A stretch of DNA of 64,000 nt from a virus, in IMG/VR virus record IMGVR_UViG_3300010430_000004, positions 1 to 64,000 of that record; one strand, given 5' to 3'. A model generated the notes under the pieces. That model was not told the DNA's origin, did no database searches, and was given only the letters and a program-made list of their open reading frames with translations. Positions 1-64,000 of this stretch are shown here, in pieces; within the stretch, counting starts at the first letter, position 1; each line of letters opens with the position of its first letter. The position numbers and the translations under genes were made by a program.

Positions 1-45
1 GATCCCAGTAACCTTATGAAATTTATTGATTTATTGTACCTGCCT

Positions 46-54
46 TAATCTATT
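46..54 (+). promoter_or_regulatory. late promoter motif variant (TAATCTATT)
   Basis: Variant of the TAATCTTTA motif, upstream of the head operon. Confidence 0.45.
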
Positions 55-124
55 TAAGTAATATTATATATTTACACGCCTATATTGTGTAAAGGTACCT
101 AACAATCATAATAAGGAGATAAAA

Positions 125-577
125 ATGATTAAATCGACTGCTAGTGCAGACGCTACTCTAAGAGATCTTAAAGAGCGTTTAGAAAGAAAGAATGCTGAAA
201 CAGCTACTCTTGACACAGTTCGTGAAGCTCGTGATGCTAATGGATGGCCTATGCTTTTCCTAAGCCTTGCTGGTGCTGAAGCTGCTGGTGACAACGTAAT
301 TGCTATTCGTATGCGTGGAATCGACATGGTTTCTAAAGACGTTTTTCAAAACGATGCTATTGCATATACGCCACATCGCATGGAAATTGCCCATGAAGAT
401 ACTGTAGCTGATGACGCTGATAAAGCTGTTGTTATTGCTGAGTGTGCTAAAACTGGTGTTGCTCTTGAGCTTAAAGCTATTGCTGCTGCGACTGCTGTAA
501 CTGAAGCATCTATGGACGCTAAAGAAGCTGACCGCGTAATTGAAAACCAAGACGAGTGGCCTACAAAAGGTAGATAA
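125..577 (+). CDS. hypothetical head-region protein
   Basis: 150 aa; AAGGAG RBS; high-expression codon style; upstream of scaffold and capsid genes. Confidence 0.7.
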   Translation: MIKSTASADATLRDLKERLERKNAETATLDTVREARDANGWPMLFLSLAGAEAAGDNVIAIRMRGIDMVSKDVFQNDAIAYTPHRMEIAHEDTVADDADKAVVIAECAKTGVALELKAIAAATAVTEASMDAKEADRVIENQDEWPTKGR

Positions 578-607
578 TTCTTAACCCAACCCAAAAAGGA
601 GTTGTTC

Positions 608-1369
608 ATGTATACAGAAGAACAAATGAATCAAATTTTGGCTCAGGTTGAGAGTGAGTTTTCTTCTCTTTTAAACAAAGCTGAAGAAGAAGCTAATGTA
701 GAAACCCCTGAAACTGAAGAAGTTGTTGAAACTGCTGAAGTTGTTGAAAACACTGAAGAAACACCTGTTTCTGAAGACGTTGAAACTGCTGAAGTTGAGA
801 CTGCTGAAGTTGAAGAGAATGTTGAATCCCACGAGTACACTGATGAAGATATCCAAGAAGTTCAAGGACTTTATGCTGATATGGACAAAAGTGAAGCTCA
901 GATCCACTACAAAGCTCTTAAAAAAGCCATTGGTGACTCGGTTTCTGAAGACGTTATTGAAACGCCTGAAGTACAAGAAGTTGCTAAGACTGAAGAGTCT
1001 GTTGAAACTGAAGTTGAAGATTTAAATAAAGCTGAAGTTCTTGCTAAAGACGAGAAAATTGCTGAACAGTCTACTAAAATCGAAAAGATGGAAAAGACTA
1101 TTGGCGACCTTGTTAACGCACTTAACTCAAGCCTTACTAAGAAAACTGCTAAAAGACGAGCAATTAATGGTTTAAACTACCAGACTATTGCTAAGACTGA
1201 AGCTGATTCTAAAGAAAATGATTTTAAATCTATGACCAAATCTGAAATCACTACTAAGCTAACTAAAGTAGCTGGTGATTCTAGTACAACCAGTCAAGAT
1301 AGACAATTAATTAACGAATTTTATTGCAATAACGGTAGTGTCGAATCAATCGGCCACTTGCTTAAATAA
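608..1369 (+). CDS. putative prohead scaffolding protein
   Basis: Very acidic, coiled-coil, directly before MCP; many [LMVI]-x-K-[AST] motifs; ATG 608 follows AAAGGAG. Confidence 0.65.
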   Translation: MYTEEQMNQILAQVESEFSSLLNKAEEEANVETPETEEVVETAEVVENTEETPVSEDVETAEVETAEVEENVESHEYTDEDIQEVQGLYADMDKSEAQIHYKALKKAIGDSVSEDVIETPEVQEVAKTEESVETEVEDLNKAEVLAKDEKIAEQSTKIEKMEKTIGDLVNALNSSLTKKTAKRRAINGLNYQTIAKTEADSKENDFKSMTKSEITTKLTKVAGDSSTTSQDRQLINEFYCNNGSVESIGHLLK

Positions 1370-1386
1370 CATAAAGGAGAAATATA

Positions 1387-2760
1387 ATGTTAGAAGAACT
1401 GCAAACCCTAGTGAAGGCCCTTGAAGCCGGAGCGTATAATGCAGCGCCTGGAACTTTAACGCAAGGTGCCGCACTACAAACTGAAGAATTGTCCCCAGTA
1501 ATGCAAAACGTTACTTTCGAAGACAAGCACATTAAGCTTCAAAAAGCTTTAAGTGTAAAAGAGTGTAAATCTCAACTAGTTCAATTTAACCGTCAGCTAG
1601 ACTACGGCATTTTCGGTGGGTCAGCCCAGTATGAAGGTGGAATTGGTGAAGAAGATACATCCAACTTTTCTCGAATCACAGTACCTATGAGTTTCTACTC
1701 TACTGTTCGTCGAGTTACTGTTGCTGCTAACTACATCGGAGCTTTCGATGGAGTAAAAGCTGAAGACAGAGCTGCCCATGATGCTGCTTTGAAACTTGCT
1801 GGAGATATCGAATTTGATTCATTCCGTGGACAAGACGATTACTCTAATGCTGGTGTTTTCGATGGAAACCCTCTTGCTGCTGCTAAAATGCCAAACATGA
1901 TTGGTCTTGGTGCTCAGGTTCGTCAATCTGATGCTATTAGCAACACTCAAGATCTTATGTTCAACGAGTATGGTTCAGACCAAACTGTTGTACTTGCTGC
2001 TAACGGTTCACTTACCCAATCAATCATTGAAGACTCTGCTGTTCGTTCATCTATGAACCACGGTAGTGCCGATAAAATGTACCTAGACCCAATTTCGTTA
2101 TCTCAGTATAACAAAATTGCTCACGCTAAAGAGCGTATCTTTCTTGCTGGTTCAAGCCAGGAAGCTACAGGTGCCGAGCTTCGTAAGCAATGGGTTAGTT
2201 CTGGTATGGTTGAATTAGAAGCGTCTCGTTTCCTTTCTGGTAAAACGCGTCCTGCTAGAAGCCGTGTTGGTGCTCCTGTAGCTCCTGCTGCTCCTGGTAC
2301 TGCTGCTGCTGCCAATGGTAACCTTGCTGCTGCTACTTACGTTTATTACGTAACTGCTGCCAATGAGCGTGGAGAGTCTGTTGCTTCTGCATCTGCTTCT
2401 CAAGCCGCTACTGCTGGTCAACGTATTACTTTGACTATCGCTAACGTTGGTCAAGCTAAGTATTACAACGTTTACCGTGGAGCCTCTGCTGCTACTGCCA
2501 AATTTGTTGGCCGTGTAAAAGGTGCTGCTGGTGCAAGTACTACTTTCGTAGATCTTGGAAACCGTCAGCCTGGTTCTGTAACTGGTTACTTAGTGCAATC
2601 AAACACTATGGGCCTTCATCAGTTAGCTGCTTACTCTCGTTTGAAGCTTGCTATCAGTGACTTGTCACTTCCTGAAGCTCATTTCCGTTTTCTTGCTCTT
2701 GCTGTTTACCAGCCTCGTAAGAACGTACTCATCGATAACATTACTGGTCAACTTAGCTAA
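1387..2760 (+). CDS. major capsid protein (SPO1/Twort-like) with Ig/FN3-like insertion
   Basis: N-term LVKALEAG..QGAALQTEELS and QFNRQLDYG..GG resemble Herelleviridae MCPs; strong RBS; followed by a terminator. Confidence 0.9.
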   Translation: MLEELQTLVKALEAGAYNAAPGTLTQGAALQTEELSPVMQNVTFEDKHIKLQKALSVKECKSQLVQFNRQLDYGIFGGSAQYEGGIGEEDTSNFSRITVPMSFYSTVRRVTVAANYIGAFDGVKAEDRAAHDAALKLAGDIEFDSFRGQDDYSNAGVFDGNPLAAAKMPNMIGLGAQVRQSDAISNTQDLMFNEYGSDQTVVLAANGSLTQSIIEDSAVRSSMNHGSADKMYLDPISLSQYNKIAHAKERIFLAGSSQEATGAELRKQWVSSGMVELEASRFLSGKTRPARSRVGAPVAPAAPGTAAAANGNLAAATYVYYVTAANERGESVASASASQAATAGQRITLTIANVGQAKYYNVYRGASAATAKFVGRVKGAAGASTTFVDLGNRQPGSVTGYLVQSNTMGLHQLAAYSRLKLAISDLSLPEAHFRFLALAVYQPRKNVLIDNITGQLS

Positions 2761-2784
2761 AACTAAGTTAATCATAGTGATTAT

Positions 2785-2814
2785 AAAAGGGAGCTCTAGT
2801 GGCTCCCTTTTTTT
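2785..2814. terminator. bidirectional intrinsic terminator
   Basis: AAAA-GGGAGC-TCTAGTG-GCTCCC-T7 between convergent genes. Confidence 0.9.
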
Positions 2815-2833
2815 ATGCAAAATTTATATTATT

Positions 2834-3109
2834 TTATTTGTTGCTTTTTAGAATACCCAAATAAAGGTATTTAAACTTTTCTAACTTAGATTTCATATAA
2901 TAGATAGGGTCATCCCAGTGCCCATAAGCCCAATAAGCAGTATTATATCCACATTTTTGACACTGTGCATGGCACTCTAAAATAGTGTGTCCATCTAAGG
3001 TATCATCTACTATTGTTTTTAATTTTCTGCTTAAACAATTATGACACCTTCTAGGGCTAAAGACCAAAACTGGAAATATAAATAAATAATTTATGATTGA
3101 TTTTATCAT
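2834..3109 (-). CDS. hypothetical Zn-ribbon protein
   Basis: CHNC and CQKC motifs; overlaps the upstream gene stop. Confidence 0.55.
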   Translation of the reverse strand: MIKSIINYLFIFPVLVFSPRRCHNCLSRKLKTIVDDTLDGHTILECHAQCQKCGYNTAYWAYGHWDDPIYYMKSKLEKFKYLYLGILKSNK

Positions 3110-3417
3110 TTTATATTTTCTGGATCTTGTTCAACCCACTCATAAGATTTACGATTTCTCATAATAATTTGGGAAGCCATATCCATAGATATTCCAGCTT
3201 TTTCTCTAGCCATGCCAAGGTTGTAACCTTTGGTATATAACCATTTTATGAAAGTTTCTTTCTGCTCTTTAGTAAGTTTAGCATATTCACTGTCTAATTC
3301 GTCTTTGCGTTTCTCTTCCCAAGACCTAGAGTCTTTGGTAGAGGCACCCATTTTTCTGAGATATGCTTCACGTTCTTTTTTGTCCAATTTAGCTCCTAAA
3401 TAACGAAGTTCCATCAT
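3106..3417 (-). CDS. hypothetical protein, possible HTH
   Basis: NLGMAREKAGISMDMASQII resembles an HTH. Confidence 0.55.
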   Translation of the reverse strand: MMELRYLGAKLDKKEREAYLRKMGASTKDSRSWEEKRKDELDSEYAKLTKEQKETFIKWLYTKGYNLGMAREKAGISMDMASQIIMRNRKSYEWVEQDPENIK

Positions 3418-3540
3418 GCTTGGTATATTTTACACTAGTTAACAAATTGAATTGTTCAATTTTATCAGGATTTTCATCTAATACTTCGCAAAATCTTTCA
3501 TAAGAAATTTCAACTTCTTCTTTAACAGACATAATTCTCC

Positions 3541-3759
3541 TTATTGATAGATATCTCTGGAATAACATTTATATTCATATTCTTCAAGCGTACAACGCCT
3601 GATAACGGTCTTATCTTTTCTAGAATGTACACAGGTAATATTGGCTGTAGCGTCCATTTTGTAACAACCATTTAAATTTTTCTCAGGAGCTTTTACACTA
3701 ACGCATCCTGATAATAGAAACAAACAACTAAGAGCTAACTTTAACATATTTTTTCTCAT
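3541..3759 (-). CDS. small lipoprotein
   Basis: Signal peptide with lipobox LSGC; four further Cys. Confidence 0.6.
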   Translation of the reverse strand: MRKNMLKLALSCLFLLSGCVSVKAPEKNLNGCYKMDATANITCVHSRKDKTVIRRCTLEEYEYKCYSRDIYQ

Positions 3760-4168
3760 ATCCTGCCATTCGTAAAGCATTTTCAATTAAATCTGATAAT
3801 ACAAAGCTTTCAGGTTTTCCCTGAATTTCAGTTTCAATATCTAGAAGTGTAGAAACCAAAACATTGCTTATATACACTAAATTTTCTGTTTCGCTCTTTA
3901 AAGAATTAAGTTCACTTTTAGCTCTAAAAGCTTCTTTAAAAAGGATATCTTTTTCTTGGACCAAGGCTCTGATATATTTGTGAGGGTTGGCTTCAATATC
4001 TTTTTTTAATTTTTTAACGCCCTGATCTTTAGCAGTTAGCGCCTTTTTGTAATCTTCTCTACTAGCGTCTAGTCTATCAGGCAATTTTCCATTCTCATCA
4101 TTGGCAGCAGCTTCTACTGCCTTAAGTAAGGCATATTCAGCACGTTGGATCTCTTCTAACGTTGCCAT
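3728..4168 (-). CDS. hypothetical coiled-coil protein
   Basis: 146 aa; TAATG coupling to the AAA gene. Confidence 0.65.
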   Translation of the reverse strand: MATLEEIQRAEYALLKAVEAAANDENGKLPDRLDASREDYKKALTAKDQGVKKLKKDIEANPHKYIRALVQEKDILFKEAFRAKSELNSLKSETENLVYISNVLVSTLLDIETEIQGKPESFVLSDLIENALRMAGYEKKYVKVSS

Positions 4169-5193
4169 TATCTAACCCCTATTCCTACTCCACCTTTTTC
4201 AGAAAATCCATTATTAATTTTCTCTTTGTGGTTGAGCATTTCCTCTACTACTTCACTATAAGTTTTGCCAGTTAAACGGCTACGAATTACTATTTCTTTA
4301 ATATGGGCTATTGAGAATTTTCCATTTTCTACTTGACTACTTCTTAGAGAAGCTTTCTCATCTTCATCTAATTCACGCTTTCCAATAAATTCTGCTAATT
4401 TAATTCTTTCTTCAGCACTTGGAGGTGGAAGTTTAATCATCTCATCAAAACGTCCAGGTCTATCAGCTAAGGCGCTCAGCAGATTTGCTGGATAGTTAGT
4501 AGTAGCTATAGTAAAGGTTGGAACCTTGAAAGTAACAGAATTACCATCAAGAAGAGCAAGAAGACTAGAATCTACTGATCTGTTACCTGAAAATTCTTGT
4601 TCTCCACCGCCAATGTCTTCAATGATAAAAATTAAACGACTGCATTCTGGAGTAAACTCTGTACCAATGCTAAAGAAGGACTCAACACTACTTGACTTAA
4701 TTGCTGAAGTATTCCAATTAATTACAACAGTATTGGGGTCTTCTTTATAAAAATCTTCACAAAGAGAGTTAATTGCACTAGATTTGCCAAATCCAGGGTC
4801 AGAATATAGGAGAATGTTTCTGACCTTTGGCTGTCCCAATTCTTCATAGATTTCAAGACTATTAAAGAATTGAGTGGCTCTGCTTTTGATACTTTTTGTA
4901 TTATCTATAGATTCCAATAAGTTATGTTTTTTAAGAGTAAAGGGCTCAAGATCAACACCAGCCATTGTGGAGACCATTGTAAAAATTCCAGGCTTAATTT
5001 TGAGCTTTTTTCGCTCTTTCTTTTTCTTACCTTCTACATATTTAAATTGAGCAACATGAGTCTCTGTCTGAATAGACAAATCACTAGTGCTTAGTTCAGT
5101 CTTGGTACCGTTAATGATATCTTCGAGTAGAGTTACTTCTAAAACCTTAAAATGGTTGTCCTCTCTAGGGCCTTTTACTTCATCACTGCTCAT
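4168..5193 (-). CDS. AAA+ ATPase
   Basis: Walker A variant SDPGFGKS, Walker B IIEDI, TTNYP, ALADRPGRFD second region of homology. Confidence 0.9.
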   Translation of the reverse strand: MSSDEVKGPREDNHFKVLEVTLLEDIINGTKTELSTSDLSIQTETHVAQFKYVEGKKKKERKKLKIKPGIFTMVSTMAGVDLEPFTLKKHNLLESIDNTKSIKSRATQFFNSLEIYEELGQPKVRNILLYSDPGFGKSSAINSLCEDFYKEDPNTVVINWNTSAIKSSSVESFFSIGTEFTPECSRLIFIIEDIGGGEQEFSGNRSVDSSLLALLDGNSVTFKVPTFTIATTNYPANLLSALADRPGRFDEMIKLPPPSAEERIKLAEFIGKRELDEDEKASLRSSQVENGKFSIAHIKEIVIRSRLTGKTYSEVVEEMLNHKEKINNGFSEKGGVGIGVR

Positions 5194-5218
5194 TTATTGA
5201 TCTCCTTATTTAACTCAT

Positions 5219-5226
5219 AAATATCG
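5219..5226 (-). promoter_or_regulatory. putative middle promoter variant (CGATATTT)
   Basis: YGATAYTA variant heading the minus-strand AAA operon. Confidence 0.45.
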
Positions 5227-5235
5227 TAATCTTTA
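5227..5235 (+). promoter_or_regulatory. late promoter motif
   Basis: TAATCTTTA followed by GGAGG and ATG 5251. Confidence 0.7.
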
Positions 5236-5250
5236 TTTTTTGGAGGAATT

Positions 5251-5775
5251 ATGAAATTACAAGAAAAGCTTACTATAGCCTTTGGATCACCAGAACTGGC
5301 TAAAGAATTAATTGAACGTTTTGAGAAAAATGACCTAGTTGGTCTAGACGAAGCTGCTCTAGCTAGTGCTCTAGGAAATACCGATATGGCTAGAAAAATC
5401 ATGGAAAGTGCAGATATTGAAGCTGCTTAATTGGCCAACTGCCTATCCAGTCCTGAACTTGCTGAAGAGTTACTTAAGCTAAGAAAGCCTAAGAAAGCTG
5501 CCAAGAAAAAGAAAAAGAAGGAAACTGAAGAAGAAAAAGAAGCTAAAGCTGCTGCAAAGGCCGCTGCTAAAGCTGAAGCTGACGCTAAAAAAGCTGAAGC
5601 CGCTGCCAAGAAAAAGGCCGAAAAAGAAGCTAAAGCTGCTGAAAAGAAAGCTAAAGCTGCTGAAAAGGCTTTAAAGACTTTAGATGCTGATGGCGATGGT
5701 GACGTAGATGATAAAGATCTAAGTATGCTTGAAAAAGCCGCTAAAAAGATGAAAAAGATAGTCTCTAAAGACTAA
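5251..5775 (+). pseudogene. late gene with one in-frame TAA (5428-5430): helical repeats, Lys/Ala-rich tract, EF-hand-like DADGDGDVDDKDL
   Basis: The frame from ATG 5251 continues through the TAA into ORF 5431..5775; the repeat unit LxxxxGSPELAxEL lies on both sides of the stop. Confidence 0.6.
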
Positions 5776-6368
5776 TCGTGCCTAGTCTCTACTAATGTAG
5801 TTACGAAGTGCGTATAATTGCCTAACTTATATTCAAGCTGCAAGCTATTTTCTTGCAGCTTTTCTTTTATTTGATTCATAACAGACCATACAAAATAGAA
5901 ATTCTTAGGCATAATATCCACTGCTTGGGCTCTAAATATTCCAGTACAACTTAGTCTCATTCGTCCAGACATATCTTTGTCTAGGTAAAAATGCAATTCT
6001 CTACAGCATTTGGCACTGTCTGTATCTTCGTGGTAAAAAGGGCCACCAACAGATATGATTGCTCTTTTAGATTTGGGAAACTCAGATAAACATTCAGCGG
6101 TTATGCTAATTTTTTTATCCATCCAAGGCGAGTAGTTTCCTTGTTCTCCACCTTGATATTCACTAAATAGTTTCATTTCTTCTTTAGTTGGTTTAATATT
6201 AGTGTTTTTTTTAGCATAGGCTACTAAAGTAGCTTTATCAAAAAGCTCAGTTTCAACTGTCATTTTCTCTTCATTAACATCTACTATAGTAGATGTATAA
6301 TTTCTTATAGGAAAACTAGAGTCATTTAAATAACCAATAAGAGTTTTAGCACAATTATAAAACCTCAT
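5772..6368 (-). CDS. divergent thymidylate synthase / hydroxymethylase-fold protein
   Basis: PKSKRAIIS, KCCRELHF, LSCTGIFRAQ and PKN align with TS motifs (P.SRR.I.S, PC...QF, RS.D, P.N). Confidence 0.7.
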   Translation of the reverse strand: MRFYNCAKTLIGYLNDSSFPIRNYTSTIVDVNEEKMTVETELFDKATLVAYAKKNTNIKPTKEEMKLFSEYQGGEQGNYSPWMDKKISITAECLSEFPKSKRAIISVGGPFYHEDTDSAKCCRELHFYLDKDMSGRMRLSCTGIFRAQAVDIMPKNFYFVWSVMNQIKEKLQENSLQLEYKLGNYTHFVTTLVETRHD

Positions 6369-7243
6369 TAGAAAACAGCGCCCTCTTCAGCAATTTTAGC
6401 ATATTCTCTTGGCCATTCTTCTTTATAAAATTTAAGGAGCCTTTGTTTAGCCTGCTCTGTAGTAATTTCATTAACAAAACCTGGACTGTCTAAACTTATT
6501 AATTTTCTAGTTTTTTCACTAAACGGTTCTAGGCCAATGAAATGGCAAGGATCAACGTCAAAACTTCTAATGCCTACAAAAATACGTGGCTTATCAAGAG
6601 GACGTACAAAATGTTCCAGTCTAATATTGTCGAAAATAATAAGGCTGCCTTTTTCATGGGTTGGGTGAATTTCAGTATCTGTTTTAGTGTCATAAAAACT
6701 AGTACCTTGAACATCACCAGTATTGTTGTTTTCAACATTAAAGCCGAAAATATACTGATTATATAGGGCCTCTTTAACTTTAAAAGCTTTTTCATCAGTT
6801 AGTTCATAAGACATATAATTTCCATCTCTATGCCTACGAAGAAATTTGGAAGCCCCAATATTCTCTGATTGACTATACATTTGCCAGTTTACCATTTTTC
6901 TATTATTAGATGGCACTTCATAACCAAGTAGTTTGCTTAGTACAGCGTCATGGAAACGCATCATATCTTTTAAAACAATGCCTTTGATTTTTACATTAGG
7001 AAGCTCGTTTTCTTGTCCCTCTTCAATATACATATGAGCATGGCTTTCACGAGTGTCGCTTTTCATAGAGGGATATACAGCGTTTGTTTTTAAATTTTCA
7101 GGAGTATAGTTAGCTTCGTTGTTCATTGGAATTTCTACTTTAATGGCTATCATTTCTCCAGGAGTAAGGAAGTTTTCAACCTTATAATACCCTTTTTCTT
7201 CAAGTGATTTTTTCATTTCTTCAATATTAATTCTACTAAGCAT
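6368..7243 (-). CDS. 2OG-Fe(II) oxygenase superfamily protein
   Basis: HRD...GTSFY...GSLIIFDN..LEH.V...PR: HxD..H triad plus distal Arg. Confidence 0.8.
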   Translation of the reverse strand: MLSRINIEEMKKSLEEKGYYKVENFLTPGEMIAIKVEIPMNNEANYTPENLKTNAVYPSMKSDTRESHAHMYIEEGQENELPNVKIKGIVLKDMMRFHDAVLSKLLGYEVPSNNRKMVNWQMYSQSENIGASKFLRRHRDGNYMSYELTDEKAFKVKEALYNQYIFGFNVENNNTGDVQGTSFYDTKTDTEIHPTHEKGSLIIFDNIRLEHFVRPLDKPRIFVGIRSFDVDPCHFIGLEPFSEKTRKLISLDSPGFVNEITTEQAKQRLLKFYKEEWPREYAKIAEEGAVF

Positions 7244-7251
7244 TGTTTCTC

Positions 7252-7407
7252 CTAATATATTGCAAATATTCTCTTACTGTGCAGGTTTGTCCATTTTCCT
7301 AACCAACGAGCAGTGTAAAAGTGACAGGCCAATTTTGGAAAGTCACAATGTCCTAATTGATCTTTTTGATGAAAATGCAGGATACCAAAAATAATTGGTA
7401 TTTTCAT
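7252..7407 (-). CDS. small hypothetical protein (51 aa; not in ORF track)
   Basis: ATG overlaps the kinase stop (TAATG) and fills the gap to the oxygenase RBS. Confidence 0.5.
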   Translation of the reverse strand: MKIPIIFGILHFHQKDQLGHCDFPKLACHFYTARWLGKWTNLHSKRIFAIY

Positions 7408-8123
7408 TATGCTTCCTTTGCTACTGAGTCCGAAATAGAAATATCATATTTTTCTAGAACTTTAGCCACTTTTTCTTGGACCTCAAGAATAGAGTCATCT
7501 TCAGAAACTTCAACAACTTCCATTGTAAGATTTCTAAGAACATCATAGTCTTTTAATTGCTTTAAAAAGCTAATAACACGTTCTTGATTATCTAAGTTTT
7601 CAAGACGCTCAACAATAGGTTCACCAGTAGTTTCTGCACGTTTTCTAATACGCTCAAGTGGCCACTTAACGTCATCTGGAACCATTACAATATTTAATAC
7701 TCCAAAATCTTGATTGAGAATTTCTTCAGCATGGATAACTTTGGCATGGCACTCTGTAATTTGTTCAAGAGTCATACCTTTAGCAAGAGCATAAACTAGG
7801 TGACTAGCAATGGCTCTATCTTTCAATACCACTCCGTTTGGATTGTCTTCTAGAAATTTGCGAGCAATTTTAATACCTTCAAGATCAGTAAGAGCAAAGA
7901 GTTGTTCCTCTAATTCCACAGAATCCACTGGAAACTTGTCATGTAAAAGTACAGTTCTTAATGCCAGTTGATAGTCATCGGTTTTATCTCCACCGAGAAG
8001 TCTAGTTGAATGGATGTTTGCACCTTTAGCTTGAAGAGCCATTTTTAGTTGATTTAATTGTGTGCTTTTGCCCAAACCATCAGATCCATCAAAGCTGACA
8101 AACTTAATACTTTTCTTGCTCAT
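7407..8123 (-). CDS. tmk: thymidylate (dNMP) kinase
   Basis: FVSFDGSDGLGKSTQ P-loop, DR..S..VY motif, ERLE lid. Confidence 0.85.
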   Translation of the reverse strand: MSKKSIKFVSFDGSDGLGKSTQLNQLKMALQAKGANIHSTRLLGGDKTDDYQLALRTVLLHDKFPVDSVELEEQLFALTDLEGIKIARKFLEDNPNGVVLKDRAIASHLVYALAKGMTLEQITECHAKVIHAEEILNQDFGVLNIVMVPDDVKWPLERIRKRAETTGEPIVERLENLDNQERVISFLKQLKDYDVLRNLTMEVVEVSEDDSILEVQEKVAKVLEKYDISISDSVAKEA

Positions 8124-8151
8124 ATAAATTCTCCTTTATTGAATTCTCACC

Positions 8152-8160
8152 TAATCTTTA
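8152..8160 (+). promoter_or_regulatory. late promoter motif
   Basis: TAATCTTTA upstream of the neck operon. Confidence 0.7.
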
Positions 8161-8163
8161 ATA

Positions 8164-8171
8164 TAGTATCG
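8164..8171 (-). promoter_or_regulatory. putative middle promoter (CGATACTA)
   Basis: Motif heads the kinase/oxygenase/TS cassette. Confidence 0.6.
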
Positions 8172-8193
8172 TTAATTTTGGAGAAGATGAATT

Positions 8194-8580
8194 ATGAGAT
8201 TATGGGCACAGACACTTAAAAACTATATGAATATCAACTGCTTTGAAAAAACCAGTGAATGGACTGTTAGAGAAAATGAAGAAAATCTTCTATATTTTCA
8301 ATTAGTTGATGCTGATAAGGATAATTTGCGATACATTTCTAAAGCCACTGTTCTAACTGTTGACGTTACTTTTCCAAGCATTGACGATGATTCTGAATTT
8401 ACAGTGACTGCCTCTAACCCTGATGTTGATGACAAATCTGTATTTTGCATTACCATACCTGACGATGCTACCCCTGCTTCTGGAAACTTTACAGTTTCAG
8501 TAACTGAAGATGGGAAGACTAGAAAATTTGTAGTTCTTGCTGGAATAAGCGTAGAACTTCTTAACCCTGGAAGCTGCTAA
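8194..8580 (+). CDS. hypothetical virion protein (beta-sandwich-like)
   Basis: 128 aa, beta-rich; late promoter. Confidence 0.6.
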   Translation: MRLWAQTLKNYMNINCFEKTSEWTVRENEENLLYFQLVDADKDNLRYISKATVLTVDVTFPSIDDDSEFTVTASNPDVDDKSVFCITIPDDATPASGNFTVSVTEDGKTRKFVVLAGISVELLNPGSC

Positions 8581-9410
8581 TGGCCGATTTTTCTGATAGC
8601 AAAGACTATGGAACAGCTATATACCCTGTTCATGCTAAAGAGGCAAGTGATCTATTTTCTAGAATAGAACCTATTCTTGTACCAAAAAAATTGATATCTA
8701 GGTATTTGAAAGGCATAAACCTAAACTTTAAAGATGGTTCCACCCTTGATAGTGAAGATCTAAAAGATAGAATTAATATGGCTATGAATGAATTCGAAGA
8801 GCTCACTGGTATTTTAGTAAGCCCTACAGTCATTAAACAAAAAGTGCCCTACGATAGAGCATTATATAGACAATATATGCACGTTAAATCTGAAAAAGCC
8901 CCTATAATGAGTCTATTCAGCTTTAGAATTGTGTCAGCTGGTGGAGATGAAATTTTTGAAATTCCCATAGAATGGATCGAAGCTGCTGGTTTTTCATACG
9001 GGCAAATTAACGTCATTCCACTTCTTCAAAGCTATACAAGCATGGGTGTTGCTGCTCAAGGTAGTGGTGGAATAGCACTACTTTCAATTTTAGAAAACTC
9101 TTTTCATTTTGTTCCAAGGTTTTGGGAAATAGAGTACACTACTGGGCTTTGCAACAAAGACGGTAGATTGCCAAGTATAGTGAATCAAGTAGTTGGCATG
9201 ATTGCTGCTATTGAAATTCTTAGCGAAAAAGCTGCCGATGATGCTGATACTTCAGTAAGCATTAGCAGAGATGGAGTGTCTCAATCACGTTCAGGTCCTG
9301 GAGCTGCTAAATACCAAGCAAGAATAGATAAGCTTGAGGAAAAGAAAGATAAATTGATTGAAAAACTTAAAGGTAGATTTTCTAGAAAGTATTTTGTCGG
9401 GAATTTCTAA
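8580..9410 (+). CDS. putative head-tail connector/adaptor
   Basis: Position; C-terminal SVSISRDGVSQS followed by a helix, as in myophage adaptors. Confidence 0.6.
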   Translation: MADFSDSKDYGTAIYPVHAKEASDLFSRIEPILVPKKLISRYLKGINLNFKDGSTLDSEDLKDRINMAMNEFEELTGILVSPTVIKQKVPYDRALYRQYMHVKSEKAPIMSLFSFRIVSAGGDEIFEIPIEWIEAAGFSYGQINVIPLLQSYTSMGVAAQGSGGIALLSILENSFHFVPRFWEIEYTTGLCNKDGRLPSIVNQVVGMIAAIEILSEKAADDADTSVSISRDGVSQSRSGPGAAKYQARIDKLEEKKDKLIEKLKGRFSRKYFVGNF

Positions 9411-10021
9411 TGTCTCTATTTAAAAAGATGCAAAAACAAGAAATTGTCATACTTGAGAAGGGTTTTGTTAAAAACACTATAATGTCTAGTATGTTAGGTG
9501 CAGCTGCCGCCTTAAGCACTCCAGCTAACGCTGGTGATAGAGACATAGCAAGCGTACAAAAACCTAGAGCTGAAGCTCCAGCTAGTCAATTTAATAAAGA
9601 TCAGATATTAGATGCTATAAAAACTGTGGAATCCTCTGGTGGAAAAGACACGAATCACAAAGTAGTCAACTCTGGCCTCAACGCTGGAACTAGGTCTTCA
9701 TCTGCTTATGGAGTAATGCCGATTACAGCTAAGGATATTATCAGTAAGAATAAAAATCTAAAAGCCAAATATGGTCACTTGCTTGATATGAAAGGCGATG
9801 AATTTCACCAAGAATATCATAAGGATCCTGATCTGGATAGAACTATAGCTAGTCATTATTATGACAAATCTGCTAAACTTTTCGGCAATGACCCTCACAA
9901 AATAGGGTATTCTTGGCTAAATGGCAGATCAGGTGCTATGAAAGCTGTAAAGTCTGGAAAAGACATCAAAAATCATTGGCACGTTAAAAAAATAATAGAT
10001 GCTTTAAAATCTTCTAAATAA
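9410..10021 (+). CDS. lytic transglycosylase (SLT/lysozyme-like)
   Basis: AIKTVESSGG catalytic Glu motif, AYGVMPITA, SWLNG. Confidence 0.75.
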   Translation: MSLFKKMQKQEIVILEKGFVKNTIMSSMLGAAAALSTPANAGDRDIASVQKPRAEAPASQFNKDQILDAIKTVESSGGKDTNHKVVNSGLNAGTRSSSAYGVMPITAKDIISKNKNLKAKYGHLLDMKGDEFHQEYHKDPDLDRTIASHYYDKSAKLFGNDPHKIGYSWLNGRSGAMKAVKSGKDIKNHWHVKKIIDALKSSK

Positions 10022-10033
10022 CCCTTTTGGCAT

Positions 10034-10042
10034 TAATCTTTA
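10034..10042 (+). promoter_or_regulatory. late promoter motif
   Basis: TAATCTTTA. Confidence 0.7.
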
Positions 10043-10063
10043 ATATAACCCATAGGAGTTTAT

Positions 10064-10561
10064 ATGTTGATTGACCCAAAAGAAATTGCTGACGTTTCAG
10101 ACGTTGGAACCCTTGACAGAAAAGACAAAGTCAAGATGGTTAAAACTATTGGTGGATTAAATCTAGCAGTCGGCAAAGATGGCTCTAGTAATGAAAGAAT
10201 TCTAGCCTATGCTTCCCATCCAGCTATTGTAAAGCACCAACTTAGAAAACGCTACAGTTCTCGTTTCGCTGAAACTATGCAAAAAAATGAAAGTGGAGTT
10301 TCTGAACAAGCCATTTCTTATGAAAAGAATCTTAGTCCTTTGCTTAAAAATAACGGATATGATATTTACTGCCTTAAAAAAGGCACAGAAGCAAAGTTTG
10401 TAGTTACTTGTGATAACATGGAAATTATGAGCAGCGAGATTAGTGACACTAAAGTAGAAAATGCCAATATCAAAAATAACGATAAATATAAAGAGTTTAG
10501 TCAAAATGAGGGCAAAGAAGCCTTAGTTAATTCTATTAAACAGTATATTTCAGGAGAATAA
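10064..10561 (+). CDS. hypothetical virion/internal protein
   Basis: RBS AGGAG; late promoter. Confidence 0.65.
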   Translation: MLIDPKEIADVSDVGTLDRKDKVKMVKTIGGLNLAVGKDGSSNERILAYASHPAIVKHQLRKRYSSRFAETMQKNESGVSEQAISYEKNLSPLLKNNGYDIYCLKKGTEAKFVVTCDNMEIMSSEISDTKVENANIKNNDKYKEFSQNEGKEALVNSIKQYISGE

Positions 10562-10562
10562 A

Positions 10563-10844
10563 ATGAAACTCAAATATCCAAGTGATTTGGAAAAAGCCCA
10601 AAAACAAACTCCAACAGCAGAGTCGGTTCACCAAGATCATATGAAAACCTCTGACAGTATGAAAGAGCATTCTTATAAGGGACACAAGATTCATACTTTT
10701 GATAAAAATGGCGATCACACATTTTCAGTAAATGGAAAAGCTGGACACTATTCTGGTGCTCAATATGAAGATGCTTGGAGCAACGATCATAAGGGAGCTT
10801 TAAAAAACGCAAAAAAACATATTAATAAAAAATTAGGAAAGTAA
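10563..10844 (+). CDS. putative internal head protein (MKLKY..DLEK leader)
   Basis: N-terminus shared with the 17447, 52321 and 54852-55151 genes. Confidence 0.6.
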   Translation: MKLKYPSDLEKAQKQTPTAESVHQDHMKTSDSMKEHSYKGHKIHTFDKNGDHTFSVNGKAGHYSGAQYEDAWSNDHKGALKNAKKHINKKLGK

Positions 10845-11743
10845 TGGCAGATAAAAAACCAAAAGGCAACCAATTACTTGCTAATCCTGATAGTGAATGG
10901 GAAGTAACTATAAACCTAGATGCAGATGAAAGGTTTGTTAACGGACAAGGTACGGACTTTGTTCATTATAAAGCTATACCTTCTTCTATTGGTGTTAAAG
11001 AACGTGGTGATTACAGAAAGGTTGACGCTGCTGATATATCTGCTACTAATGGTTTTAAATATAAAGAAGCTGGTTGTTTTACTGCTATGCTTGTTTCAAA
11101 TAGAAAAAGCAAAAATGCTATGGACGGTGGATTGTTCGATGAATCTACTGCCAGACTTATAATGCCTCGATTTTATAATAAAAATGGCGATTCTGGTGGC
11201 AAAAGAATACACCTAGCTCCAGGTGATCGCATCTATATTAAAGATGCTGACGTAGAGGTTCCTAATTGGCAGAAAATGACATATACTCCTGACAATGGTG
11301 AAGATGTTGCACAATTTCCAATAACTTGCGTAGAATATCTAGAAGATTCCCAAGGAGTAGAATATGTTGCTGGAAGGCACTTTACACTTAATAAAGATGG
11401 AAATATCAAATGGTTGGCTGGACAGAAAAATCCTGGAATAGATCCTGATACTGGAAAAGGCCGAGTATATTCATTAAGATACCTATACAATGCTCACTAT
11501 TATGTCCTTTCTATACCTAACGAACTTAGAGTAGGCAGGGTAACTGAAGGTGGAGTTAGAAAAACTGCAAGAATGCCTTACCATGCTGTTATTCAGAGAG
11601 AATACGTTTATCACCAAAAAGTTAAGTCTAAAAAACCAGAAAATATTGGAAAAGACACTAAAAGAACTAAAGAAGAGCCTGACCAAAAGCCTACTAATTA
11701 CACACCAATAAAGGTGAATATGAACATTGTGGACGATGAATAG
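10844..11743 (+). CDS. putative neck/head-closure protein
   Basis: Position in head-tail cluster; beta-rich; TAATG coupling. Confidence 0.55.
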   Translation: MADKKPKGNQLLANPDSEWEVTINLDADERFVNGQGTDFVHYKAIPSSIGVKERGDYRKVDAADISATNGFKYKEAGCFTAMLVSNRKSKNAMDGGLFDESTARLIMPRFYNKNGDSGGKRIHLAPGDRIYIKDADVEVPNWQKMTYTPDNGEDVAQFPITCVEYLEDSQGVEYVAGRHFTLNKDGNIKWLAGQKNPGIDPDTGKGRVYSLRYLYNAHYYVLSIPNELRVGRVTEGGVRKTARMPYHAVIQREYVYHQKVKSKKPENIGKDTKRTKEEPDQKPTNYTPIKVNMNIVDDE

Positions 11744-11750
11744 GAAAACC

Positions 11751-11759
11751 TAATCTTTA
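11751..11759 (+). promoter_or_regulatory. late promoter motif
   Basis: TAATCTTTA. Confidence 0.7.
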
Positions 11760-11776
11760 ATTAAAGAGGAAAAATT

Positions 11777-12169
11777 ATGAATAAACCAAAAAGACGGATT
11801 AAAGACATTACAGACCCTAGTTCGGTCACTATGATTCATCATAACGCTGCTACTGGTGCCCAAAAGGGTATGAGCTCTGTTCTTCCAGTACCTCAAGCCA
11901 TTAAAACTACTGATGCTCAAGCCTATGCTCTTCCTGCTGGTCTTCAAAAAATTGGAGCTGGTAAATTAGTATGGCTAACTGCTGCTGGTTATACTCTCAC
12001 AGATAGCACTGGAGAATACAAGCCTGTAACAGTTTCTGCTGCATTAGCGCCTATTGGAAGCGTAGTTTCTACTGGCTTGCATTGGGATACTATCACAGCT
12101 CCTGGTGCTTTTATTGTAGAAGATGATAGTGATGTAACTAGAGACGTTTACCCAAGTTCACAAGGGTAA
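11777..12169 (+). CDS. hypothetical virion protein
   Basis: RBS GAGG; late promoter. Confidence 0.65.
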   Translation: MNKPKRRIKDITDPSSVTMIHHNAATGAQKGMSSVLPVPQAIKTTDAQAYALPAGLQKIGAGKLVWLTAAGYTLTDSTGEYKPVTVSAALAPIGSVVSTGLHWDTITAPGAFIVEDDSDVTRDVYPSSQG

Positions 12170-12171
12170 CG

Positions 12172-13050
12172 ATGAAAGACTACCGTTCTATTTGCAAAAC
12201 TATTTTAGGTGACGATATATTTGAAACTCTTCAAAAGTTTGAAATATATAAGCCTAATACAAATACTGCACTAGATCCTAGAGAACTAGAAATAGCAATG
12301 CAAGTAGTACCTAGAACTATTCTTTCTTATGTTAGCAACTGCGTAGCTGGCATGAAAGCTGGAGAAGTAAGAGAATGTTCTATACCTTTTGGCGAAAATG
12401 CTAATTGGACAATAAATAAACACGGCCCAGATGATTATAACGGAGAAATTAGAGAAAATAATAAAGTAAAATATGACTTTAAATATAGAAGTATTCCAGG
12501 AATGGCAATGCTTCTTATGACTAGTTTTGAGCTTTATGATTTTAATGATTTAGAAGAGAAAAAGGAAACCGCTCCACAACCAGACACTTGCAAAATGCAA
12601 GAACTTATTGATGAGAGATTAAAGATTTATGACCTTATTAATAGTGTAGTTTCTAATAAGATGGAAGTTAGGGAAGCTAGAGAGCAATTTATCAATGAAA
12701 AACTTAACAGAATCATTGCTCAATTAGAGGTACAAAAGACTATGGAAGATAATGCCAATCAAAAGAAAGACCTTAAACTTAAACGATTCCTTGAAGCCAA
12801 GGCTAAACCAGAGCAAAAGGAATTTGAAATTTCTTTTGAAAAATCTGAAAAAGCTATATGTGGTGATTGTGGATCTTCTTTATTTGATTCTGCTGGGTGG
12901 AAGTCTGGTTGTATCTGTTCAGGAGATGACCGGAATAAAAAGGTTTGGTTGAAGAAAACAGAAGGTGGAGTAAAGCTTAAGTTTTCTAAGGGTTGGGATG
13001 AAGAGAATGTTCAGATGTTGCTTCAAAGTTTGAAAAAGGTGAGAAAATAA
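12172..13050 (+). CDS. hypothetical protein with C-terminal Zn ribbon
   Basis: CGDC...CIC after an FEKS motif. Confidence 0.65.
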   Translation: MKDYRSICKTILGDDIFETLQKFEIYKPNTNTALDPRELEIAMQVVPRTILSYVSNCVAGMKAGEVRECSIPFGENANWTINKHGPDDYNGEIRENNKVKYDFKYRSIPGMAMLLMTSFELYDFNDLEEKKETAPQPDTCKMQELIDERLKIYDLINSVVSNKMEVREAREQFINEKLNRIIAQLEVQKTMEDNANQKKDLKLKRFLEAKAKPEQKEFEISFEKSEKAICGDCGSSLFDSAGWKSGCICSGDDRNKKVWLKKTEGGVKLKFSKGWDEENVQMLLQSLKKVRK

Positions 13051-14657
13051 TGTCAAAAAAAGATTATAGTTATATAAAAAATGCCAATATTCACCACACA
13101 GTTGATGATGTTGATCACAAGGGACATAAAATAACAACAAAAGTAATGTCTCACAAAAATGGTGGAACATACGCTCATGCCTTTATCAATGGAAAACCCC
13201 ATGGCAATGCTGAAATGAACACCGAAACTGCTCATGGCAAAGCTAGAGATCATATAGATAAGAAAACAAGTGTTAATAAATCTGAAGGTATTGACGCTCA
13301 GAATGAACAAAACCACAAAGAAATGTACAATGAAAATCCTAAACCTAGAAGCGTTACTAAGTTCGTGGCCTTTAATGCTAATAATGTTTCTTCTAAATTA
13401 GTAGACCACATCAATGCTAACGACCATGTTGGTCTTTCGCAAGCTTCTCAAAACTTACATGATGCTGCTGATGTTATTTCTAGTTGGGTAGAAAATGCTA
13501 GAGGTACAGTGGTATCACGAGCAGCTGACGAAATCATAGCTATGGTTCCAGAAGAGGCTCTTGGCTCTATTGAAGAAGTTAAAGCAAACTATAAACAACT
13601 CTCTGGACATGACCTTACTTGTGGTATTGGTGACTCTCTTGCCGATGCTGCAAACTCTCTTATTGGAAACAAAAATGGAGATGAAGCTCTTGAAGAAAAT
13701 GACGAAAATGACCAAATTGATGAAATAGATCAAGAAATGGACGAAGTAGCTGAAGATATTGCCAGTGATGGCTCTGAAGATGTTGATCAAGACGGCGTTG
13801 CTGATTCTGATGAAGAACATGGTGAGATTGATCCTGAAATGGACGATGCTAATGCTGATGGTGAAGTGGACCATGAAGAAGCTATGCAAGATGAGCAAGC
13901 TCCACCTGAAGGTGATGTTGCTGAAGAAGATTTTGTTGAAGGTGAAGCTGCTGCTTCTGAAGTAGAAGATCAAGCCGGAGAAGAAGCCGCTGAAGAATAT
14001 TCTGAAGAAGTACCCGAAATGGATGATACTCAAGAAGTTCCTGAGCATGAAGAAGGATTAAATCCTGAAGAAAAACAAATACACGATGCTACTGAGTCTG
14101 AAACTGACGAGCAAGAAATTGCTGAAGAACAAGGCTCTGAAATTGCTCAAAGAGATGAACAGGATTCTGATATGATTGAAGAGAATATGGAACAAGAGCA
14201 AGAAATGGTAGATCCAGCTCAAGAAGAAATGCCACCTGAAGGTGAAGAAATGGCAGAGGGCAACCTAGAGCCAGAAGAGCAAGAGCTTTTTGACCTATTG
14301 TCTCAAGATCTTAACGATGAACCTGAAAGCGCCACTTTACATGACGCTAAGGCTAGAATTGTTGAAACCTTAAATAACCTTAAAGCAAATAAAGATAGTA
14401 TTGAAGCTATGAAGAGTCACGACCCTGAAGCTTATGGTACTCTTATTGAATTTATTAGAAGTATGATTGATATGGCCAAACAAGTAAGATCTGAGGAGGG
14501 TGCTGAAGATATGGAAGCTGCTCCTGAAGACGATACTGAAGGGGCCTCTAGTGAAATGCCACCTGAAGGTGAAGAAATGGCAATGCCTGAAGAAACTGAA
14601 TCTGATGACGATGAGTCTGAAGAGGAGGAAGAAGAGGTAAAAAAGCCGCAGGGGTAG
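13050..14657 (+). CDS. large acidic protein with degenerate mCpol-like domain; -1 frameshift at its 3' end
   Basis: aa ~104-208 follow the mCpol pattern with DGD->NAN and GGD->AAD; E/D-rich linker; A_AAA_AAG four codons before the stop. Confidence 0.75.
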   Translation: MSKKDYSYIKNANIHHTVDDVDHKGHKITTKVMSHKNGGTYAHAFINGKPHGNAEMNTETAHGKARDHIDKKTSVNKSEGIDAQNEQNHKEMYNENPKPRSVTKFVAFNANNVSSKLVDHINANDHVGLSQASQNLHDAADVISSWVENARGTVVSRAADEIIAMVPEEALGSIEEVKANYKQLSGHDLTCGIGDSLADAANSLIGNKNGDEALEENDENDQIDEIDQEMDEVAEDIASDGSEDVDQDGVADSDEEHGEIDPEMDDANADGEVDHEEAMQDEQAPPEGDVAEEDFVEGEAAASEVEDQAGEEAAEEYSEEVPEMDDTQEVPEHEEGLNPEEKQIHDATESETDEQEIAEEQGSEIAQRDEQDSDMIEENMEQEQEMVDPAQEEMPPEGEEMAEGNLEPEEQELFDLLSQDLNDEPESATLHDAKARIVETLNNLKANKDSIEAMKSHDPEAYGTLIEFIRSMIDMAKQVRSEEGAEDMEAAPEDDTEGASSEMPPEGEEMAMPEETESDDDESEEEEEEVKKPQG

Positions 14658-14678
14658 GTAGCAAGTCTCTCCCTACCC
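14623..14678 (+). other. programmed -1 ribosomal frameshift signal
   Basis: AGGAGG (14623-28), 10 nt, A AAA AAG (14639-45, in frame), hairpin GGGTAGG/CCTACCC (14652-78). Confidence 0.85.
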
Positions 14679-14878
14679 AGGCTACCAAACACGTTAGACG
14701 TAAACAAATGCCATACGGTGCAACCAATGCTAAGGGTAAACTTAAGTATAAAGGTTCGCAAGGAAAACGTAGAAGCATAGATGCTAAACTTGGTATGCAC
14801 ATTGATGGGGCAACTGGAGATCTTGACCACGGAAAAGCTAGACCGAGGGGCAAAAAGAAACCGTCAGAAGGCGTATAA
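14645..14878 (+). CDS. -1 transframe extension, 77 aa basic peptide (not in ORF track)
   Basis: Open -1 frame AAGVGSKSLPTQ...KKKPSEGV ending in a TAA that overlaps the next ATG (TAATG at 14876-80). Confidence 0.8.
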   Translation, partial: AAGVGSKSLPTQATKHVRRKQMPYGATNAKGKLKYKGSQGKRRSIDAKLGMHIDGATGDLDHGKARPRGKKKPSEGV

Positions 14879-15636
14879 TGTCTGGAAAATATTTAGACCT
14901 AAATATAGATATTGCCGAATTAACTAAAGAGTTTGAAGGTATAAAATCAGAAGTAGCTGAAGCTGTTAGAAATTCAGCTGAAACTTTAGCTACCATGACT
15001 CACGCCAAGGTAAATGAGCTTGCTACTGATAAACTAAACACTCGTGCTAAACAATATAAAGAAAACGTTACTTTCGAAGAAATCCAAAAAGGAGTATGGG
15101 TGATTACCCTTTTAGAGCCTGCTATGTGGATAGAAGAAGGCCAATCCTCTTACGATATGAAAGAGACCCATCTTAGAAAAAATGCTAAAGTTGGTAAAGA
15201 TGGCAAACGCTACAAACAAATACCTTTTGATAAAGCCAAAGCACCTAGTCAACAATCAGAAAGTGCAAATAAGCTAACTGGACAAATCAAACAACATCTT
15301 AGAGCTAACAAAATACCTTTCAGAAAAATAGAAACTAATGAACATGGTTCACCACGGTTAGGTCTTTTGCATAAATTTACAGTAGATTCTGACAAACCTA
15401 GTGCTAGGTCTAAATCACCTAGCCTTCAAAACGTATCTATTTATCAAAGCAAAGATAGCACTGGCAATGTTCGTAGAGATATAATGACTTTTAGAACTAT
15501 TAGTGACAATTCAGAAAATTGGCAACATCCAGGAAATGATGCTGTGAATATATTCGATGAAGCTTATAAATGGGCTGAAAGAGAATGGGAAACCAAAATA
15601 TTGCCTGATATTCTGGACTCTTTTGATAAAAAATAA
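14878..15636 (+). CDS. putative neck/tail-completion protein
   Basis: Position; WIEEG..YDMK and FRTIS..WQHPG pattern typical of myophage neck genes. Confidence 0.55.
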   Translation: MSGKYLDLNIDIAELTKEFEGIKSEVAEAVRNSAETLATMTHAKVNELATDKLNTRAKQYKENVTFEEIQKGVWVITLLEPAMWIEEGQSSYDMKETHLRKNAKVGKDGKRYKQIPFDKAKAPSQQSESANKLTGQIKQHLRANKIPFRKIETNEHGSPRLGLLHKFTVDSDKPSARSKSPSLQNVSIYQSKDSTGNVRRDIMTFRTISDNSENWQHPGNDAVNIFDEAYKWAEREWETKILPDILDSFDKK

Positions 15637-15642
15637 TCTTTA
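15634..15642 (+). promoter_or_regulatory. late promoter motif
   Basis: TAATCTTTA. Confidence 0.7.
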
Positions 15643-15655
15643 ATTAGAGGTAAGA

Positions 15656-16651
15656 ATGACTGGAATTTTTCAAGGCGATGCATTATTCAAAAGAGTAATT
15701 GAACTTATGTTAGAAGACATACGCCATAATCCTTGGTTAATTGACCACATATTCTCTCAACTTAAAGAAAATAGCTATCTAGCTGATAAACATGGACAAA
15801 AAGAAATAGAAAACATCAAAGACTGGTTTGCTTCTAATAAGGTAAGTATCTTTATGAAAAATAGACTAGATGGTATAGAATATCCTTGTGTAATTATAAA
15901 GCTAGGCTCATCTATAGATAGAGAAGATTTAAGAACTTTAGGCGACCAAGATTTAGATATTCTTGAATTTAACCCTGAAGATATTGATCAACCAATTCCC
16001 TATATAGTTTCTCCTTTTGATATAGCATCTTATGATGATTCTACAAAAATAGTAACATTTCCTACTGGAACAACCACAGAAGATGTTGGTACTGGTATGC
16101 TTCTAGTAGATCCATCTAATGGAAATGCGTATACTATAGAATCAATAGTTGATCAAGATAAAGTTAAAATATTAGATACACTAGACATGACTGGAGTAAC
16201 TAGGGTTGGGGTATTTCCTCAATATCCTATATATAGAGCCAGAGTAGAGTCTAGAACCTTTGAACAACAATACGTTTTTGAATGTAAGGCCCATGGTGAG
16301 CCAGCATACGCTATTTGGTTGCATGATGTTGTTTTATATGGACTTATGAGATACAATGAAGCCCTTATGGAGGGAAATGGATTCCAACTAGCTGGTTTTC
16401 AAAGCATGGATATATTAAAAGATGCCACTGGTGGAGACAATGTATACATGAGAAATATTAAAATTAATGGGTTGGCCAAAATGGAGTGGGTAAAATCTCC
16501 TACTAGAATTATAGAAGTGGCTAAACTTAAAGACTCTGACTCCGAAACAGCTTCCCCTGCTGGTATAAAGATATTAGCTAATTTGCCCGACGAAATTGCC
16601 GATGAGTGCTCTTCTTGGCAGACCGTAGAAGATGAGGAAATTAGTGACTAA
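15656..16651 (+). CDS. putative tail terminator
   Basis: YPCVII.LG...E motif; position upstream of the sheath. Confidence 0.5.
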   Translation: MTGIFQGDALFKRVIELMLEDIRHNPWLIDHIFSQLKENSYLADKHGQKEIENIKDWFASNKVSIFMKNRLDGIEYPCVIIKLGSSIDREDLRTLGDQDLDILEFNPEDIDQPIPYIVSPFDIASYDDSTKIVTFPTGTTTEDVGTGMLLVDPSNGNAYTIESIVDQDKVKILDTLDMTGVTRVGVFPQYPIYRARVESRTFEQQYVFECKAHGEPAYAIWLHDVVLYGLMRYNEALMEGNGFQLAGFQSMDILKDATGGDNVYMRNIKINGLAKMEWVKSPTRIIEVAKLKDSDSETASPAGIKILANLPDEIADECSSWQTVEDEEISD

Positions 16652-16658
16652 ATCTTTA
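16651..16658 (+). promoter_or_regulatory. late promoter motif
   Basis: AATCTTTA. Confidence 0.65.
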
Positions 16659-16674
16659 ATATTAGAGGAATTAT

Positions 16675-17376
16675 ATGTCTAAGATTTATACCCCACAAGA
16701 AGTGGTTCAAGAGATTACAAAAAGCTTAAAATCTAAGCTTAAAGAATATGCTAGACTTAAAGGCAAGAAAGCTGTTGAAGACCTTGAAGATAATGATCAT
16801 TTGCCAGAATTAGAAACAACTCCTAGCCCTGATAAAGAGATTCTTACAAAAGCCAAAATAGACACTGTTAAATATGGAAAAGAAAAAGGTGGAGATTCTT
16901 CTATCGCTGCTAGAGCAATGAAACACAATGATAGACAAGATAGAGCCCATGATCTTGGACAAGCTGATAAGAAAAGATTTGAAACATCTGCTGAAAGACT
17001 CAAATCTAAAAAAATAAGCAATGCTGCTAAACCTCTAGACAAATCTAACTATGGTCCCAAAGGTGGAGGCCAATATTCTCAAGCAGATAATGAACGTAGA
17101 AAAAATAGCATTCATGGTAATGTAGGTGATATAAGTAGTGAATATTCTTCAGTAAAAATGAAAACTGGAGCCAATGCTTCTGGTGGACAAGGTAAAACTA
17201 AGTTCAATGAAGATATGAAAAAACTTAAAGCTAAAAATAAAAAGCAACCAGTTACCTCTATGAAAGACATGAGTCCTGAAAAGAAGGCAAAACTAAAAGA
17301 ACTATATGAAACTAAAGTAAAAAAGAGCGAAAAACTCAAAAACTTGTTGACTAAAATTAAAGAAAAAGGTAATTAA
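16675..17376 (+). CDS. Lys-rich putative internal head protein
   Basis: Low complexity; ITKS, LTKA, LDKS, VKKS motifs. Confidence 0.6.
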   Translation: MSKIYTPQEVVQEITKSLKSKLKEYARLKGKKAVEDLEDNDHLPELETTPSPDKEILTKAKIDTVKYGKEKGGDSSIAARAMKHNDRQDRAHDLGQADKKRFETSAERLKSKKISNAAKPLDKSNYGPKGGGQYSQADNERRKNSIHGNVGDISSEYSSVKMKTGANASGGQGKTKFNEDMKKLKAKNKKQPVTSMKDMSPEKKAKLKELYETKVKKSEKLKNLLTKIKEKGN

Positions 17377-17417
17377 TTGAAATTATTAGAGATTTTTATT
17401 TGCGAAGTTTGTAGTAA

Positions 17418-17426
17418 TAATCTTTA
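17418..17426 (+). promoter_or_regulatory. late promoter motif
   Basis: TAATCTTTA. Confidence 0.7.
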
Positions 17427-17446
17427 TTTAAATATCGGAGTTTAAT

Positions 17447-18274
17447 ATGAAACTTAAATACGGAAGTGACCTTGAAAAGAAGGCACCAAATTCAAGCTTT
17501 GAATACGACCATCCGCAACACGGAAAGTTGGAAGTAAATGCTCGCGTTGCTCCTAATAGTGGCAAAGTAAAGCTAAAAAGCGTAGGTGTTAAGGACGATA
17601 TCCATATTGGGGTAAAAGAGGCTGGTATTTCTAAAGAGCACAAGAAAGCTATGAGAGAAAAAGCTTCAAAAACTGGTATAACAAAGTGTGGTGATATGAG
17701 TACTAAAAAGACAGAAAAATCTGAAAAAATGGAAAAATCTGAAAGAGATGTAGCTGTTGCTATTCTTGATAAAGTTAGAGAACTTGCTAAGGGCCATAAC
17801 AGCTCCCATGTTGTTGAAGAAGGTAAAAAAATTACTCCTTCTGATTCAGAGCGTGTATCTGAATCCAAAGTTGACGGTTCTGAGTCTGATGATGTTGAAA
17901 CTACTCATGCAGATGACAAAAAGAACAGCGAAGATTCTAATAGAACTGAGCGTTTTGAAGACCAACGTCATCCTGAAGTACGTGGATTAGATAAAGATAA
18001 GACTAAAAAGAAAAAAGATTCTGAAGACGATGATGAAGATGAAGACAGCAAAGATAAGTCTAAGAATATGGAAAAGAATGAAAAAGTAGCTCAAGCTATG
18101 GTTGATAAATCTAAAGAAATTTCTGCTAAGAAACAAAAAGACCAAAAAGCTAAAGAAGCTAAAAATATGAAGATTGTTGACAAGGTTATTAAAGAACACC
18201 CTGTAACAAAATCTGAAAAACCTCTTGTCGCTTTTCTTAAAAAAAGAGAAGCTAAAATAAAAGGTGATCAGTAA
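17447..18274 (+). CDS. charged putative internal head protein (MKLKY..DLEK leader)
   Basis: Shared leader; MEKS, LAKG, MEKN, VTKS motifs. Confidence 0.6.
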   Translation: MKLKYGSDLEKKAPNSSFEYDHPQHGKLEVNARVAPNSGKVKLKSVGVKDDIHIGVKEAGISKEHKKAMREKASKTGITKCGDMSTKKTEKSEKMEKSERDVAVAILDKVRELAKGHNSSHVVEEGKKITPSDSERVSESKVDGSESDDVETTHADDKKNSEDSNRTERFEDQRHPEVRGLDKDKTKKKKDSEDDDEDEDSKDKSKNMEKNEKVAQAMVDKSKEISAKKQKDQKAKEAKNMKIVDKVIKEHPVTKSEKPLVAFLKKREAKIKGDQ

Positions 18275-18561
18275 TGGCCACTAAAAAAGATAAGAAAACC
18301 TCAGATATCCAGAAAAAACTGGAAGAGGCTAAACAAATGAGACTAGAACAGGCTGAAAAGCTTGGCAAGGCTAGTCCAAAAAAAGAAGAAGATGCTAAGG
18401 AAGCTTGGGATCTTTTTTGGATACAGAATAGAAAAGCCTATGGAGAATCAAAAGAGATCGGTAAGATCCTCTGGTTACACCTCAAGGCGATTGGGTGTAA
18501 TAAACCAGAAAAGTTTGAAGAAGGTATCAAGAACTTTGGTATAAATAAAGGAGATAAATAA
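18274..18561 (+). CDS. hypothetical protein upstream of sheath
   Basis: TAATG coupling on both sides. Confidence 0.65.
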   Translation: MATKKDKKTSDIQKKLEEAKQMRLEQAEKLGKASPKKEEDAKEAWDLFWIQNRKAYGESKEIGKILWLHLKAIGCNKPEKFEEGIKNFGINKGDK

Positions 18562-20699
18562 TGGCTCAAAGATTAGTAACAGACAGTCTGAATACTGTAA
18601 CGCCTGGTGCTTATCCTGATGTACAAGTTAGAAGCCAACCTGTAGGAATTGCCTCTGGTGGAGCTATCGTGATCATTGGTGAAGGTAACAGCGGTGAAAG
18701 ATATGATGAACAAGATGTTAAAAACGAATTTTACACACCGGATCAGTTCGATCGTGTAGAAGCTAAATATGGTGCTGGAAGTAATATTACAGACTCTATG
18801 GATGCTTTAACAGCGCCTGCTAATGACACTGAAATTCAGGGTTCAATCAGCAGAGTTTACATTCTTAAGACCAACAAGTCTGAGAAAGCAACAGCTGCTT
18901 TGGCTACTGCTTATGGTAACTTTAATGCCATTCGATCAGGTACTCCTGGAAATGAAATTAACTCTAAAATTACTCAAAGCCAAGCAGAAATTGCTCCTGT
19001 ATCTACTGGAACAGTTATTCCTGCTTTTGGTGCTGCCCTTGATGGTGCTGAGTTTGTTTTGAGACTTAACGGTGGATCTGAAACTACTATTACTCTTGGA
19101 GTTGGTGGACACGCAGATATGACTACTTTGCTTGCTGAAATTAATCCTCAACTTCCTGCTGGAATCACAGCTACTGAAGGTGCTACTTCTAACACTATGG
19201 TTCTTACCATGGATGCTGATGCTACTGCCCATCAAAAAGGTTGGGGCAAAAGCTTTGAAACTTCTGGTCTCAACGCTGATCTAGTTGCTCTTGGCTTAAC
19301 TGCTGGAACTACTAAGTCTTCTGCTGAAGCTGAAATTGAAGTTTCTATTGTTCGTCAAAGTACAAATACTAATGAAACTATCGAAGTCGAAAGCCCAATA
19401 GCTCTTGAGCTTGGTTATGAAGGTACTACTGGTTCTGCCACTACTACTGCTACCCAAATCTCTACTACCGTTACTGGTGGAGCTGGTGCTAACTTAGTTG
19501 CTACTTTTGCTGATTTTAAAACTCTTGGTGAGCTTGTTGATTATATCAACTCTCAAACAGGGTACACAGCTTCAACTCCAGCTGCTCAACGCCAAAGACC
19601 TAGTTCTGAACTAGACGCTACCACTACTGGTATTGCTTCTACTAACTCTGCTGCTAAAACTGGTAGATTTAAAAGAAACGTTGCTGATTTTACAGCTGCT
19701 ATAAGCACTTCTGCTGTTATCGCTCCTGAAGTAACTGCTGCTGAAGGTCTTCCAGATGCTACCGCTAATAGGTTCTACCTTACTGGTGGAGCTAAAGGTG
19801 CCACTACTGGTGCAGATATCAACAAAGCTATCGCTAAAGCTGAAAGCATTAAAGTTAACTTTGTTGTACCTCTATTTTCTAGAGATGCTTCTGACGATAT
19901 CACTGATAGCTTAACAGACTCAGCGTCTACTTATACTATTGATGCTATCCATGCTGATGTTAAAAGCCACGTACTTAAAATGAGTACTATTAAACTTAAA
20001 AGAAACCGTATTGCTTGCTTAAGCTTTAAAGGTGAATTCTTAGACAGTATTGAAAAAGCTGGTGCCCTTGGGACTTTCAGAGCAATCATCACTGTTCAGG
20101 ATATTGACCGAACTAGCCAAGGTGCAGTTAAAACTTTCCATCCTTGGATGGGAGCTACTGTAGCTGCTGGAATGCAATCTGCTGGATTTTACAAAGCCAT
20201 TTTTGGTAAATTTGCCAATGTTATCGCTTTCAGAGATCCTTCTGGATTTGATTCTGGTAATCCTGGTGATGTTGAAAGAGCCCTTGAGTCTGGATTATTC
20301 GTAATGCAAGATTCTGGTGACGGTCCTGAGTGGATCTCTGACCAAACTACTTACGGTCTTGACACTAACTTTGTTTACAACAGCTTACAAGCCGTTTACA
20401 TCTCTGATAGATTGGCCATTGACCTTTCTGACAGTGTTGAAAGACGCTTCAAAGGTAAGTCGCTTGCTGATATTGACGGTGGAACTGTTATTTCTTTTGT
20501 TCAACAAAAGATGGAAGAGTATAAGCGTATTAAGATGATTGCTGCTTCTGACGATGCACCTTTAGGTTTCAAAAACCTTAAGATCAAAGTCCGTGGGCCA
20601 ATCCTTGAGATTAGCATTGAAGTTAAACTAGCCACTGCTATTTACTTCATCCCACTTAACATTAACATTAGCCAAGTAGAGCTAAACGCTGCTGCGTAA
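18561..20699 (+). CDS. tail sheath protein
   Basis: 712 aa; N-term TPGAY...IIGEGNSG; C-term DQTTY...SLQAVY..D...RFKGK sheath signature. Confidence 0.92.
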   Translation: MAQRLVTDSLNTVTPGAYPDVQVRSQPVGIASGGAIVIIGEGNSGERYDEQDVKNEFYTPDQFDRVEAKYGAGSNITDSMDALTAPANDTEIQGSISRVYILKTNKSEKATAALATAYGNFNAIRSGTPGNEINSKITQSQAEIAPVSTGTVIPAFGAALDGAEFVLRLNGGSETTITLGVGGHADMTTLLAEINPQLPAGITATEGATSNTMVLTMDADATAHQKGWGKSFETSGLNADLVALGLTAGTTKSSAEAEIEVSIVRQSTNTNETIEVESPIALELGYEGTTGSATTTATQISTTVTGGAGANLVATFADFKTLGELVDYINSQTGYTASTPAAQRQRPSSELDATTTGIASTNSAAKTGRFKRNVADFTAAISTSAVIAPEVTAAEGLPDATANRFYLTGGAKGATTGADINKAIAKAESIKVNFVVPLFSRDASDDITDSLTDSASTYTIDAIHADVKSHVLKMSTIKLKRNRIACLSFKGEFLDSIEKAGALGTFRAIITVQDIDRTSQGAVKTFHPWMGATVAAGMQSAGFYKAIFGKFANVIAFRDPSGFDSGNPGDVERALESGLFVMQDSGDGPEWISDQTTYGLDTNFVYNSLQAVYISDRLAIDLSDSVERRFKGKSLADIDGGTVISFVQQKMEEYKRIKMIAASDDAPLGFKNLKIKVRGPILEISIEVKLATAIYFIPLNINISQVELNAAA

Positions 20700-20720
20700 T
20701 TGAATTAAAGGAGATTAGAT

Positions 20721-21170
20721 ATGGCACAAACTATGACAGGCGCAAGAGCAAAGGTTTTCGTAGATGACGTTTTAGTCGCTATCTACGAATCTTGTAGCTA
20801 CGGCGCTAATATTGGAGTAGAACCTATTCACACACTAGGTCGCTTCAGCGCACACGAAATTGCTCCTACTAGCTATGAAGCAGTAGTAGTAAACTGTGCT
20901 GGATTTAGAATTGTAGGAAATGGTGTTCACACTTTACCAAAAGTTCCAAAGGTACAAGATTTACTTAACCTTGAGAACGTTAAACTTTCTGTTTCTGACA
21001 GACAGACAGGTGAGAACATTATGACTGTAACTGGTTGTGTAGGCAATGCTTACAACACCAATCTACAAGCTAGAGCCACTACTCGTGTTCAAGTTACTTA
21101 TACTGGCACTATCCTTAGTGATGAGGACGGTGGACAGTCTGAAGGTAATGAAGCTGTAGAATTACCGTAA
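20721..21170 (+). CDS. tail tube protein
   Basis: 149 aa directly after the sheath; TGAR.KV...EPIHTLG.F...E pattern. Confidence 0.88.
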   Translation: MAQTMTGARAKVFVDDVLVAIYESCSYGANIGVEPIHTLGRFSAHEIAPTSYEAVVVNCAGFRIVGNGVHTLPKVPKVQDLLNLENVKLSVSDRQTGENIMTVTGCVGNAYNTNLQARATTRVQVTYTGTILSDEDGGQSEGNEAVELP

Positions 21171-21195
21171 TAGTAATAATATCATTAAAACTATT

Positions 21196-21225
21196 AAAAA
21201 GGGACGGCTTGCTGTCCCTTTTTTT
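21196..21225 (+). terminator. intrinsic terminator
   Basis: GGGACGG-CTTG-CTGTCCC-T7, preceded by A5. Confidence 0.9.
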
Positions 21226-21235
21226 ATTTAAAAGG

Positions 21236-21248
21236 TAATCTTTAATAT
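21236..21248 (+). promoter_or_regulatory. late promoter, leaderless transcript
   Basis: TAATCTTTAATAT directly followed by ATG, no RBS. Confidence 0.75.
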
Positions 21249-21884
21249 ATGGCGCTAGAAGATAGATGGTTAGAAGTAACCCCTCAAAATTTTATACAAA
21301 ATGGTATGTCTAATGGCTATATCTTCTTGAAAACTGTGAAAGGTTTCAAGATTAGACAAGTAGTTACCATTAAAGCCTCTGGATTACCTGATTTGGATCT
21401 AGACGTTATAAATGTATATCCTGATCACCTTATAGTTGGCAGATTTGCTAATAAAGATAGAGTGGATATAAGTGACTATACCATAGCCTTAAGTGCTACA
21501 GTTGAAGCCAAAGAGCAAGTTAAGAAATATATAACAGATAAAGACTTACTTAGTCATGTATATGAGGTAGAGCCTATCAATGCTATTAGAACTGCTGGAG
21601 TTGACGAAAATGGAGCTTATGGAACTTCTCTTAAAGTTGAAGTAGATGGAAAGCCTACTAAAGTCACTGGTTTTAGTTGTCCCGATGGCTCAACTGCTGC
21701 TGATGTTAGAGTTGTCCATGATGGTTTTACTAAAGCTTGGGATGATATTGAAGTAACCGCTAGGCGTGGTGATGGCCAGCCAGCAGAAATAACTACTAGA
21801 AAAGGTGGAATAGATGTTCAAGTTGGAACCCTTGACTACTTTGCTGACGGTGAATTTCAAAGACTGAGAGTTGTAGATGCCTAA
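21249..21884 (+). CDS. hypothetical virion protein
   Basis: 211 aa, first gene of the fibre operon. Confidence 0.65.
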   Translation: MALEDRWLEVTPQNFIQNGMSNGYIFLKTVKGFKIRQVVTIKASGLPDLDLDVINVYPDHLIVGRFANKDRVDISDYTIALSATVEAKEQVKKYITDKDLLSHVYEVEPINAIRTAGVDENGAYGTSLKVEVDGKPTKVTGFSCPDGSTAADVRVVHDGFTKAWDDIEVTARRGDGQPAEITTRKGGIDVQVGTLDYFADGEFQRLRVVDA

Positions 21885-22101
21885 GACTAAACTAAAAATT
21901 AATCCATTACCAAAAATATTCGATCTTGTTCAAGAAGACAACAGACCTTTTCCACCTTTTACTGAGTACTATTGTGGAACATTGGAAGAGCTGGCTGCTC
22001 ATCCTGATAGAAACAACAAACTAAATGCCTGTACTTTGCCAGCTACTAAGACTAAGCAAGTTATGGATTTTGGTACTTTAGATGATTTGTGTGAGGACTA
22101 A
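21877..22101 (+). CDS. hypothetical protein
   Basis: Overlap-coupled; C-term DFGTL. Confidence 0.55.
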   Translation: MPKTKLKINPLPKIFDLVQEDNRPFPPFTEYYCGTLEELAAHPDRNNKLNACTLPATKTKQVMDFGTLDDLCED

Positions 22102-23370
22102 ATGAGTTGCGTAACTAGAATACAATTTTTAAGAGGAACATCTGCTCAAAGACTAGCATTTACACCTTTAGATGGAGAGCTTGTTTGGGATACAGATTCC
22201 AAAGAAATGTACGTTGGAGATGGCACCACTCTTGGTGGATTGCCTCTATCAAATTTAACAAATGAACAAATCCAAGATATTGTTGGTGCCCTTATAGGTG
22301 ATTCGTCCACTATTGACGTTACTTATAACGATGCTGGTGACGTTTTAACTATGGATGTTATCACTACTGCTTTAGATCACGATGATTTAATGAACTCTGG
22401 TACAAATACTCATGCTCAAATTGATGCCCACTTAGCTAGCACAGCTAATCCACACACAGTTACTATTACTCAGGCAATAAATGCTGATGGTGGAACTGAC
22501 ATTACTGTTACTGAATTAGAAACTCTTACGGATGGATCTGAAGCTAGTTCTCTGCATCACCACGATAGCAGATACTATACTGAAAGTGAGATTGATGGCC
22601 AACAACTTATTCAAGATAATGCTATTGCTCAAAATGCTTCTGATATCTCTACCGAGATAACTAATAGAACCAATGCAGATATAGTCCTGCAAAACCAAAT
22701 AACAAGCAATGACAACGACATTCTTACTAACGCTAACGCTATTGCTCAAAATGCTTCTGATTTAACTGATCACGAAAATGATACAGGAAATCCTCATTCA
22801 GTCACATTTACCCAAGCAGTAACTGCTGATGCTGGCACTGATATTACTGCTGCTGAAGCTGAGACTCTTACAGATACTTCTGATGCCAGCTCCTTACATA
22901 ACCATGACACTCAATATAAAAAAGCCTATTGGCAAGGTGGACAAGCAGCTGACCAAACAGCGATTGCTGCTGCTGGTGCCAACATGACTATTGTTCAGAG
23001 AAAAAATAGTGATGCTACTATTTTTGTTCTAGCCACTAATGAACTTACCATTAGTAAAACAGCAGATTTTAAATTTGAAATAGAAGTTTCTGGAGATACA
23101 GAAACTGGTGCTCGTGAAACCCTAGTAGCTAAACTTCAAAGAGATACTGGTGGAGGCTTTGTAGATTTACCATTAACTGAAGGTAAAAGCTATGGCTATT
23201 CTTATCATAGAAACAATGCTTCTGGAGAAGACACTAATTGCATTACAGTAATAGTTTCAGTAACCTCTGGTGATAAATTTAGAGTTGTTTTGGCTTGTCC
23301 AACCAGTGCCACTGCGCCTGGTGTTAAAACCATTGCCCTTGGTACTGGTATTATTGTGGAGGAAAAGTAA
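22102..23370 (+). CDS. fibre protein (Mtd/hyaluronidase-type N-terminus, C1q/BclA-like tip)
   Basis: IQFLRGT...GELVWDTD...YVGDG.T.GG; NPH.VT repeats; beta-rich C-terminus. Confidence 0.75.
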   Translation: MSCVTRIQFLRGTSAQRLAFTPLDGELVWDTDSKEMYVGDGTTLGGLPLSNLTNEQIQDIVGALIGDSSTIDVTYNDAGDVLTMDVITTALDHDDLMNSGTNTHAQIDAHLASTANPHTVTITQAINADGGTDITVTELETLTDGSEASSLHHHDSRYYTESEIDGQQLIQDNAIAQNASDISTEITNRTNADIVLQNQITSNDNDILTNANAIAQNASDLTDHENDTGNPHSVTFTQAVTADAGTDITAAEAETLTDTSDASSLHNHDTQYKKAYWQGGQAADQTAIAAAGANMTIVQRKNSDATIFVLATNELTISKTADFKFEIEVSGDTETGARETLVAKLQRDTGGGFVDLPLTEGKSYGYSYHRNNASGEDTNCITVIVSVTSGDKFRVVLACPTSATAPGVKTIALGTGIIVEEK

Positions 23371-25772
23371 TGTCTGTTACTTTAAAAGCCTATAGAGATG
23401 CTGATGGCGTAATAATTAAATATGTTGAGGGTGGAGAAGAAGAGTTAAGAGCAGCTTCAGATGTTTCTTTAACTAGAATTCCTGCTGAAGATAAAATAGT
23501 CTCTAATGATGAATTAACTAACGAAACCCCTGTAACCGTAAGCCAAGTAACTGGTTTTAATGCAGCTGCTTCAGCAGCGGCTCCTGTCCAACAAGTTGCT
23601 GGAAAAACTGGCAACGTTACCTTGGTAAAAGGAGACGTTGGTTTAGGTAACGTAGATAATACTTCTGACACCGATAAGCCAGTTTCTGATGATCAGCAAA
23701 CAGCACTTGATTTAAAATATGATGCTTCAAATCCATCAAATTATGTCAATGCTGCCCAAGCAGGCTCTTCAGCTCCTGTTCAAGATGTAGCTGGAAAAAC
23801 TGGCAATGTAGTTTTAAACAAAAATGATGTTGGTTTAAACAACGTAGATAATACTAGTGACGTTAATAAACCTGTAAGCACCGCTACTCAGAATGCTCTT
23901 AACTTAAAATATGATGCTTCAAACCCCAATGGATATCAAACGTCTGCTCAAGTACAAGCCATTGTTGATACTGTTATTGATGCTGCTCCTGGAACTTTAG
24001 ATACCCTTAACGAGCTTGCTGCTGCATTGGGTGATGATCCAAACTTTGCCACTACAATAACTAATCAAATAAACGATGTTCAAAGTAATTTAGATGACCA
24101 TGAAAATGATGCAGCCAACCCTCATTCAGTAACTAAAGCTCAAGTAGGTCTAGGTAATGCTGATAACACTAGTGACGCTAATAAGCCTGTAAGTACAGCC
24201 CAACAAACAGCTCTTAACTTAAAGTATGATGCAAGTAATCCAGCCAATTACGTCAACGCTGCTGGTGCATCAGCTGCTGCACCTGTGCAAAGTGTAGCTG
24301 GAAAAACTGGAGCTGTTGCTTTAGTAAAAGCAGATGTTGGCTTAGGAAATGTAGACAATACTAGTGATTTAAATAAACCAGTTTCAACTGCTACTCAGAA
24401 TGCTTTAAATCTTAAATATGACGCAAGTAATCCTAATGGCTATGAAACGCCTGCTCAATTAAACACCAGAGATTCTAACAATAGAAATAGATCAAATCAC
24501 ACAGGCACTCAATTAGCCTCTACTATTTCTAATTTTGCCGCTACTGTTAGAAGTACAGTTCTTACTGGTTTAGTAACAAGCACTAATGCAATTATAACAG
24601 CAACAGATACTTTACTCGTTGCTCTTGGTAAACTTCAAGCACAAATTACAGCAAACTTAACTACTGCAAACAATCACATAGGCAGTACAAGCAACCCTCA
24701 CTCGGTTACTAAGGCTCAAGTTGGGTTAGGAAATGCTGATAATACCAGTGACGTTAATAAGCCAATTTCAACTGCTACCCAAAATGCTCTTAACTTGAAA
24801 GCTAATTCTGCTGACGTATATACTCAGGCCCAATTAAATGCTGGCCAATTAGATACTAGGTACTATACTGAAACTGAAATTGACGCTGCTCAACTTATTC
24901 AAGATAATGCTATTGCCTTAAATACTGCTAAAGTAAGCGCCGATGGTTCTGTAGGCACTCATAATGATTTTGATCTTACAGGGGTTGCTACTGGAGATCA
25001 ATTTGCTTGGGATGGAACTAAAATAGCACCAGTGTCTATTTTAAACGGCTTTACATTATTTCCTATATGGGCCGAAGAAAGTGGTGGAGCTACTAATGGA
25101 AGTCAGCAATATTCTTTTGGTAATGGTGCTACAGGTAATATTGGTATTCCATTAGCCACAGATTGTGAATTGTTTGCTGTATCAATGCAAGCAGAGGCTT
25201 TTGGTACAAGTATCTCAATAGATTATGAAAAAAATGGCGTAGCAGTTCATACAGAAACTTTCAATGGAGGCCAAGGAACTGTGGCAATCACTGCTATCCC
25301 TTTTGTTTTTGGAGATTTAATTACATTTAGAACAAACACAGAAGTCGGCACATATTCCGATATCAGAGTAATTGCTTGGTTTAGAGTAAAAGCTAACGCA
25401 GTATTCCCTACCCCAGATAGAAGTCGAGTAACTAACACTGCGGTTGCCTTTTCAGCTACTTCTTGGCAAAATATTCCAGGAATGAGTACCACTGTTACTG
25501 TAACAGATACTGGGACAGTGGATGGAACAGTTAACTATTCTGCTGCTAGATCTGGTGGAACAAATGCTGAAGCAGAATTTAGAGTGGTTATTGATGGAAA
25601 TAACGGATTTTCATTCCCCGATACGCTTTCAACTTTTAACGATAACGGCTCATCAGCGCATAGTGTCAGCAGCTTGCCAGCAGGGACCTACACTGTAACA
25701 GCTCAATGCCAAACAACACAACCAATAACCATAGCTGCCATAGTACTAACCGCTGTAGGAGTAGAGGATTAA
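23370..25772 (+). CDS. long tail fibre protein
   Basis: Five VGL.N.DNTSD..KP.S repeats; APGTLDTLNELAAALGDDPNFATT fibre motif. Confidence 0.85.
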   Translation: MSVTLKAYRDADGVIIKYVEGGEEELRAASDVSLTRIPAEDKIVSNDELTNETPVTVSQVTGFNAAASAAAPVQQVAGKTGNVTLVKGDVGLGNVDNTSDTDKPVSDDQQTALDLKYDASNPSNYVNAAQAGSSAPVQDVAGKTGNVVLNKNDVGLNNVDNTSDVNKPVSTATQNALNLKYDASNPNGYQTSAQVQAIVDTVIDAAPGTLDTLNELAAALGDDPNFATTITNQINDVQSNLDDHENDAANPHSVTKAQVGLGNADNTSDANKPVSTAQQTALNLKYDASNPANYVNAAGASAAAPVQSVAGKTGAVALVKADVGLGNVDNTSDLNKPVSTATQNALNLKYDASNPNGYETPAQLNTRDSNNRNRSNHTGTQLASTISNFAATVRSTVLTGLVTSTNAIITATDTLLVALGKLQAQITANLTTANNHIGSTSNPHSVTKAQVGLGNADNTSDVNKPISTATQNALNLKANSADVYTQAQLNAGQLDTRYYTETEIDAAQLIQDNAIALNTAKVSADGSVGTHNDFDLTGVATGDQFAWDGTKIAPVSILNGFTLFPIWAEESGGATNGSQQYSFGNGATGNIGIPLATDCELFAVSMQAEAFGTSISIDYEKNGVAVHTETFNGGQGTVAITAIPFVFGDLITFRTNTEVGTYSDIRVIAWFRVKANAVFPTPDRSRVTNTAVAFSATSWQNIPGMSTTVTVTDTGTVDGTVNYSAARSGGTNAEAEFRVVIDGNNGFSFPDTLSTFNDNGSSAHSVSSLPAGTYTVTAQCQTTQPITIAAIVLTAVGVED

Positions 25773-25773
25773 C

Positions 25774-26619
25774 ATGGACAAAAAATATACCATACCCAAA
25801 TTTAACCAAAACACTTTTCTTAAAGACGCTTCAGATAGCCTAAAAACTAAAGTTTATGCTATGACGTATAAAGGTGGAGAGCTAAGGGTTTATTATTCTC
25901 CAGCTTTAAACGCTCAAGAACAAGCAGAGTTAGACGTTGTTGTAGCTAATCACGATGGAACCCCTACCTCTAAGTTGAGAATATACAGGGTTTTACCAGA
26001 AATCCTTGAGCCTTTAATTTCCGATTTTACTATTCTTGGTTTTAGAAAAATTTCACCAAGTTATGAGCGTGGTAGAAAAACTAGAGCAGTTTATATGTGT
26101 GTGGAAAAGGATGAAATTATTGTTGAAAAGATTTTTAGTGACGTTTTTGATGAAAACAATAACTTAACTGGAACAGAGATAACTTTTAATTGGTATGATG
26201 AAGATGGCAATATAGGTTTAAGTAAAAAAGAACTTGCTAGATCATACAATAAGTATGAAGCTGAAACTGAAATGAGAAAAAGAAGAGAAAGACAAATAGA
26301 TTATTTAGTTGCTGGTGCTAAGGGTACTCCGATTGAGCCTAGTCTAAATGCTGTATTTTCTAAATTTTACAACGAAGTTATGCTTTATAAAGATCAAGGC
26401 GATGCTGCTCCATTAGGAAAAGCTTTGGATTCTGTTAAATACACTCCAAACGTTATTCCAGGAAGTGTTGAAGAGACCAACAACAATTTGTGGGCCATTC
26501 TTAACCAAGTGCCTTTGCCTAGAGTAGATGATCCTGAAAAATTTATTTATGTTATTCAATCAATAAAATACCAAATAGGGCTGTTAACTTTAGAGGAAAT
26601 AGATAGTGCCAACTCCTGA
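25774..26619 (+). CDS. putative fibre-associated/assembly protein
   Basis: Immediately after the fibre; ELDVVVANH motif. Confidence 0.5.
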   Translation: MDKKYTIPKFNQNTFLKDASDSLKTKVYAMTYKGGELRVYYSPALNAQEQAELDVVVANHDGTPTSKLRIYRVLPEILEPLISDFTILGFRKISPSYERGRKTRAVYMCVEKDEIIVEKIFSDVFDENNNLTGTEITFNWYDEDGNIGLSKKELARSYNKYEAETEMRKRRERQIDYLVAGAKGTPIEPSLNAVFSKFYNEVMLYKDQGDAAPLGKALDSVKYTPNVIPGSVEETNNNLWAILNQVPLPRVDDPEKFIYVIQSIKYQIGLLTLEEIDSANS

Positions 26620-26899
26620 ACGTAAAGACTATTGTGGCCCATACTGGATGCCTTCTTTTATGAGAAAGTGGTTAAGCTCAAAATTTAACGCTTCTTGTAA
26701 AATACACGATAGAGATTACGAAAAAGGAATACCCCAAGAAAAGGCCGATTTTAGATTTATACAACATCTATATAGACAATCTAAGGGTAGATTTTTCTGG
26801 GAAGTTGTAGCTTGTATATTCTTTTTAATGGTTAGGGCTGGTGGAAAAATTTCCTGGAAAAAAGCCCAAGAAGAATCTAAAGACTCAAATTCAAATTAA
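26606..26899 (+). CDS. phospholipase A2-like / DUF1353-like small protein
   Basis: YCGP...F..SCKIHDRDY...KAD..F...VR..G. Confidence 0.6.
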   Translation: MPTPERKDYCGPYWMPSFMRKWLSSKFNASCKIHDRDYEKGIPQEKADFRFIQHLYRQSKGRFFWEVVACIFFLMVRAGGKISWKKAQEESKDSNSN

Positions 26900-27851
26900 T
26901 AAAGTAATTAGTGCCATCTTTGTTCCAACCAATGCCAGGACCAATATAAGTGTTGGTCAATAGCTTTGGATAAAATCTATAACTAAACGGTATAAAGTTA
27001 ACCCCTACATCACTAAAGTCTGTGTTAGCATCTACTCCAAATTGTAAAAACTTATAATCTAGATCATTTCTGGAGTTTCCATAACCAGAGGTACTAAAGT
27101 TGAGGGTTGGCCTAACAAAACTTTTACCAGAACCCAGACCAGCATTAATACCCATATTAGTATGTGGTGCCCACCATAAAATTTTCTTATCTTCTATCTT
27201 TTCAGTAGGGTCAATAATGGCTGTTCCACCAATAATTTTCAGTGGATATTTTTTATCTTGCCAACTAGAATATCCGTCTATTCTTTTAGCTAATGGGCTT
27301 CTTTCTTTCTTTATTAAAAAAGCCTTGGAAAAAACCCTAACGTGTCCTGTCTTCTCATCTACTGTTTGTAAGGTATTGACCTCTATCTCAAAGGCATAGT
27401 TTCTTTTGTAGGTCCTGCCATCGTTTTTAATCATTATGTAGCCTACTGCTGGAGAGTCTGGCCCTGCTAGGCGTAGCTCGTTTAAGACATAGTTTCTTGT
27501 TCTTTTCTTAGTCTCAAAATAATAGTCTGGTCCATTTTGCTTTTCTACATGGCGACCAATAAGGTACGTGGCATCACTAAGCAGCTTAATTTTCTCATCT
27601 TTTTCTTTATTTACTTCTGCAAATCTCTTCTTTGCCTCTATTGCTAAGTCTTTCTGGGTGCGATAGTCGCTTTCTAATTTTGCAGTATATTTAGTAAGTT
27701 GCTCATATTTTGTCTTAGTTCCTATAAGTTCAGCATATTTAACTTTCTCTTGACTATCTCTCCAAAGCGAATAGCCAAATAGTACTATGCCTACAACTGT
27801 AACCAATATCAGTAAATTACTGAAATACTTAGAAAAAATGTCCTTAATCAT
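26877..27851 (-). CDS. membrane-anchored protein: N-terminal TM, coiled coil, C-terminal beta strands
   Basis: TM LLILVTVVGIVLFGYSLW; ends YFINLNLSL. Confidence 0.7.
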   Translation of the reverse strand: MIKDIFSKYFSNLLILVTVVGIVLFGYSLWRDSQEKVKYAELIGTKTKYEQLTKYTAKLESDYRTQKDLAIEAKKRFAEVNKEKDEKIKLLSDATYLIGRHVEKQNGPDYYFETKKRTRNYVLNELRLAGPDSPAVGYIMIKNDGRTYKRNYAFEIEVNTLQTVDEKTGHVRVFSKAFLIKKERSPLAKRIDGYSSWQDKKYPLKIIGGTAIIDPTEKIEDKKILWWAPHTNMGINAGLGSGKSFVRPTLNFSTSGYGNSRNDLDYKFLQFGVDANTDFSDVGVNFIPFSYRFYPKLLTNTYIGPGIGWNKDGTNYFINLNLSL

Positions 27852-27883
27852 CAGAGTCTCCTAACCTATTGGCATTACTATAA

Positions 27884-27891
27884 TAATATCG
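27884..27891 (-). promoter_or_regulatory. putative middle promoter (CGATATTA)
   Basis: Motif upstream of the 27851 start. Confidence 0.6.
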
Positions 27892-27902
27892 CCAAACTGT
27901 GG

Positions 27903-27911
27903 TAATCTTTA
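27903..27911 (+). promoter_or_regulatory. late promoter motif
   Basis: TAATCTTTA. Confidence 0.7.
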
Positions 27912-27936
27912 TTAAAAGGACTTTTGTGGGATCATT

Positions 27937-28251
27937 ATGAGTATAGAAGACGTTAAAGCTGATGTAAAAACTATAGGTACAAAATTAGACGATTTTCATG
28001 TGAGAATCGCCAATATTGAAGCATTGCTAGAAGTCTATAACAGCCTCTTAGAAGTTCACATAGAAGGGGTAAAAGAGAACAAAAGAAGAAATGACCTTCT
28101 TGAACAAAAGCACAACATGGAAGTTCTCAAATTCGAAAAAACCATGGCCCCTATTGAATCTCATGTAAAAATTGTAAACTTTACATTTAGATATATGTTC
28201 TTACCAATCACAATAGCTGTTGCTATTTTTTGGATAAAAACAAACTTTTAA
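27937..28251 (+). CDS. putative holin-like protein (coiled coil + C-terminal TM)
   Basis: XhlA-like architecture; own late promoter. Confidence 0.45.
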   Translation: MSIEDVKADVKTIGTKLDDFHVRIANIEALLEVYNSLLEVHIEGVKENKRRNDLLEQKHNMEVLKFEKTMAPIESHVKIVNFTFRYMFLPITIAVAIFWIKTNF

Positions 28252-28691
28252 TCATCGCTTTCATCTAAATCAGAATAGTCTTTAACGACAACATTATCTT
28301 TGGCCTTTTTCTCAGGCTCATCCTTTTTAATCTTAACTTTCTTACCATCCACAATAGTATAACCCTTTTTAGCGAGTTCTCTAAGGTTTTCAGCAACAGC
28401 TTCTTCATCTGCTTTGCGTATTCTTTCAGCGTGTTCTTTAGAGCCTTCAGGATTAATAGTATTATCTATGATATCTGGGATTGTATCAAAATCAATATTG
28501 TCCACATCATCTTCATAGTAATGCTGAAGAAGCCACATTACTGGCATCTTTTCAACTTTAGCCAAATCCATGCTAAAATTCTTTGATATTTGACGACACA
28601 TTCTTCTATACATAAATGGTGCATTTTCTTCAATAGCATCAGAAAGTGCTTTTAATTTGGCTAGTCTGTATATAGAAAAATTATCGCTCAT
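28248..28691 (-). CDS. hypothetical, possible tail assembly chaperone (second)
   Basis: Follows the 28694 gene; helical. Confidence 0.4.
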   Translation of the reverse strand: MSDNFSIYRLAKLKALSDAIEENAPFMYRRMCRQISKNFSMDLAKVEKMPVMWLLQHYYEDDVDNIDFDTIPDIIDNTINPEGSKEHAERIRKADEEAVAENLRELAKKGYTIVDGKKVKIKKDEPEKKAKDNVVVKDYSDLDESDD

Positions 28692-28693
28692 AG

Positions 28694-29209
28694 TTACTCA
28701 GGTAAATTTACGTCAGAGTCTTGATCAGCTTCAGCTTCTTTAATTTCTTTATCTTTAGCTGCTTCTTCCATTTGTCTCTTAATAAACTCTTCTCGTTGTT
28801 TGGCTATTTTATCTTTGGTTTTTTCATATTCAGCTTTCATCATTTTTTCATATTCAATTTCAGCTTTTTCGCACATCTTGTTTATATGAAGAATAACATT
28901 GTAGTCTCGTAAATGACTGCCATTTAAAGCAGCACCATCAGTAGACCAAAATGGACCCCATTTGTTTAATCTATATTTAAGTTGAATAAGAGCATAAGCC
29001 ACTTCATCAGGATCAGTCAATACTCTATTGGCTATGCCAATGGTGCTGACGAAATCTTTGTGAGCATTAACATAATCAATGGCACTTAGCACACAACTAC
29101 ACTCAAAGTCGCCTATATAAGTTTGCATAGTTTTATTGCCAACCATATTAACGCTAAACTTAGCTGTTCCATCACTATTTACTGTTAAACTTGTTCCTTC
29201 AAGACTCAT
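28694..29209 (-). CDS. putative tail assembly chaperone
   Basis: G.F....S..D ... A.L..RL...P.W ... D.N.I pattern resembling myophage tail chaperones. Confidence 0.45.
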   Translation of the reverse strand: MSLEGTSLTVNSDGTAKFSVNMVGNKTMQTYIGDFECSCVLSAIDYVNAHKDFVSTIGIANRVLTDPDEVAYALIQLKYRLNKWGPFWSTDGAALNGSHLRDYNVILHINKMCEKAEIEYEKMMKAEYEKTKDKIAKQREEFIKRQMEEAAKDKEIKEAEADQDSDVNLPE

Positions 29210-29436
29210 TTTTTACCTCTGTGATATTCCTCATAGCTTTTACCTTCAAGTATCCAAGGTTTATTCTTGGCTTCTTGCTTCCATTCTTTTTCATCTAGTT
29301 TGGATATAGCATCATAGTTACACTTCTCACAAACAATGCCTCTATATCTAGGTGTTTTATATTCACCATGCCAACCACAATTTACGCACCAATAATACTT
29401 AGTAGCATCATTGTCGGTTTTAGACATTGAATCCAT
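29206..29436 (-). CDS. small Zn-ribbon protein
   Basis: CVNC...CEKC. Confidence 0.6.
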   Translation of the reverse strand: MDSMSKTDNDATKYYWCVNCGWHGEYKTPRYRGIVCEKCNYDAISKLDEKEWKQEAKNKPWILEGKSYEEYHRGKK

Positions 29437-29710
29437 TTTCTTTGGCTTCTTTCTTGCCTAAGAAGGTTCCACCACTAGATGGATCTCCTTCTTTGCCTCT
29501 AGTTCTTTTATAACCTATTTGTGGATAGCTGATAAAAGAACCTTTAGGTACTTCTATTTGATAGACCACTCCACCAGCATCTTGGAACATAGAGCCAACC
29601 CCAATATCTTGCATAAGCTGATCAAACTCTTCTTGAGTATCTTTTAACACTTGCTTGGCAGCTTCACGCTTTTCAGCTAACTCTAAGAACTTGTTTTCTA
29701 AATCTGACAT
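29420..29710 (-). CDS. hypothetical protein
   Basis: RBS AGGAG; 96 aa. Confidence 0.65.
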   Translation of the reverse strand: MSDLENKFLELAEKREAAKQVLKDTQEEFDQLMQDIGVGSMFQDAGGVVYQIEVPKGSFISYPQIGYKRTRGKEGDPSSGGTFLGKKEAKENGFNV

Positions 29711-29718
29711 ATACTCTC

Positions 29719-30732
29719 CTATGCTACATAGTTTTTAAGTGTTTTAAGGCTCATTAATCCAATAATATCGTGCAGCAGTTTAACGTCCTTATTCCATTTG
29801 TCATTGGTGGATACTCTAATAAAGAATTTTCCAAGACCTTCTGGGTGGATTCTGAGAAGTCTAGAAAAATATTGATTAACAGTATCAAGATTGTTTGACC
29901 CTTTAAGGTCAATAAGAGCAGTGATTCTGCCTTCGTTAAAACCTAGAATACCACGATTAACCACTATTAAACATCTATAATCGTTTTTGGTTTTAAACAG
30001 TTTAATCTGTTCGCCAGACTCATCATTGTCACTGGTAGAAAGTGCTGTTTTAAAACCTTTCTTCTCCATATAGCCTTTAGTAATTTTAGCTTGCATAATA
30101 GATTTGCAAACTATCATAACCTTATCAAGCACAGCGCCTTTGGCTTGAAGCTTTTGAAAAGAATAATCTAAACCAAGAGCAGTGGATTTGTTTGGTACTC
30201 TAACCATATCAAGGTCTACTGGAGCATATACGTTTCTTTTAAGCATTTGCTCACCAGATACATAGACGCATTTAATATTTCTGTCTTTGTTGAATTTTCC
30301 AGGAGAACCAGTAAGCAACAGGATTTGAGGATTGTGCTTCTTGATAATTTCTTGCTCCATATCAGCTAGAAAATATTCATGGGCCTCATCTATGATAAGA
30401 TAATCAATTCTGTCTACATTTTTGCTGTTAAAATAGTGAGGAAGACCTACAGAAACTTGTTTGCCTTCTCCAAGCTCACCGTATTGAAACTGATTAACAA
30501 TAGTTTCATCAAGAAGCTCCATGAACTGATCCTTAAGAACGTTTTGTCCATGAGCAAGAAATACTATTTTTTTGGATCTATCTTGGGCAAGGTCAACAAT
30601 TACATCTTTAGCCATGAATGACTTTCCACTACCAGTGGCAGCGCCTAAGAGTACAGTCTTGTTTCCTTTTCTTAAAAGTTCAAGGATCTGATCGACTGCT
30701 ATTTTTTGGTAACTATAATCTGCTAAGTTCAT
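29719..30732 (-). CDS. superfamily 2 (DEAH) helicase
   Basis: YQ Q-motif, AATGSGKS, IIDEAH, LTGSP, Q..SR.LR. Confidence 0.9.
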   Translation of the reverse strand: MNLADYSYQKIAVDQILELLRKGNKTVLLGAATGSGKSFMAKDVIVDLAQDRSKKIVFLAHGQNVLKDQFMELLDETIVNQFQYGELGEGKQVSVGLPHYFNSKNVDRIDYLIIDEAHEYFLADMEQEIIKKHNPQILLLTGSPGKFNKDRNIKCVYVSGEQMLKRNVYAPVDLDMVRVPNKSTALGLDYSFQKLQAKGAVLDKVMIVCKSIMQAKITKGYMEKKGFKTALSTSDNDESGEQIKLFKTKNDYRCLIVVNRGILGFNEGRITALIDLKGSNNLDTVNQYFSRLLRIHPEGLGKFFIRVSTNDKWNKDVKLLHDIIGLMSLKTLKNYVA

Positions 30733-30738
30733 ATATCT

Positions 30739-30797
30739 AATATAACATGGATTGTTAAAAAATGCAAATTTATTTACATAAATGACTCAAAATGAGA
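30739..30797 (-). promoter_or_regulatory. sigma70-type early promoter + palindromic operator (leaderless helicase mRNA)
   Basis: TTGCAT-17-TATATT with extended TG; operator TGACTCAAAATGAGA at 30783-97. Confidence 0.8.
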
Positions 30798-31376
30798 TTA
30801 TTTTTTTACAATATCCCAAGATTTATGAGGAACTATGCTAATTGAACACACTTCGTCAATGATGTTAAGTTCTTTTGCCTTTTTAGAGGACATCCATAAA
30901 TCATGGCCTTTAGTGTTATCACTAATCATTTGCCTTACTTCATTGGCGTTTTTCTTACCAACAGATTTGGCGAATTGTTTCATTAAGTTTTTGTTAAGCA
31001 TTTTAAAGTTCTTTACTCGATCTTCAACATCTTTAATGTCACCAACAGCTCCACCAATGGCTTCGTGTATGTGAATGTTAGCATTCGGAGAGGCGTACCT
31101 CATTCCTGGACTTCCTGCTATGGCTAATAGAAAAGCTCCAGCTGAACAAGCCTTACTTGAAGTGTATGTAACTATAGGGTTAGGCATAGAGTAGAGCCTA
31201 TCAAGCAACATATTTAATCCAGTAACTGGTCCACCAGGACTATCGATTTGTATTAGAACTGGCTGGGTCTCTGGATAAGCATATTGGATATCATCAAGAT
31301 CATTGAGATATTTTTCAATAGCTTCTTCTGAAAATTTCCTAACAATTAATTTTGGTCTGGTTTTATCTGCTGCCAT
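30798..31376 (-). CDS. clpP: ClpP-family protease
   Basis: IDSPGG, ACSAG (Ser), IHIHE (His), HDLW (Asp), IIDEV. Confidence 0.9.
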   Translation of the reverse strand: MAADKTRPKLIVRKFSEEAIEKYLNDLDDIQYAYPETQPVLIQIDSPGGPVTGLNMLLDRLYSMPNPIVTYTSSKACSAGAFLLAIAGSPGMRYASPNANIHIHEAIGGAVGDIKDVEDRVKNFKMLNKNLMKQFAKSVGKKNANEVRQMISDNTKGHDLWMSSKKAKELNIIDEVCSISIVPHKSWDIVKK

Positions 31377-32411
31377 CTATTCCTCATCCTTCATTAAGTT
31401 CTCTATATATTGATCAGTATCAATACTATCTAGCTTTCCTTTGTTAAATTTAAAAATATGCTCATCTTTTCCAGAATACCAACGAGAAGCGTAAATATCT
31501 ACTACAGTAGTGCCCATTTTTTTGTCTTTAGTCAACTCAAAAATACCAGTACCAAAGTTTGTTGCTAGTTTTCTACCCTCCATTCTTTCTTTAAGCGGAG
31601 CAGGGTTCTTTTTGCTCTTAAACATACACTGTGCAAACAGCGTTATACAAGGCATACCTTTCATTTTCTTAGCACTATCTAAGAAATACCATAAAGGCTC
31701 TTGAGCTTGCCAATCAGAAGTATAATTTGCTTTGGTAGCCCTATGTACTTTTGTAATATAATCAAAAATAATCATTTCAAAGCCTTGCCCAGCAGCTCCT
31801 CTTATAATTTTCTCAACAATGTCAGCATCTTTAGTGTCTGCTTCTTCTTCTGAAATAACAGTAACATATTCAGCTACTATTTTCCTTTGATTGTGAATCT
31901 TTTCAGTTTCTTCTATAGTAGTCTTACCAAGAATATGGGAGTTATAATTAATGCCTAAGTCAATACAAGCTATGCGGCCCAATACATCTTTTTTCAGTTC
32001 CTCATTAGTTATAAACAAAACCTTTCTTTGTTCACGATAAAGTCCCCATGCAATATTTGCAGCAAAAGTAGATTTACCTTGTTTTTGAGCAGCTAGAAAA
32101 CAATAAAGTTGGTTACGAGCAACTTTACAGTGCTCTTGAAATAATTTGTCAATGAATGGTCTGTTTAGTAGCGCGTCTTCTCTCGCCTCGTTGTCCAAAA
32201 TAAAATCATCGTCACCATCATAGGCTTGATTAAAGAGTTTCACAGGGTCCAAACTCTCAAGACTCTCAAGGCCTCTGTTCATTGTCTTATTTCGTTCATT
32301 CTCTCTTTTAATTCTATTAATTCTATTTTGCTCATCAAGATTTTGGATAGCTGTTTCTTCTTCTACAAGCGTTTCCAATTCTTTGCCAAATTTTTCCTTA
32401 GCATCACTCAC
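31377..32411 (-). CDS. DnaB-like replicative helicase
   Basis: AAQKQGKSTF, VLFITNE, IIFDYI, LFAQ. Confidence 0.8.
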   Translation of the reverse strand: MSDAKEKFGKELETLVEEETAIQNLDEQNRINRIKRENERNKTMNRGLESLESLDPVKLFNQAYDGDDDFILDNEAREDALLNRPFIDKLFQEHCKVARNQLYCFLAAQKQGKSTFAANIAWGLYREQRKVLFITNEELKKDVLGRIACIDLGINYNSHILGKTTIEETEKIHNQRKIVAEYVTVISEEEADTKDADIVEKIIRGAAGQGFEMIIFDYITKVHRATKANYTSDWQAQEPLWYFLDSAKKMKGMPCITLFAQCMFKSKKNPAPLKERMEGRKLATNFGTGIFELTKDKKMGTTVVDIYASRWYSGKDEHIFKFNKGKLDSIDTDQYIENLMKDEE

Positions 32412-33360
32412 TGATGGCCTCTTCTTTAGCTTTCCGTTTCTTGTATCTTGCTATCATTTCTTTTCTCATAAGGTCAGTATGTTCATTCTCAAAGTCATCT
32501 TCATCTTTAGGCTCAGGCTCTTGTATGTCAAGATCTTTAGCAAACCATTCACCTAGCAATGATTCAAATTTTTCTTCAATATTTTCTTTGTATTCTTTTT
32601 GAGCTTTAGTTTTTTGTTTCTTGCCAAAGTAATGAGTGACTAGTGTACTGACTGTAAATATGTCATTGTCAAAGTCGTCGCAATTTAAAGCGGCAGTTTC
32701 TATAATAGCTGATAGCAATCCAAAATTAACGCTTTCGCTTGCTGGAAATCTACCATTTAGCATTTCTTTAAAACTTATTTTGTTGGTTTTTGTCTCGACT
32801 TCTTGCTTGACTGGATTTGCTTTGATAGCAGTGTCTTTAGCTTTAGTGTCTTCAAACTTATTATTATCGTTATTCTTGTTATTAAGGAATTGTTCTAATT
32901 GTTTTGTTTGTTCGTTTATATCAACCTTCATATATTCTAGAATTTCAGGCAATGCTATTTTAAGGCCCAAGGGCTTTCTGCTAGTTTTGTCATTGTCAAA
33001 AATTATCTCAAAGATACCAGAATCAGTGGCCTTTTTGATAACATCTTTATATTGATTGCTACTAAAAGCCTTGCCTTGTTCAAAGGTATAATTTTGATCA
33101 CTTCTTATCAGATTTTGCAATGAAGTTCTAGTAACTGCAAAACACACCTTATTTTGGTGAATGGCACTATTTAGCATTGTAGCTAGTGCCCTGCTTATAG
33201 GATCGTAGCCAAAACTCTCGTTGTTTAGGTCGTCATATAAGTCCTGAGACATCTGCCAGTGAGGATGTATCAAGTCTTCTGGCTGAATAACCTTGGTTGT
33301 TTTCAATATAATTAATTCGTTTTTGGTTGCCAATATCTTTTTCATTAGCAGACTTGCCAT
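32404..33360 (-). CDS. hypothetical, possible replication initiator/helicase loader
   Basis: Lies between tandem repeats and the DnaB-like helicase; wHTH-like N-half; function inferred from context. Confidence 0.45.
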   Translation of the reverse strand: MASLLMKKILATKNELIILKTTKVIQPEDLIHPHWQMSQDLYDDLNNESFGYDPISRALATMLNSAIHQNKVCFAVTRTSLQNLIRSDQNYTFEQGKAFSSNQYKDVIKKATDSGIFEIIFDNDKTSRKPLGLKIALPEILEYMKVDINEQTKQLEQFLNNKNNDNNKFEDTKAKDTAIKANPVKQEVETKTNKISFKEMLNGRFPASESVNFGLLSAIIETAALNCDDFDNDIFTVSTLVTHYFGKKQKTKAQKEYKENIEEKFESLLGEWFAKDLDIQEPEPKDEDDFENEHTDLMRKEMIARYKKRKAKEEAISE

Positions 33361-33428
33361 TATTTTCTCCTAAATACTTAAAACCAGTAAAGAAACCAGG
33401 AATATACTAAAATTTCTGTACGCTTTAA

Positions 33429-33436
33429 TAATATCG
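33429..33436 (-). promoter_or_regulatory. putative middle promoter (CGATATTA)
   Basis: Heads the replication operon. Confidence 0.6.
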
Positions 33437-33443
33437 CAAAACC

Positions 33444-33516
33444 CTATACCGAATACTATACCGAATACTATACCGAATACTATACACAGAATAAGAATAA
33501 GAATAAGAATAAGAAT
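33444..33516. repeat. tandem repeats (CTATACCGAATA x3.5; AGAATA x~5)
   Basis: Read directly; intergenic. Confidence 0.95.
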
Positions 33517-34019
33517 TATTCAAAATACCCATTCTCTTCTAAATACTCCCTTTCAGGGGTTATGAAATTTTCTCTATAAGCCTTTTTAACACGATCATCA
33601 GAATAATCATTGTCACTATCCCACTTCATTTGAGGTCTGTATTTCTTCATAAGCTTTTTACCAGAGCTATCGGCGCATTGTTCAGCCTTGAGTCCATATC
33701 TAATAGTAGCAAAGGCCCTGTCAACTTCATCTATATAAGATTGACTCTTAGATGCTGAACTCTCGTATTTATAGTACTTTCCATCTACATAATTTCTATG
33801 ATGACCAAGCTCATGGAAGAAATCTTGCCAAACGTGCATGGCCAGCTGACTAAGATTGATTTGAACAAGCCTATCACAATTATAGATACCACTGCAAAGC
33901 TTTTTAACTGGTTGTATATTTAACCTATAGCCAAACTCAATCAGTGCTATGTGTCTCATTTGTCTGATAATTGAGATGTTCTTTTCTTTGCTTCTCCAGT
34001 AATTGTCATATAATCCCAT
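33516..34019 (-). CDS. HExxH (ImmA/IrrE-like) metallopeptidase
   Basis: FFHELGH ... EQCAD. Confidence 0.7.
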   Translation of the reverse strand: MGLYDNYWRSKEKNISIIRQMRHIALIEFGYRLNIQPVKKLCSGIYNCDRLVQINLSQLAMHVWQDFFHELGHHRNYVDGKYYKYESSASKSQSYIDEVDRAFATIRYGLKAEQCADSSGKKLMKKYRPQMKWDSDNDYSDDRVKKAYRENFITPEREYLEENGYFE

Positions 34020-34181
34020 TATTGTCCTTTGTTGTATTTGTATAATTCTAATCCACAGCTAATGTAACAAAACAAAGCAAGATAAATGAATTTAGGCTCC
34101 ATAGGTATTAGAACAAATACGTTTAAATTGCCACATAAAAACATGACTATAGCTAAATGTATTCTCATGCTTTTCATAACA

Positions 34182-34394
34182 CTATCCTGTTTGCTTTATA
34201 AATATTGTAATTAGACCAAACAAAATATAAATCCTGTTACCATAGCCTGCCTTTCCAATAACATTACTATAATATTGTTGGTAGCCTATTAAACCGTAAA
34301 GTATTTGCCAGTCTTCGTCACACCTATCTGTATAAATAGAGGTTACGTTTTCTTTAAAAATTCTAGCTTTAGTTTGTAATTTTGTTTCAGTCAT
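34182..34394 (-). CDS. hypothetical protein
   Basis: RBS GAGG; in operon. Confidence 0.5.
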   Translation of the reverse strand: MTETKLQTKARIFKENVTSIYTDRCDEDWQILYGLIGYQQYYSNVIGKAGYGNRIYILFGLITIFIKQTG

Positions 34395-34570
34395 AGTTCT
34401 CTTAACCTCTTTCTTAGTTCTTCAAGTATTTTCTCAAATCTCTTAAACTTATCTTCTACTTCAACTCGTTTAGCACTGGTTCCACATCTACCTTTATTGT
34501 CGGTAATTTCTGTGTGTAGTAAAATAAACATTTCAAGGCTATTGATTTCTCTCTCAAGCCTTTCAATGTC

Positions 34571-34861
34571 TTAGTCTTTACTAGTTTTCTTCCCAACACC
34601 AATAACCTCACTTATTTCGTTTAATATAAATTTGTTCTTGCTTAAGAGATTTTCTAGTTTTTTAATATTCTCTTTTAACTCATAAAGCTCTTTATCTTTC
34701 TTATAGTCATTGTATATCTTATACATAGAAGTTTTGCCCATTTTTTTAGGAAAGCAAATCAGCCTAGTTTTAGGTTTGCTTTCAAAGGCTTCAATCATTA
34801 ATAACTGATAGTCATGTAGTTTATATCCCAGATGCTTTTCAGAAAATTCTTTAAAACTCAT
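34571..34861 (-). CDS. small protein resembling a terminase/ATPase N-terminal fragment
   Basis: L..YQ...I ... PKKMGKT followed by a coiled coil. Confidence 0.55.
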   Translation of the reverse strand: MSFKEFSEKHLGYKLHDYQLLMIEAFESKPKTRLICFPKKMGKTSMYKIYNDYKKDKELYELKENIKKLENLLSKNKFILNEISEVIGVGKKTSKD

Positions 34862-35003
34862 ACAATAACAACCTTAAATCCAGCTTTATTTAGTTCAGTT
34901 AGCTGTTTGTTAGAGATTTTAGTAACCCTAACAGTTTTGGTTTTCAATGCTTCTTTAATTTTTCTAGGTAAATCCATATAGATAACGTTCATTGTTTTAT
35001 CTC

Positions 35004-35555
35004 CTACTGTTTTACTTCTTTAAATCTAGATGGACAGTTATCAGCGTGTAAAGCGTCTTTAATTGTTTTCTGTCCACAAGTACACTTTGGATGATGTTCT
35101 TTAAAAAAGAACTTTTTAAGTTTATCAGCCTCAGTTTCCTCTGTTTCTTCTTCTGCTTCTTTGATCATTTCCTTAATTTCTTGCTTCTTAACCTCATTTT
35201 CAAGATCTGTTAATGATGATCCTGTAGGCAATGTTACAGTGTTCCAACGATTGGTGTTTGTTTTACTTTCAAGGTGTTTGTCAAGATCTTTCACTTTGCT
35301 GGTCACTATACTGTTTAGGTCTTGACTAAACTCAATAACAACTTCTGGTATATTTATTTGTCCACCAACGTCTTTAAAGTCATCATGTTCAAGATAGAAA
35401 TAATAAGTCCCTATCCTAGTAGGGTCATGCTCAATCATTACCAATTTAATGTCCTTTGGTAATTGAGAGAGAATATTCCTATAGGCATAGTGATTTAAAG
35501 GCCATTTATTTGCGTTAAGCCCTACATTATTAATTGCTATCTTGATTTGCCTCAT
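35004..35555 (-). CDS. hypothetical protein with C-terminal CTCG..H..NCP Zn motif
   Basis: ATGA coupling. Confidence 0.65.
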   Translation of the reverse strand: MRQIKIAINNVGLNANKWPLNHYAYRNILSQLPKDIKLVMIEHDPTRIGTYYFYLEHDDFKDVGGQINIPEVVIEFSQDLNSIVTSKVKDLDKHLESKTNTNRWNTVTLPTGSSLTDLENEVKKQEIKEMIKEAEEETEETEADKLKKFFFKEHHPKCTCGQKTIKDALHADNCPSRFKEVKQ

Positions 35556-36091
35556 CCTACTTGCTCTTCTTTTTGAATAGTAGGGTTTGATGGATAAATT
35601 CTACCCATAGGGTTTAGCCTTGGCACTCTAAATTGTTTAGCTTCATTATTAAGCAAGAAACCAGTTTTAATTTTTTCAGTTACTGCTAATTCAGTGCCAT
35701 CTAAAAGATAAACTGTTCTGCCTATTTCAAAAGGCTCATTAATCCACTCTACATTATATGGAGCATAACTTCTAATGCTTGTCTTGTCCACTACAGAATC
35801 TTTAAGTTCAATATCCCAACCAATAATTTTGGCAGCGTCCATGAATAATTTAAGGTCTCCATCTTCTTCTAAGAAGACGCGAGTAGAGTTTATAAAGCTA
35901 AATGGGCTTATTAAATCTTTGATGCCAGTGGCTACGATGTCTTCGTGAGGCACACTCACCCAGCCATGTCCAGGGTCTTGAGTATAAGTATATTTCTTTT
36001 TAATTTTAGTTTTGATTTTTAATTCTGTGACATTTTGTCCGAATTCTTGTCCAGCTAATGGTTTATTTTGAGTTCCGATTGGTAAGTTCAT
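35552..36091 (-). CDS. conserved phage hypothetical (DPGHGW...LEED family)
   Basis: Start at 36091 after AGGAG and promoter; DPGHGWVSVP and VFLEEDGD motifs. Confidence 0.7.
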   Translation of the reverse strand: MNLPIGTQNKPLAGQEFGQNVTELKIKTKIKKKYTYTQDPGHGWVSVPHEDIVATGIKDLISPFSFINSTRVFLEEDGDLKLFMDAAKIIGWDIELKDSVVDKTSIRSYAPYNVEWINEPFEIGRTVYLLDGTELAVTEKIKTGFLLNNEAKQFRVPRLNPMGRIYPSNPTIQKEEQVG

Positions 36092-36112
36092 CTTGGCTCC
36101 TTGGTTAATTTT

Positions 36113-36170
36113 AATATAACATAGATTGTTAAAAAATGCTAGTAAAATTTTAAAACGTCTCAAAATGAGA
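36113..36170 (-). promoter_or_regulatory. sigma70-type early promoter + operator
   Basis: TAGCAT-17-TATATT; operator CGTCTCAAAATGAGA at 36156-70. Confidence 0.8.
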
Positions 36171-36485
36171 TTAGGCAGCAATTTCAATTATTTGTGTGTC
36201 TTCTAGTTGTTCTTCTTTTTGTTTTAAATTGTTTTTGAATAATCTTAAAAGTATGTCTACATCCATGCCACAAGTTTCTAGTGTAATATCCCAAACGCAT
36301 TTATCTAAATGTATCATACACTTATTATTTCTAAAACCACGGTATTTAAAAGCAAAGGTCATTTTATCAAAGCCAATAATTTCCATCATTAGCTCTAAGG
36401 CCTTGCCTTCGTTGTGGTAAAACCTTTTTTCTCTTCCTTCAATTATTATTAAAACTTCTTTAGTATTTATCCACAAAACGTTCAT
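36171..36485 (-). CDS. hypothetical protein
   Basis: GGAGG RBS before ATG 36485. Confidence 0.6.
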   Translation of the reverse strand: MNVLWINTKEVLIIIEGREKRFYHNEGKALELMMEIIGFDKMTFAFKYRGFRNNKCMIHLDKCVWDITLETCGMDVDILLRLFKNNLKQKEEQLEDTQIIEIAA

Positions 36486-36495
36486 ATTGGCCTCC

Positions 36496-36519
36496 AAAAT
36501 AAAAGGGCACTATGTGCCC
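36496..36519 (-). terminator. intrinsic terminator
   Basis: GGGCAC-ATA-GTGCCC-TTTTATTTT on the minus strand. Confidence 0.7.
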
Positions 36520-36527
36520 CATACTGT

Positions 36528-37169
36528 TTAGAAATTAAGTCCACCATTAAGGTAAGCAGATCCTTGCATATGAATTTGTCCACCAATGCTATAACGTTGT
36601 TTTTTACCAAAACGTCTTTGATACATAAGACCCATATCAAATTCTTCATCAGTTTCAGCACGATAACTGCCAGTAGCTTCTTTGACTTTTAATTTAGTAG
36701 GTGTAATGCCAACAACTAAACTAATAGTGTTTTTCTTAGAAATGTCACGGTCAACATATTCTGTACGAATGACTACAGGTTTAATTTTCTTTTTGCTCTT
36801 AACCACTTTAATTCTGTTTTGGTTTCTTGGTACAATTTTAAATTTGTCACCATCAAGCTCAACAGTTTTTCCATCCTTAGTAGTGCGAACAATTTTGGAG
36901 TCTTTAAACACTTCAGGTGTTTCTTCTTTTACATAATGCTTTTCTACATCACTTGTATCTACATTACATACTCCAGTTTTATCTAAAATACACTCAGTAA
37001 ACTCTCTGCTATCTTCATCCATGATCTGATCTAATTCAAAAAGAAGCTCAGTATCAGCCTTGGCATTGACAGCAAAGGCCATAGTTAGTAGAATAATAAC
37101 TGCTAGTGTGTTTAGTACTTTTAGTGTTTTGTTAAAGTTCATCATTTTATTTCTCCTATTTAAGTTCAT
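36528..37169 (-). CDS. secreted protein with C-terminal outer-membrane beta signal
   Basis: Signal peptide ending AKA; four amphipathic strands ending YLNGGLNF; true start probably ~37145. Confidence 0.7.
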   Translation of the reverse strand: MNLNRRNKMMNFNKTLKVLNTLAVIILLTMAFAVNAKADTELLFELDQIMDEDSREFTECILDKTGVCNVDTSDVEKHYVKEETPEVFKDSKIVRTTKDGKTVELDGDKFKIVPRNQNRIKVVKSKKKIKPVVIRTEYVDRDISKKNTISLVVGITPTKLKVKEATGSYRAETDEEFDMGLMYQRRFGKKQRYSIGGQIHMQGSAYLNGGLNF

Positions 37170-37171
37170 TA

Positions 37172-38332
37172 TTAGTTAAAGTCCAAAACTTTTATAATCA
37201 TAGATGAGTATTCGCCTTCTATAGTAACTTGCAAGTCATCTACCCAACAAATCTCACCTTGCTCATCATTGCTGTTCTCACCAGAAGCAATGTTGTTACA
37301 ATAAGCAAATCGTCCACCACCACTATGATGACAGTCATCATTATTGTAAACATCTGCATGGTCACCTTCATTTTCAACATAAAGACCTGGAGCAATATTA
37401 TAGCATTGGCCAGTAACAGGGGTCAAAACAGTAGACAAGATAACAGCATCAGTACCGTTAGTACCATTAGTTCCATTAGTTCCATTAGTTCCATCAGTAC
37501 CGTTAGTTCCATTTGTTCCATCTTTGCCGTCTTTACCGTCTTTGCCGTTTTCAATAACAAGCTCAGATCCGTCATCACAAACAAGTTTATTGCCTTTTAA
37601 AGTACAGGATTTGCCATCAGTGCCGTTAGTTCCATTTGTACCGTTAGTGCCATCAGTGCCGTTAGTTCCATTTGTACCGTTAGTGCCATCCACACCGTCT
37701 TTACCATCTTTACCGTTAACACCGTTAGTACCGTTAGTGCCATCAGTACCATTTGTGCCGTTGTTTCCTGTATCACCTTTAATATTTGTTTGAAGAACCC
37801 AAACTCCAGCGATTCTTTTAAATACGTCATTGGTATTGGTATTGATAAAGGTATCTCCATCTTTGCCGTCAACACCGTCAACAGGATCTACTGGACCATA
37901 AAGAACTTCAGAACCATCAGCACCATTTAAACCATTAGTACCGTCAACACCATTAGTACCGTTAGTACCGTTTGTTCCAGCAATTCCTTGAATGCCCTGA
38001 GTACCTTGAATGCCCTGAACACCTTGCTTGCCTTGAGCACCAGTAGCGCCTTTAGGTCCGGTTGCTCCTGTAGCACCTGTTGCTCCTGTAGCTCCAGTGT
38101 TTCCTTTGTCGCCTTTTGCTCCATCCACACCGTTAGTACCATTTAAACCGTTAGCTCCATCAACACCATTGTTAATGTCGGCTGTTGTTCCATCTTGACA
38201 TTCAATAGTTCCACCATTAGCGGTGTCTACTACAGTACAAGAGTCTCCTTTAGCTGTTCTAAACTCAACTGATTCATTGGCTCCACAAGCAGTTAATGCC
38301 AGCATCCCCAAAACAATTAATAAATTTTTCAT
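37172..38332 (-). CDS. collagen-like lipoprotein
   Basis: Lipobox LTAC; long G-X-Y (GTN, GKD, GAT) tracts separated by Cys-bounded knobs. Confidence 0.85.
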   Translation of the reverse strand: MKNLLIVLGMLALTACGANESVEFRTAKGDSCTVVDTANGGTIECQDGTTADINNGVDGANGLNGTNGVDGAKGDKGNTGATGATGATGATGPKGATGAQGKQGVQGIQGTQGIQGIAGTNGTNGTNGVDGTNGLNGADGSEVLYGPVDPVDGVDGKDGDTFINTNTNDVFKRIAGVWVLQTNIKGDTGNNGTNGTDGTNGTNGVNGKDGKDGVDGTNGTNGTNGTDGTNGTNGTNGTDGKSCTLKGNKLVCDDGSELVIENGKDGKDGKDGTNGTNGTDGTNGTNGTNGTNGTDAVILSTVLTPVTGQCYNIAPGLYVENEGDHADVYNNDDCHHSGGGRFAYCNNIASGENSNDEQGEICWVDDLQVTIEGEYSSMIIKVLDFN

Positions 38333-38354
38333 AATATTCTCCTTTGTTTATTTT

Positions 38355-38413
38355 AATATAACTTATTTTTTTAAAAAATGCAATTAAATTTTTACAAATG
38401 TATCAAAACGAGT
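38355..38413 (-). promoter_or_regulatory. sigma70-type early promoter + operator
   Basis: TTGCAT-17-TATATT; operator TGTATCAAAACGAGT at 38399-413. Confidence 0.8.
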
Positions 38414-38416
38414 CGA

Positions 38417-38632
38417 TTAATGATAACTTTCGAAATCGTCTTCAACATCGTCTTCAATTAAACTTTCTTCGAATCTATTATATATTTCCCTTTCTTGCAT
38501 AATACGAACAAGGTCTTCAACTGTACTTAGCCAAGTCTCATCGTATTCTAACATTGGATCGTCTATTAACATATCTTCATGCTTTTTTAAAGCATCTAGC
38601 AGTTCATTATTTGTTAGGGCTTCTAAGCGCAT
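38417..38632 (-). CDS. small acidic hypothetical protein
   Basis: RBS AGGAG; D/E-rich. Confidence 0.6.
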   Translation of the reverse strand: MRLEALTNNELLDALKKHEDMLIDDPMLEYDETWLSTVEDLVRIMQEREIYNRFEESLIEDDVEDDFESYH

Positions 38633-39084
38633 TGTGATTTCTCCTTTTTACGTTCATTATATTGTTTAAGTTCTTCAGCATTTGCTTCAATAAGCATAGC
38701 ACAATCTGCTTGGTCTTTGCCTATATAGTTGATTACCCTTGTTTGTGTATTTTTCCATTTTCCTTCTCCATTACACCAATCTCTCATTTGAAGAAAATAA
38801 AGCATAGAGTTGTAGTTCATGTTTAGTTCCACAGCCAAAGCAACATGATCAGGAGTGTTTCCTTTTTGACTAAGACCACTATCAAGAACAGCAAATACTT
38901 CTTGGTCTTCATACTTTCTCTTTTTATAGCTCTTAAGCTGCTCAATAAGACTCAATACATCTCCAAGGTCTTTGTTGGCTCTTTGTATTCTATCTTGCAT
39001 TGTTGGAATGTTAGCCAATGGCTTTAAACTGTCAACAAGGTCTTCAGCTTTCTCTAATTTCTTTTTCAAATAATTTGGTGTCAT
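38623..39084 (-). CDS. hypothetical protein
   Basis: RBS AAGGAG; follows an early promoter. Confidence 0.65.
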   Translation of the reverse strand: MTPNYLKKKLEKAEDLVDSLKPLANIPTMQDRIQRANKDLGDVLSLIEQLKSYKKRKYEDQEVFAVLDSGLSQKGNTPDHVALAVELNMNYNSMLYFLQMRDWCNGEGKWKNTQTRVINYIGKDQADCAMLIEANAEELKQYNERKKEKSQCA

Positions 39085-39105
39085 CAGTGCTCCTTAGTTA
39101 ACTCC

Positions 39106-39164
39106 AATATACCACGTTTTTGTAAAAAAAGCTACTATTTTTTTACAAACGTTTCATTTTGAGA
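39106..39164 (-). promoter_or_regulatory. sigma70-type early promoter + operator
   Basis: TAGCTT-17-TATATT; operator CGTTTCATTTTGAGA at 39150-64, inside the upstream CDS. Confidence 0.75.
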
Positions 39165-39455
39165 ATCTATAATTGTTTCAAGATCTTTACGATTAAGAGG
39201 GCCAATTCCAATTCTGTTTGGTCTACCAAGATCTACCCACAATTTAAAGTCTTCTATGCTTGGAGTGCTGTAAGGGCTCCAGTCCATTGACTCTTCTTTA
39301 AACACTGTACGCATATCAAGCCTATGACTAGTCTCAGTATCCCATTGAAGCATTTGCACCTTAACTATGTGAAATATTTTGATGTTATCGTCTTCATAGT
39401 CTTTTTCAGGCAAATACTGAACGCCTTTATAAGTAAATTGATCAAATAGTTTCAT
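39135..39455 (-). CDS. hypothetical protein
   Basis: GGAG RBS before ATG 39455. Confidence 0.6.
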   Translation of the reverse strand: MKLFDQFTYKGVQYLPEKDYEDDNIKIFHIVKVQMLQWDTETSHRLDMRTVFKEESMDWSPYSTPSIEDFKLWVDLGRPNRIGIGPLNRKDLETIIDSQNETFVKK

Positions 39456-39942
39456 GTTCAACTCCGCAACCAATTACTTGGTTTTCTTGGTTAAGATAAA
39501 CAGCTCTATTATCTATTAGACTATCCATATAATAATCAAGGTTTAATTCATAATAGGGATCGTAGCCAAAGGCATAACTATTCATTATACTAACTGGCTT
39601 TGTATTCTCTTTATTATTATTGTGTGCAAGGCCAAAGTGACAATGACCAAGCTCATGGAAAATTAATTGATGAATAGCATAATAGTTGTGTTTATTGTTT
39701 TCAAAAAATTCAATGTCTATTACCACTCTGTAGTCTTTGCCATAATAGCATCTGCCAATGACATTGCCATCGTTTATTTCTGCAAATTCAACGCTTACTC
39801 CTATAGAAGTGTTATAAACACTTTCAAATTCTTCAACATAGTCTTGAAGTTCATACTCAATGAACGGCTTTCCCATGGCTTTAAAAGATGCGTTGTCACA
39901 CCCCATGAAGCAAAAAGAAAGCAAGATAAGTAACAATTTCAT
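39442..39942 (-). CDS. lipoprotein zinc metallopeptidase
   Basis: Lipobox FMGC; LIFHELGHC.FGL.H ... P.SIM Met-turn. Confidence 0.8.
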   Translation of the reverse strand: MKLLLILLSFCFMGCDNASFKAMGKPFIEYELQDYVEEFESVYNTSIGVSVEFAEINDGNVIGRCYYGKDYRVVIDIEFFENNKHNYYAIHQLIFHELGHCHFGLAHNNNKENTKPVSIMNSYAFGYDPYYELNLDYYMDSLIDNRAVYLNQENQVIGCGVEHETI

Positions 39943-40295
39943 TAAACTGCCTTAAGAACGTTAAGGTGAGCTTCAGCAACAATAACACAATCTACTGGAC
40001 CAAGGCCAACTATAAACTTGATACCATTGTGCTCATAGCCATGCAAAGTGCCTTCACCATTATCATAGACAAGAGTCATTTCAGCTGTGTCAATATGGTC
40101 TCTAATAATCTCATATTCACTAAGGTCTTCACTAGTAACCATAGCTAACTTAGTTAGAGAGTCGCCTAAATAACCAATAGACTTGCTCCATTCCTGAAAT
40201 TGTTCATCTTCAAGTAAACAGCCATCTTCTTTTTCAAAAAGATAAGGTTCAACTTTTTCTGCTCTGATTCCCTCTAAAACTTTTTCGAAATTCAT
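39942..40295 (-). CDS. acidic hypothetical protein
   Basis: RBS AAGGAG; first gene after promoter. Confidence 0.65.
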   Translation of the reverse strand: MNFEKVLEGIRAEKVEPYLFEKEDGCLLEDEQFQEWSKSIGYLGDSLTKLAMVTSEDLSEYEIIRDHIDTAEMTLVYDNGEGTLHGYEHNGIKFIVGLGPVDCVIVAEAHLNVLKAV

Positions 40296-40316
40296 ACAAT
40301 CTCCTTGGTTAATTTT

Positions 40317-40377
40317 AGTATAACACGTTTTTGTAAAAAAAGCAAACTTTTTTGTAAAACTGTCTCATTTCGAGACG
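40317..40377 (-). promoter_or_regulatory. sigma70-type early promoter + operator
   Basis: TTGCTT-17-TATACT; operator TGTCTCATTTCGAGACG at 40361-77. Confidence 0.85.
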
Positions 40378-41412
40378 TTAGGCCGCATTTATCCAGCTTG
40401 GAGAGAAATCAATCAATTTATAAGTGCCATCAAGGTAAACAACATTTCTCTCGTGAACATCTTGATGATAAATACCTGTTGACTCTTCAAGTGTTTCTTT
40501 AAGCTCTTCCATTACGCTTTCTACTTCATATTCACATAAGTCAGCCTCTTCAACGGTAATGCCACAATGCTCCATAAAAATAACAGCCACCCAGCCATGT
40601 GAAGTTTTGATTGCATGAGCACCATAGCCATAAGGTGTAACACCGCTTGATTCAGCTTGTTTGATGATCTCAAACTCTCTCTTAGCGTCATTAAAAGCCT
40701 CAGTATCTCTAAGAGCTGTTGAGCTACTCTTGATGTTGGCTAGGTTGTGGTGACGAGTGCCATTGATAATTAACTTAGCTCCTACACCCATGTAATGGGT
40801 ATAAAGGCTATATGAACCAACACTGCAATCGTTGTCTTCATCAATACCATTTTCAATATAGTCGCCAAGCTTTTTGTCAAGAGCATCAATTAGTTGACGC
40901 TTTACGAAAGTTTTCAGTGCCTTTTTCTTTGGTGGAATTCCAGGCTTAGTAACTCCACTGCAATAAGAGATAGGTGCTCCATTGAACGGTACGTTTGGTA
41001 CATAGATAAAGTAAGAACCATCTTTGCTGACTACTTTATACATAGGTCTATAGTGTCCATAGTTTCCTGTATGATTGATGTCTTTGAGACCACACCAAAC
41101 AAAGTGGCTAAAGTTGGAGATAATAGCCCTGTGATCGTCAGTAAATGGGTTGTCTTTTTGTTTTCTAGGTTTACCGTTTAGTCTGAAAGCGTATTTGTTT
41201 AACCACTCAATGCCAAGCTTTGTTTGCTCAGGAGTGATGTCGATACCTTTCTTAAGCTGGTGCTTTATGAGCGTAATAAGTTCAAATCTATCAGAGTCGT
41301 GATTTCTCTCTTCTTCTCTTTTCATGCGACAAACCTGATCTATTTGAGTCTTTATGAAAAGGTTAGCTTTAAGGGCATCTCTGTATCTCTTGATAGTTTG
41401 CTTAGTCATCAT
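40378..41412 (-). CDS. protein with C-terminal Ser/Thr kinase-like domain (RIO/Bud32-like)
   Basis: VGAKLI (Lys), KREF (Glu), IFMEH, IYHQDVHERNV, KLIDFS. Confidence 0.8.
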   Translation of the reverse strand: MMTKQTIKRYRDALKANLFIKTQIDQVCRMKREEERNHDSDRFELITLIKHQLKKGIDITPEQTKLGIEWLNKYAFRLNGKPRKQKDNPFTDDHRAIISNFSHFVWCGLKDINHTGNYGHYRPMYKVVSKDGSYFIYVPNVPFNGAPISYCSGVTKPGIPPKKKALKTFVKRQLIDALDKKLGDYIENGIDEDNDCSVGSYSLYTHYMGVGAKLIINGTRHHNLANIKSSSTALRDTEAFNDAKREFEIIKQAESSGVTPYGYGAHAIKTSHGWVAVIFMEHCGITVEEADLCEYEVESVMEELKETLEESTGIYHQDVHERNVVYLDGTYKLIDFSPSWINAA

Positions 41413-41442
41413 TTCTCCTTGCTAGTTTAACTTACAAATTAC

Positions 41443-41524
41443 CTATCGGTGGCTTGTAAAAAAACTTATGCCTCAATTCGAGAAAAATGCAAATTTTTTG
41501 AAAAAACTTTCTCAAAATGAGACA
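41443..41524 (-). promoter_or_regulatory. sigma28/FliA-type promoter + two operators
   Basis: ATAAGTTT-N11-ACCGATAG; operators start at 41469 and 41508. Confidence 0.8.
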
Positions 41525-41530
41525 GGCTAT

Positions 41531-41719
41531 TCAATTAATAAGCTTTTCAAGCAAATCCTTGTTTTTGGCTATAGCACTACACATTACAGTGTTGCAAATG
41601 TTTGTATTTTCTACATTTCTGTCTATACGCTTGTTGGTTCGGTAAAGCCATAACAGGCAACTGATTATAAGTATACCATGTACAGCAACAAAAGCTATAA
41701 ATAAGTCTGTATGGTTCAT
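41531..41719 (-). CDS. small membrane protein
   Basis: N-terminal TM; RBS AAGGAG. Confidence 0.55.
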   Translation of the reverse strand: MNHTDLFIAFVAVHGILIISCLLWLYRTNKRIDRNVENTNICNTVMCSAIAKNKDLLEKLIN

Positions 41720-41922
41720 GTGTTCTCCTTTAGAAAATAAATCTCAATGTTACTTAAACAGTCTTGGTCTGCTAAATTCTTAACAGTTTCCAATACTTGC
41801 GTCTGTTCTTCAGTCAGTGTGTTGTTAACCCACAGTTTTCCAACAGCCTCAATAAAACCTTGGTTGCTAGAATTGTCTTCATAGATCTTCAATAAACGTT
41901 TGTTAAATATAGAGTTTTTCAT
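41716..41922 (-). CDS. hypothetical protein
   Basis: ATGA coupling in the early operon. Confidence 0.55.
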   Translation of the reverse strand: MKNSIFNKRLLKIYEDNSSNQGFIEAVGKLWVNNTLTEEQTQVLETVKNLADQDCLSNIEIYFLKENT

Positions 41923-42106
41923 CAGTGAGCCTTTACTGGTTCATAAACTTCATAGCTATCATAGCCACTTAGCGCGTTAAAAAAGTCAATTAGATCATCA
42001 CACGTCTCGAAATGATACGTGTTAACTTTTCCATTAGTCACGGTTGCTAGTGTCCAATAGATTGACGCTTCTTTTTCCATCTCTAGTAAGCTCTTCATAT
42101 ACTCTC

Positions 42107-42334
42107 CTATGCTACTTTCTTGTTAGTGTTCAATTTCTCGACAAAAATGTCAGCAACTGCTTGTTCACCATAAGTTGCTATCATATTGCTTAATTGTAGT
42201 CTAATAGCCTCTTTTGGATGAGCCATGAAATACTCAATGTTCAGGGCATGAGGTCTGGTAACAGTGTCATCAAACAGTTCTGCTTCAGCTTTCTTATCTA
42301 ATGCTTTGGTTTTATTCATCTTAATCGGTTTCAT
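42107..42334 (-). CDS. hypothetical protein
   Basis: RBS AAGGAG. Confidence 0.6.
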   Translation of the reverse strand: MKPIKMNKTKALDKKAEAELFDDTVTRPHALNIEYFMAHPKEAIRLQLSNMIATYGEQAVADIFVEKLNTNKKVA

Positions 42335-42343
42335 AAATTCTCC

Positions 42344-42661
42344 TTAGAAAATAAGCACATAGCCGTGCTGTGATAAGTTAGTGATATCTGTTAAGTTTTC
42401 CATGTGACTTTCAGCAATCGTTTTGAGTTCACATAAACCCAATCGTCCACAAGAAAGCTGATACTCGTTGTAATTGTCGTCTTCATCGTAAAAGCAGAAA
42501 GCGATAGTGCTCTCGTCTCCATTGTCTTTGTTATAAAGAGTGATACCTACCGAGAATTCTATACCACTCATGTCTGCTCCATCACAGGCCAAGTTGCAAT
42601 CAAGGGCATGGGTATTAAAAGGTTGGCTGCTCCATTCACTGTCCATTGTAGTTGCTGTCAT
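42344..42661 (-). CDS. acidic early protein
   Basis: RBS AAGGAG; first gene after a FliA-type promoter. Confidence 0.65.
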   Translation of the reverse strand: MTATTMDSEWSSQPFNTHALDCNLACDGADMSGIEFSVGITLYNKDNGDESTIAFCFYDEDDNYNEYQLSCGRLGLCELKTIAESHMENLTDITNLSQHGYVLIF

Positions 42662-42693
42662 TTTTCTCTCCTTTAGTTTTCCTTACAAATTAC

Positions 42694-42774
42694 TCATCGG
42701 TCAACTTTCAAAAAACTTATGCCTCAATTCGAGATTTTTCAAAAAAAGTTAAAAAACTTTCTCGTTTTGATACG
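42694..42774 (-). promoter_or_regulatory. sigma28/FliA-type promoter + two operators
   Basis: ATAAGTTT-N11-ACCGATGA; operators start at 42720 and 42758. Confidence 0.8.
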
Positions 42775-42776
42775 CT

Positions 42777-43304
42777 TTAGCTTGCTTCTTGCTCACTAGC
42801 TATCTGTTGGAGTTCGTCTAAGAGGCTATCCACGTCTAGGATGCTGACCCATCTGTCATAGCTCATGTTTAGGTAAAGCCAACCATCGTCACTGATATAG
42901 CCATCATCGACTTCTCGTTGTACCGTCTTCTTTTCGTCTTCAGTTAAGGCTTTAAAAGCGTCATGCAATTCGTCTTCTGGTTGGATTTCTACTTCACCCA
43001 AAGTCATGCCATAAACCTCATTGCTTTGATAGAAAACACCCTCACTAAAGCGCACAGTGCAATGCTTGTGAATGAGAGTAAGGGCTTCATCGTTTTCAAT
43101 ACCACACTTTTCTAAAAGCTTAGCGATATCATGGCTTTCCTCAGAATCAACGTTTTGTAGCGCCTCAATAACAGTGTCAATAGCCTCACCATAGCCATGG
43201 CTTTCTACAAAGTCAGCTGTACCGTTGTCTGGATTGTTTGTGTAGTACTCTGTACCCCATTCACACTCATTCATGTACTTTTCGATAATTTGCTTAACAG
43301 TCAT
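42777..43304 (-). CDS. very acidic early protein
   Basis: RBS AAGGAG before ATG 43304. Confidence 0.65.
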   Translation of the reverse strand: MTVKQIIEKYMNECEWGTEYYTNNPDNGTADFVESHGYGEAIDTVIEALQNVDSEESHDIAKLLEKCGIENDEALTLIHKHCTVRFSEGVFYQSNEVYGMTLGEVEIQPEDELHDAFKALTEDEKKTVQREVDDGYISDDGWLYLNMSYDRWVSILDVDSLLDELQQIASEQEAS

Positions 43305-43328
43305 ATACTCTCCTTTGGTCATATTTTC

Positions 43329-43408
43329 TTATCGGTGGGTCTACAAAAAACTTATGTCTCAATATGAGAATTTTGAAAAAAGTTAAAAAACTTTCTCAAA
43401 ATGAGTCA
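43329..43408 (-). promoter_or_regulatory. sigma28/FliA-type promoter + two operators
   Basis: ATAAGTTT-N11-ACCGATAA; operators start at 43355 and 43392. Confidence 0.82.
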
Positions 43409-43693
43409 GTCAATGTCAAGGTTGCGTTGTTCAATGTCATCATGGTAATCTCCAGCCATCAGCCACAACACCTTGATCTGTAAGTCAGCCTCATCCATGT
43501 CAGTTAGCTCATCCAGCGTCCACGCTCCAGTGTCTCTCAAATACTCTACCATCAACGGTCTCTCGGGAAAGTCCACCTTTTCAGAGTAGTCAACACAGTC
43601 TTGGTAACAATCACCTGCATGGTAACAAGCCTCTAATGCTTCAATGCTGATCTCCATTTCAAAGTAACTAGTCGTCATTATTATAGTTTCCAC
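43406..43693 (-). CDS. very acidic early protein
   Basis: RBS AGGAG; GAW..DEL motif. Confidence 0.65.
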   Translation of the reverse strand: METIIMTTSYFEMEISIEALEACYHAGDCYQDCVDYSEKVDFPERPLMVEYLRDTGAWTLDELTDMDEADLQIKVLWLMAGDYHDDIEQRNLDID

Positions 43694-43745
43694 AAATCTC
43701 TCCTATCTATTTAGTATTGCTCAAGAATCGCACGTTCTCTTGGTC

Positions 43746-43934
43746 TCACAGATGATTCTCAAAATCGCTAGTCACTAGGTTCAACATTTCTATCAAGGTT
43801 TCTGTGTCATAGATCACTCCACGATCAATGGCACGAATAATAGCAGCATTATCAGCTACCACTTTTTCTTCAGTGCTATGGCACACAATCAAATTGGCTA
43901 GTTGTCTGATTGCTTTTCTTAAAACGTTGTTCAT
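43746..43934 (-). CDS. hypothetical early protein
   Basis: TAATG coupling. Confidence 0.6.
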   Translation of the reverse strand: MNNVLRKAIRQLANLIVCHSTEEKVVADNAAIIRAIDRGVIYDTETLIEMLNLVTSDFENHL

Positions 43935-44215
43935 TATCCTTCTCCTAGCAGTTCAGCTACAGTGCTCATAAAGTCTACTGGAACTGTGATTTCGATACTG
44001 TCTATTTCACAAAAATCTAACTCAAGAAAGTCACCATTGTCACTCTCAACGTCACTAACCTCTACTACGTGTCCACCTATAGAGGTCATTGGGTATTTCA
44101 TGCCTTTAGACAAAGCAGTGGCATCTGGACAAAGATCTTCACTCCATAGATAGTCGATAACGTTTTCTATTCTATTCATTCCAATCTCTTCTAGTGTCAT
44201 TCTTAGTGTAATCAT
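43934..44215 (-). CDS. very acidic early protein
   Basis: First gene of the leftward block; RBS AAGGAG. Confidence 0.65.
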   Translation of the reverse strand: MITLRMTLEEIGMNRIENVIDYLWSEDLCPDATALSKGMKYPMTSIGGHVVEVSDVESDNGDFLELDFCEIDSIEITVPVDFMSTVAELLGEG

Positions 44216-44236
44216 CAGTGCTCCTTAGTTAATTTC

Positions 44237-44317
44237 TTATCGGTCAACTACTAAAAAACTTATGACTCATTTTGAGAAAGTTGCAAAAAATATAAAAAAC
44301 TTTCTCGAAATGAGTCG
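44237..44317 (-). promoter_or_regulatory. sigma28/FliA-type promoter + two operators
   Basis: ATAAGTTT-N11-ACCGATAA; operators start at 44263 and 44301. Confidence 0.82.
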
Positions 44318-44319
44318 TG

Positions 44320-45206
44320 ACTGATCGGGACAAGAATAGCGTCCTGATACGTCCTGATTAGGTCTATAGGGTATTACATAGCCACCTATATGCCTCTTAG
44401 AGGCAGACCTACGTGGCTAGAATAGGGGCATGAAACTATATGATTTTGCAACAGATTCGGGTATATACGCGCAGTTGCTGAGAGCTGTTAAGAGTGTGCT
44501 ACTATGGGGTTTGGAGCGCCCCATTGCGAACAGCCCCAACTGCCCAGAAAAACTGACAGTGGCCCATACAGGCAGACAGACAGCCAATCAAACAATGACC
44601 CTATCATACAGCCACCTAACAGACAGCCACCCAGTTAGCTATGGCAAAATGCTAGAAATTTGTATAATTTCGCGTATTTATAAAAATTTTGTGTGTGTTT
44701 TTTCCAGAAAAAGTTGCAGAGCTTGAGAAGCGTGAAAAATGTCGCCTAACTTATCGAAATCATTACAGATCTATTTTGTTTTGCCTATTTACGCGTAGGT
44801 TTTGCCCTAGAGGGAGCATGAGTTTTGTACGTGGCTCTGATAAAGTGGCTGATTGGAGTCGGCTAGTTGTGTCGCCTTTGTTGCCTGTCTGTTGTGGTCG
44901 TCTCTTTGTTGTGGCCTATAAGAAAAGCCTAGAGTCAAAGGCCCCTTGCTAGCTGTGGTAAGGGTTCAACCTTCTTTTCCATGCAGAGAAAAGGCCCCTG
45001 GGGGGTTGTCTGAGCTTTCCACCACTGACGAGGGACCCGTTGGATCCTTCTGACACAGTGGTTCGCCTCATGCAGTGTAACCATGAAAGTCCAGAAAAAT
45101 AGGTACCCCCTTACCATAGAAAACGGAAAAGGGTACCTCAAGGAATCCTGCAAAAAAGGAATCCTATACTGGAGTCCCGATACTAAAGTAGTGGACCATG
45201 GAGTCC
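44320..45206. other. non-coding divergence region (candidate genome terminus/packaging site or origin)
   Basis: GC-richer, no RBS-supported ORF, transcription diverges, hairpins and repeated short motifs. Confidence 0.55.
45178..45185 (+). promoter_or_regulatory. putative middle promoter (CGATACTA)
   Basis: Heads the rightward block; the motif recurs at 45587, 47091, 47600, 48121, 48746, 50695, 51426, 52526, 61041 (+) and 63203 (-). Confidence 0.65.
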
Positions 45207-45230
45207 CCAACCCTCTTAAAAGGAGAACAC

Positions 45231-45581
45231 ATGAAAGCCAGTATCGAAGGTACTATCAGAAATAATGGTAAAACTACCAGCCTAATATTCAAACTCTTAT
45301 CAATGGCAATGGCCAACCCTGGAACCCCTCAAAACATATTTACTGAAAGTGACGTTTATGCGAGAAATAAGGGAATGTTGAATCATGCTAAAAGAATCAT
45401 AAATACCCTAAACCTAGACATAGAAGTAGATCTAGTCAAAACCAACGATCCTGACGGTCGCCTAGCACTAGTCATGACTTCACGGTACTATGGCAAGTTC
45501 CAAGCAGAAAGTGGAATGTTCGATATCAAAGGTTACATGGAAGATGGCAAGCCTATTCTTGGCAAGTTTACCAAGTTCTAA
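45231..45581 (+). CDS. small protein with P-loop-like N-terminus
   Basis: RBS AAGGAG; GTIRNNGKTT. Confidence 0.6.
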   Translation: MKASIEGTIRNNGKTTSLIFKLLSMAMANPGTPQNIFTESDVYARNKGMLNHAKRIINTLNLDIEVDLVKTNDPDGRLALVMTSRYYGKFQAESGMFDIKGYMEDGKPILGKFTKF

Positions 45582-45600
45582 ATTCACGATACTAGTAAAC

Positions 45601-45767
45601 GCTGGGCAAACCATTTGTGCTCGACAGAGTATTGCTTTCGGCTAAATAGCGATAGATACGGAAAGCTCATAGAGGATAAGACCCTTGATTATTGAATAGT
45701 GTACTCTAATGGTCCCTTACGCATTATCTGTCTGTTCTGGATAGTGGTAATTACTGAGTAACCCAGC
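45601..45767 (+). ncRNA. unknown structured RNA / 5' leader
   Basis: Closing stem GCTGGG/CCCAGC; inner ACCATT/AATGGT, GAGTA/TACTC, CATTATC/GATAGTG; starts just after CGATACTA. Confidence 0.55.
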
Positions 45768-45785
45768 ACTTTTTTTGGAGAATAT

Positions 45786-45995
45786 ATGAGAACAAAAATA
45801 AAACATAAATTATTGTTAGAAGTTGAAATAGAGTGCCCTCTTGATAGTGATCACCCTGAACTTCATATAACAAAAGAAGAAGTTGCCGAATCATTGCTTG
45901 GTTCGGGTACTTATGCGGTTTGTGGAGACAATCCTAAAAAATATACAGCATTTATGTCTATCAAAAAAGTAACAGAAATAGATAAAGAATCATAA
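45786..45995 (+). CDS. hypothetical protein
   Basis: GGAG RBS. Confidence 0.6.
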   Translation: MRTKIKHKLLLEVEIECPLDSDHPELHITKEEVAESLLGSGTYAVCGDNPKKYTAFMSIKKVTEIDKES

Positions 45996-46207
45996 TGGCT
46001 ATTAGAAAGCTGTTTAATTGGATGAATCAATACTACGTTCCAGGCTGTAGTGGAAAATGGAGCCATGATTGTCCTGTATGTAAAAAGCCAGATATGATGG
46101 GCACTGCTAGTTGGGACTATGATAAAAAGGATTATTACATAACTGAACATTGCAAATGTGGATATGTTTACCGAGGCATGAGAAAAGACAAGGATGATAA
46201 TGAGTAA
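45995..46207 (+). CDS. small Zn-ribbon protein
   Basis: CPVC...CKCG; TAATG coupling. Confidence 0.6.
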   Translation: MAIRKLFNWMNQYYVPGCSGKWSHDCPVCKKPDMMGTASWDYDKKDYYITEHCKCGYVYRGMRKDKDDNE

Positions 46208-46433
46208 GCTTTCAGATATGATTAGAAAAGGTGAAAGATATGGCATTCAAGCCTGTAATCGTTGCGATTACCCTTCTCTGGTCAGAGCTAATACTTGTGC
46301 TGCTTGTGGATCATGGGATATTGAAGCCAACTTCTATGGAACTACTCAATACAAAAAGCATTTAGATGAAGATCCAATAGTGAGACAAAAAGCCAATGCC
46401 ATTAAATGGCTAAGAACTAGAACACTGAAATGA
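46194..46433 (+). CDS. small Zn-ribbon protein
   Basis: CNRC...CAAC. Confidence 0.6.
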   Translation: MIMSKLSDMIRKGERYGIQACNRCDYPSLVRANTCAACGSWDIEANFYGTTQYKKHLDEDPIVRQKANAIKWLRTRTLK

Positions 46434-46485
46434 ATATTCATGGGCGTGGAGTCCATGAAACAATTAAACAACCGTGGAGGTTAAT

Positions 46486-46911
46486 ATGCAAGCAGATGAC
46501 GCTATCAAGTTATCAAACAAAGCCAAAGAATTATACGATAAAATACTAGATCTATCACTTGTAGATTTTTTGAAAAGAATAGATAAAGATGTTTCGTCCA
46601 ATGCAAATAGGGGTTTTACTAGTTGTATGGTTGATTTGTCTTTTTTGATAAATAATACTAGTATTCTTTTTGAAGCTCTCCAGCCGCTAAACAACCCTAG
46701 CGAGCGAGATGCTATTATGAATAAACTCAAAAAGAGAGTAAAAGACAAATTACCTGTAGGGTGGAGTAGCGATTTTCTAATGACTCCTGGATTTAGGAAA
46801 TTAAAGAAAAACCTGGAACAACACTACAAAGAGTCTGGATTTCAAGTATCTAATGATTATAACAATCCACATACCAAATTTTTAATTAAGTGGCAGAAAC
46901 AGGAACCTTGA
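46486..46911 (+). CDS. hypothetical protein
   Basis: GGAGG RBS. Confidence 0.6.
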   Translation: MQADDAIKLSNKAKELYDKILDLSLVDFLKRIDKDVSSNANRGFTSCMVDLSFLINNTSILFEALQPLNNPSERDAIMNKLKKRVKDKLPVGWSSDFLMTPGFRKLKKNLEQHYKESGFQVSNDYNNPHTKFLIKWQKQEP

Positions 46912-46921
46912 TATTTATCTT

Positions 46922-47075
46922 TGTAGTTGGGAGCTAAGTATCAACGCACTCCAAACCATACATTTTGAATATGTAGCTACTGTGTGTTGGTCGTTGAGAA
47001 GACCAGTGACCCATCTAAACAAAAGTCTCTCATGTACGGTTTGGTCCGTTTAATGATCCGTTTCAACGCACAGGA
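46922..47075 (+). ncRNA. unknown structured RNA
   Basis: Intergenic; CTGTGTGTTG/CAACGCACAG, TACAT/ATGTA and GGAG/CTCC stems; follows TGATATTT. Confidence 0.45.
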
Positions 47076-47101
47076 CGCATGGTTATTTTATGATATTAAA
47101 G

Positions 47102-47272
47102 AATTGAACATTGAAAGCGTGGGTCACTCAGGGTAGCTGACATAGTGACATCTGGCTGTCCACCTTTTTACGCCTGATGAGGATTACCGAAACATAGAAA
47201 TATGTCGCGTGGAGTCTCCCCAGGACAGGAATAACTGGAGACCTAGGCTACCCACTCTTTGAATGTTCAATT
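47102..47272 (+). ncRNA. closed multibranch RNA leader containing the hammerhead
   Basis: AATTGAACATT/AATGTTCAATT and GGGTAGC/GCTACCC stems enclose the ribozyme. Confidence 0.7.
47166..47214 (+). ncRNA. type I hammerhead ribozyme (2-bp stem II)
   Basis: Stem I TTTTACGC/GCGTGGAG, CTGATGA, GG-ATTA-CC, GAAA, stem III CATA-GAAA-TATG, GTC; predicted cleavage after 47206. Confidence 0.88.
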
Positions 47273-47281
47273 AGAGGAATT

Positions 47282-47596
47282 ATGGATAAAGACTTTCTTG
47301 AACAGCTACAATTAATCATTTTTAATAAGGTTCGTCTAGAACCAGTAGGTTATACAGTCAAAATTTTGATGCCCTCTTCAATGTACGACCAGTGTATTGA
47401 CCATTTCACTGCACTGGGTATAAAACCGTATATAGGAAAATTGGAACTGTCTGGACAAAGCGGCCCCCATTATAGTTATGTAGTTTTGATAAATCCAGAC
47501 GCTGATGAAGTGGACCAACACGCAGTATCTGAAGCTGTAATGATTCCAGCTAAACTGGACGGTTTGGGTCCTATACTAGAATACGTCCATATCTAA
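47282..47596 (+). CDS. hypothetical protein
   Basis: GAGG RBS right after the hammerhead leader. Confidence 0.65.
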   Translation: MDKDFLEQLQLIIFNKVRLEPVGYTVKILMPSSMYDQCIDHFTALGIKPYIGKLELSGQSGPHYSYVVLINPDADEVDQHAVSEAVMIPAKLDGLGPILEYVHI

Positions 47597-47614
47597 TTTC
47601 GATATTAATATTTA

Positions 47615-47683
47615 TTCAAGGCATCCTAGAGTCGCGATAGGATGGTGGGAGTAAACCGCACGAAAGGCCCACTTCACCTTGGA
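47615..47683 (+). ncRNA. three-way-junction structured leader
   Basis: TTCAAGG/CCTTGGA encloses CATCCTA/TAGGATG and GTGGG/CCCAC hairpins. Confidence 0.6.
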
Positions 47684-47697
47684 TGTTTGGAGAATAT

Positions 47698-47901
47698 ATG
47701 ACAAAATATAAAAACATTTCTATTAGAATTCCAGCACATACAACCAACAATGGCAAAATCATAGGTTTATATTTTAATTTTCCTACCAAGTTTCATATAG
47801 AAAAAACAAAACTGCCATCTTCTACCAGATATATACTAGACCTAGCTATTCTTGGTTTTGGAATTTATATAAATATTGTCAGAGGTCTTGATGCCACATA
47901 A
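47698..47901 (+). CDS. hypothetical protein
   Basis: GGAG RBS. Confidence 0.55.
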   Translation: MTKYKNISIRIPAHTTNNGKIIGLYFNFPTKFHIEKTKLPSSTRYILDLAILGFGIYINIVRGLDAT

Positions 47902-48136
47902 AAATTATACTTGTTGTGACAGGAATATTTGTGAATGTGGAGAAAAAGAACACCGTACTCATGGCAGTCAAAAAGTAAAAATTGACATTAGAGAAGCGAC
48001 TAAAAAAATTGAATTAGCTTTCCATATAGAACAAAAATACCCCCAATTATCTCTTATAGAAATTAACAGAATAGTGGCAGGAATCCTAAAAGGCAATGTT
48101 CAGCTTTTAGATAAAAAGTCTGATATTAAAAAATAA
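47891..48136 (+). CDS. hypothetical Cys-rich protein
   Basis: GAGG RBS before ATG 47891. Confidence 0.55.
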   Translation: MPHKNYTCCDRNICECGEKEHRTHGSQKVKIDIREATKKIELAFHIEQKYPQLSLIEINRIVAGILKGNVQLLDKKSDIKK

Positions 48137-48209
48137 GTAGTAACTCAAGAGTAGAGTGCCATACCGAAAGAAGTATGAGGTGTGTCAGGTGCGAGTCCGG
48201 CCTACTTAG
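48134..48209 (+). tRNA. aberrant tRNA-like element (8-nt anticodon loop, bulged T stem)
   Basis: TAAGTAG/CTACTTA acceptor, ACTC/GAGT D stem, CATAC/GTATG stem, TGCGAGT T loop; no CCA. Confidence 0.6.
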
Positions 48210-48302
48210 ATGTTATCGTCGGGTGATTCAGAAATGAATCAAGGGAAGCAAGATAATCAGCTCAGTCTCTGTAGACACTAAACTCAGGGTTCTTGTAACA
48301 TC
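48209..48302 (+). ncRNA. structured RNA 3' of the tRNA-like element
   Basis: GATGTTA/TAACATC closing stem; TGATTCA-GAAA-TGAATCA hairpin. Confidence 0.45.
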
Positions 48303-48314
48303 GTTTTAAATTTA

Positions 48315-48345
48315 ACACCGAAACTAGTCCGGTGTAATTGACTAG
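48315..48345 (+). ncRNA. H-type pseudoknot upstream of an RBS
   Basis: ACACCG-AAA-CTAGTC-CGGTGT-AATT-GACTAG: two perfect 6-bp stems. Confidence 0.7.
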
Positions 48346-48364
48346 CCCAGATAAGGAGAAAATT

Positions 48365-48745
48365 ATGGCAGCGCCATTTATAATCAAATATGGTATAGAT
48401 GATTCCAATGGAACTCTTGGAGTTATAGAAACTAAAAAATCCAGAAAAGGAAATTATTACGAAAGAATCAATATTGGTTCTGGATGGGAATATAATCACC
48501 ACTACGAAAAAGATAAGGTATTTATTAACGATGGTTATCAATATGCTTATGCTGCCATAGTTGATTGGCTTTTAGGCAGAGATGATGAAATAGTTTATGA
48601 TCTTGATCTTAACACTGCTCCACCATTTCTTAAGGTTGAAAAAAGTAGTTGTTTTGTATATATCTCAGTAATAGACTTTGATGGTTTTGATATTGATGAA
48701 TTTCACAAATGGACAGAAAACAAAGTAATGGTAAGAGTTTGGTAA
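48365..48745 (+). CDS. hypothetical protein
   Basis: TAAGGAG RBS before ATG 48365. Confidence 0.65.
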   Translation: MAAPFIIKYGIDDSNGTLGVIETKKSRKGNYYERINIGSGWEYNHHYEKDKVFINDGYQYAYAAIVDWLLGRDDEIVYDLDLNTAPPFLKVEKSSCFVYISVIDFDGFDIDEFHKWTENKVMVRVW

Positions 48746-48842
48746 CGATATTAATAAACGGATATGCAGTCCACCGCGTATGATGCGTAGCTGGTCTTCT
48801 TTAAAGAATCATACTCTTGCCAGCGATTTTTTAGGAGAATTT

Positions 48843-49097
48843 ATGGAATTTTGGGTAACTCTTATTGGAGTACATAATTTACACGTAGATGGAGTAAAAG
48901 AAGCATTAGAAGCTAACTGTACTCATGTATTGAATGATTATTATATTTTTGAAGGTTCTCTTGAATATCTTGAAAATCATTACGGAGTAGAATTTTCTAG
49001 TCTTGGCGAAGGTGCGGTTCCATCTCTAGGAGATATGGATCAAGGTGCTCTTATTCATCTTTGCTTTGAAGTTTTTGGAATAGATGTGACTATATGA
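48843..49097 (+). CDS. hypothetical protein
   Basis: AGGAG RBS before ATG 48843. Confidence 0.6.
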   Translation: MEFWVTLIGVHNLHVDGVKEALEANCTHVLNDYYIFEGSLEYLENHYGVEFSSLGEGAVPSLGDMDQGALIHLCFEVFGIDVTI

Positions 49098-49209
49098 GTG
49101 CTTCCCTTTTTATTTTTATACTAGCAGTGATTGTACCACACGAAGCAGACACTATTGTTTGGTTTGCTTGGTTCATTTCACTTTTTATTGATTTTGAGTA
49201 GGAGAATTT

Positions 49210-49917
49210 ATGAACAGAAGAGATCTTTTAAAAACCGGAGCAGCACTTTCTGCCGTTGCATTTTTGCCTTTTTATAAAAGCAAAACAAAACCAAAGTGGG
49301 CAAAGGCTGATCATATTAAAACTTTAGATAGTTGTCTTTATCAGTATAATAAAAGAATAACCAAAGATCTTCCACCTGTTTATTACAAATGGGGAAAGAA
49401 ACTAAACGCATCAATAGATGCCAACACTACTACTTATATCAGGCAAATTTCTATAGAAATGGCAGCGCCCAATGTTACCAAACAAAATATCATAAATGAA
49501 ATTAAAGAAAAATGGAACGATGACTCTGCAATCTTAACTACTATTGGTGCAGAAGGGGCTTTTATCGATTTGGATACTGAAACCTTTAGAGCTCATAGAG
49601 ATATAGCTTCCCTTAAAAGATCCTTAAAACAAAACAGAGAATACGAAGATTCGAAAAGCATGACAGAATATAAGGAATGTATTATTGATAAAAATCCTCA
49701 GTATTCTAGAAAGTGGAGAGAATGGTACACTGAAAATAAAAGGCACATCCATGTATTGCCTGTGGGAGAAAAATCTATAATCAAAGAGTCTTATAAAACA
49801 AGCAATAGATTTTGTATAGACTCTTTTGCTAATCAAAACATTGCCGCCAGAGACAAGACTATTCAGGATATAAAAAATAAAGAAATTAACCCACTTTATT
49901 ATAGGTCCCTTATATGA
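49210..49917 (+). CDS. protein with twin-arginine (Tat) signal
   Basis: MNRRDLLKTGAALSAVAFLP. Confidence 0.7.
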   Translation: MNRRDLLKTGAALSAVAFLPFYKSKTKPKWAKADHIKTLDSCLYQYNKRITKDLPPVYYKWGKKLNASIDANTTTYIRQISIEMAAPNVTKQNIINEIKEKWNDDSAILTTIGAEGAFIDLDTETFRAHRDIASLKRSLKQNREYEDSKSMTEYKECIIDKNPQYSRKWREWYTENKRHIHVLPVGEKSIIKESYKTSNRFCIDSFANQNIAARDKTIQDIKNKEINPLYYRSLI

Positions 49918-50240
49918 AGAAAAGAAAAGCACCTAAAGTTATAGCTGGGGCTCGTGGGTTGTTTGTTAAAGACGGAGTGACTCATGGGTATGCTGTTGGT
50001 GTATCTGTGGTAGCTAACTATGCCAACATCTCTTTTGGTACCGTCAGGGTAGTAAAAGGTCTGGTAGAAAAGTTTACCGAACTCCAAGAATGCGAATTAC
50101 AAATCTTGGACCCTGCCACTAATGAAATAATACACAAATTAGACCTTAAAGATTATAAACCCTATATTACAGCTAATGATGGTTTATTTACTTGCCAAAT
50201 ACCGCTGAAGGTTGATAAGGAAAAAGATGAAGATAATTAA
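49914..50240 (+). CDS. hypothetical protein
   Basis: ATGA coupling. Confidence 0.6.
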   Translation: MKKRKAPKVIAGARGLFVKDGVTHGYAVGVSVVANYANISFGTVRVVKGLVEKFTELQECELQILDPATNEIIHKLDLKDYKPYITANDGLFTCQIPLKVDKEKDEDN

Positions 50241-50703
50241 AGCGCCAGCAACATTAAAAATTGAAGGACCTTCTGTATTCCTTGCAGGAAGCATAGAAAT
50301 GGGCAACGCTGTTGATTGGCAAAGTTCCATTACAGACTCTATAGAAGAATCTGGATTGTTCTGCACAGTATTGAATCCTAGAAGGGAAGACTGGGATTCT
50401 TCATGGTTGCAGAGTATAGAAGATCCACAATTCAAACAACAAGTAAGTTGGGAATTAAATGCTTTGGAAAAAGCAAAAGTAGTAGCTATGTATTTCGCGC
50501 CAGGGACAAAGAGCCCTATATCTTTGCTTGAGTTGGGCCTATACGCTGAAAGTGGCAAAATGATAGTGTGCTGCCCTCACGGTTTTTGGAGAAAAGGAAA
50601 TGTAGACGTAGTGTGCGAAAGGTATGGAATTCCAGTTGTCGAAACGCTCGAAGAACTGGCCGATGATATAATTGCTGAATTAGAACATTACGCCCGATAT
50701 TAA
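50227..50703 (+). CDS. nucleoside 2-deoxyribosyltransferase-like protein
   Basis: VFLAGSI..DWQ, LNPRR..W, QV.WEL, SPISLLELG, F.RKGNV. Confidence 0.88.
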   Translation: MKIIKAPATLKIEGPSVFLAGSIEMGNAVDWQSSITDSIEESGLFCTVLNPRREDWDSSWLQSIEDPQFKQQVSWELNALEKAKVVAMYFAPGTKSPISLLELGLYAESGKMIVCCPHGFWRKGNVDVVCERYGIPVVETLEELADDIIAELEHYARY

Positions 50704-50796
50704 TATTTAATATACCCTAAAGCCTGAGCTCAAGTGGCCAAATGCTGATGGAAAATCCCACAATCATTCAAATGCCCAATTAGGGTGGAGGTTGCC

Positions 50797-51438
50797 ATGA
50801 GCAAAAAAATAGAAGAATTCAAATACAGTTTTATAGTAGATATCATTACTCTTAAAGAATTCATTGAGAGAGTAGAAATTAAAGAGTTTGATGATTTATT
50901 TTATGCGTATAATGCGCAAGTATCAACGCCAGATTTTTCTGCTTTTTTAGAAGATGTAAATGATTATCCAGAAGAAGAAACTCACTATAAAAAGAAAGTG
51001 ACCTCAATGGTTAAAGCTAATGAAGAAAAGCTTTTTCTTAATTATGTTCTTAACAATGGCGAACATAGCTTTAAATGGAAAGTACCTATACAAGATTTTT
51101 ATGAAGACTTGGGCATAGATCACATGATGAACTTTGGCATGGCAAAATGTATAGTAAAGCTTGGCGCTAGAAGATATATGGTTGCTGACCCCTGCGATTT
51201 TGCCAGACTTCATGGAAAAAGAGGAAAAGGAGTCGTTGCTTATCATCACAATAGGCTTCTTATTAGAGAAATGATGCCTATAACTGAAAAGGAAGCTATT
51301 CGTAGGGCTAAAAAAATTATAGGAAGAAAACCCACAAAAGAAATGATCAAAAATTTAGAAGCAGCAGGTGAGGTCATTGAAAAAGCAAATGAACTTGTCA
51401 AAAAAATAAAAATTTCCAAAAATGACGATACTAAATAA
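50797..51438 (+). CDS. hypothetical protein
   Basis: GGAGG RBS; preceded by a leader closed by ACCCTAA/TTAGGGT. Confidence 0.65.
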   Translation: MSKKIEEFKYSFIVDIITLKEFIERVEIKEFDDLFYAYNAQVSTPDFSAFLEDVNDYPEEETHYKKKVTSMVKANEEKLFLNYVLNNGEHSFKWKVPIQDFYEDLGIDHMMNFGMAKCIVKLGARRYMVADPCDFARLHGKRGKGVVAYHHNRLLIREMMPITEKEAIRRAKKIIGRKPTKEMIKNLEAAGEVIEKANELVKKIKISKNDDTK

Positions 51439-51442
51439 GTAC

Positions 51443-51530
51443 ATCTATGCTATCTTACCCTGGAAAGGCGTATTGAATCATTCTGCGGATTCTGTAGGAA
51501 AGTAAGTCATAGATAGGGAGTAATTGCCCT
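51443..51530 (+). ncRNA. structured RNA 5' of the tRNA-like element
   Basis: ATCTATG/CATAGAT, CTTAC/GTAAG, CCT-GGAA-AGG, GAATC/GATTC. Confidence 0.5.
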
Positions 51531-51599
51531 GGAAAAGTAGTTTAATTGGTTAAAACCCCCTCGTTGAGGGGAATGTCGGTTCGAGTCCGGCCTTTTCCG
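51531..51599 (+). tRNA. tRNA-like element (Asn GTT-like) with anticodon arm 4 nt too short
   Basis: GGAAAAG/CTTTTCC, GTTT/AAAC, CCCTC-GTT-GAGGG, GTCGG-TTCGAGT-CCGGC; no CCA. Confidence 0.75.
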
Positions 51600-51617
51600 A
51601 TTTTTTTAGGAGAATTT

Positions 51618-51806
51618 ATGGAAAACATAGACAAATTATTTATATATTTCCTTATACAAACGTTCGTAGCGGCTGGAATTATGACTATATTTAAAGTTAT
51701 AGGCGTAGCACCAGAAAATTTAGATATGAATATGATATTTGCCATTGCTGTTGGAACAGGCGTGTTCTGGAGCGTTAAGTACCATCTTGGGCAAAATGGA
51801 AAATAA
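51618..51806 (+). CDS. small two-TM membrane protein
   Basis: AGGAG RBS; two hydrophobic helices. Confidence 0.6.
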   Translation: MENIDKLFIYFLIQTFVAAGIMTIFKVIGVAPENLDMNMIFAIAVGTGVFWSVKYHLGQNGK

Positions 51807-51977
51807 AGAAAAGAAAAATAAAAGATCCAAATATATTGGAAGGTTTGATGCTCTATCTGACGAGTATTCAAAAGTAAACAGAAGAAGAAGCCGAACATTA
51901 ACAGCAGACAATACAAGTACCCAGGGTCAACACTATAATGGGCACACATCAACTTCTGGTGGAAAAATGAGCACAAA

Positions 51978-52310
51978 ATGAATATTAGGTTTAACCCAAA
52001 AGGTTTGACAGAATCTTTTTCGGTAATATCTGTAGATTTTAGAAAAGATTCACCTAGAAGTTTTTGTCCTCACATGGGAAAGGTAAACTGGTTCAATTTA
52101 TATATAACCAATATATTATCTATACAAGACATGGGAAAATATAGAGAAATAAAAACAGATACGAGTGCTTCTGGAAATAGCCCCTATAGGCATCTTGTAA
52201 CTATAGGAGTTGGAAAAATGGATTCTAATGGAAGGCTTATATTCTTTGCACAAAACTCCCTACAAGACCTGATAGAGCAGTTAAAAAATTCAGGAGCAGA
52301 ACTGTATTAA
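51978..52310 (+). CDS. hypothetical protein
   Basis: ATGA coupling. Confidence 0.55.
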   Translation: MNIRFNPKGLTESFSVISVDFRKDSPRSFCPHMGKVNWFNLYITNILSIQDMGKYREIKTDTSASGNSPYRHLVTIGVGKMDSNGRLIFFAQNSLQDLIEQLKNSGAELY

Positions 52311-52320
52311 TCTTAAATAT
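52308..52320 (+). promoter_or_regulatory. late promoter, leaderless transcript
   Basis: TAATCTTAAATAT directly before ATG. Confidence 0.7.
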
Positions 52321-52521
52321 ATGAAATTAAAGTATTTGTCTGATTTGAAAAAAAATCAAAAAATTACACAAGGCTTAGAGAATCCTCACCAGCCTAAAAA
52401 GAACAGCATGGGACACAAATCTGGTGGACAGATCCTTCGCTACGGTTCAGATATATTTGCTAAACCTAAATCTAAGGTACCAAATAGCAAAATCGCCAGC
52501 AGATCTAAAAAAGACTACTAA
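52321..52521 (+). CDS. small basic putative internal head protein (MKLKY..DLKK leader)
   Basis: Shared leader; own late promoter. Confidence 0.65.
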   Translation: MKLKYLSDLKKNQKITQGLENPHQPKKNSMGHKSGGQILRYGSDIFAKPKSKVPNSKIASRSKKDY

Positions 52522-52643
52522 CACCTGATATTAAATTTTGAAGGAAAAAAGACTGTGAGCTAGTATCCTTTAGGGTGTGGCCCGTACCGACTTTTTCTTA
52601 TAGTTTTCTCACAGCTATAGGAAGGGCGCTTTTAGGAGATCTT

Positions 52644-52787
52644 ATGAAAACTTTTCTTAATGTTTTAGGTATAATAGGGGCTTTAGTTGCTCTTGTTCTT
52701 TTTATGAGCTGGATGGTAAGCTGTACCTGTGAAAGTGCTGGAACTTCAACTGTAGTTGTCGGTGGGCAAACTCACAGATGTCATTAG
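52644..52787 (+). CDS. small membrane peptide
   Basis: AGGAG RBS; one TM. Confidence 0.5.
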   Translation: MKTFLNVLGIIGALVALVLFMSWMVSCTCESAGTSTVVVGGQTHRCH

Positions 52788-53725
52788 AACAAATAAACCT
52801 TGGCTGGGGCAATCCGTATTTTCTTTTACAAATATTGAATGGAAGTATACTTCCAAAATTTATGAATTTTGAAGCCAGCGAATTAAGTTATCCTCCGAAA
52901 GATGGGTTAGAGGAGTTGAGAAACCTAACCAAACAGGTAATCAAAGAAACTACTGGCCTTGATTATGATCATATTATAATTACCAATGGCGCTACATCTG
53001 CTATTAATACTATTCTTAGATACGAAAAACCAAAATATGTATACACCCATGAATATGGTTATCCTCTTTATGATAAAATTATAAAAGGCAATAAAATGGT
53101 TAGAGTAAATGATCTTACTAGACCTAGACAACAAGATTGCATTGATTTAATAGATAGCCCAAGCAACCCTACTGGTAAACAAGTATTGTTTGCTCACGGT
53201 AATAATTCTATATGGGATGCTGTATATCATAGTTCAATATACACTTATAATTTAAACCTTTTCCCAAAAAATCACAAATATTATGTAGGCTCTTATAGTA
53301 AGTTATTGGGTCTAGCAGGATGCAGAGTAGGATTTATTGCTATAAACGACCCTTTCCTTCGAGATGAATTGTATTTTGAAAATTGGAAAGACTTAGCTGG
53401 AGTTTCTGCTCTTAGCCAAAAATTTTTAATAAACGTTTTAAAAGAAATAGACCTTCCAATGTTCTTAAAAAGTGGAGAAAAAAGCCTAAATTACAACAGA
53501 GAAGAATTCCAAAAAATAGAGCATTTATTCGGCAATCAATTAGTCAATGAAATTGGTATGTTTTATTGTGCTAAATGCGATGATAGGCTTTTCAAATTCT
53601 TAGATAAATGCAATATTCAATACGTTAAATTAGATAGTGAGACTATACGATTATCTATGGGTCACGAAAATGAAATAACAAAATCTGCCATTAGCAGAAT
53701 CAACCAAATGGACAAAATAAAATGA
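52778..53725 (+). CDS. PLP-dependent aminotransferase class I/II-like enzyme
   Basis: TNGAT, DSPSNPTG, WDAVY, SYSKLLGLAGCRVG. Confidence 0.9.
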   Translation: MSLEQINLGWGNPYFLLQILNGSILPKFMNFEASELSYPPKDGLEELRNLTKQVIKETTGLDYDHIIITNGATSAINTILRYEKPKYVYTHEYGYPLYDKIIKGNKMVRVNDLTRPRQQDCIDLIDSPSNPTGKQVLFAHGNNSIWDAVYHSSIYTYNLNLFPKNHKYYVGSYSKLLGLAGCRVGFIAINDPFLRDELYFENWKDLAGVSALSQKFLINVLKEIDLPMFLKSGEKSLNYNREEFQKIEHLFGNQLVNEIGMFYCAKCDDRLFKFLDKCNIQYVKLDSETIRLSMGHENEITKSAISRINQMDKIK

Positions 53726-54048
53726 TAGCTGTTTGTTTTATAGTTGGACTTTTAGTATATAGTGGCTTAGCTTACATTTCCTATGAAGATTCTATCAAAA
53801 ATTCTTGGTATTTTTATTATCTAGGAATAGGTATAGCAATAGTGGCAAACTTTGCATGGTTAACCATTGCCAAAACTGTTCCTGAAAATTCAAAAATATT
53901 GATATATGGATCTATATGGGATGCTATGATTTTGTTTACTTTTATAACTATACCTTTTATATTTTTTGAAATGAAATTAACCACAAAAGACTGGATTGGC
54001 CTTTCTTTGATAATATTAGGTATACTAATTGTGAAGGTTTTAAAATAA
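53722..54048 (+). CDS. four-TM membrane protein (SMR/DMT-like)
   Basis: Four hydrophobic helices; F.E.KLT...WIG..LI..G. Confidence 0.7.
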   Translation: MIAVCFIVGLLVYSGLAYISYEDSIKNSWYFYYLGIGIAIVANFAWLTIAKTVPENSKILIYGSIWDAMILFTFITIPFIFFEMKLTTKDWIGLSLIILGILIVKVLK

Positions 54049-54275
54049 TGAAAGATAAATTAAAAGAAGTAGAAAAAAATATCAAAGAATTAGTAGATAA
54101 AGCTGATTTGGAAATAGAAGAACAAATAGACAAATATTACAATGGTGCCGGATACTCTCACAATGTTATCAGCCTGATACTTAGCAATTTAGCCAAAAAG
54201 GTAGGAACTCATTACGCTAATGATTTGGTTCGTAAGCATGAGCTAGAAGAGATCTTTGGAATACCGGAGGCATGA
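54048..54275 (+). CDS. hypothetical protein
   Basis: TAATG coupling. Confidence 0.6.
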   Translation: MKDKLKEVEKNIKELVDKADLEIEEQIDKYYNGAGYSHNVISLILSNLAKKVGTHYANDLVRKHELEEIFGIPEA

Positions 54276-54850
54276 TGAATAAAATAATTAAATTTGTATG
54301 CGATCAGTTGGTAAAATGGTGCATTAAAAATAATAGAGTTTATAAAATTACAGGTGGGCCAGCAGGAGAAACTGTTTATCTTGTAAGGTATATTGTCCAC
54401 AAAAGTAAATTTGGTTGCATATATATACATAGATTTATGAGAAGTGACGCTGATGACCCACATGATCATCCTTGGAATTTTTGGACATACGTAGTCTCAG
54501 GTGGATATACTGAAATTTTTTACGATAAAACAAAACAAGTTACTGAAGCAGGCACTAGATCTGATGGTATAAGGTATTCTATTTTCCATGCTCTGTGGGT
54601 GGAAAAGTTCAATAAAAGAAAACCAGGTTCTATTGCTTATCGCAAAGCTACTGATATTCATCAGGTTGTTGTTGATAAATCCAGAAATATGGATGAAATC
54701 GAAGAAGCCCCCTATACAATATGTTTAATGGGGCCTAGACGAAGAGATTGGGGTTTTTGGCTGAAACCTTTGAAAGGTACTGGTTTTTTAGATTGGAGAG
54801 AATATTTATCAATAACTCCAGAAGATGAGAGAATTGAAGGGTCTGAGTAA
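54272..54850 (+). CDS. phage cupin-fold protein
   Basis: IH.F..SD.D.PHDHPW.F...V.SGGY.E ... H.V ... WGF. Confidence 0.8.
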   Translation: MMNKIIKFVCDQLVKWCIKNNRVYKITGGPAGETVYLVRYIVHKSKFGCIYIHRFMRSDADDPHDHPWNFWTYVVSGGYTEIFYDKTKQVTEAGTRSDGIRYSIFHALWVEKFNKRKPGSIAYRKATDIHQVVVDKSRNMDEIEEAPYTICLMGPRRRDWGFWLKPLKGTGFLDWREYLSITPEDERIEGSE

Positions 54851-54851
54851 A

Positions 54852-55151
54852 TTACTTTTTTTCGTATAATCCACTAAAGAAAGCGCCAAGATCATCACCG
54901 TATGTTCTGTTTTCTTCAGCATCTTGGGGTACACAAATAGCAGGGTCCATATCAGGTGTTTCAGGAACCCACTCGGTTTTTCTTATAATATTACAGTCAT
55001 TATTTTCTTGTTTTTTCCAGATTTTCCTATGAATTATACCATTTATAGACATTCTTTGAGGTACAAACTTAGGCGCAACTGCTTCTTCATAAGCTTTTTG
55101 CTCATTTTTCTTTATTTGTTCCATTAATTCGCCAGGATATAACAATTTCAT
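54852..55151 (-). CDS. late protein with MKLLYPGEL leader (99 aa)
   Basis: True start 55151, directly after TAATCTTAAATAT (55152-64, minus strand). Confidence 0.7.
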   Translation of the reverse strand: MKLLYPGELMEQIKKNEQKAYEEAVAPKFVPQRMSINGIIHRKIWKKQENNDCNIIRKTEWVPETPDMDPAICVPQDAEENRTYGDDLGAFFSGLYEKK

Positions 55152-55186
55152 ATATTTAAGATTATTACAAATATGGCAATTATCAA

Positions 55187-55194
55187 AATCTTTA
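55187..55194 (+). promoter_or_regulatory. late promoter motif
   Basis: AATCTTTA before the tape measure gene. Confidence 0.7.
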
Positions 55195-55209
55195 ATATTT
55201 GAGGTATTG

Positions 55210-57618
55210 ATGGAAAAGAAGATTAAAGTTAGCGCAAAATTTGACATGGCAGAGTTTGACCGTGATCTGGATAGGATGAAGGACAAACTCAAAGAAATGT
55301 ACGCGCCTAGCAACCAGGCTAGACAAACAGCTCAAACAGCTCAAAGAGCCCAGTCGCAAGGCTTGGCACCGTCAGGATTTGCCCAACAAGCTCAGGGTCT
55401 ATATAAAGCTACAGCCAATCAAGATATGCAACAGCTTGATAATTATATAAAAAAACAAGCAACTTCAAACTCAGGTATCAATAAGGCCCTCGAAAACAGA
55501 ACCAAGCAACTAAAAGAACTTAAAAAAGAATATTCAGACATTATAAAGCTTGGTGAAGAGGATCTTAAACTTAAACAACAGATAGCAAAGACTGAAGCTT
55601 CAGTTAGCAGACTTAGAGAAGTAAATAATCAGAAAAATGTAAATATAAACGCTGCAATGGATGCTAGACAAGAAATTGCCAGTGGATTGCCTCAAAAAAG
55701 AGAACAAGAACGTTTATCTGGAATGAGAAGGCTAGGTACTGCTTACCAACACGGTGGAATCGGTGGAATGGGCAAGTCTGCTTTCAGGATGATGAAACAA
55801 AATCCATTCGGAGTGGCTTCAGGGGCAGCAGCACTAGTTGGCGCTGGAATTAACTTAGCTGTTCCAATAATGAGACAAGAAGACTCTGCTGAGAGAAGAA
55901 CATTAGGCGCTCAAGGTAGAGCCGTGTCAAATGCTGGTTTTATGCAAGAAAACGTTATGCAGGGCAATGGTCAAACCAATATGTTTTGGATGGGCGAGAA
56001 CAATAAGGCAATGCAAAGTGCCATAAAAGAGATGAAAGAGCAACGCAAAACAGACAACTGGAAAGTTGGAGGTGCCGCCGCCGCCGTTACTGGTGGATTA
56101 GGTATGGCAGCTACAGGTGTCGGTGCCCTTCCAGGTCTAGCATTATCAGCTGGTGGAGCCGCTTATGCTGGTTATAATTTTGTATCTGATGAAAACATGA
56201 GAAACAAAATGCTTGGTGGAATGGGCTTTAGTGGTCGTAGACAAAGATATGAATCTGGTCTTGTTGAAGGTGCCATGAGCAACTACAAAGAAAACCTTGA
56301 AAATGAAAAAAGACTGAACCCATTTAAAAGAATGGGCGAACAATACTATGATAGAAATGGTATGAGAAATTTAAAAGCTCAAAGACAGACAGGGCTCGAT
56401 GATGAAGGTATGTACGGAGAAGGTGGATTCTTAAAAAATATCCTTGGAAGTGGTTTTACTCAAGAACAAGGTATGAGCATGATGAATCAAATATCTGCTA
56501 GTGGCGGCTCAACTAGAATGTCTCAGGATCCAACCCAAGCATTAAAATATGTAAGACAAATGAACCTAACAAATGCTGGATCAGTAATGGGCAAACTCTC
56601 AGGCACTATGGGAGGCGCTGGAGAAACAGATCAAGCTACTATTAAAATATTAGCTGAAGGTATGAAACAAGGCTTAAACTCATCTGATTTTGCTGAAGAA
56701 CAACGCAAATTTGCTTCTACCGTTTCTCAGATGGTTTTTAGATCAGGGACTCAAGATGTTGAAGGTGCTCAAGGTATTGCTAAAAACTTTGCTTCTTATC
56801 TAAACGATAAAACTAGCCGTGGAATCCAAGGGGCTGAAGGTGCATACGGAATCCAACAAGGTATAAGCTCAACTAGTGGTGGAATACGAGGGGCTATTCA
56901 AGCTTCATCTATTATGAACAGTTCTTCATTGGGCAAAATGAGCCATGATCAACGCTTATCTTTTATGGATCTTAGCGAAGAAGACATTGCTGCTGGTGGA
57001 GCTGAAATAGAATCAATGGCAAAAGCAGCTGGAGTTTCAGTTGAAGAGTTTAAAAAAGAAGCAATGAAAGTCAAACGAAATGCTGTTGGCCTAAGATCTA
57101 GCACTGATGGCTATAAAGCCAAATATCAAGAAGCGATGGCTTCTGGAGATGAAGAAGGCGCTAGAGATATTATGGGTAATTATATATCTGCCTTAGCTGC
57201 TGAAGATAAAACCTTCAAAGGAAAAGGAAGATCAGAAAGAGAAGCTTTTGCCAAATCAAATTTATCAGCTACAGGTGCAGCAGCAGACGATACTGGAGTT
57301 TTAAAAGAATTAACTAAAGACTCTACTGGTAGAATAGGCGATGATACAGAAAAGTCTAGAGCAAGATCACAAGAAATTGCCCTCGATGAATTTACTAAAG
57401 TAAAAGATGAGTTACAACAAGCAGCTGAAAATGCTAGTAACATGAGTGCAGCAATGATGGAAGCACTTCAAGGTTTGGCAAATGCTGTTAAACAAGAAGG
57501 TACACAATCAGTCGAAGAGTTTGGCAAAAATCTAAAACTACTAAATGAAGAACTTAGAAAATCAAACCAATCTTCTGGATACCAACAACAGCCTACTGGT
57601 GGGAAAAGGGGTAATTAA
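55210..57618 (+). CDS. tape measure protein
   Basis: ~802 aa, helical, A/G/Q/M-rich, hydrophobic G/A stretches, upstream of hub and spike. Confidence 0.8.
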   Translation: MEKKIKVSAKFDMAEFDRDLDRMKDKLKEMYAPSNQARQTAQTAQRAQSQGLAPSGFAQQAQGLYKATANQDMQQLDNYIKKQATSNSGINKALENRTKQLKELKKEYSDIIKLGEEDLKLKQQIAKTEASVSRLREVNNQKNVNINAAMDARQEIASGLPQKREQERLSGMRRLGTAYQHGGIGGMGKSAFRMMKQNPFGVASGAAALVGAGINLAVPIMRQEDSAERRTLGAQGRAVSNAGFMQENVMQGNGQTNMFWMGENNKAMQSAIKEMKEQRKTDNWKVGGAAAAVTGGLGMAATGVGALPGLALSAGGAAYAGYNFVSDENMRNKMLGGMGFSGRRQRYESGLVEGAMSNYKENLENEKRLNPFKRMGEQYYDRNGMRNLKAQRQTGLDDEGMYGEGGFLKNILGSGFTQEQGMSMMNQISASGGSTRMSQDPTQALKYVRQMNLTNAGSVMGKLSGTMGGAGETDQATIKILAEGMKQGLNSSDFAEEQRKFASTVSQMVFRSGTQDVEGAQGIAKNFASYLNDKTSRGIQGAEGAYGIQQGISSTSGGIRGAIQASSIMNSSSLGKMSHDQRLSFMDLSEEDIAAGGAEIESMAKAAGVSVEEFKKEAMKVKRNAVGLRSSTDGYKAKYQEAMASGDEEGARDIMGNYISALAAEDKTFKGKGRSEREAFAKSNLSATGAAADDTGVLKELTKDSTGRIGDDTEKSRARSQEIALDEFTKVKDELQQAAENASNMSAAMMEALQGLANAVKQEGTQSVEEFGKNLKLLNEELRKSNQSSGYQQQPTGGKRGN

Positions 57619-59447
57619 TGAGTAAGGCTTATACTTACAACATTACTCAAAACTCAAAGACTCCAGATGGACAATTTGATAGTCATCAAGTTAGTGCAGG
57701 GTGTGTCCTTACTTTTCTTAGATGGGAAAATAGAGACCCATTAAGATACCCTCAACTAGACCCTAAAAAAACCAGAGAGCCCCTTGTAGTAGAAAATGAC
57801 TGTGTTCAATTATCAGTTTCTGAAACTAAAGACGGATTAACTGGTTCAGTTCAGGCTACTTTACTTTCAGGCGATATAAACTATAGAACAGCCATAGCTC
57901 CTGGAGATTTTCTATTCGTAAATATCCTAAATTGGACAGAATCTACTGATAGAAAAATTACAACAGCAAAAACAGTTGCTGCTCGTGCTAGAAATTTACA
58001 GCCAATAAATAGATTCGGAGATGGATTTAAGGGTTTATACAAAGTACAAAATGTTAGAAAAGGCTTAAGAACGAACCCAGATGGAACCAAACAACTTGTT
58101 TATTTTATAAATGCTTTTTCTTTTACTGAATTTAATAATAAAATGTATTTTAATCCTTTCCTTCTAACTGCTGGTGATGCTTCAAATGATTTGCTATTTG
58201 TTTCTAGAATATCTGATCAATGGCAAAAAATAGTAAGCAACAAATCTGAAAAAAATATTCAAAACATTATAAAGTTATTCATCACAGCCTTTCTCGGAGA
58301 GGGCCTTTCAGATGAGGGCAAAAAAGTTAAAGGTATACTTAAATCACCCAATGATCTTTTCTTTATGCCACAAGAAGTTGGGAAACTTTTAGGTCTTCCA
58401 TCTGTTAAAAAAGCAGCAGACATATATAATTATTTAATGGGTATTCAAAAATACTCAAACACTTCTGGCAAGGCTACTCCACAGAATGGTTTAAATCCAA
58501 CAATAGGAAAAGTTTCTGGAAGATTTTTCGAAACCGCTGCAGGACAAATTGATGGCATATCCATTGTAAAGCCAGAGTATTGGAATCAAAAACAAGTATT
58601 TTCTATTATAAGGGAATATCTGAATAGCGTACTAAATGAATGTTACACTACTCACAGAGTAGATCCAAATGGTAGAGTAATGCCAACTATGGTATTCAGA
58701 CAAAAACCCTTTACTACTGAACATTATAATGGCCCACTATCTTCTAAGGCCACTAGATTCTTTAATTTACCTAGATGGAAGGTAGACCCCTCAATGATTC
58801 TTGGTGATTTAAATCTTGGAGCTGAAGAGGCCGCTAGGATTAATTTTGTACAAGTATTTGGGCGATCTATCGTTATTAATGTAGAAGGAAATATTTCTGA
58901 TCAAATAGCAAAGGGCAACTATGTTTTTGATCAAGCAGATATACAAAGAAATGGTTTGAAGCCGTATATAGCTACAAGTAATTTTGATTTTCCAGAAAAC
59001 AGAGATCCTAAAGGTACCAAAGCTCCACAGTGGACAAAATTAATAGCAGATATGCTTATAGGTGGACACCTTAAAGAAAACGGATCGATACCTTTAGTTG
59101 GCATTACAGAGCCTATTCCAGTAGGTGACAATATGGAACTTGATGGCATTGTATATCACATGGAAGCTGTAACTCATACTTATTTTATTGACCCTGAAGG
59201 TTTTAAAACTTTTAGAACAAATGTTCAAGTTTCTAATGGGGTAGATCTTAGAAGCAATGCTACTGCTCCTTTTTATCCCGAAATGGAACATACAGACGCA
59301 TTTACCCAAAAACTAGAAGATGCTGTTAGAAATAAATTATTGCCAGGATTTTCTGATACACAAAATATTCCAGGAAGAACTGAAGGCGAAGAAATCAAAG
59401 AAACTGGTCAAAAAAGCTTTGACCCTTTAAATAGGAAAAAACGATGA
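57618..59447 (+). CDS. baseplate hub-like protein
   Basis: After the TMP; LNE.Y ... P.MVFRQKPF ... RNGL ... G.I.L.G..EPI.VG...E.V.H. Confidence 0.7.
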   Translation: MSKAYTYNITQNSKTPDGQFDSHQVSAGCVLTFLRWENRDPLRYPQLDPKKTREPLVVENDCVQLSVSETKDGLTGSVQATLLSGDINYRTAIAPGDFLFVNILNWTESTDRKITTAKTVAARARNLQPINRFGDGFKGLYKVQNVRKGLRTNPDGTKQLVYFINAFSFTEFNNKMYFNPFLLTAGDASNDLLFVSRISDQWQKIVSNKSEKNIQNIIKLFITAFLGEGLSDEGKKVKGILKSPNDLFFMPQEVGKLLGLPSVKKAADIYNYLMGIQKYSNTSGKATPQNGLNPTIGKVSGRFFETAAGQIDGISIVKPEYWNQKQVFSIIREYLNSVLNECYTTHRVDPNGRVMPTMVFRQKPFTTEHYNGPLSSKATRFFNLPRWKVDPSMILGDLNLGAEEAARINFVQVFGRSIVINVEGNISDQIAKGNYVFDQADIQRNGLKPYIATSNFDFPENRDPKGTKAPQWTKLIADMLIGGHLKENGSIPLVGITEPIPVGDNMELDGIVYHMEAVTHTYFIDPEGFKTFRTNVQVSNGVDLRSNATAPFYPEMEHTDAFTQKLEDAVRNKLLPGFSDTQNIPGRTEGEEIKETGQKSFDPLNRKKR

Positions 59448-60499
59448 ATTTACCAGGCGGTTCAGTATTAAATTCGGCACTTCTTAGCCAAGAAGATGCT
59501 GAAATGGTTTCGGCTCACAATGCCACCTACAAAAACTTTGGTTTAAAGGCTGGCATTGTCACTAAGGTCTATGAATCTGATGATGAGTCCAATCTTTCAA
59601 AACTAGGCCCAGAATATGATGTTCTAGTTATTGAACAAGATGCCGATAGGAGTATTTCTGCTATCCAATATAAAAATTGTATAATGGCAGATACCTTTGG
59701 TTCTATTGCTGATTTTTTTGAATATAAATTAAGAGCCCAAACAAAAGAAGAGGGTGATTCTGGAAGAAACCCTGAAAAACAAAACGGTGCTATTGTTCTA
59801 ATGCTTTGCCTTGATGGGGCTTCAGAAAAAGGGATTATTCTTAAAGCACTAAAACATCCATCTAGAAAAGAAACTCTTGATAAAGATAAAGATATTCATA
59901 TGCAAGGGGAGTTTAATGGTTTAAATGTTACCGTGGATAAAGATGGCGCATTTAAATTAACATTTAAAGGCCCTAGAGACAATGATGGCGAGTATTCTAA
60001 AAAGGACAAAGAAGCTGGAACTTTTCTAGAAATAGATAAGGCTGGTAATGTAGCCCTAGATATGAATAACGACAAAGAGACTTCTGTAAAAGTTAGCAAA
60101 GAAGACGAAAAAATAACAACTACTTCTGAAAAAGAAACAGAAATAAATGCTGGAAAAGATATTACAGCAAAATCCAAAGAAAGTATAAATCTGGAAGCTG
60201 GAAAAGATTTCGCGTTTGCTGCTGGTGGAAAGGCCAACTTTAAAGCCGATAGCAAGTTCGATATAGAGTCTGGTGGAGATCTTAGTATGAAAGCGGCAAG
60301 TCTTAAAGCTACTATAGATGGACAGATTCAATTTCAAGGGTCACAAATAACCCTGCAAGGAATGACTTTTTTAGGAAGCGCAGGGGGCACACCAGCTTTA
60401 ATTGGAACGACTCAATTCTTAGGGACAGGAAACGTTGGGGCACCAGTAATCTCTTTGGCTATCGGTCCTTTTAGTAGCCAAGTCTTTGTTGCACCATAG
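59444..60499 (+). CDS. baseplate spike (gp5/gpV-like)
   Basis: N-terminal OB-like part, C-terminal short beta-repeat region. Confidence 0.75.
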   Translation: MNLPGGSVLNSALLSQEDAEMVSAHNATYKNFGLKAGIVTKVYESDDESNLSKLGPEYDVLVIEQDADRSISAIQYKNCIMADTFGSIADFFEYKLRAQTKEEGDSGRNPEKQNGAIVLMLCLDGASEKGIILKALKHPSRKETLDKDKDIHMQGEFNGLNVTVDKDGAFKLTFKGPRDNDGEYSKKDKEAGTFLEIDKAGNVALDMNNDKETSVKVSKEDEKITTTSEKETEINAGKDITAKSKESINLEAGKDFAFAAGGKANFKADSKFDIESGGDLSMKAASLKATIDGQIQFQGSQITLQGMTFLGSAGGTPALIGTTQFLGTGNVGAPVISLAIGPFSSQVFVAP

Positions 60500-60539
60500 G
60501 ATGCCTGTGAAACAGTTGTATATCAGATATATAGTTTTA

Positions 60540-60725
60540 ATGGAAGGCAGCATGGTCAAGGTAGGCCAAGAATACCATTGGAGCGTTGACGAAGTTAAAC
60601 ATATTAAACAAGGACTAGAAAACAAAATAGAAGCTAAAATAGAAAGAGAAACCAATGAAATCCGACAAGCCATGTACGAATTGCAACTTGGGTCATTAGA
60701 AATACAAGAGGTAACTTTCCATTGA
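60540..60725 (+). CDS. hypothetical protein
   Basis: Short + strand ORF, start uncertain. Confidence 0.4.
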   Translation: MEGSMVKVGQEYHWSVDEVKHIKQGLENKIEAKIERETNEIRQAMYELQLGSLEIQEVTFH

Positions 60726-61039
60726 GTAGAGGCAATATAAGAGCATTATGTGAATTTTTTGAAATGAACCCCAAAGATTTTGGGCTTGAGGACGAAGAGT
60801 ATTCTACAAAAGATGTGTTAAAATATGGTTCCGTAAATTGTAACGTAGACATTTCTAAAAAAGTAACTATACCTATAGCACTTAGTAGAAAATATAAATT
60901 TTACAATAAGATGGAAAGTCAAAGATATATGCGTGATATGGGCACTCAATCTAACGCTATATATGCAGATGAAGCTTATGAATACAATGAGAAGGCAAAT
61001 GAATACAATATAGTCCCAGAAGACTATGGATCTGATTGA
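60722..61039 (+). CDS. hypothetical protein
   Basis: GAGG RBS, TTG start overlapping the upstream stop. Confidence 0.5.
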   Translation: MSRGNIRALCEFFEMNPKDFGLEDEEYSTKDVLKYGSVNCNVDISKKVTIPIALSRKYKFYNKMESQRYMRDMGTQSNAIYADEAYEYNEKANEYNIVPEDYGSD

Positions 61040-61065
61040 TCGATATTATATTTATTGGAGAATAG

Positions 61066-62388
61066 ATGGCACTTAGTAAAGATGAAAGAATAGCAATATC
61101 AAAAAAAATAGTTAGTATTCCTATAGAGAATAAGAACTCTGATAATACTACTAAACAACTTGAAGCTGTTCTTGTTGACGCTCAAACTAAGGATACTTCT
61201 AATAAGGGCCTAATTGAAAGGCTTGACCCAAAAATAAATAGTTATCAAAATGAAAAAGAAATTTTAGACGGTGCCACTCTTTTAGAGTTGTCTGAGCAAA
61301 ACATTGTAGACGCTGCTAATAAAAAATTACAAAACTTTTTCTTTCCAAATGATTCTACAGTTCCACTTCCAAGTGTACCAGATGGGATTTGGAAAAACTT
61401 TCAATCATTTTCAGGCACTGTTGCTATTGGTAGAAAATACACAGAAGACAATGATACCCAAGACAATGAACAACAGGCAATAGTTGATATATTAGCTTTA
61501 ATAGCTACAGCTGAATCTAATACAGATGTAACCAGGGTTACAGGAGAATCCTGTACTACCGAGCCTATTCCACCTCCACCAACAGATACAGTAGATGATG
61601 ATCCTGTCATACAACAGCTACTAGTAGATTTAAAAGCTAGAGTAGACAATTTGCAAAGCTTTCATGTTTTACAAAAAGCGGCAATTAGTGGAAATCCAGA
61701 CACTGACTCTGGCAATCAAGTAGAGAATCAAACAGCTGATGATGATATAGACAATAATATAACACCAGCATTAACTACTTGGGAAGCATATCAAGACTTT
61801 GACCCTCAAGGTGGAACAAGTTGTACATCTTTTAATTCTATAGATATAAATACTTTAGCAGACACTAAATTAAAACCAGCAATGCTTTCTGCTCTAAAAA
61901 CAGCAATTCAAACAAGGCAGACTTTTGTAGCTACTAGGGTATCGCAAATAGCAGGCAATCTAGGTGGAGTCACCCAAGCAGCAAACGGAGATATAAACGC
62001 CACTACTGGTTTTTATGGTGAACGTTTTAGACTTATAGAGCTTAGGTTGAATTTAATGAATGGCTCTTTAAATACGGTTACAGGGCTTACTAAAGCCATT
62101 GATGCCCAAGGGCAAGCAAAGAAAAGCAATGAAAATGCTGCAATAGCCTATTCTAGTGTTATCTCTGTTTCCTCTATAACGTCCAAAACAAACGGTTCAC
62201 GATATGTCAATGTCAAAGATGCTTCAATATTTTCTATAAAAGACGTTGTATATATTAAAGCGGTAGGAAAGCCGGAAATACAAACCAGCATAGTTGGTAA
62301 GGTTGGGAATAGACTAGAAGTAGCTAAGAATATCACCCAAGGTTATAATCTGGAAAATTTAGGAAGAGTATATAAAGATCTTACTTAG
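61066..62388 (+). CDS. hypothetical baseplate-region protein
   Basis: 440 aa, coiled coil plus C-terminal small beta domain. Confidence 0.65.
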   Translation: MALSKDERIAISKKIVSIPIENKNSDNTTKQLEAVLVDAQTKDTSNKGLIERLDPKINSYQNEKEILDGATLLELSEQNIVDAANKKLQNFFFPNDSTVPLPSVPDGIWKNFQSFSGTVAIGRKYTEDNDTQDNEQQAIVDILALIATAESNTDVTRVTGESCTTEPIPPPPTDTVDDDPVIQQLLVDLKARVDNLQSFHVLQKAAISGNPDTDSGNQVENQTADDDIDNNITPALTTWEAYQDFDPQGGTSCTSFNSIDINTLADTKLKPAMLSALKTAIQTRQTFVATRVSQIAGNLGGVTQAANGDINATTGFYGERFRLIELRLNLMNGSLNTVTGLTKAIDAQGQAKKSNENAAIAYSSVISVSSITSKTNGSRYVNVKDASIFSIKDVVYIKAVGKPEIQTSIVGKVGNRLEVAKNITQGYNLENLGRVYKDLT

Positions 62389-63202
62389 TAGGACCACAAA
62401 GCACTCTGTGCATTCTGTGTCCACTTTTAATAAATTGCCTAACACACTTTAAACCAGTCTGCTCTTCACATCTATCGTTATCTTTTACCCATTTAAGTTG
62501 ATCATTGTCGTGCTTTGTCCATGGCAATTCAGTAAGGTTCTTTTTCTTAGTTTCTGGACAATCACTGTCTTCTTCATTTTCTATTTTGGATGCCATAGAT
62601 TTTAGAATATTTCTAGCATTTGTATTTTTTATATTATACTTACTAGGGTTAAAAAGCTCTTCCATATAATATTTTCTGTGTTTCTTTAAACATTTATCAC
62701 TAAACATATAAGGGTGCATAATACTTGCTGGGCATCCATCTTTTAAATAGCCCTTTTTTTCAAAAACACCTAAGCTAAATAGAAAATTTTCAATTTTGTA
62801 TTCAATAGTTCCATCATCTTCTTTTATATCTGTATGGCCCCTAAATAAAGTACAATGACCAAGCTCATGGAAAATTAAAGCTTCCCTACCAGTCTCGCTC
62901 AACCACTTCCAATAGTAATCATCAATGGTTACTCTTTTAAAAAAATATTCACACAAGCCAACTGTGCTAGAATCATCTTCAGGATCAGAATATCCCAAGG
63001 TGCCGAAAACTGTATGATTTCTTATTTTAAGCCAAGGTCTTTTGCTTAATTTTAAAAATTTATCAATATGGGGAATAAACTCTTGATCTGCATAAAAGAT
63101 AGGTGTTACCTTTTTCATGCTAGGGGTAACTGTTACTGTAGAGCAACAAGGGCCAACTGCGAATACTAAAAAAATATAAAGTAAGACTCTTCTCATAACC
63201 AT
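62381..63202 (-). CDS. secreted/lipoprotein zinc metallopeptidase
   Basis: Signal peptide; LIFHELGHC.L.R.H ... CPASIM; start may be 63196. Confidence 0.8.
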   Translation of the reverse strand: MVMRRVLLYIFLVFAVGPCCSTVTVTPSMKKVTPIFYADQEFIPHIDKFLKLSKRPWLKIRNHTVFGTLGYSDPEDDSSTVGLCEYFFKRVTIDDYYWKWLSETGREALIFHELGHCTLFRGHTDIKEDDGTIEYKIENFLFSLGVFEKKGYLKDGCPASIMHPYMFSDKCLKKHRKYYMEELFNPSKYNIKNTNARNILKSMASKIENEEDSDCPETKKKNLTELPWTKHDNDQLKWVKDNDRCEEQTGLKCVRQFIKSGHRMHRVLCGPTK

Positions 63203-63207
63203 TAATA

Positions 63208-63567
63208 TCAGGCCATTGTGTAAGTTACTTTAATAGTTTCAGCTCCTGGATTGATTATTTCAAAACTAGTGATTGTTAATTTAGACAAAAAACTAGCCTT
63301 TAATTTGCTAGATCCTGCAAGTAGACGTTTAACACTAACAGCACCAAGGCCGTTAATGTCAATATCAAAGTCAGAATCACTTTCTATATAAATGAGTTTA
63401 TCTTCAGCAGTTCCTGTAAAAATAACAGAACTTGTAGCTGTAGCTAATTCTAATGTCTCTTTCTTAATGTCGCCTGCATCAGCGCCGCTCACTCCTTGGC
63501 ATATTTGGACTTTATCACAGTCAGTGTTGGTGAGTTCGATGTTCAGACTAATTTTGGCTTTTGACAT
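63208..63567 (-). CDS. hypothetical late (virion) protein
   Basis: Late motif TAATCTTTA at 63594-602 (minus); beta-rich. Confidence 0.6.
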   Translation of the reverse strand: MSKAKISLNIELTNTDCDKVQICQGVSGADAGDIKKETLELATATSSVIFTGTAEDKLIYIESDSDFDIDINGLGAVSVKRLLAGSSKLKASFLSKLTITSFEIINPGAETIKVTYTMA

Positions 63568-63620
63568 TTATTTACCCCATTTAGCATAAAAATTAAAGAT
63601 TAATATTTGCTCCACGTCAA

Positions 63621-63628
63621 AATCTTTA
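63621..63628 (+). promoter_or_regulatory. late promoter motif
   Basis: AATCTTTA, then GAGG, ATG 63644. Confidence 0.7.
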
Positions 63629-63643
63629 TATAGAGGTAACTAA

Positions 63644-64000
63644 ATGAGCTTTTTTGATGACGTACTAGCTGAAGGTAGAAAGGCACTATCTTCTCTAAAA
63701 GATAGGCAAGCAGACACTCCTGGAAGTGGTGGCAAGCCAACTGTGCCTTGGGGCTCTACAAATCCTGGAGAAGTTTTCTTCAAAGCTCCTGAAATTAAAG
63801 GAGAAAACTGGAATAAGTTTTTCCCATATAGATTAATGGTTATCGACATTAGAAACAATACACCTATTAGTTCAGGCTCTGCTGTAAGAAAGAGCATAGA
63901 ATCTCAAGAAGTTGACGGTAGAACCACCATAACTGTACAACCTATGGGAAATACTTGGGTTTATACCTTTCCTATATCTCCTCAAAGACTTAATATTTCT
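63644..64000 (+). CDS. partial ORF, probable tail/baseplate protein
   Basis: MSFFDDVLAEG...YTFPISPQRLNIS open to the window end. Confidence 0.6.
   Translation, partial: MSFFDDVLAEGRKALSSLKDRQADTPGSGGKPTVPWGSTNPGEVFFKAPEIKGENWNKFFPYRLMVIDIRNNTPISSGSAVRKSIESQEVDGRTTITVQPMGNTWVYTFPISPQRLNIS

Follow-up and report, generated by a model that had tools for sequence, protein, structure and literature searches.

Hammerhead ribozymes cleave RNA to leave 5'-OH and 2',3'-cyclic phosphate ends, and a stem II of only 2 bp can be active when it is closed by a G-C pair. The type I hammerheads of bacteria and phages (Rfam family RF00163) have a complete core, an open stem I, a GUC cleavage site and an intergenic place in phage genomes (PMC3088659); their roles are largely unknown (PMC6765202). 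Smaller forms include RAGATH-1 (RF03152), a type I hammerhead with an upstream hairpin, and the minimal hammerheads of the PLE type, in which helix III is missing and tandem copies cleave as dimers (PMC7761336). Theta ribozymes are minimal HDV-like RNAs with the nested topology P1-P2-P3-P1.1-P4 (PMC10879173). In retrozymes, two hammerheads are located in the terminal repeats of multicopy elements with circular RNA.

GOLLD and ROOL are conserved phage RNAs in tRNA clusters, and permuted tmRNA is a two-piece form held by pairing. The c-di-AMP (ydaO) and guanidine-II riboswitches are pseudo-symmetric aptamers, composed of two similar halves round a dyad. Concerning processing, RNase III cuts long closing duplexes, and tRNA 3' ends are trimmed by RNase Z or exonucleases.

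In this work, we are discussing a hammerhead from a virus record of 168,536 nt that is rated complete, of which the first 64 kb (64,000 nt; the window) were analysed. The encoded tail sheath has its best relative in Myxococcus phage Mx1 (39.5%), which makes the virus a large myophage. An initial annotation had described the hammerhead as caged inside a closed 5' leader. Comparative sequence analysis shows instead that the "cage" is a conserved phage RNA of ~95 nt (47117-47161 plus 47207-47254; the host RNA), built from two alike halves, A and B, and that the hammerhead is an optional insert at its joint.

The locus and its hammerhead

The locus occupies a 370-nt gap separating two small ORFs and has a folding z-score of -3.1. 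An identical sequence is present in three other assemblies; hence, the hammerhead stretch is not an assembly error. The following features are found:

47091-47098, + strand: promoter-like box YGATAYTA; the genome has 46 copies, 15 of them in its non-coding fraction of 4.9%
47102-47117, + strand: 5' strand of the outer closing stem P0, pairing with 47257-47272
47117-47161, + strand: half A of the host RNA, with 5' arm NCGUG (N = G47117), hairpin 47123-47128/47144-47149, PK2 strand 47131-47137 in the hairpin loop, CAUCURG and PK1 strand 47156-47161
47162-47206, + strand: optional insert, composed of a spacer, the 5' strand of stem I and the type I hammerhead core, with the predicted cut after 47206
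47207-47254, + strand: half B of the host RNA, with 5' arm NCGYG (N = G47207) that doubles as stem I 3' strand, stem 47215-47219/47237-47241, PK1 strand 47223-47228, conserved loop GAAUAACU (47229-47236), CCUAG and PK2 strand 47247-47253
47257-47272, + strand: 3' strand of P0
47273-47596, + strand: ribosome-binding site (RBS) and orphan 104-aa ORF (47282-47596), outside the conserved part of the element

Transcription probably starts just 3' of the box, and ORF 47282 is probably co-transcribed with the element. The box, as YGATAYT(A), occurs nine times between 45587 and 52533 of the window, several times at gene ends before G+C-richer non-coding segments; this region is an island of probable small RNAs, and maybe the phage's equivalent of a tRNA cluster. 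A tRNA gene with a shortened anticodon arm, the single one called in this genome, is located at 51531-51599, and 49210-49917 encodes a 235-aa phage protein bearing a twin-arginine signal peptide. Downstream of a box at 47600, a multibranch hairpin (47612-47686) closes near the RBS of the next ORF; its z-score is only -1.3 and it has no Rfam match. The upstream stretch 46915-47095 is rod-like (z-score -0.3) and gave no homologue in our search; its positions 47005-47013 are perfectly complementary to 47120-47128 of half A.

The core reported in the initial annotation is complete, with CUGAUGA at 47174-47180, GAAA at 47189-47192 and GUC ending at 47206 (span 47174-47206), and the predicted cut, 47206/47207, matches it. 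Also the 2-bp stem II (47181-47188 including its 4-nt loop; closing pair G47181-C47188) and the GAAA-capped stem III (47192-47205; an A-U pair plus 4 bp) were recovered as described. The motif follows the core rule C3-U-G-A-N-G-A9, G12-A-A-A15.1, U16.1-H17 and the type I layout of three helices round the core, an open stem I and G10.1-C11.1 closing stem II. The 8-bp stem I is possible (47166-47173/47207-47214; five Watson-Crick and three G-U pairs), but stem I mostly comprises 3-6 bp in the family, and the host fold competes for the bases of the outer U/GGAG pairs. The short stem II, which was suggested to make cleavage conditional, is no sign of this, since 2-bp stems are ordinary (27/142 homologues).

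A structured search of the 168.5-kb genome gave three loose hammerhead matches, of which the target alone also passed the strict criteria; Markov controls (60 windows) yielded 0.017 loose and no strict hits per 64 kb. A second hammerhead-like pattern at 8494-8546 of the window (+ strand; 10-bp stem I) is probably a chance product, because its stem II starts with a U-A pair, its stem III is weak and it lies inside a reading frame ending at 8580. Likewise, the single match to a tight hammerhead pattern (L001), inside a gene, was taken as chance.

Selection signs across the 142 hammerheads of the listed members indicate a genuine ribozyme. CUGANGA is exact in 139/142, every one of the 142 has a complementary first stem I pair, of which six forms occur, and the stems covary among homologues, with 114 distinct stem II and 122 distinct stem III sequences. 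The cleavage triplets (GUC 81, GUA 49, AUA 5, AUC 0) reflect the natural hammerhead spectrum (PMC1636495), and the isolated window motif folds as a hammerhead. On these data, the window motif is a real type I hammerhead, with cleavage as a prediction.

As such, it belongs to a known kind. It differs from the RF00163 hammerheads in its short stems, in the apparent lack of a loop II pseudoknot that would speed the ribozyme (pairing of loop II with the 5' spacer did not exceed the control) and in scores below the Rfam thresholds: RF00163 did not match in the window, and the homologues reach 24.7-28.7, below the threshold of 34. Furthermore, it invariably adjoins a conserved host domain at that domain's first base and takes the domain's 5' arm as stem I partner. 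With RAGATH-1, which scores 15.2 bits on the window versus a gathering score of 56.3 (E 3.5), it shares the small type I fold and an upstream hairpin; RAGATH-1, however, comes without a host RNA. In contrast to the PLE-type hammerheads, helix III is present (5 bp) and the hammerhead is single-copy.

The host RNA, its spread and its neighbours

Evidence of a larger RNA comes from homologues in which the same modules are arranged differently. A BLAST match in Pectobacterium phages covers the hammerhead and the hairpin following it; the module located 5' of the ribozyme in our locus is there 3' of it, which amounts to a circular permutation. In a Microcystis phage, both modules are joined by 3 nt without a ribozyme. 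Scanning viral, genome and metagenome collections for the pattern extended the family to at least 248 distinct members. Among the 248 listed, 144 have the A-hammerhead-B form of the window, 14 the permuted hammerhead-B-hairpin-A form, 66 a linker of ≤5 nt and no ribozyme, and 24 other joints. An intact hammerhead is missing in 90 of them. Three architectures share a single cut position, the predicted cut always falling at the first base of half B. Medium-length linkers in five loci (L093, L126, L131, L154, L261) keep a possible stem I strand, often with a small hairpin, without a core; possibly, these are decayed hammerheads or another processing signal.

Each half opens with a 5' arm NCGYG and a stem, whose loop carries a pseudoknot strand together with a short conserved motif; URG follows, and then a strand pairing with the other half's loop. 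As strong covariation shows, the halves are locked together by two reciprocal pseudoknots. In a MAFFT alignment of 51 ribozyme-less members, pairing holds for 93.4% of the cells, double changes are seen in 21 of the 28 pairs, and the covariation score is 0.608, compared with 0.184 for shuffled and ≤0.17 for slid controls. While PK1 and the A stem were used by the parser to pair the halves, the B stem and PK2 played no part in the selection of members; the former is 100% paired, and the latter reaches at least 6 bp in 98% of members versus 14% of swapped partners. CG is invariant in both 5' arms, and the GAAUAACU loop of B is near-invariant, the loop of A being variable; several invariant letters were imposed by the search patterns and were relaxed in later scans. 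A covariance model built from ribozyme-less members only finds 47115-47257 (E 3.5e-12), once in the genome. Half-element monomers did not stand out with our parser, which required both halves.

The helix GGGUAGC/GCUACCC (47131-47137/47247-47253), previously drawn as the closure of a multibranch, is real, but covariation makes it a pseudoknot, PK2, emanating from the loop of hairpin A; hairpins A and B and the second pseudoknot, PK1 (47156-47161/47223-47228), had been overlooked. In the relaxed scans, position 5 of A is paired to the C in the GAAUAACU loop of B (G-C 233, U-A 11), and the base before PK1 to B's first loop base (G-C 238, U-A 4). These tertiary pairs overturn a program-drawn GUG/CAC pairing at 47119-47121. 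Other partners considered for G5 of A, namely the CAUCU strand and the CAC after PK2, do not compensate when G5 changes to U.

The outer stem is present as well, comprising 11+4 bp rather than 11; it ends at 47272 and directly abuts the AGAGG (47273-47277), where a spacing of 1 nt had been given. Flank pairing of -10 kcal/mol or better occurs in 88% of hammerhead forms versus 25% of swapped controls. In terms of architecture, P0 is equivalent to the linker hairpin of the permuted members, in opened form. The long closing duplex that an RNase III-type cut would need is present, and P0 possibly serves as a processing stem.

No Rfam family covers the host RNA at gathering or E-value level (window plus 25 homologous loci), the HDV families included. 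The full-text literature gave no description or motif of it, with the lists of PMC10690425 and PMC5737381 compared via Rfam only, and its motifs are absent from the supplements of PMC3088659 and PMC10085705. Provisionally, given that the candidate catalogue of PMC10690425 was compared via Rfam only, we consider the host fold new; it is here, not in the hammerhead, that the newness lies. As in GOLLD, ROOL and permuted two-piece tmRNA, the host RNA occurs in tRNA clusters and has permuted or two-piece forms held by pairing; however, it has only ~95 nt, is pseudo-symmetric and is predicted to be nicked by its own ribozyme. With theta ribozymes, it has in common the small size, the double pseudoknot and, in some of the tRNA-linked members, a place directly after tRNA 3' ends, but its topology is that of two reciprocal loop-tail pseudoknots, its habitats are broad, the hammerhead is separate and cleavage by the host RNA itself is only putative. 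The similar halves round a dyad, with invariant CG in both arms, resemble the ydaO and guanidine-II aptamers; in contrast to these, a consistent downstream gene set and an expression platform are lacking, and the first bases are coupled by identity, not complementarity.

The element is shared by hundreds of phages that are not related to one another. It is found in the cultured phages Pappous, SDFMU_EhYP and Mwe-JY26 and in at least 15 complete E. coli genomes, with hosts ranging from enterobacterial prophages to large environmental phages. Around it lie tRNAs, tmRNA and phage genes of various kinds, many members being situated between tRNAs. In the enterobacterial prophages, it replaces the top of the lambda late-leader hairpin, which, from general knowledge, suggests release by RNase III; in a T7-like phage, it follows the capsid module. 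In Pappous (L006:2484-2680), the element is followed by a tRNA-Met whose 5' strand can pair with the flank upstream of the element, and the annotation places a hypothetical CDS across the RNA. The neighbouring genes of members pointed to no partner protein or ligand, and neither Rnl2 nor TROVE/Ro60 genes were found in this genome.

This setting bears on the assumption of a cis-acting leader in which the mRNA of ORF 47282 has its 5' end remodelled or stabilised by conditional self-cleavage. The hammerhead indeed lies near the 5' end of a probable transcript starting after the promoter-like box directly upstream, an RBS follows directly downstream, competing folds could gate the ribozyme and cleavage would leave the mRNA a 5'-OH end. 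A role as a leader serving ORF 47282 is, however, not supported. The ORF is an orphan without relatives in our searches, and its RBS lies outside the outer stem, mostly unpaired before cleavage (47273-47276 are 83-99% and 47277 is 45% unpaired in the nested ensemble); the outer stem is not cut by the ribozyme. A Shine-Dalgarno sequence with a start codon within 45 nt is found in only 26 of the 196 A..B members listed, no neighbouring gene family recurs beyond a few loci, and members were not seen to precede related genes consistently and with an expression platform, as a riboswitch or cis-regulatory leader would. Considering also the members between tRNAs and the 66/248 listed without a ribozyme, we regard this reading as quite improbable. 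The other option raised in the initial annotation, namely that an sRNA is released, gains support, with the release itself being predicted.

The two circular permutations and the patchy spread could also be explained by a selfish, retrozyme-like RNA that is cut by the hammerhead, circularised and re-inserted. An 8-nt direct repeat flanks the element in Pappous, and the T7-like Enterobacter phage SDFMU_EhYP (L008:1430-1660) carries the element together with a lambdoid flanking hairpin, 95.7% identical to a prophage copy, which suggests recent transfer between phage families. However, there is one hammerhead and one copy per genome, not the retrozyme arrangement, and the only two break points are both in linkers. 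RtcB is not linked to the element, occurring in 3/50 hammerhead-bearing versus 4/31 other records, and is absent from this genome; a linked reverse transcriptase is not among the recurring neighbours. Of all explanations, a selfish RNA is thus the one to which we give the least credit.

Identical first bases and the tRNA register

The first bases of the two arms, N(A) and N(B), are identical in 240 of the 248 members listed, with all four letters and in all classes; a count of 212/219 compares with 84 expected. No other column tracks N, the information shared by N(A) and N(B) being 1.35 bits versus ≤0.14 elsewhere. Shared descent as the cause is ruled out, since both bases changed in 52 of 56 nearest-neighbour pairs differing in N, and in 14/14 independent pairs they switch together (p 1e-4). 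Homogenisation of terminal repeats is unlikely because position 4 is unmatched. The simplest reading would be a direct same-base pair at the pseudo-dyad; alternatively, both bases might contact one and the same outside partner or belong to one active site.

A further regularity concerns tRNAs. Half A begins exactly 1 nt past the discriminator base in 12 of 31 tRNA-linked cases, compared with 5 of 155 tRNA-tRNA spacers (p 2e-7), and within 1 nt of the tRNA 3' end in 13/31; the window is not such a case. In L151 (near 1800-1900), a permuted B-A form without a hammerhead lies 4 nt after the discriminator; thus, tRNA processing could supply the 5' end that is made elsewhere by the ribozyme. In L073, L124 and L150, tmRNA genes, one of them permuted, cluster with ribozyme-less members, the match in L150 being weak.

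A rival reading makes the pseudo-symmetric host RNA a new ribozyme class, with B's GAAUAACU loop forming an active site on A's 5' arm. It might cut just 5' of N(A), trimming the 3' ends of upstream phage tRNAs, or exchange or ligate the two equivalent N ends, with the hammerhead recruited for the second cut in place of a degenerate site at N(B). The tRNA register, shared with the likewise tRNA-abutting theta ribozymes (PMC10879173), argues in this direction, as does the pairing of A5 with B's conserved loop, which brings N(A) near it, the loop of A itself being variable. Small size, two pseudoknots and phage contexts suit known self-cleaving ribozymes (PMC6765202). However, ordinary tRNA 3' processing by RNase Z or exonuclease trimming would explain the register equally well, and N(A) can pair inside the outer stem both in L017-like members and in the window. 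Furthermore, none of the columns forms a pocket tracking N, and the HDV/theta nesting is missing. We therefore rate a new ribozyme as rather unlikely.

Proposed maturation and meaning

The reading that we prefer, at a probability of roughly 0.55, is that we are dealing with a stand-alone gene for a phage non-coding RNA, in which the hammerhead would serve as built-in maturation nuclease and the symmetric core would act in trans. For a stand-alone RNA speaks the gene-like placement of members between tRNAs, in the lambda late-leader hairpin and after the T7-like capsid module. Transcription would start just past the box at 47091-47098, and the hammerhead would fold on the nascent RNA with the 5' arm of B as stem I partner; the predicted cut at 47206/47207 would leave a 5'-OH on the first base of B. 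The freed arm would then quit the weak stem I and dock, in an order of events that we infer, by the pairings seen in covariation. The resulting nicked two-piece RNA, held by PK1, PK2 and the outer stem, would equal the core of the ribozyme-less and permuted members. Near the pseudo-two-fold axis, the two 5' arms would cross, with G5 of A paired to the C of B's GAAUAACU loop and the first bases probably touching as a same-base pair, a contact deduced from their correlation. That the compact symmetric fold acts in trans during infection, either as a decoy or as a scaffold, with a dimeric host protein or a symmetric ligand as its target, is a guess with slightly less than even chances. Any effect on the ORF 47282 mRNA, such as a structured 5'-OH end, would be a by-product.

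Two observations qualify this maturation scheme. With 90/248 listed members lacking an intact hammerhead, the cut would be dispensable or made another way. Furthermore, the stem I probability in context is ≤0.09 (family median near 0.01), which counts against the preferred reading, though this value stems from a nested folding model that ignores pseudoknots and kinetics.

Given that the host RNA also exists without the hammerhead, wild-type, core-mutant and natural ribozyme-less versions are directly comparable, and the presence of the element in cultured phages and E. coli genomes makes these proposals testable at once. The coupling of two bases by identity suggests that they touch at the dyad or share an active site. 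For the hammerheads, finally, the host RNA would give a whole subfamily a defined place, namely a predicted nick at one fixed joint of a conserved RNA.
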